From Zootoca vivipara (lineage: Eukaryota): a DNA stretch of 64,000 bases. Under the pieces are notes generated by a model, which was not told the origin of the DNA, did no database searches, and saw only the letters and a program-made list of their open reading frames with translations. A program made the position numbers and the translations under genes. The stretch is from assembly GCF_963506605.1 (NCBI RefSeq), contig NC_083279.1:71486001-71550000 (forward strand). The letters run 5' to 3'. Shown here in pieces: positions 1 to 64,000 of the stretch (its first letter is position 1; each line of letters begins with the position of its first letter).

Positions 1-579
1 TCTTTGTAATCACATCATTCTTATCTGCTCTAGTAAGGCATCATCCAAGTCTTCAGTCTGGCTTGGCAGTCTATAGCCAATACCCACAGTAAGGTCAGTA
101 ATGAATCTAATTAAGAGAAAGGACTTTTAAAAACTTTTTAAAATCAAACAATTCTTACATAAGAAGAAGATATGGTTTAAAGCATAGAACATATACAAAA
201 AACACAACACTGATGATTTTAACACGCAAATTCAAATCTAAAACCTTTCCATGAATCCTTAAGGAACGAGCCTTTCTTTTATAGTCTTAGCCAAATGTTC
301 TCTCTGAGCTGGGCCTCAAAGGTGCAGAGAAGAAGCTAAGATGATGTGAGAAGCAGAGGTATCAAAAAATCTCCTGAATAATTCTCTGAACTGACTCATT
401 ATACACTGAAACGTGTATGGATCAGCACAAATCTCTCATTTCAAAAATGTATTGGACCATAATTCTTAGGTAATGAACAATCTGAAGTTAAGTTTGATCA
501 TCTACATCTCAGCATTTGCAGTAGTAAATTTCCACTAACGTTCAAAACAAAACAGTTTTTAGGTTTGGTTGAAACATAC

Positions 580-789
580 CCCTGTGGCAAGCAATTCCCC
601 ATTACGCTCATAGGCCAAAGCTGTTACTATAGTAGTATGAGGTTTGAACGCCTGTTTCAGACGCAAGGCTGCAGGCGCTCCTTTGTCCCGTCCAGACACA
701 ACAGGAAGTCCCTTTGGATCGAAAAGTTCAATAACGCGTACAACGCCATCTTGAAAACCTACAACCATTATGCCTTTCTTGGGATTTAC
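580..789 (-). CDS. CFAP44: CFAP44 exon (VNPKKG...ELLATG)
   Basis: Acceptor TTCTTGAAG, donor GTATGT, 210 bp, phase 0-0. Confidence 0.9.
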
Positions 790-3700
790 CTTCAAGAAAA
801 CAGAATAACATTGTGATTAAGAGCGAATTTAAACCCTGCCTTATACATCGTCTCATAAATCTATGTAAAGTATGTAATTGTTTGTACAGAGGGAGAATAA
901 ACCATGTTGTGAGTGGCGTTTTCTTCTCAAATACCAATACTAAACTATTTTCTTTCACTGTCACCAGAAAACTCGGGAGGGGGTGCAAAAAACAAAATCC
1001 GTAAAAGTAAAATGTTTGCCAAATAATAAATATGAAAACCCATCAAAACAAAACTGAAAACCTTAGATGTTATGGACCCCAGCCAGCAGACCTCTGCAGC
1101 TCAAAACATCTGGAGGACATCAGTATGTGAAACTAGAGGAACAGGAATTAAGAACAATCCAGACAACCTGCTCCTCAATCTCATTATGCTCCATTTTAGG
1201 AGAGGGGCAGAATAAACCATAAGCCATTTGTACATTAAAACAGCTAGGCTCCAGCCATTCTGTCTTGCACTACCATCCATATACTTCCTCTTTCTATCTT
1301 GCACTACTTACCACGTTTGGTGCCCAGACCATTACTGTTCCTCCCTGTTTAAACTTCATCTCAGTCAACTGCACATTGTCAACAAAATCGAAGACACGAA
1401 CTGTACCTGCATTAGATGGTTAACAGGGGATCAGAATAAGAAGGAGCCAGATCTCCGTTGCTTTTTAAAATTTAAGCAACACATTTTACATGGGGGCTCT
1501 GAAAAAACAAAGAAACTACACCATTACAAGTGATCCGTGGATTATTCCCCAAACGTGTCTACTTAAGATAACTTATTTTAACCTTGAAAACTGAGTGTGG
1601 GAGGAGTCAGAAGGAAAAAGATATGTACTTACGGTCAAGACCAGTGGTGGCCATGATATAAGTGACTGGAGAAACACACATGGCTTCTATCTTTCCTGAA
1701 TGAAAAGTAAAGAGGCATTCTGGATCATGAGTCTACAGGGGAAAAGAAATAAAATGGGTTTTCTTCAGAGGCCTATTTGTAAAAGTATTTTAAAAGTTTT
1801 GTGTAACAGGGTCACCTAGGGACATATCATTAAAGCCCCTCTGAAAATCTGATCGCTAAAATGCATTGGACATTCAAACTGGGGTTCCTAGTTTTCAATC
1901 TAGGGCACAAATTGAGTATCAGATAAACAAAGACAAAAAAACACTGATATTTGTTAAAGGTTTTTAACAGTGCTCTTTTTTTTATTACAAAAAAAAAGTT
2001 GCTGGTGCTCACCATGAAGTTGTTACAGCAAGTGCCACACTTTTAACATTTGGGGGGGGGGAGGTGCTGGTACTGCACACCCTTGAGTACCCCCCCCCCA
2101 GAAAAAAGCACCGGTTTTAAATCAGTATACTTTGTATTTTCAAGGAGGAAGCATCAGTGGTGCCTTATATCTGTTCTTTTGAAGACCTTGTTTGTTGAAC
2201 GCTTAGGGCCAAGCTAACAAGACATGAAAGATCTGACCGGATTTCCTGCTATGTTTTTCTGTTCCTGAACATAGCCAATTGGGAAGCCCAGCTTGGATTA
2301 GAGCCAAATTACATCCACAGAAACAGGGTAAAGTCTAAATGCAAAAGAGGGGAAAGTGGGTGCCTCACCTTGCATGAGTACTTTCCACTGAGGCTGCCCC
2401 ACCATTGGAACCACAAACTAGTACTGACATTTTTGAGGCCATCTTTCTCAAAGTAATAAACTACAGAAGCTGCACATCTTTTAAAGATAAAATATTGGCT
2501 TCTATTTAACTATCAGGTATAACAAAAGTACAGTGGAGGAATGATTGGGGAACAAAACAGAAAGGAAAACTTACAACATTTGTGAAACTCAAATCAAGCT
2601 TCCAGATGGCTCCATTGGCATCCTAGTAAAGAAGAAAAAACACTTAGCTTTTTGCTATTACTTCAAACAGTATTTACATCCCTCTCCTAAAGACATTGGC
2701 TTGGATCCAGAGAATTTTAGCTGCACTTCCCCAAGCAAATAAACAACTAACTTGTCCCACAAAAAAAAAATCCTTCCAGTAGCACCTTAGAGACCAACTA
2801 AGTTACCGGTAGTTATTGGTATGAGCTTTTGTGTGCATGCACACTTCTTCAGATACAGAACTTAGCCTTTTCTCCCTTCCAACAACAATCAAGATTCCCA
2901 TCCCTGTGGTAACTATTCTTAGATCCTAGGGGTGCCAATGGGAGGTTCCCCCTTAAGAGTTAACAGGAACTGTATGAAAGCAAGTGAGAACTGAATGCTC
3001 AGCCTTGCCCTTCCCCCAAGCTGCAAGGTCTGGAATAAGATTCATTCAAGCCCCTGGAATTTTATTCCTTCCTTCCATTTTTATTTTTTGTTTCACCTGA
3101 GTGGTACTTTCCTAGTTTGGTGGCTGGTTTTGAGGTTGTTGTTTTTTTGTTTGTTTTTTTGCTTTAGCTTCAAAGGTTACCATGACATCACATCCTACAC
3201 ATGAAAAAGGGTTGTGCACACCACTGAATCAGGGCACACACTCTCTGTTGACTAATGTGCAACCTAAAAAACAACAACACAACCCTATATACCACAGGGG
3301 AGGACTAAAACAATGCTTACCTGAGCATACCAAAATGGTTCTCCACGTTCATGAATTTTCACCATATAGTTCAGATTTACATTTTTGCCAACTAAAAGTT
3401 CATTAATGTGTTCCACCTCCAGCAGTCCAGTGTCATCCACAATATCAGCTGTATCTATTGTTTCAAAATCCCAAACCTTCATGGAGTTTGGAAAAGAAAA
3501 TATTATCTATTGTTGCCAAATGCCAGTACCAATGCTTTAAATGTTAAAATTTGGCTACTATGAGCCAACCTAAGGGAAGGAGTAGTTCAAATTCAATAGG
3601 ATTTTTCATTCACATGCAACTGATGGGAAGGGATAATGTAAACCTTTCTCTCCCTACCGTGCTTCTTACAAAAAATCGCCTCTTGAATATGCTATCTGGA

Positions 3701-6700
3701 TTTCAAGGGAAGCCTCTGTTGATGTCACTGGTGTCAATTGATGTTTCCCTTCAAATGCAGAAAGCAGTTTCAGAGAGGCAACTTTTGTCAGGACTGTGGC
3801 AGGGGGGTAGTTAAATTTTCCCTCCCTCCTCCAGGCTCTACAGTTGCCATTTACACAAGAAACAACAGACACATTAACCATCACATCTATTTGGGTTCTT
3901 TTCACTGTACGTTCTTTATTATGTGTGCTCATGTAACTATTGGGGTAGTCATAGGTCATCCCGCTTTTAAAGCTATTTGTGCCTGCAAAAGTTTTAGGGT
4001 AGCCATAACCACTTTAATTCCAAGCTGTGCACATCCTGCAACTTCCTATTTCACAACTGCCCTGGTGGGTTTTTTTGTCTCACTTTTGCTGTGCTATTGC
4101 CTCTCTGACAGCAACCACGTGGTCCAACTGGGGAAGCATCACAGAATTCCTCAAGAAGGGTAAAAAACCATCATTAACGCGCTCCTATTGTGTCAAGAAC
4201 ATGATACAGAATATACTGTCAATCAAGTAAGATATGTTCAAGAAAGCCTTAGCAAATGAAGAAGGAAGCAATGTTCTCATACGAATGGTGTTTCTCAAAG
4301 GTGTTGAACACATTACATGATGGTTATACTGCCTTCTTTTACCAAAGACAGGAAATGCAAACAGGTCTTTGTCAGTCTGCTTCAGGCCAAGACAGGAAAT
4401 AGATTGAGAAGGAGAGGGGTGACTAAAGGGCAAATACCTGTCTGCACTTCCTGTTTTTGGGCACAGCAGGGCAAGCTTAACCCACCACCTGTTTGTATAG
4501 GTACTCAGGTTGTGAAATAACCACCCCAAGCACACTTACAATAAATCTCGTTCAGTCTCAGCACCAGGTTAATGAAATATTCCAGCAGGAATCTTATTAG
4601 TAAAAACCAGTGGTCACTGTTAATAAAAAAGGTAAAGGACCCCTGGACGGTTAATTCCACTCAAATGAGTCTATGAGGTTGTGGTGCTCATATCGCTTTC
4701 AGGCCAAGGAAGCCAGTGTTAGTCCACAGACAGCTATCTGGGTCATGTGGCCAGCATGACTAAACCGCTTCTGGCACAACGGAACACTGTGGCAAAAGCC
4801 AGAGGCCACGGAAATGCCATTTACCTTCCCGCCACAGTGGTACCTATTTTTCTACTTGCACTGGCGTGCTTTCAAACTACTAGGTTGGCAGGAGCTGGGA
4901 CAGAGCAACGGGAGCTCACTCCATCATGGGGATTCGAACCACTGACCTTCCGATCGGCAAGCCCAAGAGGTTGCCGATCACAGTGGTTTAGATCACAGTG
5001 CCACCCGAGTCCCACTGTTAATAATAATAATAATAATAATTTATTATTTATACCACGCCCATCTGGCTGGGTTTCCCCAGCCACTCTGGGCGGCTTCCAA
5101 CCGAATATTAAAAACAGTACAGCATCAAACATTAAAAACTTCCCTAAACAGGGCTGCCTTCAGTTGTCTTCTAAAAGTAGAATAGCTGCTTATTGCCTTG
5201 ACATCTGCCAGGAGGGCGTTCCACAGGGTGGGTGCCACTACCGAGAAGGCCCTCTGTCTGGTTCTGTTAATATTTTGTCTGGTCTGTTAATAGTTTGATA
5301 AAAAGTGCAGAAGAGTAAACAGTACCATCAACCCATGAATAATCCTGGGTACACTCAATATGTCTCTTCTTTATACACTTAATATTTAAGAAAACACATA
5401 CCCCCCAAAAAAAAGATTTAAGAAAATACTCACCCTAATAAAGCCATCTGATCCAACACTGACCACCTCTCCCTCATCCAGAATTATCTGATTAATTGGG
5501 CCGTTGTGGCAATTTTTACGCCCAGGCCGACAAAGTTCCACTTTTATGAGGCCCCCTTCCCACAGCAACAAGTTGCCCCATTCTGATCCTGAAAGTACCT
5601 TTCATGCAGAGAAAACAAAATGCATTAGTATTCTATCATATTGATGTATATCTGAAAAGGGATACAGGGAAGGACACATTAAGTTACATCCCAAGTTTTC
5701 ACAGACAACAGATACATTTTCTAGGAAAATGGCAAATGTTTGTAAGACCAAGGCTGCAGGCACACCATACTGTACATCTGAAACACGCTTCCCCCTCAAA
5801 GAACCCCGGGAACTGTACTAGGAATTGTAGCTATGTGAAGGGTAAACTACAGATCCCAGGTTTGTTTATTTTTTTAAGTTTCTTTTTTTTTGCAATGTTT
5901 TGGAACAATAAGTTCAATGATAACGTCCAACCAAATGCTGCTTTCTAACTGCTGCAATAGTATTTCTTTATGCTCTTTTTCTTTGATTTATTTTGTTTAC
6001 AGCTAAGTGGTTTGTCACAAACCATAAGAAGGCTGGGCACTGCATTATACAAGGATGTGCCTTTAAAAACAATTCAGAAATCTCAATTACTACAACTATT
6101 GATTGGTATCAGTCTATGGGAATATATTCCGCCAATTCTTAAAACATATCCACTGTTTACCAGATGCTTTTTTTAAAAACAGAATAAGCTTCTGATCATT
6201 TTTAGACGCAGCAGACACTGGATAGGCTATGCCTTTCCACACAGCAATGTCCTGTAAATATGGGTCAGGGCAAATCTGAATAGAGAACAAAGGAGCCCAT
6301 TTTATCATACAGAAAAGTTTGAGAAGATAGAAATGTTTCTCACCTTCCCATCTGGCAGCTCCACATATCCTTCAATGTCTGTCAATGCTGTTTTTCCAAA
6401 CCTACCCAGTGCTCCTTGTAGTTTCAGACCAGTGAAGGTAAGCGCCATCTTCCAAAACCTGGTCACATAAAAATCAAATCTCTATTAGTTTTCAAGGGGT
6501 TATTTTGGTCTTTAAACAGACTGTTATCAACCTTTCACATGCACTAATTTGGCTGCATTTTGAAGCAAACCACAGTTTAGTGCTACAAGGATGAGTCTGG
6601 GAGGTCCCAGGGATTGCATACTCTCCCACTTTCCTCTTCTCCTCCGGCACAGGTGTTAGGAGGAGATCTCATTTGCATGGACAGGCGGAGTCTCCCAAAC

Positions 6701-9321
6701 CCCCAGGCAACCCCCTGAGCGGAATAAAGACGCAAGACAATGTGCTATGGGATTCAAATTGGCCACAACTTTATTAAGATTCAGATGTAGGGAGACCTTG
6801 GCTCAGGCATTGGGCGTTATCCTTCCCAGTTCCCAGCTTTAGCAGTGCCAGGCCTTGGGCGGAATTCTGTAGCGCTTTTCCTAGAGGGAGGGGTGTGAAG
6901 CGGAGACCTTGCGGCAACAAGATCGGGGTATTGGGGAAAGCCTTGACCATGCCAATAGGCGTCATCGCATCCCCCTTCCAGCGGCGGCGAACAGGGGGCG
7001 GGCTCTCTCTGCTTGAACATATATTCTCCAGAGCCAGGCCCAACCCCCATACATGAACCTCCCCTGCATGCTCACCTACTGTTCTGCTGCTTCAAGAGTA
7101 AGGCCTCTCTTTCTCTCCACGTAGTGCTTCCACAGCAGGAATCATAGAATCATAGAGTTGGAAGAGACCACAAGGGCCATCCAGTCCAACCCCCTGCCAA
7201 GCAGGAAACACCATCAAAGCATTCCTTACAGATGGCCATCAAGCCTCCGCTTAAAGACCTCCAAAGAAGGAGACTCCACCACACTCCTTGGCAGCAAATT
7301 CCACTGCCGAACAGCTCTTACTGTCAAGAAGTTCTTCCTAATGTTTAGGTGGAATCTTCTTTCTTGTAGTTTGAATCCATTGCTCTGTGTCCGCTTCTCT
7401 GGAGCAGTAGAAAACAACCTTTCTCCCTCCTCTATATGACATCCTTTTATATACAGTATTTGAACATGGCTATCATATCACCCCTTAACCTTCTCTTCTC
7501 CAGGCTAAACATACCCAGCTCCCTAAGCTGTTCCTCATAAGGCAGGCATCCCCAAACTTCGGCCCTCCAGATGTTTTGGACTACAATTCCCATCATCCCT
7601 GACCTGTTAGCTAGGGATCATGGGAGTTGTAGGCCAAAACATCTGGAGGGCCACAGTTTGGGGATGCCTGTCATAAGGCATTGTTTCCAAGCCTTTGACC
7701 ATTTTGGTTGCCCTCCTCTGGACACGTTCCAGCTTTTCAGTATCCTTCTTGAACTGTGGTGCCCAAAACTGGACACAGTACTCCAGATGAGGTCTGACCA
7801 GAGCAGAATACAGTGGTACTATTACTTCCCTTGATCTAGACGCTATACTCCCATTGATGCAGCTCAGAATTGCATTGGCTTTTTTAGCTGCTGCATCACA
7901 CTGTTGACTCAACAGTGTGACTCAAGCCAAGCATGAGGAGCACCATGTAAGAATACTGACAAAACTACACTTTCCAGTGCTCCTAGCTCACAGCAACAGC
8001 ATCACCGAGCACCAGGGAAAGGGTGTTGCGCTCAAGGGCAGTCAATTACACAAGGAGCCAGTCAACATGGCTGCTTCTTTTCCTGCTTTCAGAAGATATT
8101 CATGGCATTTCAATTGTCTGAAGATTATAAATAACTATATTACAACATGAAACAAAAATTAGGACACTGCCAACCCAGAGCAGAAGGCTAGCTTGATTTT
8201 AAATAAATAAAATGCATGTCGTACTTGCAATGTTTTGGGGCAGCTAAATAAAAGGTGGTCTTCATTGAGTAACAGGAATGTTTTAATACAGATAATTAAA
8301 ATTTAATGTATAGTTAAGGTAGGTACAGCTTTCTAGTGTGATGCGTTTACTGATGAAATATTCCTTTTAGTCAGCATGCCTCTGTGGCATTCTAGTTCCT
8401 TGAGATAAAACTATGCTACTTGCTGGCTTACTTTATGTGACCTGAACCAGATGTGGTGAGTTGCTCTTCATTTTCTGGAGAAAAGGTCACTCTAAAAACA
8501 TCTTGGGAAAATGCTTTCGCTCTCAATACAATCTTTTCCTGCTTCCAGTCCCAAACTGTTAACATATAGTCAGGGCTGCTCCCAACTGTGGCGATCAAAG
8601 TACCCGAACGATTAAAGTCAGCAAATGCATATGCTTCTTCAGTTCCACCTGGAAATAAGATGATATAACAGGTTTCTTAATGCAATATAAATGTTCAAGG
8701 AAACATACCAATGTGCTAGCCAATCAACTAGCACATATTGTAAATTATTATTATTTTTTTGAAGTATGAAACAGATTAGTAAAGGTAAGGGGACCCCTGG
8801 CCGTTAGGTCCAGTCACAGACAACTCTGGGGTTGCGGCGCTCATCTCGCTTTACTGGCTGAGGGAGCCGGCATACAGCTTCCGGGTCATGTGGCCAGCAT
8901 GACTAAACCACTTCTGGTGAACCAGAGCAGTGCACAGAAACACCGTTTACCTTCCCGCCAGAGCGGTACCTGTTTATCTACTTGCACTTTGACGTGCTTT
9001 CGAACTGCTAGGTGGGCAGGAGCTGGGACCAAGCAACTGGAGCTCACCCCGTCATAGGGATTCGAACTGCTGACCTTCTGATCGGCAAGCTCTAGGCTCT
9101 GTGGTTTAGAGCACAGCGCTACCCACGTCCCTTGTGAAACAGATTACTTATATTTTAAATACATTTAAACAGTACAAAGCAACCACAAAACAGAGAAGAA
9201 TGAAGGCAGTCTGTATGAAGAGAGAAAAAACAAAGGCTTCAGGTGATAATCTACCCTAGAGCCTTCAAGCCTTCTGCTCTTGTAGAAATTCTGTCTCTGA
9301 GTCCCAGATACTGTACTAGTA

Positions 9322-9359
<38 letters not shown>

Positions 9360-12300
9360 TGCATCATAAGCCTTTCCTTTTCCCCACAATGAGTAATTAC
9401 TGAAATCACATGAAACGTAAGAGATATCACTGAACTGATTTGTCAGCTTTATTATTATTATTTATTTTTAAAAAGTCTCAACTCAAAATATATTAGAAAA
9501 AGAAAAGCTATTGAACTGCATTTGGTTTCCAGAGTGATAGCCACCTAATAAAAAATAAACCAGTAATGAAGAATAGAATTCCTTTATCATCCTTCTTTAA
9601 ATACTTGGCCATTTAGACATGCATCCATTGCTTTTTCTTGAACGTGAACACAGAAAAAGGGAAAATAGCATCTGACTCTGCAAATAATAATGCCAATTCT
9701 TCTTAATCACTTGCACATCTTTAAAAGAGTGACTACTTACAAATCTCCCTGTATTCATACAAGAAATATCAAACAGAAAATTGCTTCTATTTCTGTGACT
9801 ATTAATTCTCCTTTATGAATATGAAATTGTGAGACGGCTTATGTTTTAACCTACCTCGTAATACTCTGTATGGCCTTAAGGAAGGGTATTCATAGATAAT
9901 CATGTTTGGCTTCCATCCTTTTTCTCCTACTGCAAAGTAGGTTTTATTAGGATGTACCTAGTAGAAGCAAAGACCTTTTTCACTCTGCATTTATCCAGTA
10001 AAGTTTTAGTTCATTTGACTTCTATCCCACATTTTAATCCATGATAGCCACTGCAGTGGCCTCCAGATACTGTCTGACTACAACTCCCATCTTTCACCAC
10101 TGACCATGTTAGCTGAGGCTGATGGCAGTTGTAGTTCACCATCATCTGGAGGCACTGCCTAAAACAAATATGGTTGCAGCTACCCCTCTGGAAAATGGCA
10201 GCATATTCTCCGCCCCCATACCGTGTTCCACCAGGACTGCAAGTCTTTCAAAGTCTAAGGACAGAGAGAGAGAGAGGTGCAACAGCTTGGGAAAACACTG
10301 TTTACTTTGTTAGAGCTTTTCCCTAATCCATGATACCTTGTTCACCTGCATAACATTTGAAACTAGCAGTGAACCTAAAAGGAACAAATATCAATAGGAC
10401 AGCCTAGTAAGTATGCTGCTAGTCACTTACGGACCCATTGTTAAAACCGTGTTTATGGAAGACAATCTTACTCAGCTACGAGTGATCATCAAAGAAGAAG
10501 AAGAAAATTGTAAAATATATATTTATCTCCTACAGTACAAAATTAACTCAAGCCTTCGACAAGGGCAATAGCCAAATGCACTACCTAATGTGTGAAAAAC
10601 CGGCCAAAATATTTTTCAGGTTGAAAGAGAGATTCTCATAATCCAATAGCCCTGCTTATTTTGCTACCAAGGAAGATCTCAAGAAAAATACTTTACAAAA
10701 TAAAACAAAAATGTCATACCGCGATTACTCCAATCCCTCCACCGCATGTGCTTCGGAGATAGTTCTGAGATTTCGTTAGCAAATTCAGCATTACTAGTTG
10801 GTTGCCAGCTATGTAGAAGAGAGTGACACTATCCAGCATCTGAATGTTTGCCCGTCTAGTGCAGTCATAGCCAAAAGAGTGACTGAAGAACATTCACTAA
10901 GGAAAAGTGATGCCATCACCGAGGTTTATTTTGACCATGTAATAACACTACCACCAATAAAAACCCAGAGGTCGCCTGAAAAGTACAATGCACTGTATTG
11001 TAATGGTATTGGAACACAATAGGGTCTTTTTATATAAATGAGAGAAAAGAGCTGAAGCTATAGAAAAAATGTAGCCCACCCATCCTTTTTAAAATTTCTG
11101 GCTTAACCATATTCTGTCTTAACCAATTTCTAAATGTTTTCTATTAAAGAAAGGGCAAAAGGCAAAAGATCCCTTACATAAACTGAGAGAACAAACCACA
11201 GCAATAGTGCAGGCTTTGTTATTTTGCCCATCTGTTGGGAAATACTGGGGAGGATGTAAAATTTCTCACTAGTATGGCCTTATTATGTATTGTTACAGGC
11301 CATTCCAATCCCTGCTAAGCCAGCCATGCACAGGATTCCAGAGGTCTTGGCCCTCAATCAGGGTCTGTGCTCCTTTGGAGAACTGAAGACATAGCGGAGT
11401 CTGTCGTAGCTTTAAGAAATATGATTTATTCTCATATTTACACCTGAGTTTAAATGGAGGTAGCCCAGATCTTACAGCATGGTCATCTGAAGAGGGTCTT
11501 GTTCCCCCCAGCAGTGCAATGATGGAGATTGAGGCCTCTCTATCAGCCTGTCTTCAGTCAGTCAAGATGGATCTCTCCCCCCCCCCTTCCTAGCACACCT
11601 TGCTAAAAACAGTCTTTTCCTGTCACCTCACACCCAGTTAACCTGGAAACCTTTCAAATCCCCAGTCTCTGTTCACACCTCAGGGCAGGGGGAAAGGATA
11701 GTTCTCTTGCATTGCCAATGACTCTCAATTGTTTGTGGCTTGGCCAGGTTGTGTGCTTTTTTGCTTTGGCTAGCCCAGGAATTCCTCTGCAGCTTGTATT
11801 TCTCCCTTCATTTCCCAAATACAGTAATCAAAATCCTACCATTTATTTATTTATTAGCAAAAGTGGATACATGAGACTGAGCAAGTCAAGCGGAATGCCA
11901 GAATCTGGAGTCACAAATGGGAGTGCACACAACTCCTCATAGTTATAGTAGAAGTTTTCAGAGATTTTCTTCTCTACCTTTACTTTCTTCTTCTTCACCG
12001 GTTCTGGAGGCTTTTCAATTTGTATTGGCTCCACTTCCTCCTCCTCTTCTGGATTTCAAAAACATCAACAACAATTTTATACATGCACACACAAACACCA
12101 CTTTTCACAAAGGCTGAAAATAAGAAGGCAGGCATATAATTTTCAGATAGACAAGATAGTAGCATTTGTGGCCAATTATAACGTGACGATTCTCACCTTT
12201 GGGCTGAAGGACAGGACATTAAATAAATAAACTCAGAGCCAGCATAGCCATTGTGGTCAATTTTTGAACACAGAGGTTGAGCCCTCCTGTAAGCAATATA

Positions 12301-15300
12301 TTACAACCAAGAATCCCAGCCTGCCGAAATCCCAAAAGTTAGTTCTATATTTAATCTGATCACTGCTGCATCTGATCACTCACACTGGCCAGAGTAGAAG
12401 GCATGGGGAGTGTGTCAATTTTCTTTCTCTCTTTCTTTCAGTTGTGCTAGCTGCAGGCTGGCACAACTGAGGAGCTCATGGATTAGGGTCCTCAGAGCTG
12501 TGGACTCAGTGAATCCAAGGCCTTCAGCCTTCAGCCTTCAGCCTCCTGCCCAAAACCCAAAATGCCCCATTTCAAACTCACCGCTGGCTCCCACCAGTGG
12601 GAGAACTGGAACCAGCAGCTTTCCACTTGCTAGGGAAAAACTTGAGACTCCATGGAAAAACCTATCATCACCATTGACACTTCTCTTTGCCAACGGAGGT
12701 TGGTGAGAAGGCAACTAGGCGCCATCCTAATCCTACCCCATCCATCAACATGGAGGCAGTAGGAATGCTTTGTCAAACCCAAAGATTGGTAGCAATACTT
12801 GCCTTCATCGCTATAGCCTTCACTACCTTCTTCATCTTCATATAGCTTTTCTTCTTCCTGGAAAGCAGAAAATGGGGTCTTTTCTGCAAACAGAAAATCA
12901 TGTTAATTTCCAGTCTACTTTATTTAAATACATATGCTATAATGTTTTCCCTATTTCCCTTGGACCTAAAATCAAATAATTAACTGATATCAGAAGAGCC
13001 ACCTGTATCATGGAGCAGAAGGTTACATTACAAGATACAGTGAATGCTAACGCAGGTAAGTGCTAAAGCAATGGAGAAACAAACTCCCAATAGGGGCTGC
13101 CCATAAAATGTGCCACACTGTGAAACCAAATGCTCTGCCAGCTGAGCTGCTATACTCAAGCAGCTGCTAGGTTTAGGACATGGAGAATATAAACTGCTTT
13201 TTGGAGGAAATTCCTAAAAGAAGAAAAGTATAATTTTAAATTAGATAAATGAATAGATAATTAACATACTGCATATATTCTGATCATGCCTAGTAAGAAG
13301 ATATTTCTGGACAGCAGTATTAATGGAAACTATATATAACAGGTTATGTCTTAGCAGTAAACAGACTTTTAGGATACATAAAATAGCTTGTCGTTTCAGA
13401 AGATGGAAAAATGATAAAGTACCTCTTAACTGCAGTTTAGGCTGCGTACACACCATATGTTTAAAGCAGATAATCAAGGCAACGCTAGTTTGTTAAGGGT
13501 GCTGGGAATTGCAGTGCAGGTTAAAACTACAGTTCCCAGGGTTCTTTGGGGAAAGTCGTGGTTTTAAATGTATGGTGCATGCATAGCCTTAGTTATAACT
13601 GGAGGGAAACTGATGCTCTTACACTAGATGCATGTTGGAGCAAAAGATCTTAATTTCACATAGGGTCTGAACTGGAGGGACGGACCAGGAGCAAGACCTT
13701 AAGGCCATATTAGATAGCTCAATAAAGATGTCAACCCACTGTGCAGTGGCTATAAAGAAGGCAAATTCCATGCTAGGGGTCATTACGAAAGGAATTGAAA
13801 ATGAAACTGCCAATATCATGAATGCTGCTATACATATTGATCAGGCTTCCTCAACCTCGGCCCTCCAGATGTTTTTGGCCTACAACTCCCATGATCCCTA
13901 GCTAGGAGGACCAGTGGTCAGGGATGATGGGAATTGTAGTCTCAAAACATCTGGAGGGCCGAGATTTGAGGAAGCCTGATATTGATGGTGCAACCACATC
14001 TGTACACAATGAGTACTGTGTACAGTTCTGGTTGCCTCATGTCAAAAAGGATATTGTAGTTGGAAAGGGTTCAGAAAAGTATGCATGGCATGGAGAAAGT
14101 GAATAGAGAAAAGCTTTTCTCCCTCTCTCATAACACTAGAACTCGGAGACATCCAGTAAAGCTGGATGTTGGAAGATTTAGGACAGATAAAAGAAAGTAC
14201 TTCTTCAAGCAGCGCATTGTCAAACTATGGAAATCACTCCCCCAGGAGGCAGTGAAGGCCACCAACTTGGATGGCTTTAAAAGAGGACTGGGCGAATTCA
14301 TGGAAGAGAGAGCTGTTAAGGGCTACAAGCCATGATAATGCCGTGCCTCCGCAGTTGGAGGCATCAATGCTTCTGAGTACCAGTTGCTGGAAACCACAGG
14401 AGAGGAGAGTGCTGGTGTGCTCATGTTCTGCTCCCTGGTTCCCCACAGGCATCTGGTTGGCCACTGTGAGAACAGGATGCTGAACTAGATGGGCCATTGG
14501 CCCAATCCAGCAGGCTATTCTAATGCTCTTATGATGTTCATGTGTTCGTGATGGCTGGATTAGAAGAGTGTGGGAAGTGGTCAAAATGGTGATATTAGCT
14601 AACAACAGAATAAGAGAAGAAAGACAATACGGTAACTAATTTATTGAAAGATTATTATACTGGTGCAATAAAACACAGGAAAATCCTGATCCATATAAAC
14701 TGTAAAAGCACCATACTGTATATTAAAAAGAATGGGAGAGGGAAGAGACGTAAAACAGGTATAGCATACTTTATTTCTCACTGTAAAAAGATATACGTTG
14801 TATGATGCAATGTGTTTTGTAACATAGTTTTTATTTGTTTATTGGAGCCCTCAGTGGGCTTGAGGGCTGATTCCAAATAAGGATACAATATAAGGACAGA
14901 TTTAAACTAATGATTTTTTTGTCCTTTGACACCTAAACATTGAACAGTAAAATTACAGAACAAGCCCCTGGAGATGTTTCTCTCCAAAACACAGAAATCA
15001 CTACACATTCTTGTCTATCATAATTTGAATGTGCAAGCAATACTTACCATCAGCTACCTTCTTTGCTTTTTCCTTGTGTTCCTCTGAAGGTGACCCCTTT
15101 CCTTCTTCTGAAATAATAAAAGCAAAATAATAAAATATGGTGGAACTTCCAATTGGAAATATTGGGGCGAACTGAAATGTAAATTTCTCATGCAAGCTGG
15201 CAGAATCATGCCATGCTTGCTTCATCTGTCGCAGCAGTTTTTATGTTATTGCAGTTTTATAAGAGTATATATTTAAAGTAGATGAATAAATAAGCAAATT

Positions 15301-16032
15301 AAGTTAATTTGGATATGCAGAAGATATTAAAAGTAAATTAAAGGAACAACAGAAAGAGGGGGAAGGAAGTCAAGTTTTGAAATGTTAAAATGATTGTAAA
15401 ATTAGTGAAATGTGTAAACCCGAAAAGCATAAATAAAATTTAAAATAAAATGTATGTTATTGGAGACACCTCCTGGTTTCTCCTTCTGTCCTGGACTACT
15501 GCACTGTCTTACCTTAGAGCCTGTAGAGGGGAAGAATATTTGAAAGTTTTCTAAAACAAAAACAGAACTGCTTCAAGCAGCAGCGTTTCTATATTAGAGG
15601 AAATTCGAAAGCTAACAGCTGCTGGCAATAATGGATTGAAACCAGAAAGCGGTGAGCAAGCTTTCCTTTAAATTCACCAGAACAATTCTTCAACCTGGAC
15701 GATGCTTTGCAAAAACGTGGGGGGGGGGGGCATATTGAAATTGCAGCCTGGTACCACCACCACGCCGCGCGCCCCACTCCCTTTGGCATCCAGCTTGAAG
15801 AACCCTGGTGACCCCGAAAGCTCGCGCACTGCTTCAAAAGGTATTTCCCGACTGTTTCTTTAAAGTGTGCCATACTAGTGGAGTGTTGCCAACGTTACTG
15901 AGAGCAAGGGGTAGTTTCGAGGGGAACCCCTTGGTGGCAAGTCTGGGCAATGGCTGAAGGCGGGAAATGGAGAGGGGCGGGAATGGGGGTACCTTTTGCG
16001 TCTTTCGCCTCCTGCTCCCCCTTCGGCTCCAT
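580..16032 (-). CDS. CFAP44: Cilia- and flagella-associated protein 44 (WDR52), 5' part of a multi-exon gene; 3' end lies beyond the window start
   Basis: Phase-consistent exon chain on the - strand: 16032-15993, [15520-15513 and/or 15107-15048 uncertain], 12857-12803, 12048-11871, 10882-10720, 9957-9855, 8648-8432, 6458-6344, 5598-5434, 3476-3321, 2622-2575, 1732-1633, 1406-1312, 789-580. Translates to WD40 repeats recognisable as CFAP44 ([63 protein letters not shown]). Confidence 0.93.
1312..1406 (-). CDS. CFAP44: CFAP44 exon ([31 protein letters not shown])
   Basis: Acceptor ATGCAG, donor GTAAGT, 95 bp, phase 1-0. Confidence 0.9.
1633..1732 (-). CDS. CFAP44: CFAP44 exon ([33 protein letters not shown])
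   Basis: Acceptor CCCTGTAG, donor GTAAGT, 100 bp, phase 0-1. Confidence 0.9.
2575..2622 (-). CDS. CFAP44: CFAP44 exon ([16 protein letters not shown])
   Basis: Acceptor TTTACTAG, donor GTAAGT, 48 bp. Confidence 0.9.
2770..2856 (-). mobile_element. Penelope-like element terminal fragment with hammerhead-like motif
   Basis: On -: GTATCTGAAGAAGTGTGCATGCACACAAAAGCTCATACC...TTAGTTGGTCTCTAAGGTGCTACTGGA; same family at 23800-24009 and 37154-37230. Confidence 0.6.
3321..3476 (-). CDS. CFAP44: CFAP44 exon (VWDFETID...FWYAQ)
   Basis: 156 bp, AG/GTAAGC boundaries, overlaps ORF 3285..3482. Confidence 0.9.
4628..5013 (-). mobile_element. Sauria SINE
   Basis: ACCTTT tail, core GGTCATGTGGCCAGCATGACT, tRNA-like head; similar to three other copies. 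Confidence 0.85.
5040..5265 (-). mobile_element. LINE (L2-like) 3' end fragment
   Basis: (AAT)n tail, TTATTTATACC-CGCCCATCTGGCTGGG end also at about 59070-59115; TTCCACAGG..GGTGCCACTACCGAGAAGGCCC motif. Confidence 0.55.
5434..5598 (-). CDS. CFAP44: CFAP44 exon (VLSGSEWGN...DGFIR)
   Basis: 165 bp, AG/GTGAGT boundaries. Confidence 0.9.
6344..6458 (-). CDS. CFAP44: CFAP44 exon ([15 protein letters not shown]...ELPDGK)
   Basis: 115 bp, CAG/GTGAG boundaries, phase 2-0. Confidence 0.9.
6680..7051 (-). mobile_element. LTR-like insertion fragment
   Basis: CpG-rich insert in an AT-rich intron, AATAAA on -, flanked by CATG; termini not canonical. Confidence 0.3.
7140..7912 (-). mobile_element. CR1 LINE 3' part (RT C-terminus), interrupted by a hAT MITE
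   Basis: (ATTCTATG)n tail; [49 protein letters not shown]. Confidence 0.92.
7543..7670. mobile_element. hAT-type MITE nested in CR1
   Basis: TIR CAGGCATCCCCAAACT; 8-bp TSD TCATAAGG (7535-7542, 7671-7678). Confidence 0.9.
8432..8648 (-). CDS. CFAP44: CFAP44 exon (GTEEAYAF...SGSGHI)
   Basis: 217 bp, TTTCCAG/GTAAG boundaries, phase 1-2, WD repeat ([10 protein letters not shown]). Confidence 0.9.
8779..9134 (-). mobile_element. Sauria SINE with TSD
   Basis: 12-bp TSD TGAAACAGATTA (8767-8778, 9135-9146). Confidence 0.9.
9323..9361. repeat. (GT)n microsatellite
   Basis: Direct observation. Confidence 0.95.
9855..9957 (-). CDS. CFAP44: CFAP44 exon ([14 protein letters not shown]...RVLR)
   Basis: 103 bp, TAG/GTAGG boundaries, phase 0-1. 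Confidence 0.9.
10720..10882 (-). CDS. CFAP44: CFAP44 exon ([10 protein letters not shown]...GIGVIA)
   Basis: 163 bp, TTCAG/GTATGA boundaries, phase 2-0. Confidence 0.9.
11291..11823 (-). mobile_element. Probable solo LTR
   Basis: TGT...ACA termini, near-identical 4-bp flanks GTAT/GTAA, AATAAA on - near 11425. Confidence 0.45.
11871..12048 (-). CDS. CFAP44: CFAP44 exon (EEEVEPIQ...[12 protein letters not shown]...IPLDLLSL)
   Basis: 178 bp, CAG/GTATCC boundaries, phase 1-2. Confidence 0.85.
12803..12857 (-). CDS. CFAP44: Probable CFAP44 acidic N-terminal exon ([18 protein letters not shown]) with GC donor
   Basis: Acceptor TTTCTGCTTTCCAG, donor AAG|GCAAGT, 55 bp, ends in phase 1 matching the next exon. 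Confidence 0.65.
13600..14540 (+). mobile_element. Older CR1 LINE 3' part with nested MITE
   Basis: [24 protein letters not shown]...RTDKRKYFF motifs with frameshifts. Confidence 0.8.
13842..13978. mobile_element. hAT-type MITE
   Basis: TIR CAGGCTTCCTCAA; TSD ATATTGAT (13834-13841, 13979-13986). Confidence 0.9.
15048..15107 (-). CDS. CFAP44: Probable CFAP44 N-terminal exon ([19 protein letters not shown])
   Basis: Acceptor TTATTTCAG, donor G|GTAAGT, 60 bp, phase 1-1; alternative donor after 15058 gives phase 0. Confidence 0.6.
15993..16032 (-). CDS. CFAP44: Probable CFAP44 first coding exon ([13 protein letters not shown])
   Basis: Kozak GCCATGG in CpG-rich region directly downstream of an RFX X-box; donor AAG|GTACCC. 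Confidence 0.65.
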
Positions 16033-16047
16033 GGCAGGTATACGCCG

Positions 16048-16060
16048 GTTGCTAAGCAAC
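16048..16060. promoter_or_regulatory. RFX X-box (GTTGCTAAGCAAC) at the CFAP44 start
   Basis: Palindromic match to the RFX consensus GTTGCY-N(1-2)-RGCAAC, 15 bp upstream of the predicted ATG of a motile-cilia gene. Confidence 0.8.
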
Positions 16061-17488
16061 CGAATGAAAGGCGCGCCAAGATCCCTGGGAAGTTGAGTTC
16101 AAAACCTGCTTAGGCTCAGAGCGCCTGCGCAGCAACAGCAGCAGCATAGTAAGAAGTAACACCGATGAACAGCTTGCTCGTTTTTCTCCCCTCCCCTCCC
16201 CCCCGATTACTCTATACACTAATACATAGCAAATACTGTATAATAATATACGCTGCTGTGCACAATGGAGACAAAGCTACGGATATTTAAGGAATTCCAG
16301 GGGGAAGGAAATATTTATTTACTTTAGTCATTGCCATTTGCAAATGTTTATAACGGGTAACATCGGCTTCTCTCCGTGCATGTGAAATCGGGGAGTCCTA
16401 TTGAGTTCAATGGGCTGCCTCCCAAGTGTGCCCGCCCGCTTCATTTAAAATAATAATGAGGATCGCGCCTTTAATAACTGCATTAACAAGGCAAAGGGGA
16501 TTTTCTTCCTGGGTGTGGGGAGCCTTCCTTGCTAACTTAATTGTTACAACGCCTGTCAACATTTTTCTGGCAGGTTTTCTGTGTGCCGAGCAGAAATTCT
16601 GCCGGTGTGGCTACAGCGAGGGAAAAAGACGGCACCTGCTGAATTTCCTCTAGGGGGATCTTCCAGGAGGAACAGGGAAATATCCCTGTAATGTGGTTGC
16701 CAAATGAGTGCCCGTCGGCAGGTCTCCATTTTCTAATACCTATTTTGATTTATTGGTGGGACGGCCGCATTGATCCAGAGGAGCTAATATCTGCCCGATC
16801 CTATAGGATCTACATAGGATCGAACTGTTGCAACGCAATATATCCCTGCTTAGATCTGACCGACCCAACTATAATTTAAGAGTATTTTAGTTTTACTACA
16901 TGTTTGGGGGTTGGGGTTATTGGTTCGTTTTGCTTTTGCTCGTTTTTATTACGTATTTTGTGTGTTTCTATCTCGTATTTCTAATGCTGCCAACCCCCCT
17001 GAGATCATTAAAAAATCTGGGTGTTAAGGCAAGCCTTTCTGAACATAGAAGAACTTACTTCAGAGATTAAACTGCCAGGGGTCATCTGACTTGTACAAAC
17101 AAAGTTTCTTCTTCGCTCTGAACTCGGGGAAATAAAAACGAGAGGAGAGGCCTGGCGAGAAACCGCTGCAGGTAGCGAGCCGGGAGGCGGGACCTGTCCT
17201 TTTTTTGCAGGGGGAAAGGCGACGCACCTGCCGGAATGCGCCTTAGGGCGCAGCTGGAGGAAATGGGAAAGCGCTCCAGCAACAGGTGCCGGGGGAGATC
17301 GAGCCGAGGGAAGAAGGAGTTGCTCGCTCCTTTCCAGATAATACTAACAATAATAATACTGTAGTAGTAAAAGGCGCGGCTTCCCTTCCCAAGCGGAAAA
17401 GCAAGGCCAACGTCTCCCGGAGTTAGGAGTAGAGGTTGAGGTTCGTTTGCGCAGAGGGATCCGGCCGGTGGGCGGAGGAGGCGGCGCC

Positions 17489-17552
17489 ATGGCCTGGAGC
17501 TGGCGATGGCAACACCTAGGGCTCTTTCTCGGCCTCAGCTGCCTCCCGACAG
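17489..17552 (+). CDS. ILDR1: ILDR1 exon 1, signal peptide ([21 protein letters not shown])
   Basis: Kozak GCCATGG, donor CAG|GTGAGT, phase 1. Confidence 0.88.
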
Positions 17553-20500
17553 GTGAGTCGTGGGGGGCGGCGGGGATCGGAGCTGGAAGGGGGAAAGGAG
17601 CTGCCTCCCGATCTCCGTGATCTTTCGTCTTTCCCTTGCTGTTTTGCTGACGGCGACTGGTTTTAGTAGTTGATTGTCTCCTAAAGTTTCCTCTCGCCCG
17701 ATTCCTTCCTGCTCCTTCGCTTGTTTACAGTACCTTCCTCAAAGGCAGGTCTCCGGGCTAATCAGGCATGTTTTAAGTCTCTCCATGTTGCTTTTATTTT
17801 AATCTTCTTGGTCCCGGGGAGGAGAGGTTGTAAAATTGCCCAGCATATGTGTGTGTGTGTGTATCGTGTGTGTATCCCCCCTTTTAAAATCGTATTTGCT
17901 GTAGTTGTAAACTTACACCCACACAGAGTGGATACATGTGTAAAGAACTTTTGTCCTCCACAAAAATACAAGTAAGAAAGGGTGGAAATCTATGTACCAG
18001 GCTAGCTGGCATTTGGTGTCAGCAGTTTAGCCACAATTCTATTTACATATGTGTAAGCATATTTACATATGTGTAAGCGTGGGTGCCGCTGTAGTCTAAA
18101 CCACCAAGCCTAGGGCTTGCCGATCAGAAGGTCGGAGGTTCGAATCCCCATGATGGGGTGAGCTCCCGTTGTTCGGTCCCAGCTCCTGCCAACCTAGCAG
18201 TTCGAAAGCATGTCAAAGTGCAAGTACGGTAGATAAATAGGTACCGCTCCGGTGGGAACGTAAACGGCGTTTCCGTGCGCTGCTCTGGTTTGCCAGAAGT
18301 GACTTAGTCATGCTGGCCACATGACCTGGAAGCTGTCTGTGGACAAACGCCAGCTGCCTCAGCCAATAAAGCGAGATGAGTGCTGCAACCCCAGAGTCGG
18401 CCGCGACTGGACCTAATGGTCAGGGGTACCTTTACCTTTTAAGCATGTGAAAAGTTCACTGGTTTATCTCACCATTGCCCTCCTAGATATTAGGTGCAAC
18501 ATACTTTAAATAAGATGTTGATTATTATCAATAGGACTGTAGCTTGGCTGCTTTGGAGGAAAATGCATATAAGTGCAATGTGTAATGACAATGAATTAAC
18601 TAGATGGAAGTATGCCTTATTGGTTTCAGTAACGCTTACTTCCTGGTAAGTATGATTAGAACTAAATATATTTCTCTTGTCTATAATTCAAATGTAAATG
18701 GTGTTTTTAAACAAGTGTCTTCACATTCTGTCCTGTATTAACAGTGCTCACTTGAACACACAAAATAGAAGTTATAGCCTTGCAGCTAAAGATAGGTTGA
18801 GCCCGGTCCTAGTTTAATTTATTCCTGAGTAAATACATTTAGAATTGCAGAAATAATGTCACAGCCACAAAAATAACCAGTATGTGCACTTCTTAAGCCC
18901 CTGGCCATTCATTCTTATAAAGGCACTTCATTCCAACTAGGTGCTGTCAAGTGTGTTTGAGTAATTCTATCTAACACAGTGTTTATATTATGTTATCTCA
19001 AATGCTGTTGATATCTTTGGTATTGTTAATGCCTTGAATGCTTTTCTAGTGTTATCGTGTATACCTATGATAGGGAAAACACAGGAGTCTGGCTAACCTA
19101 ATGTATATTTAAAAGCTGTTTGATAGTATTAAATAGTATAGTTATAGTATTATATTAAATTGTATTTAGCTATAATTGAGATTTTTTAAAGATTTAGCAA
19201 CAAGCCTTTCTCTCTTTTCCGCTTATTGTAAGTATTGTGAAGAAAAGAGAACGTACCAAATAATCCAAACATCATAACAAGAATCTCTTTAAAATCCAAG
19301 CTTGAAGTCCGAGCCATGGACTGTACAAATCTGCAGGTTTTTTCTCAGTCTTCTTTGGTCCAGACTATGTCTGTTTATTGTCCAAATCTAATTATTTTAT
19401 CGTGCAGATATTCCCAGCTATGAGAGTGGCTTTGGAGAGTGCTGGCCGTACTGTGCTCTGTGCCCCAGTGTACTGCCACCTGCACCTTGATGCAAGCTGG
19501 CAACCTCAGACAATCTGCAGGTCTTCGAGACAGTCCTCCCCCATCTTGGGGAGTCTGTCAAGGCTAATTACCCCCATATCAGCCCTGAATTACTGGCACA
19601 GCTGGGGTCCGATCATATGGGAGTCAGCCATTTCCCACTGCCCGAAACAGGAAGTCCCCAAACATAGATTTCCTACAGACTTGGCCAACCTGAAGAACTC
19701 ACATTCCTCATTTGTGAAACTATTACGCCTCCCCTACCCTTATTGTGAGAGAATACAAGGCCTGCCCTCATCCTGACTTCTAGGACATCCTGGATAATGG
19801 CTGCTCCCCCACATCAAATGGGGGTGACTTTTGCGTGGTCGCGTGCAGTCCCCTGGATCCCAGTGCGGCTCCTGGTAGTTCGGACTGGCTTCATCCTCCC
19901 CAGGCTGGATACCTGGGGTCTCCACCTACCTCAGTCAACCGCCCAATCCTGCCTGGGGAGGTGTTGCCAGGGGATTGACCAAGTAAGGGGAGGGACCGCC
20001 CTGCACACGCAACAGAAGGTGTAGCTTACCTGGGAAGCGGCAGTCGGCTTCTAGGACATCCTGGATAAAAGCTGTCCTTTGCACAGCTTCTTCCCCATGG
20101 ATCAATGCTGCTATATTTCTTCATTTATCTTACACTGCTGGTATTTTCAAAGATTGTGGCACTGCTGTCTTCAAAAGCCCTATCAAATCCAGAACTAGGA
20201 AAAAGGAAGTCCCGTGGGTGCAGACCAAATGCAAACTGTAGGATATGTCTGCACAGTCACTCAAGAAATGAACCAGTCCTTTGGAAAACTTTATGGAACT
20301 TGATGGTTGTTTGTTTTGTTTGTTTTTTTACTAAATCTCTGTATACTTGGTTTGCTGTCTGCATTGGTAGATCCCCCCCCCTGGGGGGGCATAGGGGTGC
20401 TTTTCATATGCTTACTGATAGCTGTTGTTCATGTCTTTCATTGCAGGTTGCTTCTCCCTCCTGGTGACTGTGCCAGTTGCTGAGCGATATACAACTTTAT

Positions 20501-23500
20501 TTGCCTCTGTGACCCTCAGGTGTGACTACAGTACCTCTGCCCAACTGCAGGATGTGCTAGTTACCTGGCGCTATAAGTCCTTTTGCAAGGATCCCATCCT
20601 TGACTACTACAGTGTTGGTGAGTGCCACTGATTCTTGCGGCCCACCACCAAGGATTGCTCTCCACACACATGAGAAGAGGCAGGAAGGAGGGAGGGAGCC
20701 CCAGGGAAGACAGTTCTTTGACTTCTTGTTCTCCAGAGCCAAATAATGGGGAAGTTGATCTCTTCGGTCTCTGAACCAAAATGGATGGAGTGATAGCTAG
20801 AAGATGCTGCTTTAGGAAATGACTGCTTGTGCTTTCACTTTTAAGACATCTTTGGAATGCATGAAACCCTAACAGGCTCTGTGATTTTAGGAAAGGGAGC
20901 CTTTCACTTTCAGTCATGCTCTCCTTTGGCTCTAGCACTTTCAATTCAAAAGGGAAAACTCTGAAGTTTAAGACTAATTTCTCCATCTAATACTGAGCTC
21001 AACCAGAGAGTGCCAACAAATTCAGGAAAAGACTTGTGTTGCATTGCACTTTGGCCTGTAGTCTGACATGGATGAACCCCAGCCCACCTTCTAAGTTGGG
21101 GGTCAGGGAGGGACTGTCTTTAACCTCACACCCTATTTTCAGAGGCGCTCTAGAGTGAATCTGGAACTTTTTGCGATATTGGAGAAGGGATTATATCCCT
21201 CACTGAATGAGGAGCAAGGGTCCCTACAGTCAAAAATGTTGGCAGGCTATCAAGGCTAGCCAAAGGTCGTGAGCCTTTTACCCATCTTCCTTCAGTCTGG
21301 ATAGGCTTAGTGAGATGCTCAGAGTTCTTGCAATCTGAACCATGAATTATAGCTTTCACTATTGTAAAATTAGATGAAAAGTATTGGGTTTCCAAAGCAT
21401 TTAGTTATCTGTATGGTCTAATATCCACAAATTTTTTCTTTCCTCTTTGTGCCAAATCCTGATAGCTTATCCTTGATTCAGACTGTGAATGGTGTGCTTG
21501 ACAACTTTTTCAAATATATCCCAAAGTTTCATCCCACGTTGTTTCTCCATATGCCCAGCAAAGTTTGCAGTTCATATAGCATTAGAGCTTGCTGTCTCCG
21601 AAATTAATTGAATAATTTCTCCTCTCTACCCCCATAATTTTTTTCTGTTGTTACCACTTATAAAGGGGCAGGTAGTAAACACAAGGTGATCTTACCTCAC
21701 TGGAATTTTAAGGAACACTATTATGAATTTAATACTTTGGATTTAAATAAACTGGCATTCATTTTTGTACATAAACTTTAATTAGTTTATGTTTAAGTAA
21801 ACAATTTTACTAGTCCAGTCGCGCTTCCGGACATAAATCTTCCTTTTCAGCAGAGTGTGTGTGCGCACCGGTTAAGGTTAAGGATGAGTCACCAAGAGTC
21901 GTAAATTCAGGAACTCTGGAGCACGTTGTAAACTCAAAAGACTTTATTTACAAAAAACATAGCCTGGAGATAAGGCAGACATCCTTCATCTCTGGGCAAG
22001 AAAAACTTAAACAAAACTTTGCCTCAGCGCACAAGCTTGAGGCATGACTTCTACTACAAACTGCAACCAAGAGAAAAACCGCTACTAAGAGAGCGAGCAC
22101 ATGTAAGGAACTGACTATTTATACACATTGTCTAACATTCCCAGGTGATCCATGATGCTCAGCTGCTCAGTGTTCAGAGTGTCTAGTACAACTTAACCCT
22201 TTAATACCAACAATTTTGAAATCCATCCTCTTTGTTTATTACAGCCTATCAAGCAGGCCTAGCTCTTGGCCAGGACCCTTCCAACGACTGCAATGACAAT
22301 CAGCGGGAAATACGCATTGTTGCTCAGAGAAGAGGGCAAAATGAACCTGTGCTTGGTGTTGATTACAGACAGCGGAGGATAACCATTCAGAACAGTAAGA
22401 CCATTTGAGCAGGGACTGGGAAACTGTGGCCTGTAGAGGTCTCATTAGTGCTAAGGAAACACAGCCTTAAGCAGCATGAAGTAATTGTATCTTAAAGGTA
22501 AAGGGACCCCTGACCATTAGGTCCAGTCGTGACCGACTCTGGGGTTGCGGCACTCATCTTGCATTATTGGCTGAGGGAGCCAGCGTACAGCTTCCAGGTC
22601 ATGTGGCCAGCATGACTAAGCCACTTCTGGCGAACCAGAGCAGCACACGGAAATGCCGTTTACCTTCCCCTATATATCAACTTGCTTTCAAACTGCTAGG
22701 TTGGCAGGAGCTGGGACCGAGCAACAGGAGCTCACCCCGTCACGGGGATTTGAACCACCGACCTTCTGATCGGCAAGCCCTAGGCTCTGTGGTTTAACCC
22801 ACAGCGCCACCCGGAGGTGTAAATGACTCGGAATGTAGTTTCAGCTCTCCAAAAGGCTGTTTGCACAATAATTTTTGCAATTCAGGAATATGCTTTCGTG
22901 GTATGAGAAGAATCACCCAGTTGCCTACTTTTGCCATGCTGTGTTTCTTCTTCATAGGAGCAGATCTCCTGATCAATGAAGTGATGTGGTGGGACCATGG
23001 AGTCTACTACTGTAATGTTGAAGCTCCAGGAGATACAAGCGGTGACTCAGACATAGAGGTCAAGCTCATTGTTCTCAGTACGTAGCGCTGTTCTATTTTT
23101 TAAATTTTATTTTGGGGTGACCTCCTCTTCATTTTTTCTTACCATTTATGAAGTTTTAGAGAACAAAGCATGGAGCAAAATGAGCCATGCTCTGATCCTA
23201 AAGATGTTTACTTCCAGGGTTATCGCTTATTTCAATCCACATATTAAAAGGGGAGAAGAAGACACTAGCAATTCCTGATCTTGCAATGCTGGAATGCAGC
23301 CTACTGTACAAAGACAAGAGCCGTATCTCTTGCCTCTGGCCCTTCCCACCACTGGCATTCAGTTCTCAAAAGGCTGCCCTCAAAAGGCTACCACAAGATA
23401 GGAAGACATTATTTCTGTATGCAACCGCTGCAGCAAGGATCCTACTTGCAAAAAACTGGAAGGGAAATTACATGCCGACAAAGGAAGATTGGCTAAACAA

Positions 23501-26500
23501 GCTTTTAGGATTTATTGAATTGGCAAAACTAACCGCAGTAATAAGATATTAAACAATCCAGAAACTAAGATCACAATGAAAATGATTTGAAAAATAGATG
23601 AGCAAACACTGTCTAAAGACAACATGCTGATATGTCTAGATTAAGTTGGTAAAGTTGATTCAGAAAACAAAATATTAGTTACATAACAATACTAAAGATG
23701 AGAGTTACAAATTGCAATATAAATAAAGAATATAATAAACATAAGAAATGACGGACACTGGTGGAGGGAAGTCATGTAGGTGTAACATATATGTTTGTTA
23801 CAGGTAGGTAGCCGTGTTGGTCTGAGTCGAAACAAAATAAAAAAATTCCTTCAGTAGCACCTTAAAGACCAACTAAGTTTTTATTTTGGTATGAGCTTTT
23901 GTGTGCATGCACACTTCATCAGTCTATCTGATGAAGTGTGCATGCACACGAAAACTCATACCAAAATAAAAACTTAGTTGGTCTTTAAGGTGCTACTGAA
24001 GGAATTTTTCTATATATGTTTGTATTTTTGTATTGTCGGTATTTGTATTGTCGGTATTTGGTTGTAGTTTTAATGTGTGTGCATTGTATATAATAACTTT
24101 TTTTTAAAAAAGGCTGCCCATTATGCAACGAGCCCTTGGACTGGGTTTCTCTGCCCCTGGAATAAACAAACAAATATTTTTTGTTGTTACATCTGAATGC
24201 AGCACTCTATGTGAACGCTCAGTCTGTATTGGGTGAGCTATCTTATGAGGGAAGATTGCAGAAAGCTTCCTTTTCGGTGCAGGAAGCTCATCTTACAGGC
24301 ATCTAGTAACAAGAAAAGCAAGGTGATGGGGGATAATAGGTTTGAATGTCCTCTTTCCCCCCATCAGATTGGCTGACTGTCGTCCTTATTGTCCTTGGCG
24401 GCCTCCTCCTCCTCATGCTGATAGGGGTGTGCTGGTGCCAGTGCTGCCCTCAGCATTGCTGCTGCCATGTGCGCTGTGCCTGCTGCCCAACTCGCTGCTG
24501 CTGCAATGAAAAAGGTAAATCGGAAAGCAGGGCGTCTGCCCCTTGCGTTTGTTCCCAGGGAAACAATAACAACAAAATAGGTGTATTGAACCAAAGTCTT
24601 TTTTGTGTACGCTTCAACGACAAGCGTACATCCTCTGTGGGATTTGGGGTGGTCATAGAGGGGGAATACTGCTCAGTTGGAAACCTGACTGCATGTTATC
24701 CAAAATGTACAGTCATACCTCGGTTTAAGTACGCCTCGGTTTGAGTATTTTCAGTTTAAGTACTCTGTGGACCTGTCTGGAACTGATTAATCTACTTTCC
24801 ATTACTTTCAATGGGAAAGTTTGCTTCAGGTTAAGTACGCTTCAGTTTAAGTACTCCACGGACCATCTGGAATGTATTAATCCACATTCCATTACATTCA
24901 ATAGGAAAGTTCGCTTCAGGTTAAGTACGCTTCAGGTTAAGTACAGACTTCCGGAACCAATTGTGTTTGTAAACCAAGGTACCACTGTACACAAATAGGA
25001 GGGCCTTCATAGTTTCCTCCAAGTAGTTCAAACTCATGTTTTATCCTCACACCAACCCTGTGAAGTAGATTAGAATAAGAGACCATGATTAGCCTAAGCC
25101 TAAAGTCACCCAGTGAGCTTCATGGCTGCGTCAGGTTTTGAACCCTGGTCTCCCAGGTCCCTGATATGAAATTCTAACCACTATGCCCCATCTCCATCCC
25201 TTTCTGCCATTTGTGTTTACTCTTTCAGCATGTATAAATGCTCTCTTCATGGAACATGCTGAAGTAGACCATAATTTTATGTTAAGGGCATTGTGTAGGA
25301 CAGAGTTTGCTAAACTATTGGGGCCCATGGACACATTTGTGAACCGGAGAAACAGTCACAAACATCTTGTGTATTTATTAAATTTATTGCCCACCTTTCA
25401 GCAGCACAACACACACACACACATAAATATAATGCAGACTATTCTATTGGCTACAATAGAATACTTCTTTTAAGCCTTATTTCAGCAGGGGGAGTGGAGT
25501 CTGTGGGCGCCAGGAAAGTCCTCTGCCGGGACTACATTGGCAAAGCCCCGGTGTGAAGGAATTCAGGATTGCACTTTTAATGTTAGAAAATTTAGTGTCT
25601 CCAGAGTAAATATCCGTCTGAAATCAAAACCACACATTTGGTGCAGACAGACTGTATTTTTTCATGCCATCCCAATCTTGGAGCGGTGCAAGATTCCAGG
25701 GGTTCCAGGCATTCTAAACCAAGCAAGGAGGAACCTCCCTGTCACTAATTTTGGCTTCCAATATTGCTATTCTATAAAATGGAGAGAGAGAAAAAGATCT
25801 CCAGAGTTCTTGAGTGTACCTGTATAACATTTATTGCTTTTTTTCTATCCTCTAGTGCTGGAACGACATCAGTTTATGAAACAGGCTCAACAACTTTTCC
25901 CATGGATGACACACCACTCCCAGTCATCTTCATATCAACTAAACCCGTTGTTACAGAGAGGTAGGGCTGCGTCTACAAGTCCCAAGGGAGTGAATATATT
26001 ACAGCAGTTTAATGACTTGGATGCTTGTGGTTTGGCTTGATGATGATGCCTCTCTCAGAGGTGAAAGAGCGTCAGTGGCTACCAACCCAGCTGCTCAGAG
26101 GTGGTGAGGGTCAGGGCTGAGTTTATTCGTTACACAGGCAAGTGGAAGCATGTAATCTAGTATCTGTAAAGACTTGGCATCTTGTTTCCCATAGTGACAA
26201 ACCAGTTGTTTTGGAGAAAGCCCAACAAATGTTTCTGGGAAATCCACAACCAGGGAGTGAAGAAGAGAAACCTCTCCCGTTGTTTTGGGGGGTGTTTCTT
26301 TTCTCGTCCATCTGCAAACCTTGAAGTTTCCCAGGCCTATTGGTTCCTCTCTTTTGTACATGAATGGAGCAGCTCTGGGCTCCATGAGGATCCACACTCA
26401 CAGAATTAGATTTCTACCGTGTTTCTCATATTATAAGACACGTCTTATATTTATTTTTTCCTAAAAAACACACACTATGGCTTATTTTCAAGGGGTGTCT

Positions 26501-26832
26501 TATTTTTTTCCTCCTCCTCCTGCCGCGGCCGGCATTGCTGCTGCGCCTATCACTATGTCTTATTTTCGGGGTATGGCTTATATTCCTTGAATGCTTAAAA
26601 ATCCTGCTATGGCTTATTTTATGGGTATGTCTTAAAATATGAGAAACAGGGTATTTGCATTTAAGAAAGATTGCCCTTCTGTGGATTTCTTTTTGTAATC
26701 CACGTTTAAAGCCATCTAAGCTATTCGCCATAATTACATCTTGTAGTATAGTGAACTCCATAGATTAATTATGCCTTGTGTGGTGATGTAGTTTATCTGT
26801 CTTGAATCCACTGTCATCCAATTTCATTGGGT

Positions 26833-26913
<81 letters not shown>

Positions 26914-29900
26914 CTTTTCTATCCTAGGCAAAATTTTAGAAACTGAGTTGCTTTTGTTTTCTAAACTTAAAATGCTCCAAACAATTACTGTTATTTATTA
27001 AATTTATATACAGCCCTTCACCCAAAGATCACAATGTAGCTTTTTCTCCTAAGGAAAGTCCTTGTTGATTCCTTTGCCTCCCATTTTTCTGCACTTTTTG
27101 AAGCTGTCTTTTTGGCAATTGGGTGATCAAAACAGGTACTTGCCAATGAGGTCACACCCACTGTATATGCATTTGGCGCAGACCAAGTTTAAACAAGTTG
27201 ATCTGCTGCTTCTACATCTAGTTTGAGTCTCTGTCTTAATGCTGAATTGGAAGTCTTTACTTCAGGTCAACGAAATCTGTGCCGCCACCGTCCCAGATGC
27301 TGTTGTCCTCCAGCTCCCATCAGCCCAAGCCAGCATGGCCACTGGTTAGGGATGATGGAAGCTTTGGTCAAGCAACATCTCAGAGGGACACAGTTTCCCA
27401 GTTCGTCTTGACCTGGCTTTTTCTCATGGCAGGTGTCTTTCTTCCCCCTCCCCACCTTCTGTTCCATAGATGTGTCTCTGCAGAGCAGTCAGCCACGGAT
27501 GCCTCCACTTACCCAGTTTCCCTCCAACAAGATCTTGGAGCAGCTTGAGTCTGAGGTTAGGAACCTCGGCGTTTCCCAGCCCGTGATACCTCCGCACCGC
27601 GTTGAGAGCAGTCGTCACCCTAGCATCCTCTCCTCTCTGGGCTCAGAGATCGTGGAACGCAGAGTGATCCAGCTGCCTCCCATCATTGAGCGTATCCCAT
27701 CCTCCCGCAGAACTAGTGGTTCGTCACGACCACGGCGGTCGACATACGCCTCGCGACCCCGGAGCCAGGCAAGTGACGACGAGAGGGAGAGGAGGAGGAG
27801 GCGCTTGTCTTTGGATGAAGAAGATGATTCCTACTCCAGTTACGACCAGGAACTCCGGAGCAGACCTAGAGACCGCAGAGTCGAGAGGCAGAGGGCTGGC
27901 AGCCATTATGACAGGTCTCGGAGTTCTAGGCCAGACTTATCTCCCATTTTGCATGGTAGGAACAGTTCCGACTCGTATCCTGAGGAGGATAGAAGGGAGC
28001 ATTCTGCACGGCATCCCTCTGACAGAAGGTATTCAGGGCAGCGGGCTTATCGACCTCTCAGTCAGAGGAGCAGGGACTCCGATCGCCAGGGCCGCCGCCG
28101 CCGCCATCGCAGCTGTTCTCCACCATCCCGCCGGGAGTCTTGGAGTTCATCTGATGAGTACGAGCGCTTCCAAGGGAACAGCAGGCGGCATCGCCGCCAG
28201 CGCCACTCTCCAGACTGGCCAGAGAAACCCCCTAGTTACCGCTCGGTAGAAATCGTCCCAGCCAAAGGCGACAAAGCCAGAAGCCTTGCGGAGCAGCAAT
28301 CGGTAAAATAAGTGTGACAAATATTATCTTTCACAATCTCATGGGTATGTAGCTTTGCACCCTGCTACAGGCTACTCTCTGGCGGAGGCTGAAGACAGGC
28401 ACCATACAGAAAGGGGGGGCATGTGCATTTGCACAGGGCTGCTTTCTAAAGCTTATGCCCCTGTTCAAAGACACATGAATAGGCTCAAGAGAAGCATGGT
28501 CAAGCTCATGGCTATTTCTGAGTGAGGCAAACCAGGCCCTGCTTGCCTCAAGCCTACAAACGCTTCTCCTTGCTCTGACAAGGGCTCAACAACTTACCAG
28601 GACTGGGGCATGGCAGTAAGTAAGAAAGGGAGTTAGTGGGGAGGTGCTCTGGGGTGGGGGCAGAGAAGCCATCAGACTGAGAACAGAAGGTGATGCACCT
28701 TTTATTTTAGGCCATTGAGGTGCTTTTTCTAGCTATTGGGTATGTGGGAGCATCCATTCTTGCCCAAGAGCAAATAACGAAACAAAGCACTCCATCCAAG
28801 AAGCTTCAGATTCTCTTCTTGGCCAGCATGGTGTTGCTTTTCTGGTTTGGGACATGATTTGAGTTCTAGTTTCTGCTTTGAGTTCCATGCCCGGGGGGGG
28901 GGGGGGGACTTGCTGGCTTTTTATTATTTTTCCAACCGGGCTGCCATTTCTGCATTGCCTCCTTCTGCTGCTGCCCCAACCCTCCCTGGTAAGTTGCTGG
29001 GCTCTTACAAAGAAGAGCATTTGCATGGAAGCACAGTTGTTGTTTTTGCAAGCGCTCACTTTGAGCACGTGCAAGAATGGAGCCCCTTTTAAGACAAATG
29101 GTAGGAAAGCCTTGCACATCTTTAGAAAGGAAGCTCTCCAGTGTTGTTTGTCTGCAGCATGCTAGTGAATCAAACATTGATATGGCCTGGCCCAGTTGAT
29201 GAGAGTCAAAACTGTACATGACTTGTCTCATGTAGTTCTCCGAAGAGAAAGGTAGTGGTAGTTGTGGTTTTCACAAGTGGGCAGGGGTAGGTGAAAATCT
29301 GGATTAGAAAACTAGCATTAGGGTCAGACCTGGATCAGATACCTTTCTACTGCTGGTCTGATCTGAGTCAGGGGCTCCACATTAGCATTTTCAACGGAAC
29401 CTTTTTATGCATTGCAAATTATACATGCAGGCAGCCCAAAGGTTTAAAGCCCCCACCTCCCACTCTAAGGCCCTAATCTGGATCAAGCCCTCACACCAAT
29501 TTATTTGTAAAAAAAACCCAAACTGTGCACACTCCAAAAACAAGACAAAATACCTTGCACACAGAGGTGGAGCTGTGAGACTGGCCTTAAAGCACCCAGC
29601 TGCAGTGGCGCTTCGTTTACCAGCTGAAGGAGGAGAAGACACCTGCCGTGAGACGAGAGGGGCAGGAATGGTAATTCCAGCTTGATTCACCAGTATCTGA
29701 TAGTTATTAATATCCAAAATTGCATTGCTGTGAACCACCCTTCTGTATTGCATCCATCTTCAACCAGAGGGAGCCTCATGAGTGCTATAGGCCCCACTGG
29801 CGGAGGAAGAGGAGTGCAGGGGGAGTGCAGCGCCCCCAGTAGCGCGATCCCAGTGGAGTGCCATCGTGGCTGTCTCCCGCCCGCGCTGGGTGGCATGCCA

Positions 29901-30316
29901 CGCCCCCAAGACACATGCCACATCCCCTCAGGTGGCGCGCCACGCCCCCGGGACGCGCGCCAGCCCTGCCGCCATCTGCTCTCCGCCCCCCCAGTGCCGG
30001 AGCATGAAGCTCCGCCACTGATCAGCCCCAAATAGCTTGTACAAAGGTTCGAAATTTTGGAGCTAATTAACAGCATCCATCGTTCAGATGAGCATCATTC
30101 AGATCAAGCGGTCTCAAATCAGACTGTGGTTGAGTTAGCTCAGTAGGGAAAGTATTGCTGTTTAACAGCCTGGAAGGGAGGGAGGGTAAGAATGAATTAT
30201 AAGTGACCTGTTGCACTGTCCCCCATTATGGCTGCTTACCAGCTGCTTACTAGCTTTTTTTTTTTTTCTTCTAGGAGAAAGGCAGTTCTCGCAGTGGAAG
30301 AAGTGTTGTCATTTAG
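17489..30316 (+). CDS. ILDR1: Immunoglobulin-like domain-containing receptor 1 (angulin-2), 8 exons, 543 aa
   Basis: Exons 17489-17552, 20447-20617, 22245-22394, 22958-23077, 24368-24514, 25856-25960, 27470-28302, 30275-30316 total 1632 nt with consistent phases. Signal peptide, Ig-V domain ([16 protein letters not shown]...[10 protein letters not shown]), TM helix, Cys-rich stretch, RS-rich tail with KPPSY, and C-terminal SGRSVVI as in ILDR1. Confidence 0.96.
18077..18440 (+). mobile_element. Sauria SINE
   Basis: tRNA-like head with B-box-like GGTTCGAATCC; ACCTTTACCTTT tail. Confidence 0.88.
20447..20617 (+). CDS. ILDR1: ILDR1 exon 2 (Ig domain start)
   Basis: 171 bp, TTGCAG/GTGAGT. Confidence 0.93.
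21808..22212 (-). mobile_element. Probable solo LTR in ILDR1 intron 2
   Basis: TGTTGG start on -, AATAAA on - near 21943, ATTT 4-bp flanks. Confidence 0.45.
22245..22394 (+). CDS. ILDR1: ILDR1 exon 3 ([21 protein letters not shown]...ITIQN)
   Basis: 150 bp, TTACAG/GTAAGA. Confidence 0.93.
22494..22812 (-). mobile_element. Sauria SINE
   Basis: Same core and tail as the other copies. Confidence 0.88.
22958..23077 (+). CDS. ILDR1: ILDR1 exon 4 ([18 protein letters not shown]...KLIVL)
   Basis: 120 bp, CATAG/GTACGT. Confidence 0.93.
23375..23790 (+). mobile_element. L1-type LINE 3' fragment
   Basis: [18 protein letters not shown]...[10 protein letters not shown] resembles the L1 ORF2 C-terminus; A-rich tail. 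Confidence 0.65.
23800..24009. mobile_element. Penelope-like inverted terminal pair (about 82-bp arms)
   Basis: 23841-23922 is the near-perfect reverse complement of 23928-24009. Confidence 0.7.
24368..24514 (+). CDS. ILDR1: ILDR1 exon 5 (TM and Cys-rich region)
   Basis: 147 bp, ATCAG/GTAAAT. Confidence 0.93.
24710..24987. mobile_element. Tc1/mariner (Tigger-like) MITE
   Basis: Termini CAGTCATACCTCGG...CCAAGGTACCACTG, TA TSD, internal duplication. Confidence 0.8.
25856..25960 (+). CDS. ILDR1: ILDR1 exon 6 ([11 protein letters not shown]...NPLLQR)
   Basis: 105 bp, TCTAG/GTAGGG. Confidence 0.9.
26417..26651. mobile_element. Tc1/mariner (Tc2-like) MITE
   Basis: TIRs CCGTGTTTCTCATATTATAAGAC / GTCTTAAAATATGAGAAACAGG, TA flanks. 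Confidence 0.75.
26834..26907. repeat. Compound (CA)n(GA)n microsatellite
   Basis: Direct observation. Confidence 0.95.
27470..28302 (+). CDS. ILDR1: ILDR1 exon 7 (RS-rich cytoplasmic domain)
   Basis: 833 bp, CATAG/GTAAAA, within ORF 27433..28311. Confidence 0.93.
30275..30316 (+). CDS. ILDR1: ILDR1 exon 8 ([13 protein letters not shown])
   Basis: Long poly-T acceptor CTTCTAG; PDZ-binding-type C-terminus; stop TAG. Confidence 0.92.
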   Translation, partial: EKGSSRSGRSVVI

Positions 30317-32084
30317 CATTTTCTTCCTGCTATTGTAAAAAAATGTCTGCAAATCAAAACAGTCATTAGCTGTTCAGTGTAGCAGCTACCAAGAGGAATC
30401 TGTTTCATCTCAACCACCTTCAGCCTGGATTTCCTCACCTTGGACACTGAAGCAGGAATGAGATGGAACTCCTTTTCAACAACATCTAGTTCCCGACAGT
30501 TGGCTTTTAAAAACATGCTTTGTACAGGAATAATTTGTACAAGAATAATTGCTAACTGCATACCCAATACATGTTGAAATTAACTGATTGCCAATGGCCT
30601 GACTCAGAGCCTGACGAAAGTAGCCTTGGATTGCATCAGACTTTGCAGTTTAATATTTACATGAACCAGTTACTGAATGAACTGTACAAAACAGCTCAGT
30701 TACTGAGCAATGTGAGCAAACAGAAATTAACCAATATAAACATTATGGGAATTTGGTATTGTAATTAAGGTAACTCACAAGTTATGTGCATTTAACTTAA
30801 ACACATTCAGCTTTACATGGTTGGCAGTTAAATAATAAAAATAATAAAAGGGGGGGCAGGTATCCAGGAAAAAAGATTTTGGCAATACCACAAGGAATTG
30901 AACCCAACACGTTTTGGCTATATGTGATTTTAGCTTTACACGCTATCCCCGGAACATAACCCCCGTGTAAGTTGAGAGTTGCCTGTACATTGATCACCAA
31001 TGTCCATTAGGACCTAAGGCCTGGTTCATAGATGCACTTTCATCACTTGATGGCCGACAGATGAACAGGCTCCCATTGACTTGTGTTCAAGGAGACTTGT
31101 GTGAGCCGTGAGACATTTTTGCTGGCCCAAGGCAGCCCTGCCAAATTCTTAGGATTTTCTTGTCCTGCTGCAGGCCCCCCGTTCCCCCATCTCGCAGCAT
31201 GCTAAACTGGCAATCTTCCACCCTCTCTGGAGTGCCTTAGGGAGGGAGAAGTAGAGGGGGAGCCAGGAGAGCTCCATTGTACCAGTGGTATCCCACTATT
31301 TCTCCTCTGGATCTATCCCATTGAGTTTGGCTCGAGGAAAAATGAAAATTCTGTTCTAGAGCCAGAGTGGTGCTGTGACTGCAGTGTTGGACTTAATACC
31401 ATGGATACCCAGGTTCAAATTGGCCCCAACACCTAAATCACCTTTGGCCACTCCCTTCCTCTCAGACTAACCCTTCTCACAGAGTTGTTCTAAGGACATA
31501 AGAGGTGTTATAACGTATGCTGCTCTGAGCTCCTTAGACGAAAGATGGGATACTAAAATATGTGTGGTATCATTCAACAACACAGGTTATATGACGTGGG
31601 GAACAGGCTCAAATCAAAGTAGATAAATGTGATTTTTAAAAAAAACACTTCCTAAGGAACCCTTCTTTGTAGAAGCTTCCTCTTTTCAGATGATATATAG
31701 CAGAATGAAGGCTGCCTATAGCAGATATTTGCAGATACCAGATCACACTCAAATGGAGACTGAAGGTTATCTATTGTGTAATCATTTGATTTTTTTATAT
31801 CACAGACAATTAATGTGCACCCATATAACTGGTGTGCCACGAAGTGTAAACAGTAGCTAACAAGAATATTCATTCTGTTTATCATTTAACTTCTGTAAAG
31901 TGCATTTACCTGTTTTCTGAAATGTAATTGCATCTTCTACACTGTACTAAATGTGAAATAGATTGTTAGAGGCTGTCAATTATATGTAGATTTAACGAGT
32001 CGGGGATTGGTACAATATGTGTATTTTCCTTTCCTGTTTTTAAAAATATATCCTGGTGTTTTGGAGGGTTTGGGGTTTGGGGGG

Positions 32085-32624
32085 GTATTAATACCACTGT
32101 ATTCTGCTCTGGTCAGACCTCACCTGGAGTACTGTGTCCAGTTCTGGGCACCACAGTTCAAGAAGGATACTGATAAGCTGGAACGTGTCCAGAGGAGGGC
32201 AACCAAAATGGTCAAAGGCCTGGAAACAATGCCTTATGAGGAACGGCTTAGGGAGCTGGGTATGTTTAGCCTGGAGAAGAGAAGATTAAGGGGTGATATG
32301 ATAGCCATGTTCAAATATATAAAAGGATGTCATATGGAAGAGGGTGAAAGGTTGTTTTCTGCTGCTTCAGAGAAACGGACACGGAGCAATGTATTCAAAC
32401 TACAAGAAAGAAGATTCCACCTAAACATTAGGAAGAACTTCCTGACAGTAAGAGCTGTTCGACAGTGGAATTTGCTGCCAAGGAGTGTGGTGGAGTCTCC
32501 TTCTTTGGAGGTCTTTAAGCGGAGGCTTGACAGCCATCTGTCAGGAATGCTTTGATGGTGTTTCCTGCTTAGCAGGGGGTTGGACTGGATGGCCCTTATG
32601 GTCTCTTCCACCTCTATGATTCTA
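32085..32624 (+). mobile_element. Young CR1 LINE 3' part
   Basis: Uninterrupted RT C-terminal frame (ORF 32007..32555), CTATGATTCTAT tail, near-identical to the 7140-7912 copy. Confidence 0.93.
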
Positions 32625-33351
32625 TTACACAATAGTTTTTTTGTTTTTTTCACTTGAGCCAGTGATAGGTCACCTCATGATATGTCTGGGCTTCTAGGAA
32701 AAAGGAACCAGATGACCAAAAGGGCCAGTGCTAGCACCTGGCAACTTGAAGCAGTTGTTGGGACCCCAGTGGCTGGCAGGCCTCCCCTATGCCTGCTATT
32801 TGTGTCTCTGAGCTACCATTTGGATTTTTATATTTTTAAGAAAGGAAATTTGAATTCCATTTAAGAGCTTTGATTTACAGTTAGGTGGGTGTTACTGATT
32901 TTTAAATGTCAAATAACAGCAAAAAGCACAACAACCCAAAAGGAATACAGGGTAATGACAAGAGAAATAAAAAAATCAGTTAAGTGTTTTACAGCAAATA
33001 TAAACTCATAGGGGCCGCCCTGCTTTTCACTGCACTTGCCATCCTCATATGGCCCTTTGCCAACCACTCTTCCCTCACACCTGATCAACCCCTTTCCCTT
33101 TACATTTTACTCATCCCCTCCCCTATTGCCCACAACTTCCCCAAGCCCCACTTGCTTTTAAAGGAGGGGAAAGTGGCATGCTGCAAAATGTATTTGGAGG
33201 GCCCCATCAGGCCCCCCAAACCTGGAATTAATGACCCCAGGAGTAAAGGGTTAACTAAAACCTTCTACCATGTGATTGATCAGATTGTTTTCCTTGGGAC
33301 TCCACACTTCCGTACCTATCTATTGCAAAAGAGCAGATGTGGAGCAAGTAG

Positions 33352-33439
33352 AGACCTATGACCCCTTAAATACATCTATATGACACCAGTGAGTCTGCTT
33401 GGGTTTCAGAGGTGACATCAGCTGCTGCCAGTAAGAAAG
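33352..33439 (+). promoter_or_regulatory. APOV1: APOV1 proximal promoter (DR1 element, TATA-like box) and short non-coding exon 1
   Basis: AGACCTATGACCC (GGGTCA-T-AGGTCT on -, a DR1) at 33352-33364; TATA-like TATATGA at 33377-33383; strong donor AAAG|GTAAGT after 33439; fits the 4-exon layout with non-coding exon 1 recalled for chicken apoVLDL-II. Confidence 0.6.
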
Positions 33440-33611
33440 GTAAGTGAAAAATGATCTCTCTCTGTGTGTGTGTGTATATATATAATGCAGATCAGTTAGG
33501 GGAGATATTGAGCATGATACATTTCAAGAAATTTGAATGTGGAGTGCACCATTTTGTACTGTTTTTCATTCAACAATATGTCTTGGGTGGGCTATGGGGG
33601 ATATTCTCCAG

Positions 33612-33819
33612 TACAGGGGACGTTTTCGAACATCTCGGCTGCCAAATGTTTCGGAAGCCGAACGCTGAAAACCCGGAAGTGAATGCTCCTGTTTTCAAAC
33701 ACACCTTGAAAGTCAAATGGCTTCCGAGGCTCACACCCCTTTGATGCTCAGTTTCCGAATGTTTTGGAAGTCGATTGGTCTTCCGGAACAGATTACGTTC
33801 GAAAACCGAGGTTCCACTG
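33612..33819. mobile_element. Tigger-like MITE fragment in APOV1 intron 1
   Basis: Right end CCGAGGTTCCACTG-TA; related to 56344-56593. Confidence 0.6.
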
Positions 33820-34244
33820 TATTTGTTACAATTCTGGTGCTAGTACAGTACATATAATAAGTACTGTACAGTACATACTTGGCCACTGATTTGTGATGCA
33901 TTTTGTTAGGCAGGTGATTTTATTACTGATTTCAGGCTGTTTGTCACCATGTTATTTTTTTTTTCTTTTAAAAGAAAAAATAATGATGGTATAGAAAAAT
34001 AATAACAAAAATAATAACAAGAACTTGCACAAATGGATCCTGTGAACAGGTGCAGCAAAAGGGAAAAAGCAAATCGAAATTTGTAGCCGATTTCAGCAGT
34101 GCTATGTGTATTTGATTATTAGTCTCTATTCAAATGTGGTGGTGGTGTTGCATTTTCCTTACCAAATACTAACAGAGTGCTTTCTTTGCAGCACTCTGTA
34201 GAACTGTTGCACCAGAGTCTTCTGATACGGTGACCTAGTAGATC

Positions 34245-34305
34245 ATGCTTCAATATAAAGCTTGGGCTGTCACTCTAATCCTTCTCCTTGCAAATACCCT
34301 TACTG
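34245..34305 (+). CDS. APOV1: APOV1 exon 2, signal peptide
   Basis: Branch point TACTAAC 34167-34173, acceptor TTTCTTTGCAG (exon from 34192), ATG 34245, donor G|GTAAGA. Confidence 0.88.
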
Positions 34306-36008
34306 GTAAGATCTAAAGTGTTTCGATCTGGCTTCAGATATGCTTTGCTTGTTGAATATGTGTGCACCCCAGCCCTCAATTAAAGTTGAGTCCTAGTATT
34401 AAGTGTGAAATGTGCAGGCTACTGTTATCACCATACCTGGTTATACTGTTGAACTAAACAGGAGCCAAAAAGTCATTGGAAAAGGGGTGATAATCTAGAG
34501 CAGGCACCCCCCAAACTGCGGCCCTCCAGATGTTTTGGCCTACAACTCCCATGATCCCTAGCTAAAAGGACCAGTGGCCGGGGAAGATGGGAATTGTAGT
34601 CCAAAACATCTGGAGGGCCGAAGTTTGGGGGTGCCTGATCTAGAGTTCTTAGTGTATTCTACAGCTCAAATAATTGCAAGTCAAATAATTGCAGCTCCAA
34701 ATACTCAACTGTCCTTAGACACAGGAGAGAGTATTTATTATTAAATCTGTCAAATTATTAATTACTTTAAAAATGTAGTTATTCATCTGATTGTTGTTGT
34801 TTAGTCGTTTACTCGTGTCCGACTCTTCGTGACCCCATGGACCATAGCACGCCAGGCACTCCTGTCTTCCACTGCCTCCCGCAGTTTGGTCAAACTCATA
34901 TTCGTAGCTTCGAGAACACTGTCCAACCATCTCGTCCTCTGTCGTCCCCTTCTCCTAGTGCCCTCCATCTTTCCCAACATCAAGGTCTTTTCCAGGGATT
35001 CTTCTCTTCTCATGAGGTGGCCAAAGTATTGGAGCCTCAGCTTCACGATCTGTCCTTCCAGTGAGCACTCAGGGCTGATTTCCTTAAGAATGGATAGGTT
35101 TGATCTTCTTGCAGTCCATGGGACTCTCAAGAGTCTCCTCCAGCACCATAATTCAAAAGCATCAATTCTTCGGCGATCAGCCTTCTTTATGGTCCAGCTC
35201 TCACTTCCATACATCACTACTGGGAAAACCATAGCTTTAACTATACGGACCTTTGTAGGCAAGGTGATGTCTCTGCTTTTTAAGATGCTGTCTAGGTTTG
35301 TCATTGCTTTTCTCCCAAGAAGCAGGCGTCTTTTAATTTCGTGACTGCTGTCACCATCTGCAGTGATCAAGGAGCCCAAGAAAGTAAAATCTCTCACTGC
35401 CTCCATTTCTTCCCCTTCTATTTGCCAGGAGGTGATGCGACCAGTGGCCATGATCTTGGTTTTTTTGATGTTGAGCTTCAGACCATATTTTGCACTCTCC
35501 TCTTTCACCCTCATTAAAAGGTTCTTTAATTCCTCCTCACTTTCTGCCGTCAAGGTTGTGTCATCTGCATATCTGAGGTTGTTGATTTTCACTATTCATC
35601 TGATAGGCTGATTAATTTAGGTACTGAAAGGGCCATGTTGCATTTCTTTTCATCAGATTTTGTGCATTTGATGAATGCTGTATCTTGCCATCCTATACAA
35701 GATGAAACCCTAGTCCCAGGGTTTTGCTTATGTGGAGGCTTTCTCACAGACTGACAGACACAGCCGATCGATTGGGGCAACTGGTTTGAGTACAATCTTT
35801 AACTCACAGTGAAAATGTTAGTGAATTGTGCCAGCTAATAAATTAAAGCTCATGGCTTTAATTTCTCACCCCACCCCACCCTACCCTTTGCTCAGAAACA
35901 AATTCTGCATAATAGCAGATTCAGAAGTGTGGTAGTGCAAGGGATCTATCAGTCCCCCTGCCTATGCTATTTACGGATCTTGATAATGCTGTGTAAACAT
36001 GTCTGTGT

Positions 36009-36047
<39 letters not shown>

Positions 36048-38071
36048 ATATCTGCCTTGCTTCTGAAGTTCTTAGAAATACTTGTATCCAGCTGGACACT
36101 TAATTACAGAAGAGAATTTAAATTCATTTTCCCCTCCCCTCCCCTCTCCAGAAGTTGACACTAAAGCCATCTCAAAGAGGCATGTCCAATATGATTTGAT
36201 GATCATACCTGACGCAATTGCATTTTATGCGTTCGATGCTGTGAACAAAGTATCTCCTAAAACTGCTGAGTTCTTGTATGGTGCTTTCCAGAATCCAATC
36301 ATCCTTGAGACGAGGTATGTACGGTGATGATGACACATTTCTGTCATTGGGGGCGGTGCTTCAATTGTGGAGGTTCAAGCTGCAGGAATGAGAGTATAGA
36401 CAGGGCAGTCTCGAGCAGGTCAGCCGCCCTGGCGCTGAGCACCCACCCTTGCCGTGCAGCACCCACCCTACCGGCCCCGTGCCACCAGGACTCTACCTAG
36501 AGCCGGCCCTGAGTATAGAAATAAACCAGCTTTACAGTGAAAATATGTACTTGGGATATATTTCTTCCCCACTAAAGTGTGGACAATGTGTTTGTACTGG
36601 ACTGGTTTACAAAAAAAATTGCTATGTGTGCGAACTTTTCTCTTTCAGCATTGCACTGCTTTTGGCTAAGGGTATTGGCAAACTCCAGTGGGCGGTATAA
36701 TCGGTAGCATATTGGCAGAGATGGGATTCACCCACAGCGTGTTTTGCCCATCCTGGGAGGCCAGGTACAACCTAGAACAGGCATCCCCAAACTTCGGCCC
36801 TCCAGATGTTTTGGACTACAATTCCCATCATCCCTGACCACTGGTCCTGTTAGCTAGGGATCATGGGAGTTGTAGGCCAAAACATCTGGAGGGCCGCAGT
36901 TTGGGGATGCCTGACCTAGAACCTGCAAAGCACTTGAAAGTAGGGACAAATTCAATTCAGTTTAAATTTAAAGCCAAACCTACCAAATCCACACTTTTGA
37001 GAACAGTGCAGTATGCAAACTGAAATGCTGCTAACCTTCAGATTTTCTATTTTGCAAAGCACTTCTCCAACCAACCAATGCCTACAAAAATGCGTATCTC
37101 AGGGGAAAGTGTGCCTAAGAATGAAGATATTAGTGAAAATAACATACAAAAAATGATCTGAAGAAGTGTGCATGCACATGAAAGCTCATACCAATAACAA
37201 ACTTAGTTGGTCTCTAAGGTGCTACTGGAAGAATTTATCATTATTATTATTTTACAAAATAATGTGTTGTATTAGGGGCAATTGCTTCTAAAAATGTGTG
37301 CATTAGTCAAAACTGCATATGAAAAATGTATGTGTTGGGATAAATTTTCACTAAATTGCTGGTGAATTTTCATTAGTTGTTTTTTAAAAATTGCTGCAGA
37401 AATGTGGAGAACTGAATTTAAGATTGGAAAAATGAGAAGTTGAGACAACTGCAGTTAGCAGGTCCTTCCATCCATACAAGAATGGGTTTCATATGAATGC
37501 CTGCTACCTACTCCCACCCCCACCCCGTCTTAAGGCTACTACCAGATGCAGACAAGGATGGCTCAAACAAGAGCCTCCTCCATTGCATTTTTTGTCATCC
37601 AGCCTGGTGAAGAGTTATAGTGAACATAAAAGCTTGTTGTGGCATTCTGGTTGGCTTAATAAAGGATAAGAGCTGTAGAATTTACTGGAAGCTCTGAAGA
37701 ACATGGATGGCCCTCTATAAACCGTCTGAGGGAGCAATATATTTTGGGAGGGTTCAGGTTGTGAAACTTCCACCCATGTCCAGCCTATATATGTGTGAAC
37801 CATAAGCCCTGCGTCGCAAAAATGCCACAAGCCTCCAGTGTCTTCCTCCCAAAGGAAACAGATTTAGGGTACACGGTGAACCCCTGGAATTCTCAACACT
37901 CAGAAAAATGGGGAAAGCATAAAAATAGCATCTCATCATTACAGGTTTCTATTTCCTTGCAGGAACTTCTTGATAAAGACAACAACTGAAATCAATCGAG
38001 CATTTCAACAACTGGTAGAAAATATACATGGTTTATGGACAAAGGAAGAAGCAGAACCAGCACAGCACTAG
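34245..38071 (+). CDS. APOV1: Apovitellenin-1 / apolipoprotein VLDL-II orthologue, 110 aa
   Basis: Coding exons 34245-34305, 36152-36314 and 37963-38071 (333 nt, phases 1 and 2) give MLQYKAWAVTLILLLANTLTEVDTKAISKRHVQYDLMIIPDAIAFYAFDAVNKVSPKTAEFLYGAFQNPIILETRNFLIKTTTEINRAFQQLVENIHGLWTKEEAEPAQH. Colinear with chicken apoVLDL-II as recalled (MVQYRAL..ILLL..EV..K..IPDA..Y..AVNKVSP..RNFLI..T..QL.E.I..L..TK). Confidence 0.92.
34501..34637. mobile_element. hAT-type MITE
   Basis: TIR CAGGCACCCCC; TSD ATCTAGAG (34493-34500, 34638-34645). Confidence 0.9.
34792..35592 (-). mobile_element. BovB (RTE clade) LINE, 5'-truncated, in APOV1 intron 2
   Basis: Uninterrupted 263-aa RT frame (INNLRYADDTTL...RRIDAFELWCWRRLLRVPW), (CAA)n tail, 12-bp TSD TATTCATCTGAT (34780-34791, 35593-35604). 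Confidence 0.95.
36011..36043. repeat. (CA)n microsatellite
   Basis: Direct observation. Confidence 0.95.
36152..36314 (+). CDS. APOV1: APOV1 exon 3
   Basis: Pyrimidine tract CCCCTCTCCAG, donor AG|GTATGT; IPDA and AVNKVSP motifs. Confidence 0.92.
36778..36913. mobile_element. hAT-type MITE
   Basis: TIR CAGGCATCCCCAAACT; TSD ACCTAGAA (36770-36777, 36914-36921). Confidence 0.9.
37154..37230 (+). mobile_element. Penelope-like terminal fragment with hammerhead-like motif
   Basis: CTGAAGAAGTGTGCATGCACATGAAAGCTCATACC...TTAGTTGGTCTCTAAGGTGCTACTGGA. Confidence 0.6.
37963..38071 (+). CDS. APOV1: APOV1 exon 4 coding part
   Basis: Acceptor TTTCCTTGCAG, NFLIK...; stop TAG at 38069-38071. Confidence 0.9.
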
Positions 38072-38149
38072 GACCTAAATGAATTTGTGGAGTGGCCTCT
38101 TCCTTGTATTCATCAGTGGATCATATTGTGCAGAGGGTTATTTTGGTAT

Positions 38150-38875
38150 AGTTTATTATTATTATTTCATTTTATAATGTGTATATAAAACAGATAACAA
38201 TTATAACAACCGACAAAAATTTAAAGATGAAAAACAAAACTATAAAATAGGCACGTGGAATGAGTAATTGGACATGAGTTAAAATAAAGTCCAAGTAAAG
38301 ACTATCAAATTTACCAGATCATTAAGTATAGTTTCAGATTTGCCAGGCTTGTGATGACGGTTATCTTGAAAATGATGGTTCCACTGTATATGTCATAAAG
38401 GAATGCCAAATCATATAAAAAGTGCCTGGAGGTTCTAGCCTCATCGAAATCTCAAATTATGCTTGGTTTTCTCCTTTATTCTAGGGTGAACAGTGCCAAG
38501 CGTCCAGTGTAAGATTTTGGGCTGCTTTCCACTGAATTGCAATTATTGTTTGTGCTGCCAAGATCATATATGACCAGTTCCTTTGACGATATATTTACAT
38601 TGGTATCATCGAAAAATATTCAGTCACATGACTTCCAGTGCCTCGCAAAGCATCAGAAGTCACGTCCAAGGCTTTGTGGGGCCTTGTAGGTGGAGTCTAA
38701 GGTCTCACAGGGCCTTGGACATGACTTCCGGGGTTCCCAGGCACCGCTGCGGAGCTCACAAGGTGATGTCATGGCTCAATGTGAGGCCAGGATGTCACAT
38801 TATATCGTAGACCACTGGGCACCCATAATCTGGGGCCTAAGTCGGCACCCCTGGATCCAGCAGAAGTCAAGCATG

Positions 38876-38933
<58 letters not shown>

Positions 38934-39835
38934 CAGCCTGCTTCCAACTTCTAACTTTTAGCTCACATAACCCAGCTCTCAATCCTGGCCTTTGTCTTTC
39001 TAAATACCAGCAAGTTGGGGGAGAGGGTCCCACCCATTTGTCGTCTCTCACAAAGCCACTTCCTTTGTTACCTTAATGATCCATACTTCAGCAATTACCT
39101 CATTAGGAAGTTAGCCTGGCTTTTCCAGGAATTGAAATTGGATCCAGGAATTTGAAAGGGGCTCAAGCATATAGACCATGTCTCGTAAACTCAGAACAGT
39201 ACAATTTAGAAACAAATCCTTTTCTCTCTATACCCATTGTGCTTAATAAATTGTGCTAAGGGTCTCAGAGCTTGTGTTTTTAGAAATTCTTTTATAATAA
39301 AACTATGAATTGATGAAAATAAATCCAGTTTGTGTTCAGATTTGACGAAGTTAACTTTATTTGGTTACTAGCTAGAGGTTGATTATTGGTATAGAAATCT
39401 TATAATGTGTATAAACTTTCAGATTTGCAGTATTCAAATTCCTTATCTCTCCTTTGCTGGAAAAAATATGGGTAATATGATATTGGAATTAATGGAAAAA
39501 CAATAGGTGCAAATTTAGGTTGCCAGGTTTTCCATATCTGAATAGTACAGTTAGTAAATGGATTTGATATAGAGTTCATTAGATCTGGTTTAAGATTCTC
39601 CTAGCAAGAGATGTTTATATAGTTTGATTTCCCAGTGTTTATTCGGTTCCTCTTTGATTATATATAATAACCGTCTCAGTTGAAATACAGAGTAGTAGAA
39701 ATATAAATTAGGTATACCCCATCCTTCAAACTGAGCTCTGCTAAATAAAAAGTATTGACTCAGTCTAGGTTTTTTCTTTTGCAAAATAAAATTTATTATT
39801 TTAAGTTGGTATGTTTTCTCATGCTGCCACCAGAG
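38150..39835 (-). mobile_element. Degraded, interrupted L1-type LINE
   Basis: ORF 39590..39850 (KKPRL...EGWGIPNLYFYY) resembles the post-RT L1 ORF2 motif; boundaries approximate. Confidence 0.5.
38879..38930. repeat. (CT)n microsatellite
   Basis: Direct observation. Confidence 0.95.
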
Positions 39836-42465
39836 GGAGGGAGTAGCCATTCTTCAGCAATGACAAGTTATGAAGCCTTCCCACAAGTCGACGATCATTT
39901 CGTGAATCATCGCAAGTAGCACAGCATATGTGTAACTCCGAACTGTTTGGAAGAAGAGTGTGCTTTTATAAATGAAGTAAATAAATTGAATGCCTCCACA
40001 TAATAAAATGTTATATATGACTCACAATTATTGGGAGCCACTAGATTCGGCAGAGAATTTAGCAGTTTCCATCATTTCCTGCAACAGCTTTCTTTGTGAA
40101 ATGTGCTGCATGGCTGTAGAAAAACCAAATTAATAACAGATACAATGTCACTTACATCTGTATACAGGGACCTATATTTTGGTCCTGTGGGGCAAACCCT
40201 CTTCTGGATACACAGCCCACAAATCAGTTAGAAATGTGATTGAAAATCTGCCTTGGGGAACTCTTCAGTGAAACGTTTCTTTAAGATTTCCTTAAACTCT
40301 TAAATGAGTTGCCTCAGGTGTGCTTTTTTGGTACTTGAAGGATTAATGCACAGTATTTTTGTTAGTTTAAAATCTGTGATGGATTCACCTTATAATCCAT
40401 TTGCATGAGTCACAGCATATTTCTTCAGCAGTAAAGGAAAAGGACAGTTTTGGGTAACTCCTTCTGATTTATTGTCATCAGTACAGCTACTGTATGAAAC
40501 AAGTGAATTTTACATTCAGCAGGTTAAGACAATTCAGTATAGGAAAGTTTTGGATATATTATTTTGCAAGAATGGTGCAAATGCTGGTCTGCGTCGGTCT
40601 TTGTGTGAGGAAACTGCATGTGGAAAGAGAGATTCACTGTTCTGATCCTTTTCAGATCCCAGGAAATTCTCACCATTATGAATGTGAACTGAACTATCCT
40701 GATCCATTTGTTTCATCAAGTACATCTTCATTACACCACGGGTTCAAGTTTTGCTCGCTTCATGGAGTGATATTCCTTCCTTTCTGTGTGTTATGTATTT
40801 GCTTTGATACGGGACTTCTGGGGAGGTATAGGAATGGCGGCATACATCAGGAAAGGAGGTCTATGACAGTTAGCAAGTCCCCTCCCCTTTTCAATTTTAA
40901 CTCTCCTGAAAATTAAAACTGAAATATGCCCCACCCTTTGCTACCTGTAAATGGGGTTGTGAAATGGGAGACAGGGAAGGTTTGGATCAGTCCTAGTATT
41001 AGACTGGGCTGTCTTCAAGACATCAAAAGAGTTTGAGGAATGTAGAGACACTCAGCAAATCTGACAGATCACTGCCAGAAACAGTTTTCTAGAATGGTGG
41101 TAGTGTCCACTGGGCCAGTTTCTTCAATGACAGGTGAATCTAGACCAGCAGGTGCATTCCTAATCTCACATTTGCCTGTGGAATGTTAGAGTAATACAGC
41201 CATCTTTGAATCTTGAAAGTTTTGAAGCAGCACAGATGACCGTAGCAATATTATTTTTAAATACTGCTTTTCAATGTACTGTTCACATGTAGTTCACTTG
41301 TTGTGATGAAAAGGAAAATATAGCACAAGAGGCTTCTCGCTAAAAAAAAATTCCTTGAAAACAGTTAGGGATAAAACCCAAAAAAAATTCTCAGTTTTTT
41401 TCCTTTTGGAAAGGGGTGTTTTTCCAGTGTTTATTATCATGTGGCATCACTAAGCTGCATCATGTACAGTAAGCCTTAGGAATTGGATCACTGCATACCT
41501 GACCCATTACATTGCCTTACCTTACCTCTTAAGAAAAGGTCACTCTCTAGTATTATTTGCAGTGTGGCAGTCAAAACACTCCACAAACAGGAATTGTCTA
41601 TACTGTGTACACACTTCCTTCAGAATATTGTACAGAAGTAACTACCTTGATTTAATCTGTCTTAGTTTTAAGAAGGACTGAATTATGATACACCATAAAG
41701 TATACGAAGACAGATTTCACAAATGGAGTAAGTAGTGTAGGGGAAAATACTGCACTGTATATATGTACTTAAAAAAACAACTTGTCTGTGGATTGGCATT
41801 TGCTATTTTAGACTTAGGATTTTCAGCTAATGTCCTTATTAAATGGCAAACTACGGTATGTTTCTCGGTGATAAACCAAACTCTGGCTGCCCTGTGGCTA
41901 CAACATTCAAGTTCACACATATGCAAATTTGCCCATAAATAGAATCCGATTTAGCAGGCTTCAGTTTGTGGTAGAAGATGTTCACCACATTCAAAAGGCA
42001 AAACATCAGTTACTTCCACTCTGACAGCAACATTGAGAGTTTTAATCTGTTTGTTTCACCAAGTTGTTTTCCCTAGTAACATATTTGACTGTTTAAAGAA
42101 GTGTGTGTAAAACCACTATTACCTGCCAAAAAGTAAGTACCGTTAGTTTTAATTGCTCAAAATATTTAGGTTTTGTGTATGTGTGTGCTGGAATGCTTTC
42201 TCAGCAATTAGTTTGAGCAATATCATTATCAAGATGAAGAGAAGTGACATGTCTACCATGTTTCCACAAACCATACCGTACATTAACCAAGAGCAACCAC
42301 ACATGGCATAAACATCAGGGAAGAACTTCATCAGTTTGGGAACCCATGATCTACATGTATTTTACCATCACTTATCTCTACCCTGTTTTACCCTACAAAT
42401 GAATGCTTAACAAGCTACAGGTTAAAATATAGGAAGCTACTTCATACCACATCAAACCATTAGTC

Positions 42466-42601
42466 CAGGCTTCCTCAACCTCGGCCCTCCAGATGTTTTT
42501 GGCCTACAACTCAAATGATCCCTAGCTAGCAGGACCAGTGGTCAGGAATGATGGGAATTGTAGCCTCAAAACATCTGGAGGGGCGAAGTTGAGGAAGCCT
42601 G
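42466..42601. mobile_element. hAT-type MITE
   Basis: TIR CAGGCTTCCTCAAC; TSD CATTAGTC (42458-42465, 42602-42609). Confidence 0.9.
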
Positions 42602-44540
42602 CATTAGTCCATCTAGCTCAGTATTTACACTAACTGGTAGCAATACTCCCAAGGTTTCAGAGAGGAATCTTCATCAGCCCTACTATGGTTTCCAAGGACT
42701 GAACCCAAGAATCCATTTCCCATAGAAAATATGTATCCTATCACTGAGCTGCAGTCTGTCCTTTAATTAAAATATTATGTGTCATCTCTTAATCATAAAG
42801 ATTCCTGAGGCAGCAAAGTGGATAAAGCCACCACATTAAAATCACTAAAAATAACATAAGCAGATTAAAATACTGTACCCAACAAAATTAAACAATAGCT
42901 GTAGCACCAAACTGTATTAAAGCCTGGGTGGGGGTAGAGGGAGCAGCAGCTTTAGTTTATTTCTAAAATCAGTAGGGAGTCTGGTAAGAGGCAGATTTAG
43001 GGGAGTGTGGCCAGTTCGTTCATACTGGGCACTGAGCTGCAACAAAGACTTAGAACGGAAGGTGAGAGTCGGGGTGATCGCTGAATTTTGGCACCACAGA
43101 GGGTGCCACTGAAATCTGAAAGCCCAAAGTCTGCCACTGATCTGGTAGAACATTCCAGAGGCCAGTTTCAGAGGCAAGGGGCCACAATGGACAAGGCACT
43201 GTTACTAGTTGCTGCACACCTCACCTCAGAAGGTGAGGGAAATCTGAGAAGGTCTTTTGAAGACGATTATTAAAGATCAGGTGATCTTCAGATAGCCTGG
43301 TTCAAAGCCATTTAAGGCTTTAATGTTCAAAATTGGGACAATTGGACCCAGGAACAAAACAGTAGCTTCAAGTGCTAGACTGGTTGAGCCTTAAACATTG
43401 GTAAAATCTAGTTACAAATTCAAACTCGAGTCCTCCGAATGCCTATGTAGCAAAAACTGCACCATCAGCAAAGAAGAAGGGATGTATCTGTAGACACGAA
43501 TTACTCTTAGGTATGGGAGGATGGGGACTAAAAGGAAGGAACCCCCAATCAGGTCTATCAAAACTCAATGGCGCAGAATGTTGAGAAGAGTGAGAGGGTA
43601 AAAACCTGGGTGGGAAAGATGTCTCCCAATGTCAGTTGCTGAGAATCACAGTTGGTGGGGTATGGTTGCACCCAGGTATTTCTTGTGGCCGTCCCTCATT
43701 GACATCTGTTTGGACAGTATAACAACAGGATATTGCTCTAGAGGGGCCATTGGCCTGATCTATGTTCTTAGTATGGAGGGCCTAGAGCAGAGCACACACA
43801 GATGAGGAGCCATATCATTCTATGGATAGGTGATTTCCTGGTGAAAAAATCACCATGCAATATTGTACCTAGAAAGACCGTAAAGTCTTCTATGTTCTCA
43901 GTAGAGAAATTAAAGAACTGAATGTGGCTGGGATTGGTCACAAATGTATCTACCCTGCACACATGAACCCGAATACAGAGAGGAAGAAGAAAACTGGCCA
44001 ATGAGGACTGAGAATGCTCAGTGCAAATGGAATATTGACTGGTTTGGGAGAGGAGGAAAATCAGGCTGTGCATAAATTACCATTTACTCCCACTCCAGTG
44101 CATGCCCACTGCTGGTGTTGGAAGAGGGCTACACATGCTATACGCCACAATGCGTTGATTCTGCAGTTTCTTGAGAAATTCTGCTGTTTTATATACTTTC
44201 TCTCAATCCAGCATCTATCTGATTTGAAAACAGAAGCTATAATTAAGCTGTGGTTTGTATGTTTTAGACAGCCATTGCAGTTTACATGACAGCTTACATG
44301 AGAACTTCAGTGAATTGGAGTTTGATGTGGGGAAACAATCTGGTAATGGGTTGCTGGGAATTATAAATCTATGAGGGATAAACTACAGTGCCCCAGAATT
44401 CTTTGCAGGAAACAATGTGCTTTAAAGATAGTGTGTGCACAACCTTATAGGTAGCATAATTTAATAGTAGTTTTCATCCAGATCCAACCAATTTTTCTAT
44501 GCAGGAAGCACTGCTTGAGGAAAAATCTGGTACAATATTG

Positions 44541-44678
44541 CAGTGTTTCTCAACCAGTGTGCCTCCAGATGTTTTGGGACTACAACTCCCATCATCCCTA
44601 GCTAGCAAGACCAGTGGTCAGGAATGATGGGAGTTGTAGTCCCAAAACATCTGGAGGCACACTGGTTGAGAAACACTG
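44541..44678. mobile_element. hAT-type MITE
   Basis: TIR CAGTGTTTCTCAACCAGTGTG; TSD CAATATTG (44533-44540, 44679-44686). Confidence 0.9.
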
Positions 44679-45139
44679 CAATATTGTATGGTGATTTCCC
44701 CCCCCCCCACTGTCTCCTGTGTGAACTGCTCAGCCCATGTTTCTCTACATCTGTAATACTGAAAGCTGGGTCTGCTAGTTAATGTTGCCTATGTTCCAGA
44801 TACTGGTGCTGCTTATTCAGTGTTTGTGAGATCTGTAAAAGACGTGACCATAGAAAAAAATCAAAGGTCTGTTTGCACGTGCCATGGACAAAGATACAGG
44901 AGTGTGCAGAATGCTTGACCAGGTTAAGGGCTTTGATGGCTTGAGCTAAGCTGGCAGAAAGAAATGGACCCATGCCAACTTGTATAGGATTTTTGACTTG
45001 TTTGTTAAGCTTTCTTTCTGTTGGCCTCTGGTGAAAGGGTACATGATGCAGGCACCATGCTGAAGCTAAGCAAGTTGGGGTCTGGTCAGTGGCGCTCTGC
45101 AGTCCCCCAAGTATACTGCTAAGTATAGGTACTGCCTTA

Positions 45140-45581
45140 CTGGTTTTCCCAGTAGTGATGTATGGAAGTGAGAGCTGGACCACAAAGAAGGCTGATCGCC
45201 GAAGAATTGATGCTTTTGAATTATGGTGCTGGAGGAGACTCTTGAGAGTCCCATGGACTGCTAAAAGATCAAACCTATCCATTCTGAAGGAAATCAGCCC
45301 TGAGTGCTCACTGGAAGGACAGATCATGAAGCTGAGGCTCCAATACTTTGGCCACCTCATGAGAAGAGAAGACTCCCTGGAAAAGACCCTGATGTTGGGA
45401 AAGATGGAGGGCACTAGGAGAAGGGAACGACAGAGGACAAGATGGTTGGACAGTGTTCTCAAAGCTACGAACATGAGTTTGACCAAACTGCGGGAGGCAG
45501 TAGATGACAGGAGTGCCTGAGCGTGCTATGGTCCATGGGGTCACGAAGAGTTGGACACGACAAAACGACTAAACAACAACA
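45140..45581 (+). mobile_element. BovB LINE 3' fragment
   Basis: VFPVVMYGSESW...; TSD TACTGCCTTA (45130-45139, 45582-45591). Confidence 0.93.
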
Positions 45582-48500
45582 TACTGCCTTAAGTTTCATG
45601 ATGGAAGAAAAGTGTGAGGTAAAAATCCACACCAGAGATTTAAAGTAGTTTAACCATCGACTCTTCTTCCCAGGGCACTCTGGGAATTATTGTTCTGTGA
45701 GAATGATAGGAGGGGTCTCGTAATGATTCTCAGCACCCTTGACATATTACAGCTCCCAGGATTCTTAGGGGGGAAACCCTGACAGCTAAGGTGGTATAAA
45801 AGGACTTTACATGTATAGTGAGGATAAGCCCCCATGCAACACATACCTGGGCTCTTGATTTAAAAATAAATAAATAAATATTGCTTTTGAATAATGAATA
45901 ACTGTGAGAACAAACCTATCGTGCAATGAGCGTTTCCTTAACAGGTAGAGAGATGAGTCAGTTTCTACAGAGATGTTAGAGACAGCTCACTGCTTAGTAG
46001 CAACTGACTCAAATCAAGCAAACATTTTCCCACTACCCTTACAAACGTGCTGAAAACTCAGTATAAGTCAGTATACAGCAGCTTGGGGAAGCCCAAAAGA
46101 GTTTCACTGACTTTTTAACCCCACACTTTCATCCACATAAAAATGTGTAAGGCATTCCCACTGCATAGAGCAGTAATTTATTTTCGCATTACCATATGAA
46201 AGGTCCGCTCAGACTGTGCAGAATAAGAATAGCTAAGGAGATGAAGACTGAACACTTACCCCTCAGGTAGTAGTTCCTGGAGGTAGGTAATTTCACTGGG
46301 ATGGGGAGCTCTTTAGAAGTTAATGTGTGTCTATGGGGGGGCTCCTGGTCATTCTGTTATGTGGGGGGCCCTGTCCTTCTGGAAAAAAAGAATGTTGATG
46401 ACAACTAAATGGGGTGGTATATTAGAGGTTTATAAAATGAACCCCACCACCCCATCCCACAAACAGCTCATTGGCTCAGTGTGCTCAGTGGCCATAGAAT
46501 GTTGACTGTAGAAAAGGACCAAGTTCTACTTGTTTGTGTTATTGGTCCTCCCCACAATTATCAACAGAAACAAATCAGCTTGCCTAGCACAGTGCCACAC
46601 TGATCAAGTTTCATTTCTGACTTAAAACAACAACAACAAAAAGCTATTTAGTTTCACAGCTTGGTTTACTTTATCTCAACCTATGCCACATAATCTGTAA
46701 TCTTAAGTCATTAACACAAATAAGCATTATTTCCTGCCTGGTGAAAAATAGTTGCCTAGTTTGGGGGGGGGGAGTCTTACTTTTGCACAAGTAGAATGTA
46801 GCCTATACAAAGGTAAACGGCACTCAATCATTGCACCACTCGCTTTTGCCGCTACCTCTGACAACCAGTGGCATCATCCCCACCTCAAGGTTGCCCATAA
46901 TGGGATGCAGGTATCAAATTGTTTGCACTAAAGCTTGCTAGGAACAAGTATAATTGCTCATACTAAAACCAGGTGTGATCCAGATCTGTCTCCATTAAGT
47001 GAAATTCATGAGTTCCTTCATAGGTGGAAAACAGAAATAAAGGGAAATTGGGTACTCCTTACATTAACAGAGGTAGAAATTAATTTGAGGTGGTGTGCTA
47101 GGTAAGAAATCAGTAGAAGCCAAATTCGTTAGCAGTTGGAGGCACTGGTCTCACTGAAAAAAGTCTAATCTTTGGGTGGTATGCTGTCGTCTTCCGGCTT
47201 GTGGAGGTTTGAACCTCTATTTCTCAGTTCCAAATACAGCATTCTGTCTCCTACACAACATTGGCAAGGTCTAGTAAATCTGTGTTAAAAATTATGAGCT
47301 GGAACTCTGTATTCTGAACCACATATGCAGCAAGTTGAAGATCCAGAATGTCTTAAAGGGGGGTAAATAACGCCATTTGAAGTAGGTGTGAGTGTGTGTT
47401 AAAATAGAAATGATATTTTTATTTAGTTGAACTTGGATTATTTTTCATCATGATCATAATCATATTTTTTATAAATCTTCTACCCAGTAAATGCAGCGTT
47501 TCAGTTATATTTTATTTCAAGAGAAGAAAAGTAAATTCACAGTGATCAAATGAAATCAACATACACCCTTTTTTAGGTCATATACTTAATTGTTTATTCT
47601 TCTTAGTGTAAATAACAATACCAGTTTTTTTTAAAAAAAACAACACTTTTTAAATTTACATTTGCAAAAAAAATCACACTGATTTCCAAAGCTAATGTAC
47701 AAATTTCTAAAACATGTTCACACTTCCTAAAGTTTTAGAAATTAAAACTGCTGTTAAAGGGAGGCAGTGTTCAGACTCTGAGAGGCAGATAAATTAAACA
47801 GTGTAGTTCTTGGAATGAAAAAACATTAAAGAAACTCAATACTTAAAATTAGTGGTGAGCATAGGCGTCTTTTATTCTAGAAATCAGTTATCCTCAATCA
47901 TGAGTCATGCATGAGATCAAGAGAAATATCTGAATAATATCTGTGCTGAATAATTTTTATTTTTCCTGTGAAATTTTAACTGAATTTCCAATACTTTCTG
48001 CACCATTTTATACAAATGAGAATGAGATTTACAAAAGAAAAAACTATTTTATGTATATATTTATTTAAAAATCCTTTCAAAACCCTCTCTAAAATTATTA
48101 TGACAACATTATTTAAGGTTGTCGTCCTATGTACTCTTCTCACAGCACAATGCAACTTACATTTTCAAGTATACATAGGATTGTGTTAAACTAAAATAGT
48201 TTTTACATGTAATAGTGCAGACACTGAGAGTTGAAAATGGAGATAAACAAAAAAGTAGATTTTAAAAGAATCCTGAACAATTCAGTATTATAGCATTTAA
48301 CAAGAAAAGATGCAGAATATAACAAAAAAAATGCATTCTAAACTAATTTTTTTATGTTAATAAGATTTTATAAAAGAGGCAGGTATGAACTGGTTTGGTT
48401 GCTCTGAGTTTGTAATATTATACTTCTTATGGAACAGCAGAATATTGACCTAAGGTTTTCCATGGTTCGTTTCTTATTGGTTGGTAAGCCTCTTGGTGTA

Positions 48501-48745
48501 ATTGCCTAATAACTTTCAAGAATCTATAGCTAATATTACAGACTATATTCCAAATGAACTTTGTAATTACATAGTTTAAGATAAGAAACATGCCATTTTA
48601 TGAAATACAATTTACTGTCATATTACAGTCAATTAACTTTTTAGATTTATTCTAATCTTTTCATTTTCTTACATTTCCATGACCTCCTTTTCTTGATCTT
48701 ACTCTTGACATGGAGACACTGGAACTTTCAGAATTATGACTCTTG

Positions 48746-49828
48746 TCAGAATGATACTGACCTCCTTCTCTTCCTAGAAACATCTTCCCGGTGGGCAAAT
48801 GCAGTCAAGGAGTAGCTAAGGCGAGTGTCTGAGCTTTCAGAACTGGTTCCAAAGTTGTTGGCCTTTGTGCACGGAGTTATACATTGCATCATTGCCCTAC
48901 GGATGTAGTCATCAAAGAAGTAGTAGATGAAAGGGTTCGTGCAGCTGTTGGCAAACGCAAATGGGCCACTCAGTTCCATACCAATATGGGCAACTTTGTA
49001 GGGAAGGCAGAAAGGTGGCTTCAGTTCCTGGATTGCAGACATCAGAGCTAGAAACTTAAAAATATTGAAAGGAGCCCATGAGAAAACAAAAATGATCACT
49101 ACAGTGAAGACAATTTTGATGGATTTCTTTAGCTTTTTATCATGTTTTCCAGATTTCTGATAATGCACACAGAGTTTCTTGGTGATGGAGCAATAAAAAG
49201 TCAAGATGATGAACAGAGGAACAAAGAATGCCAGAATTAGTAGCAGCACCGACCCAATCTGGTGAGTAGATGTGATTTCCTTGTCCACACAATATGTGCT
49301 GTTGTCGTATCTCCTCAGCTCTCTGGACAGAAGGGTAGGCAACCCAAGTAGGCAGGACAGAATCCAGACACAAGTGCAAAGGATGATGGAATACAGCTTT
49401 GTTCTGATTCTCCTAGCCACTGATGGGTACATGATTGCCAGGTACCGATCGCTACTCATGCAAGTGAGGAGAAAGATAGTGCAGTACATGTTGACTGAGA
49501 TGGTGTAGGAGCTGCCTTTGCAGAGAAAAGAGCCAGATCTCCAAAGTCCTGAGGTCCTCTCTTTGTCTACCCAAAAGGGTAATGTGATAAGGAATATAAA
49601 ATCAGACACTGCCAAGTTGACAATGAAGATATCAATTAGCCTCTGAATCCGCCGTTTGAAGATTAGCGCTCCTATTAGAAGGGCATTGCCAGCAATTCCC
49701 ACCAGGAATACAATGGTATAGAGAGCAGGCAGGAAAATGTGTTTGTAAGGCAACTCCACAGCTGAGCAGTTATCTTCAGGAAGATCTGTATAGAAATAGT
49801 AATCATAGCTAGAAGTTGATTTCTCCAT
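48746..49828 (-). CDS. GPR15: G protein-coupled receptor 15 (class A, chemokine-receptor-like), single coding exon, 360 aa
   Basis: 7 TM helices, DRY, NPFIY, Tyr-rich N-terminus (YDYYFY), RRLIDIFI-like ICL1, KHDKKLKKSIKI ICL3, C-terminal RRRSVSF; divergent neighbour of CLDND1 as in mammals. Confidence 0.96.
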   Translation of the reverse strand: MEKSTSSYDYYFYTDLPEDNCSAVELPYKHIFLPALYTIVFLVGIAGNALLIGALIFKRRIQRLIDIFIVNLAVSDFIFLITLPFWVDKERTSGLWRSGSFLCKGSSYTISVNMYCTIFLLTCMSSDRYLAIMYPSVARRIRTKLYSIILCTCVWILSCLLGLPTLLSRELRRYDNSTYCVDKEITSTHQIGSVLLLILAFFVPLFIILTFYCSITKKLCVHYQKSGKHDKKLKKSIKIVFTVVIIFVFSWAPFNIFKFLALMSAIQELKPPFCLPYKVAHIGMELSGPFAFANSCTNPFIYYFFDDYIRRAMMQCITPCTKANNFGTSSESSDTRLSYSLTAFAHREDVSRKRRRSVSF

Positions 49829-50569
49829 CTCAAAAATGATTTGTGTGAAGAAGCTGTCAGCACTTTTATGTTCGTATTGGCACTACAGATGATAGTTCTC
49901 TTCTTTTTTCCTTTCAGTTTCTTCCAGATGGTAAGAAAAATCTGATGTACAACATATCAATCTCTGACTAGGCATTTAAATGTCTAGCACAGAATGGGAG
50001 GGACTGGTTTGATTTGACCAACCAGCATGCTTATACAGGCAGCTTTGACCATAAAATATGGTAGGGTGGGTTTCCTTGAAATTTTGGGAAGTGGGGAGGG
50101 GAGAGGTTTAAGTTTCTTTGTAAATACAATTTATTAGTTGAGGTTTTTGAGGTTATAGATGGTTAGCAGAAGTAAGAAAGTGGTGAATTCAGTTCGTCAG
50201 GGTGGGTTGTTATTTAAATAACCGTTAGCTTGTCTAATCTGTGTTTCTAAACTTGGGAGGGTTCCATTCCCGCAAGCTTTACCAATTGACATGTTGCTGT
50301 TATTTGTAGAATGAGTGTCCAACACCTTCTCAATTCTGGCAGCAGCAAAATCTTGCATACAAAGATGTGTTTTTAAACTTCTACCTGACCTTTAATGTCA
50401 AATTTTATTCTACATTGCTCTTAAAAACGGTATCTTGCTTCTATATCTTTTCTGAAGTGTTCTGAATACTCTTTTATTCACTTCAAGTTTTGGTCCACCC
50501 TGATAGTGGCAGCACCAGAAAAAAAATATATATGAGGGTTACAGAAGAAGGAAAATGAATTCCTGGGAT

Positions 50570-50680
50570 GGTAGATGAGTCTGACCAAACTGCAGGAGGC
50601 AGTGGAAGACAGGAGTGCCTGGCGTGCTCTGGTCCATGGGGTCACGAAGAGTCGGACATGACTAAACGACTAAACAACAA
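50570..50680 (+). mobile_element. BovB extreme 3' fragment
   Basis: GTCCATGGGGTCACGAAGAGTCGGACA..ACTAAACAACAA. Confidence 0.85.
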
Positions 50681-50903
50681 AAAGAGCTTTGCCCCACATA
50701 TTAAGACTTCTCATTGAGAAACAGAAGTATATTTTGCATTCATGCTATAATCATAAACAGATTTTATTCGAAAAAGTCCTATTCATTTTTATGGGTTCAG
50801 CTTTTACAAAAGGATGCTTAGGATTGCAACCTTGTTTAAAACTCTGTTTAATTTGTATGTGAACTGTCTTTTCTTTGAGTAATTATAGAAGGAGAGACTA
50901 TGG

Positions 50904-51297
50904 CAGTGGTTCTCAAAGGGTGTGGTGTGCCACAATTGTGGGGCAGAAGAGGATAGCAAATGTGGCAGGAAAATTCAAGGACAATAAAAAAAAATCATTT
51001 AAGCATTTCAGTGTAGCATAGTATCAATTTGGGAGGTGGGCAGGGTATATACAACCAGAAACAATATCCAATGTCTCTCTTCAGGAGCACTGGCTATTCT
51101 TCTACAGTTCTCCATGACATATTGTTGTGAACAGAGATTCTCAATTGTGAGAAATATGAAAGATCAGAAAAGAGAAGCTTTTTTGTCGACAGAGCTATAT
51201 CTAGGCAAGGAAGTGTATCGGCACCTGCTCCCCATTTGCACAAGCAAATTTTTATTGTGAACATGTGGCCCAGAGTAAAAAAACTTGAGAACCACTG
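50904..51297 (+). mobile_element. Old internally deleted hAT/Charlie DNA transposon
   Basis: TIRs CAGTGGTTCTCAA / TTGAGAACCACTG; residual ALAILLQFSMTYCCEQRFS resembles the hAT transposase dimerisation motif. Confidence 0.7.
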
Positions 51298-52599
51298 TGC
51301 TACTTCTCTACAGAGCCATCTATGCCTTTACTTGAACTACGCTTCATAGCAACTGGGGACACATATGTATTGTAATTTGTTACTCCAAGAATGCTACTTT
51401 ATTGAACCTATCTAAGTTCTAGACAGATTCCCAGAAAATTGTAAATAAAATTGTGCCAAGGTAAAACCTGTTATGCCACATCTCCACTTGCATTATCAGG
51501 GAGATGTCATTTCTATTCCTGTCATGCAAGACTAGCTAGATTATGGTAAGCATGTGAGTACTCAGTGAAAGCCCAAAACATCATAAGAAGATAAACCCTA
51601 GCAACCTGGTATAAGTGTCATTTCTCTCTCACACTGAGTTCTCTGAGAGCTGAAGAAAGAACCAGCAATCAGTGGTAGAACACAGCTTTGGTGAGTAATC
51701 CTCTGTGTACAGTATACCGAGGACTCATTGAGCTATGGGCCTTGCTCTTAGGTAGGGATGAATGAATCTGTCCATTTTGGTTTTCGTTTTCTCATTTTTA
51801 CAGCCTTAATTTCAGCTCCCCACATTTTCACACTAGTTTGCAAAAAAGAGAAGTCCATCAGCATTTTAATGTGAATTTATCCAAATACAGTATATGCTTT
51901 TGTAAAATATACTTTGCCCAATATCTCCCCAAAATAATGCATTTTATATATTATATGTGACTTGAATATATTATATTGCCTTATAAACTTGATAGGCACG
52001 AGCTTCAGGGCAGTGGTAAGTAACAACAATTTTAAAGCATTCTATAAACATATTTTATATGTTCTTATTAAGTGCAATAAAGTGACGTCTTTTACACACC
52101 AGTACAGTTGCCACCTTAAAAAAAAACCAACAACCACTGGCAGTTCCTATCCCAGGAATTCAACAGATGAACATGTTTCAAAAGGAATGAGAGATGCTTA
52201 TATTTTGGTGAAACTCCAAAATATCTTACGCCCTTAAGGTTGCAGCCCTTACCTGGGAGTAAGCCCCCTTCGATTTAATTTACGTTACTTCTGAGTAGAT
52301 ACCGTAAGTACAGAAAGGCTAGCACTATAAGGCACTGGAACCATGGCAGGAAGAGGCGCTGCGGCAACTGAAGGCTGAACCGAATTAAGAACTGAAAGCA
52401 GTTTCGTCCATTGAGAAGCACTACAGCCCTTGCATGCATCCAAGAAGGACCCCCGCCCCACCCCCCGCGTGTCACGCCTACAATATGTTCTGCTTCACAC
52501 TGCACACGTTTTTAATTTAGGACAGTTTTAGTTTTGAAGCAAAGAAAGAGAGGAGGGGGTGAAACCCCACCATTCCCACTTCGGCTAACGCGTCAGGCA

Positions 52600-52913
52600 A
52601 CCTCCCCGCATTCCAGCGCCTTTGGTCAGCGAGACTACAATACCCAGGATGCAAATGGAAAGCGCCTCTCCTTCCGATCTCTGGCCAACAACAAAGCGCT
52701 CCCCACCTTGGTTTCATAGCGGAGCGGAGCGCCGCCGCCGATGCGGCCAGAACTGCATTTCCCAGGGTGCCTGGCGGTCGGGGGCGGATGAGCGTCTCCG
52801 AGAGAGGAGGAGGGAGGAGGAGGAGGAGGAGACCCCTCCCCCGTCCCCAGGCTAAGCGTCGGCCGAGGGTGGGTGGTGGAAGCGGCGCCGTGGAGTCGGG
52901 AGGAGGATGGGAG
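52600..52913 (+). promoter_or_regulatory. CLDND1: CLDND1 CpG-island promoter and exon 1, with two ZNF143/THAP11-type motifs
   Basis: CpG-rich 52350-53130; ACTACAATACCCAGGATGC at 52634-52652 and ACTGCATTTCCCAGGGTGC at 52752-52770; donor GAG|GTGAGT after 52913. Confidence 0.75.
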
Positions 52914-53134
52914 GTGAGTATGGACGGGCCCGGCTCCCTTCCCCACCCGGAATTCATGAGTGGGGTAGTACTGGGGTTGCGGGTAGGAGAAGGTGTCCGG
53001 AAATAGTCCATGGAGGTGCGGAAGACCCGTGGCTTATATTTTGATGGGCATTTCCATCTGCCCACCAAGCACACCCTGCCCGCAACGCTGGCAGGTTCAG
53101 CTCTGCAGTTCGACAGCGTCTGCAGGCGCCTGTC

Positions 53135-53135
<1 letters not shown>

Positions 53136-53173
<38 letters not shown>

Positions 53174-53210
53174 TACTACTACTACTACTACGTTACTGCT
53201 GCTGCTGCTG
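53136..53210. repeat. Compound (ATT)n(ACT)n(GCT)n trinucleotide microsatellite in CLDND1 intron 1
   Basis: Direct observation. Confidence 0.95.
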
Positions 53211-54453
53211 ATAGTGATGATAATGTAGTAATAATCACCCCCACCACACACACCCCTAGATCTACACTCCCTGGTATGCGCATCTTGCCTCCAAGGTGCA
53301 GTGCAGTCCCGCTTTACTCACTGGGTCTCACTCCCATTTTAGCGTGCATAAGACTGCAGGTGTGGAGCTACTGTATGTATATAAGATGAGCATTGAGGAG
53401 GGGAGACAGAGAAAGGTGTGTGCCTGCGGGCCTTTTACCCCCTCGCCTCCACCCCGCCCATGGAAAAGGGATTAGGCTTCTGCTTTGGGAAATCTCTCTT
53501 CTTGTCAGCGTATATGTGTCTACCTGGACGAACGTTTCATTTCTCCCGGGTATTGTAGCCTGAAATGATGCTTTCGCTGATGGTCGTGATCCCTCTTGGT
53601 ACTATAATTGAGGGAAAACAACAAAGTTGGATATGAATGGGTTTTGTGTTCCTCCCCACTGACAATCTGTGCCTTCGGATGCTGGTATCTATCAAAGGAA
53701 GTGTTGTTTCCACTACCCTTGTAAAACTCTGGAGCTAACAATGGGATCATCCTAACAGAATTAGCCAGTGGATAGGACCAGTCGCCTGACCCTTTTTTGA
53801 GCCAAAGATGTGGCAAGATAAAAGTGCTATGCTACAAATGGTCTGGTTTCTAATTATTTTCTCATTTTCCTAATATATATATTTTAAATTATTGTTTCCA
53901 TATTTCTTCTTTAATTATACATATTTACTAGTAAGAATTGAGAAAGGTTTTGGTTAAACCTCAGTGAGAGAATGTATACCCTGACATCTTATTTAAATAG
54001 AAAGTGATGATCTTATCCCTGGCAACTCCTAAATTTAAGATAGGCAGACTTCATAAGCCAATCTTGTCTCTTGGTGGACATCTATAGTACATATCCTATG
54101 CTTGTTACATGCTCAGCTTTAGAAATACTACTACTGTCCTAGGTTTGGGTGTTGCCTGCCCAATTTGTTTTGTTTTTCCCCAGTCAAGATTGTTGAGTAG
54201 CTTGTGTTAAAGACAAAACGTGATTGACTTGCACCAGCCTCAATTTGCTTCTTTCTTATCCAAATAAAACAAAAAGCCACCTTTAACAACTTAAGTACCC
54301 TGAGGACACTGTTGTGAAAATAATACTTGTTAAAGCTGCTGAGCTACTCTTCAGTCCTGATTTCTTTAGGAACACCAAAGTATTCATCTTTCAGCAGAGG
54401 AAGTCTCCACACCACAAGATTTTTCTTGGTGAGATAGAAGGAATGTTTCAAAC

Positions 54454-54771
54454 CAGGGGTAAGCAAACTTTTTCAGCAGGGGGCCGGTCCACTGTCCCTC
54501 AGACCTTGTGGGGGGCCGGACTATATTTTGAAAAAAATATCAACGAATTCCTATGCCCCACAAATAACCCAGAGATGCATTTTAAATAAAAAGACACATT
54601 CTACTCATAAAAACACCAGGCAGGCCCCACAAATAACCCAGAGATGCATTTTAAATAAAAGGACACATTCTATTCATGTAAAAACATGCTGATTCCCGGA
54701 CTGTCCGCGGGCCGGATTTAGAAGGCAATTGGGCTGCATCCGGCCCCCGGGCCTTTGTTTGGGAGCCCCTG
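54454..54771. mobile_element. Non-autonomous hAT/Charlie element
   Basis: CAGGGG...CCCCTG termini, TSD TTTCAAAC (54446-54453, 54772-54779), internal duplication of about 50 bp. Confidence 0.85.
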
Positions 54772-55240
54772 TTTCAAACAATCAAAATTCCTTATTTGGC
54801 ATTAAGGTTTATTAAAATGAATAGGGTTTATTTCCAAGTAAACATGTATTGAGTTAGACTGCCAGTTGAAAATATGTTCCATTTATTCTGTTTGTGCACA
54901 TGGGGATATTTTCTGAACATGAATCATGTGGAGGAAGTACTTTGAAAACTTAGGGTACACACACATAGGGCTTTACAGTGGTGAATGTGACCATTTCTGC
55001 CAAAAAACACAAAGCTGTTCTTGTTGGAATACAGTATATGTGTACTGCTGATTCATGTGCCACTTTTCCCACATAATAGGGGCCTGTTTTGAATTGATTA
55101 CAGTTCAAAACAATTCTTTCTACTGTGATTTAATTAAATATGTCCATTTGACTGACATTGGGTGAATGCCAGTTAGTAGTATAATTGCACAACTTTGATT
55201 TTCCTCTATCAGCATAAAATCTTAATGACAATCTCTATCT

Positions 55241-55472
55241 TCAAGAAAGAAGATTCCACCTAAACATTAGGAAGAACTTCCTGACAGTAAGAGCTGTCCG
55301 GCAGTGGAATTTGCTACCAAGGAGTGTGGTGGAGTCTCCTTCTTTGGAGGTCTTTAAGCAGAGGCTTGACAGGCATATGTCAAGAATGCTTTGATGGTGT
55401 TTCCTGCTTGGCAGGGGGTTGGACTGGATGGCCCTTGTGGTCTCTTCCAACTCTATGATTCTATGATTCTAT
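55241..55472 (+). mobile_element. CR1 LINE 3' end
   Basis: Same subfamily as 32085-32624; (CTATGATT)n tail. Confidence 0.9.
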
Positions 55473-56343
55473 CTAGATTGAATAAACTTTCCAATAAACA
55501 GCAGGAATGACTTCAGCCTGGTAGCACAAGTTTGTGGCAATTAAGTTCTATTCATGGTTTTGAGTCTGTGGCTGGTGGTCCTTAGGTATCCCAATATCTT
55601 TGATTTAATCTTTTTAACTTTCTGCCTAAGCCACTGGCGAGCTTGTTTTTTTTGACTCTCTACTTTTTGAGCTCAGAACTCTCTACTTTTTGAGCTACTA
55701 GTTTCATCTAAATGGTAACATTTTTGTTTCTTTTCTTTTCTTCCTGTTAGTGTTTTATCCTTCGGTTTTTACTATCTTCTAAATATAAAGTGCCTTTTGC
55801 AAACCTTATTATTTATGGGTGTTCTAACTTTGACTTCCCATTCTTTCTCCTTTTTTCTGTACACCAACTTCTCCTGTATTAATACGGTAAGCTCTGGCTG
55901 CCTCCAACCTTCATCTGTGTGCTCATATCTTCTTAACCACCTGCTGCTTTGCGCAAATGCTTCTTTCTTGAGCACTCCCTATAATTGTCCTCATAAGCTC
56001 CAGACCATGCTGCAGGCTTTCCCTTGGTTCTCACTCTTACTTTCTTCTAAAGAACACATTGCAAACTAAGATAATCCATAAAATAGCCACACTCCTGAGT
56101 CAGCTTGCTGTCCTGTTTATACTGTGATTAGTAAGTTCTTTGCTACTGGTAATACTGTGGGTGAGTTCAGATGCAGCAAAACCATGGCATTAAGAGAATG
56201 TGTCTCATCAATCCTTGGGACTCTTATGCTCCCTCTTCCAGCGCAATTTCAAGGAGATTGGAAGCGTCTACTTCCGTTTTATTTTAGCTACAGTTTAGCA
56301 AGTAATCCAAACACTAAACTTTATTTCACCTTCACTGTAGTTA

Positions 56344-56593
56344 CAGTCAGACCTTGGTTGTCGAACACCTTGGTACTTGTACGTTTCGGCTCCCGAATGA
56401 TCGAAACCCGGAAATGGGTGTTCCAGTTTCCGAACTTTTTTTGGAAGCCAAACGTCCGGTGCGGCTTCTGCTATTGTTTCCAGCATGCCTGCACAATCAG
56501 AAGCCAACTGGAATCCACGCCTAGGTTTCCAAATGTTTTGGAAGTCGAACGGACTTCCGGAACACATTCTGTTCGAAAAGCAAGGTACGGCTG
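56344..56593. mobile_element. Tigger-like MITE
   Basis: CAGTCAGACCTTGG...CAAGGTACGGCTG termini with TA flanks. Confidence 0.75.
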
Positions 56594-57573
56594 TATTTGG
56601 AACAGGCCAGCTTCATAAACTGTGATTTGAAGTTGCTTTGTTTCTGCAAGCCATAATCAAGACCGGCTACAATTTGCGAAGGGCTGGACAGCACAAGAAG
56701 CTGTGTTTAAACTAAAACTCCTCCTCATGACAAGGCCAAAGGGAGGGGGCTTATGAGTCTGAGGCCCCCTGATGCATTCTCTTAATACAAAAAGTAATGC
56801 TAAAATATGTTTGAATAAGATCTATAAAAACTAAGGAAACAGCTGTGACTGGGGAAATTGCAACACTGACATCTTTGGAAAGAAGTTTAGATACTTGAGA
56901 AAAATGAGAGAATTTAATAGTGTGTGTTTTTACAGAGACACTCCACATTTTTGTGTGTTCTATGTCTGAATGAGCTGTGAGCATAGACGTTACTGGTTCA
57001 AATCTCACCTGCTTAGAAACTCAGTTGGTAGCTTCTGCAAGCCTTTGTTTATTTCCCTCATCTGCAGCTTAGGGAGATAATACTGTCGTAAGGAGGTAAT
57101 GGAATTGTGTTGAGCCTTCTAAAGTACTACACAAATGTTATATTGTATTATTTTGTTGGTTTCCACTTCCATATTTCAATAAATAATTATCATATACTCA
57201 GTTTATCATGGTCACAGCCACCAGCTGGAATGTGACATATTTCATTGTACAATATTTTTAAAGTTGTTATTTTACTATTAAAGTCAGTCTTATGAAGCTT
57301 TACAGGGAAGAACAAAAAATGTAACTGATTACATGTATAGACAAGTCTGCTTGCATCTTCCTCTGTCTTAGGATGGGTGGCATAACTGATGGGTCTGTTT
57401 AGAAGATCACTTGCATTGACTGCTTTTTCTACATGCATGTTCTTCCAAATCTCTTAAGCCCTGCCTCCATTTTCATATATCAAGTTCAAGATGCACAGCA
57501 TAATATTATAGCAATAACAGTTTGCAACTAGAGGTACCTGATTTGAGCTGACAGAATTAATATGCAATAATGT

Positions 57574-57575
<2 letters not shown>

Positions 57576-57608
<33 letters not shown>
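57576..57608. repeat. (GT)n microsatellite
   Basis: Direct observation. Confidence 0.95.
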
Positions 57609-57611
<3 letters not shown>

Positions 57612-58093
57612 ATTTTAATGATTTAAACCACACTCATGAGACTCCAAGGCCACCAGAACGGCTTGGAAAGATCAATGATAAAACAGTCTTTCGGGTTTAT
57701 AATCTGAAACATGACACAAAAGGAAAAAGAATAGAAAGGGAGGAGGAAAAAGCCAGACTCTTCGTTTTTCTTTGTTTGGGGAGTCTGTGGTTTTGGGAGT
57801 CCCTGCATTCTTGTAGCGATGATCTGGAATGTTAATAATTTTGTTTTCTGGTTCAGTCCTTGTTTATGCTCAACCCAGATACAGTTCAATGAGTAGAATT
57901 TTACAGGAGGGGATGTTCTGAAGTTGCTTTAATTGCTAAATGGAACAGATGTTGCAAGTAAGCAAAGAAAGGAACAGCTGGCGTATGCATGTGAAAGAGG
58001 CTGGCTAGAGCCAGAAAAACACGCGTCTTGCTAACTCAGTTAAATCTCATATTTGGAAACTTTCTTCTTTTTATTCTTTTCAATTGCAGTTGA

Positions 58094-60929
<2,836 letters not shown>

Positions 60930-61716
60930 GGGATATTTTCATTGCTTCCCATGTCTGTGTCCCCCCCCCCCCATTTTAATACTTCTTTTTTGCCCCCTTA
61001 CTCCCCTGGCTCTTCCTTTTTATTTTATTTTAATTTTGTTCCACAAAATGCATGAAGTGAAATGGCCTGAGGGTTTTTTAAAATTGAAAGACCTTAGAGG
61101 CCAATTACCAGGAATAGCACTTTCTTGCCAGAGATCTGCAGGGTTTTAACATGTTTCTTATCTGTTAGATTTTTTAAAAAACTATAAATTTTGATGACAT
61201 GTCTTTGTTATTCCCAGCGCAGTACATTTTTTCCACATCTAAACCTGATATTCAAAAACAATTAACAGGGTAGTGTAAGTAGGAGAAGAAAGATTTTAAT
61301 GACACTAATTTTGGCAGTACTGTATGTGTGTTATGACCCACTAGGAAATAAACCAGTGCAACCTCTTTCATAAATGTAGCAATAGAACTTTGTTCTAGAT
61401 TGTGATACAGTCTTTTCCCCTCACTCTTACGCCTACTGCTGTATCCCTTTCAACCTTTTTGGCTTGATTGTTGTAAAAAGGTTGGTAACCATGAACTTTC
61501 CAAATTAAGTGAAAGGATGTCAACATTTGTTTGTTCCATTTCCCCCCCCCTCCTTGTAGTAGCAGCTTCTATTACAAGGTGTACCTTCTAATTTGACTAA
61601 TGTAAGCGTGTATATAAATCTGACTTTTAAAACCCTTTATTTATGCAATGCAATACCTTATTGGATTTTTGTATAAGTATTACTCATGTCGCCTAAACTA
61701 AAACTTTTGTTTAAAA

Positions 61717-61722
61717 AATAAA
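61717..61722 (+). terminator. Candidate CLDND1 polyadenylation signal AATAAA (alternative at 61347-61352)
   Basis: AATAAA at the end of an AT-rich 3' UTR, followed by GT/T-rich sequence. Confidence 0.5.
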
Positions 61723-63235
61723 TCTGAGCAAAGCTCGTGGAATTTTACTGGATTTGTATGCAGCCGATGAGACAGAAAAATGCATGGAGTACAACTGAAG
61801 CTCAGTTTCCACTAAGAGAATTTTGACATGGACGTCTGTCCAAATTTCCCTTTTTATGCATGTTTAAAAACATTATGGGATGGGATACGTGGAAGGAAAG
61901 AGGAAAAGTTTGTTGGTCTCATTTCAAACTGATACCACACATTTTTTAACCACACAGTGGTTCTAACTCAATTTTGTCCAATTGTGTGTTGTAGTCCTTG
62001 CAAATAAATAGGTAATAATTAGATCCACTGGGAAGAGATGGTGGGTATCTTGCAGGTCCAAGATTGCGCTATTTGTTCGTACGCAGAATACATTTCTCTA
62101 GGTATGCATCAAGGGATTTTTAAAGATAACCTTTACAAAACATTGGGCAGTGAAAGGGACCTATGGAATTACGCCTGTCACATGAATGGTGGTAGGGATA
62201 CTGGCCAATAGGCTTCTATGACATCCCCACAGGCACCTTTCAGATTACGCTTGACTTGGCTGTAATAGCACAGGGAAGAGGGTTTTGGGGATAGATAGCA
62301 TTGCAATCTTGAGCACTGGGTAAATGTGCTATCCCCGCAATGAACAGAGAAGTAACCCCTGAGCCATAGTCATCTGGATTGCCCACAACATATGAGTAAC
62401 TGAAGAACTTGCATGTTTATGTGATCATACAAGTATTCCCTGAGGCTCAAACCTGACATGTCCTAAACACCAACATGTGTGCAGCTAACTTGCAGCTTAT
62501 GCTTATTTTATTTATGTGATCACAGCTTTGCACAGTTGCGGGGAAATAAGTAAGTAAATGGAGTGTGGAGGAAACCCATTCCATTTATTCATTCCCCCCA
62601 CCCCCACCCACCCACCCTGCTCAAAGCTGCAATCACGGGTTTGGGAAGGCAGTGCAAGGACTCTGGGAACATCCTAGAGCCTCCTTCCCCGTAGCTGGAC
62701 AAAAAATTACCAGGCTTTGGGAAGGAGGTTGGAGGACTCTGGGTTGCTGCCAAAGCCCTCCCACCACCTACCCACAGCAGGGCAAGCAGCCCTTCACTTT
62801 GCAGGGGACTCTGTTCCAGGGGTTCCTGGTTTTACGTCTTTCTGCGTATATTCTTGGACCCCTGGAACCTAACCTTTACAAGTTGCCTGTGTTGGGCAAA
62901 TGCTGTGTTTTTCCACCTTGCTGAATGAATCATTTGAATTGCTTTATGTATCTGTTTCATTAGAACATGGAGAACAGGAATGGCAGCTTGTTCAACAAAA
63001 GAAGGCACAATTGAAATGTATCAATTCATAAGTCTGCATTTCATTTCATCGTCTTTGCATTGTTAACATGCAGCTTAAATGGATACTGCAAGTCCTCAGC
63101 CATCAACCCTACGCTTTCCATGTGATATGAGAATCTTGTCTCTGCCCCGTGTTCATACTTTCTCATATAGCCAAGGAAAGGAACCTGCACAATCTCTGTT
63201 TGCCCAAAGTGATATTTCAGTAGCCCCCTGTGCAG

Positions 63236-63270
63236 CACACACACACACACACACACAGACACACACACAC
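63236..63270. repeat. (CA)n microsatellite
   Basis: Direct observation. Confidence 0.9.
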
Positions 63271-64000
63271 TTTTCCAAAAAGGGGGAGGGGTTCAAAATA
63301 CTGTAGGTTTGCAACATGGTGTGGAGGACTTGTGGTTCGAAGAAAATAAGTAAAATTTGTACCAGGCATCCCTAAGCCTTTGAATGCACTAAAATAGCTA
63401 TTTGAAGCCCACACTTGAACAGGAAATAATGATAACCTACCCCTCACCCCTTCAGCTGAGCCCAGTACTTGACCTTCCCAACAAACTACCCAAAGTCTTG
63501 TCACCTCTTCAGAGTCATTAGAATTATCTATTAAAAATCAGGATTAGAAAACAGAGCAGGAGTCAGTTTTGAGGAGACCGTCTACATGTTTATGGAGAAG
63601 TTTGTGAAAGCCTAAGGGCTGGATACTTTTTATTTTATTTTAATGGCAGATCAGTTCCTCTGGAGCTGCATGTATCTGAAACTAGAGGACCTCACCATCT
63701 AGTTGTGTGCTGCCTTTCCATAATTGACCATGCTCAAGGCAGTTTACAACATGAAAATAGTTACATAATTACAGAAATATAGCAAAAGTCGCAAGCAATA
63801 AATAAGAGAATATAATAAATAGACAATAATGTTTTGGTGTTGTTTTTTTAAAAGCTCAAAGTAATAAACTTAAGTCTTGGAAGGCTTCTAGGATGATAAT
63901 AAAATGCTGTTGCATATGGAGAGCCTGTGTGCGTAAAGCAAGGTGTCAAGCCAGGACAATGTCAAGCACATTGAAAACCGCATGATCCAATCACGGACAT

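Follow-up and report, generated by a model that had tools for sequence, protein, structure and literature searches.

The apovitellenin-1 gene of the lizard Zootoca vivipara: structure, transcription and probable role

Apovitellenin-1 in birds and reptiles

In birds, apovitellenin-1 (apoVLDL-II, encoded by APOV1) is a component of VLDL and yolk which has been described as a 'potent lipase inhibitor' and which has no mammalian homologue (PMC6839265). With respect to reptiles, automatic annotation has given the same name, apovitellenin-1-like, to proteins of 107-114 aa with the same Pfam domain in Lacerta agilis, Podarcis spp., Anolis carolinensis, snakes, geckos, the tuatara and turtles, and RefSeq annotates the gene also in birds and in a newt. 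In the literature searched, no apovitellenin study of a lizard or snake was found, and among the matches listed all concerned birds or hen eggs.

The gene considered here resides in a stretch of 64,000 nucleotides of the Zootoca vivipara genome (assembly GCF_963506605.1, NC_083279.1, positions 71,486,001 to 71,550,000; hereafter the window, to which all coordinates refer). Taken as a whole, the evidence makes it very likely that this is an intact and expressed apovitellenin-1 gene with a role in yolk VLDL like that in birds.

Gene structure and genomic neighbourhood

The gene consists of four exons, the first of which is non-coding so that the first intron lies in the 5' UTR (Table 1). By inspection of the sequence, the protein is encoded in three exons contributing 61, 163 and 109 nt. 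The introns are of the GT..AG type with the donors AAG/GTAAGT, CTG/GTAAGA and GAG/GTATGT, every acceptor ends in CAG behind a pyrimidine tract, and the phases are compatible across the coding exons, with the split codons GAA (E) and AGG (R) specifying residues 21 and 75 in an open reading frame of 110 codons plus TAG. Directly upstream of the ATG at 34245 there are two in-frame TAG codons. An earlier note on this DNA had proposed the same three coding exons, and they hold to the base together with their splice signals and phases; the 110-aa product with a signal peptide and the IPDA, AVNKVSP and RNFLI motifs were likewise recovered from the exon translations, and the list of open reading frames does contain, as the note had remarked, the middle exon alone (ORF 36082-36327).

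Table 1. Features of the apovitellenin-1 locus and its surroundings in the window
Feature	Position	Strand	Remarks
Upstream LSR-domain exon (transmembrane and Cys-rich)	24346..24520	+	PF05624, E 2.4e-25, profile 1-48 of 48
Exon 1, 5' non-coding	33370..33439	+	donor AAG/GTAAGT at 33439/33440; 5' end at or upstream of 33370
Exon 2	34192..34305	+	5' UTR 34192-34244; coding 34245-34305 (signal-peptide residues 1-20 and base 1 of codon 21)
LINE reverse transcriptase fragment in intron 2	34801..35592	-	PF00078 RVT_1, E 5.4e-10; repeat, outside gene
Exon 3	36152..36314	+	163 nt, phase 1 in, phase 2 out; carries IPDA and AVNKVSP; end of signal peptide and N-terminal two thirds of mature protein
Exon 4, coding part	37963..38071	+	109 nt including TAG; C-terminal amphipathic helix, begins (R)NFLI
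3' UTR	38072..38310	+	AATAAA at 38283-38288; 3' end provisional
GPR15, single exon, downstream neighbour	48746..49828	-	7tm_1, E 3.6e-55

The earlier note had placed the 5' end of exon 1 at 33352. Here, the translation of 33370-33438 corresponds to residues 1-23 in an older RefSeq model of Podarcis muralis that reads through the 5' UTR (78% identity, E = 2e-10), and that of 34194-34235 matches residues 25-38 of the same model. Since there are matches on both sides, the exon 1/2 junction 33439/34192 is common to the annotated P. muralis transcript.

As to the neighbouring genes, the placement of the locus between ILDR1 and GPR15 in the earlier note was borne out on the GPR15 side, where the best match is GPR15 in PDB entry 8zqe (E = 7.5e-134, followed by AGTR1 with 3.5e-50). 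On the other side the LSR domain suggests a gene compatible with ILDR1, and equally with ILDR2 or LSR, and no usable match came from a protein atlas search with two ORFs on this side (27433-28308; 24346-24741, residues 1-58). Repeat depth is very high in all sequencing runs over 34483-35665, and no match was obtained in an Rfam scan of 30000-41000 or in an NCBIfam scan, the latter as expected of a library of bacterial and archaeal families.

Family identity and existing annotation

The exon peptides were searched one by one, while Pfam comparison, alignment, tree and fold prediction used the full-length RefSeq protein XP_060129724.1, "apovitellenin-1-like [Zootoca vivipara]", which is identical to the gene product over 110/110 residues. 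Piecewise, the exon translations are exact substrings of this protein at 1-20, 22-74 and 76-110, the split codons supplying E21 and R75. The relation to the Apo-VLDL-II family, for which the earlier note had asked, was found at each of these levels: the Pfam profile PF05418 is matched by the exon 3 peptide (E = 6.5e-19, profile 1-50 of 80), by the exon 4 peptide (E = 2.8e-5, profile 52-80 of 80) and by residues 25-104 of XP_060129724.1 over the complete profile 1-80 (E = 2.4e-31, 108.4 bits, the cut-off being 23.4).

All protein matches carry PF05418, and wherever they are named after a family the name is apovitellenin-1 or APOV1. Over the exon 3 region, identity amounts to 91% with Lacerta agilis and 85% with Podarcis, and beyond the lacertids matches extend to Anolis, snakes, geckos, turtles, the tuatara, birds and the newt; from the other squamate and reptile proteins the gene product differs by lineage-specific substitutions only. 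In the tree, the lacertid clade has a support of 100/100, with tips of 0.01-0.04 and a stem of 0.33 changes per column, and the short tips after the long stem indicate that the protein has been conserved since the lacertid radiation. Judged from best matches and tree, the gene is almost certainly the lacertid orthologue of apovitellenin-1. A tblastn search of the window gave one copy, and a second copy within it was therefore rejected.

The gene is thus an ordinary one that is already annotated for Z. vivipara. The description of it as hidden applies to the list of open reading frames but not to RefSeq, and the caution in the same note that reptile homologues might have been annotated automatically proved entirely correct. 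As a discovery the locus therefore carries little weight, given the RefSeq model and the annotation of the family across birds and reptiles and in at least one newt, and what interest it has lies in its function.

Protein features and allele divergence

The sequence predicts a small secreted precursor, with a hydrophobic N-terminal core (modelled as a helix over 2-21) and a mature chain of 86 residues that contains no cysteine. The family profile begins at K25, and cleavage after T24 is predicted from the alignment only. In the AlphaFold model the chain is helical (helices 35-54, 56-66 and 69-105, with pLDDT 70-80 there and a mean pLDDT of 66), and helix 69-105 is amphipathic with a muH of 0.35, a value reached by 2% of shuffles. 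In an alignment of 27 species, the window protein retains all nine of the nine invariant columns. Where sequences from newt to birds conserve the motif RRDWL, the window allele has QYDLM, with replacement of R33, which is nearly invariant, and of W36, which is otherwise conserved.

The APOV1 protein alleles of Z. vivipara appear unusually divergent. Two RefSeq proteins of this species differ at 5/110 residues: compared to the window protein, the older model XP_034972142.1 shows T24A, Q33R, A47V, D49N and R87Q. Both reference animals came from the same Scottish island (Cumbrae), and a third haplotype appears to be present in the run X1 transcript described below. In the alignment, the window-allele residues T24, Q33 and A47 are absent from every other lacertid. 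The replacement W36L, on the other hand, is common to Zootoca and L. agilis and hence not specific to Zootoca; L. agilis being given as egg-laying in PMC6053574, W36L is not tied to live-bearing. That the APOV1 haplotypes are unusually divergent through diversifying or balancing selection, or through relaxed constraint on a yolk-lipid protein in a recently live-bearing species, seems unlikely.

Slightly less likely still is that the gene, while a true and expressed APOV1 orthologue, has drifted in its role or come under relaxed constraint in the lacertids or in Zootoca, its product being a poor lipase inhibitor on yolk VLDL. The long lacertid stem would agree with such a change, as would the loss of R33 and W36, the three residues unique among lacertids and the five differences between the two conspecific RefSeq proteins. 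However, there is no damage to reading frame, signal peptide or splice sites, the invariant residues are all kept, the tips within the Lacertidae are short, W36L is shared with L. agilis, and the embryos of Z. vivipara are still provisioned with yolk (PMC13560796; PMC13387830).

Transcription

Evidence for an expressed gene comes from sequencing run X1 of Z. vivipara, the library type of which is not on record and which is here taken as RNA, as supported by a contig free of introns. This contig of 587 nt contains 34190-34304, 36151-36312 and 37961-38166 back to back, that is, the coding exons joined as predicted, and depth in this run is zero over unique intron bins. A separate contig of the run provides cover to 38350 and further, past the AATAAA at 38283. 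With respect to the spliced transcripts called for in the earlier note, the junctions 34305/36152 and 36314/37963 are hence both found in a same-species run taken as RNA, whereas 33439/34192, shared with the P. muralis model, is without cover in the run X1 contigs. In two RNA runs of Z. vivipara (X23 and X24), of each of which about 6% was read, depth on the coding exons is zero.

With frame and splice sites intact and a spliced contig present, a pseudogene reading was rejected. That the locus is silent or decaying, the spliced contig stemming from a paralogue, from a processed copy or from some other lineage, is very improbable. The contig does differ from the window in about 2% of aligned letters, the 95 letters that precede exon 2 in it fail to align to exon 1, and runs X23 and X24 gave no reads on the exons. 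But the window shows no frame break, lost splice site or second copy, and the contig pieces stop exactly at the window exon borders. In the DNA run X15, intron cover is even, with a depth of about 25, and the joints listed include none of the predicted exon junctions. The differences in the contig bring the protein closer to the lacertid consensus (at R33 and V47), as would be expected of an allele.

Regulation and proposed role

Within about 1.9 kb upstream of the gene, no oestrogen response element (ERE) of the form GGTCANNNTGACC was found with up to two mismatches. Over the 64 kb as a whole, 19 such sites were observed as compared to 22.8 by chance, and the single ERE-like site with one mismatch, at 54980, is far from the promoter. 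ERE half-sites were dismissed as evidence because they are too frequent to be meaningful. By analogy with birds, expression might on balance still be expected to be oestrogen-driven and liver-specific.

In Z. vivipara, a lecithotrophic species, the embryos depend on yolk even in the live-bearing lineages (PMC13560796; PMC13387830). For an intact and expressed gene with a bird-like role, the following course of events may be envisaged. The precursor of 110 residues would lose about 24 residues as its signal peptide and yield an all-helical, cysteine-free apolipoprotein of 86 residues, which the liver would secrete in vitellogenic females. Through its amphipathic helices the mature protein would lie at the surface of VLDL particles rich in triglyceride and there block lipoprotein lipase, so that the particles might arrive whole at the oocyte and be deposited in the yolk. 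A biochemical role equal to that in birds is probable by analogy.

Comparison with bird apovitellenin-1

The promoter of the chicken apoVLDL-II gene contains two EREs, whereas none was found near the lizard promoter. In its organisation the chicken APOV1 gene, with four exons and an intron in the 5' UTR, may resemble the lizard gene. Chicken apoVLDL-II dimerises through a cysteine, which the lizard mature protein lacks. MacLachlan et al. 1996 (via PMC6839265) state in their title that dimerisation is unnecessary for lipase inhibition.

In addition to RRDWL in birds as opposed to QYDLM in the lizard, the two proteins differ at the C-terminus, where the lizard protein has an acidic tail ending in PAQH and bird apovitellenin-1 has YTKVLGY. 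Their common family membership extends along the entire mature chain of about 82-86 residues that follows the signal peptide; identity with five bird apovitellenin-1 sequences amounts to 42-46%, and IPDA, VNK(V/M)SP and RNFLI are common to lizard and birds.

Gene model and family membership

The earlier note had proposed an intact apovitellenin-1 gene (apoVLDL-II, APOV1), and the three coding exons it described are indeed present, as seen in the sequence of 33200-34500 and 36000-38400 and in a script check of splice sites and phases. The donors read AAG/GTAAGT, CTG/GTAAGA and GAG/GTATGT, in the acceptors a CAG follows the pyrimidine tract, and the split codons G+AA and AG+G encode E and R, respectively. 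Also the motifs said to match the chicken gene were found, IPDA and AVNKVSP in the exon 3 translation and RNFLI as the split-codon R joined to the NFLI of exon 4. The ORF list of the window displays the middle exon alone, within an ORF at 36082-36327, just as had been remarked. The window contains no N, and no second copy of the gene was detected in it by tblastn.

Features of the apovitellenin-1 locus and its surroundings (window coordinates)
Feature	Position	Strand	Remarks
Exon with LSR domain	from 24346	+	E 2.4e-25; upstream of gene
Exon 2, coding part	34245-34305	+	61 nt; hydrophobic 20-residue leader
LINE reverse-transcriptase fragment	34801-35592	-	intron 2
Exon 3	36152-36314	+	163 nt; 53-residue piece containing IPDA, AVNKVSP
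Codons 24, 33, 47, 49, 87, differing between XP_060129724.1 and XP_034972142.1	36160, 36188-36189, 36230, 36235, 37998	+	protein comparison
Exon 4, coding part	37963-38071	+	109 nt including TAG; 35-residue piece, N-terminus NFLI
GPR15, 360-aa ORF	48746-49828	-	E 7.5e-134 to PDB 8zqe; next family 3.5e-50; downstream of gene

Searched one at a time and unjoined, the exons of the window matched the Pfam family PF05418 (Apovitellenin I, Apo-VLDL-II) with E 6.5e-19 for the exon 3 peptide (profile positions 1-50 of 80) and E 2.8e-5 for the exon 4 peptide (positions 52-80), position 51 being the arginine from the split codon. Since the exon peptides are exact substrings (residues 1-20, 22-74 and 76-110) of the apovitellenin-1-like protein XP_060129724.1 of Zootoca vivipara, and the split codons supply its E21 and R75, the proposed model is this existing RefSeq protein, on which the full-length steps were run. 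Its residues 25-104 span the whole profile (1-80, E 2.4e-31), which bears out the family assignment. In a word search with the ORF around exon 3, that part alone being scored, 13 proteins were retrieved, led by Lacerta agilis (91%) and Podarcis lilfordi (85%); 11 of the 12 named ones are apovitellenin-1, the remaining one, from Gekko kuhli, being a "hypothetical protein". Two Zootoca vivipara proteins, XP_060129724.1 amongst them, sit in the Podarcis cluster. As RefSeq thus holds an identical model for this species and models for many other reptiles, the gene is already known, as the earlier note had allowed.

Transcription and the 5' end

None of the sequencing runs that contain the last exon is recorded as RNA; X1, a run with the same species label as the window, is presumed to be RNA. 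Its 587-nt contig joins exons 4, 3 and 2 back to back, with positions 13-218 on 37961-38166, 219-380 on 36151-36312 and 381-492 on 34190-34304. Depth is 2-6 in exon bins and 0 in unique intron bins, as expected of RNA. Of the three junctions predicted, 34305/36152 and 36314/37963 are therefore spanned by this contig, and 33439/34192 is absent from it. Ninety-five letters of the contig 5' of exon 2 were not placed on 33300-33468, where X1 depth is zero; possible explanations are that the sequences diverge by more than 5%, that another first exon is used or that the end of the contig is chimeric. A 280-nt contig also carries X1 cover (38224-38350 and beyond) across the AATAAA at 38283-38288 and out of the compared stretch, and may represent a longer 3' UTR than predicted or another transcript.

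Junction 33439/34192 is supported by an older Podarcis muralis RefSeq model of 150 aa, which begins at an upstream ATG and reads through the 5' UTR. The translation of 33370-33438 is 78% identical to its residues 1-23 (E 2e-10), that of 34194-34235 matches its residues 25-38, and the split codon G/CA encodes its A24; the junction is therefore common to the annotated Podarcis transcript, and by this comparison exon 1, which is non-coding, starts no later than 33370. In the window the upstream frame carries ATA at the place of the ATG and meets two TAG codons ahead of the true start codon, and is therefore untranslated. The two in-frame TAG codons stand in tandem at 34236-34241, just 5' of the ATG; three letters are missing at this point from the X1 transcript, in all likelihood one of the pair.

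Run X15, which is DNA and possibly the sample behind the assembly itself, has even cover over the whole stretch and shows 0 differences from the window. In the RNA runs X23 and X24 (raw reads, about 6% of each examined) no reads fell on the coding exons, and the gene is evidently silent in the tissue behind them. Repeats in introns 2 and 3 reach huge depths in all runs; these high-copy stretches (34483-35665 and 36680-37355) attain depths into the millions in the DNA run and are abundant on both strands in the RNA runs.

Genomic neighbourhood

The downstream neighbour had been named correctly as GPR15, its match to PDB 8zqe surpassing that to the next family. The upstream exon with an LSR domain is compatible with ILDR1, as claimed, and equally with ILDR2 or LSR. 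No Rfam matches were found around the gene. A short minus-strand ORF at 559-795 bears a weak resemblance to WD40 (E about 5e-4, which falls short of the Pfam cut-off); possibly a WD-repeat gene lies at the left edge of the window and this is one of its exons.

Conservation and allelic variation

A second word search, with a turtle protein as query, reached other turtles, more squamates (iguanians, a cordylid, a worm lizard and snakes), tuatara, many birds and a newt, with PF05418 in every match. Of the columns in a 27-species alignment nine are invariant, all of them retained by the window protein. The six lacertid sequences form one clade (support 100/100) whose stem is long, at 0.33 changes per column, and whose tips are short (0.01-0.04), so that the protein changed early in the lacertid lineage and has been conserved since. 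The motif that is RRDWL from newt to birds is RNDWM in Podarcis, RHDLM in Lacerta, QYDLM in the window and RYDLM in XP_034972142.1, the older model for Zootoca; the RRDW motif (residues 33-36, 36187-36198) is thus eroded in lacertids, W36L being common to Lacerta and Zootoca.

The two Zootoca RefSeq proteins differ at 5 of 110 residues, and T24, Q33 and A47 occur, amongst the lacertid sequences, in the window allele only. The X1 transcript encodes R33 and V47 (36188-9 AA>GT, 36230 C>T), a further change in it being synonymous; as its coding exon 4 is unchanged, it retains R87. Beside the two RefSeq proteins, this combination therefore gives at least three protein haplotypes in Zootoca vivipara, a high number for a gene so short. 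The Isle of Cumbrae is the origin of both reference animals (PMC7643610, PMC13560796).

Predicted structure and function

An AlphaFold model built on the 27-sequence alignment predicts helices at residues 2-21 (the leader), 35-54, 56-66 and 69-105, with pLDDT 70-80 across residues 41-100 and 66 over the whole model. The long helix at the C-terminus is amphipathic, with a muH of 0.35 that 2% of shuffles attain and a best 18-mer of 0.63. The predicted mature chain comprises 86 residues and is free of cysteine; according to the title of MacLachlan et al. 1996 (cited in PMC6839265), lipase inhibition does not depend on disulphide dimerisation, so the lack of a cysteine is no obstacle.

A scan for oestrogen response elements found none near the promoter; the single one-mismatch site of the window is at 54980, and two-mismatch sites number 19 against 22.8 expected, the closest upstream at 31413.

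The literature matches on apovitellenin that were listed (40 of 76) all deal with birds or with hen eggs; in the library searched, a single paper, a chicken study, matched both apovitellenin and lizard, and none of the papers listed for APOV1 with lizard terms mentions APOV1. The earlier note's view that functional work has centred on birds therefore stands. Zootoca vivipara is lecithotrophic, its live-bearing forms included (PMC13560796; PMC13387830). Retention of a gene for yolk-lipid delivery is to be expected.

In laying hens the liver level of APOV1, which has no mammalian homologue, is 42 times that of juveniles; the protein is a component of the VLDL shell and of yolk, and has been called a potent lipase inhibitor guarding VLDL lipids en route to the follicle (PMC6839265). 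By analogy with the hen, the mature lizard protein would be secreted by the liver and would shield VLDL from lipase, the VLDL lipid presumably ending in the yolk.
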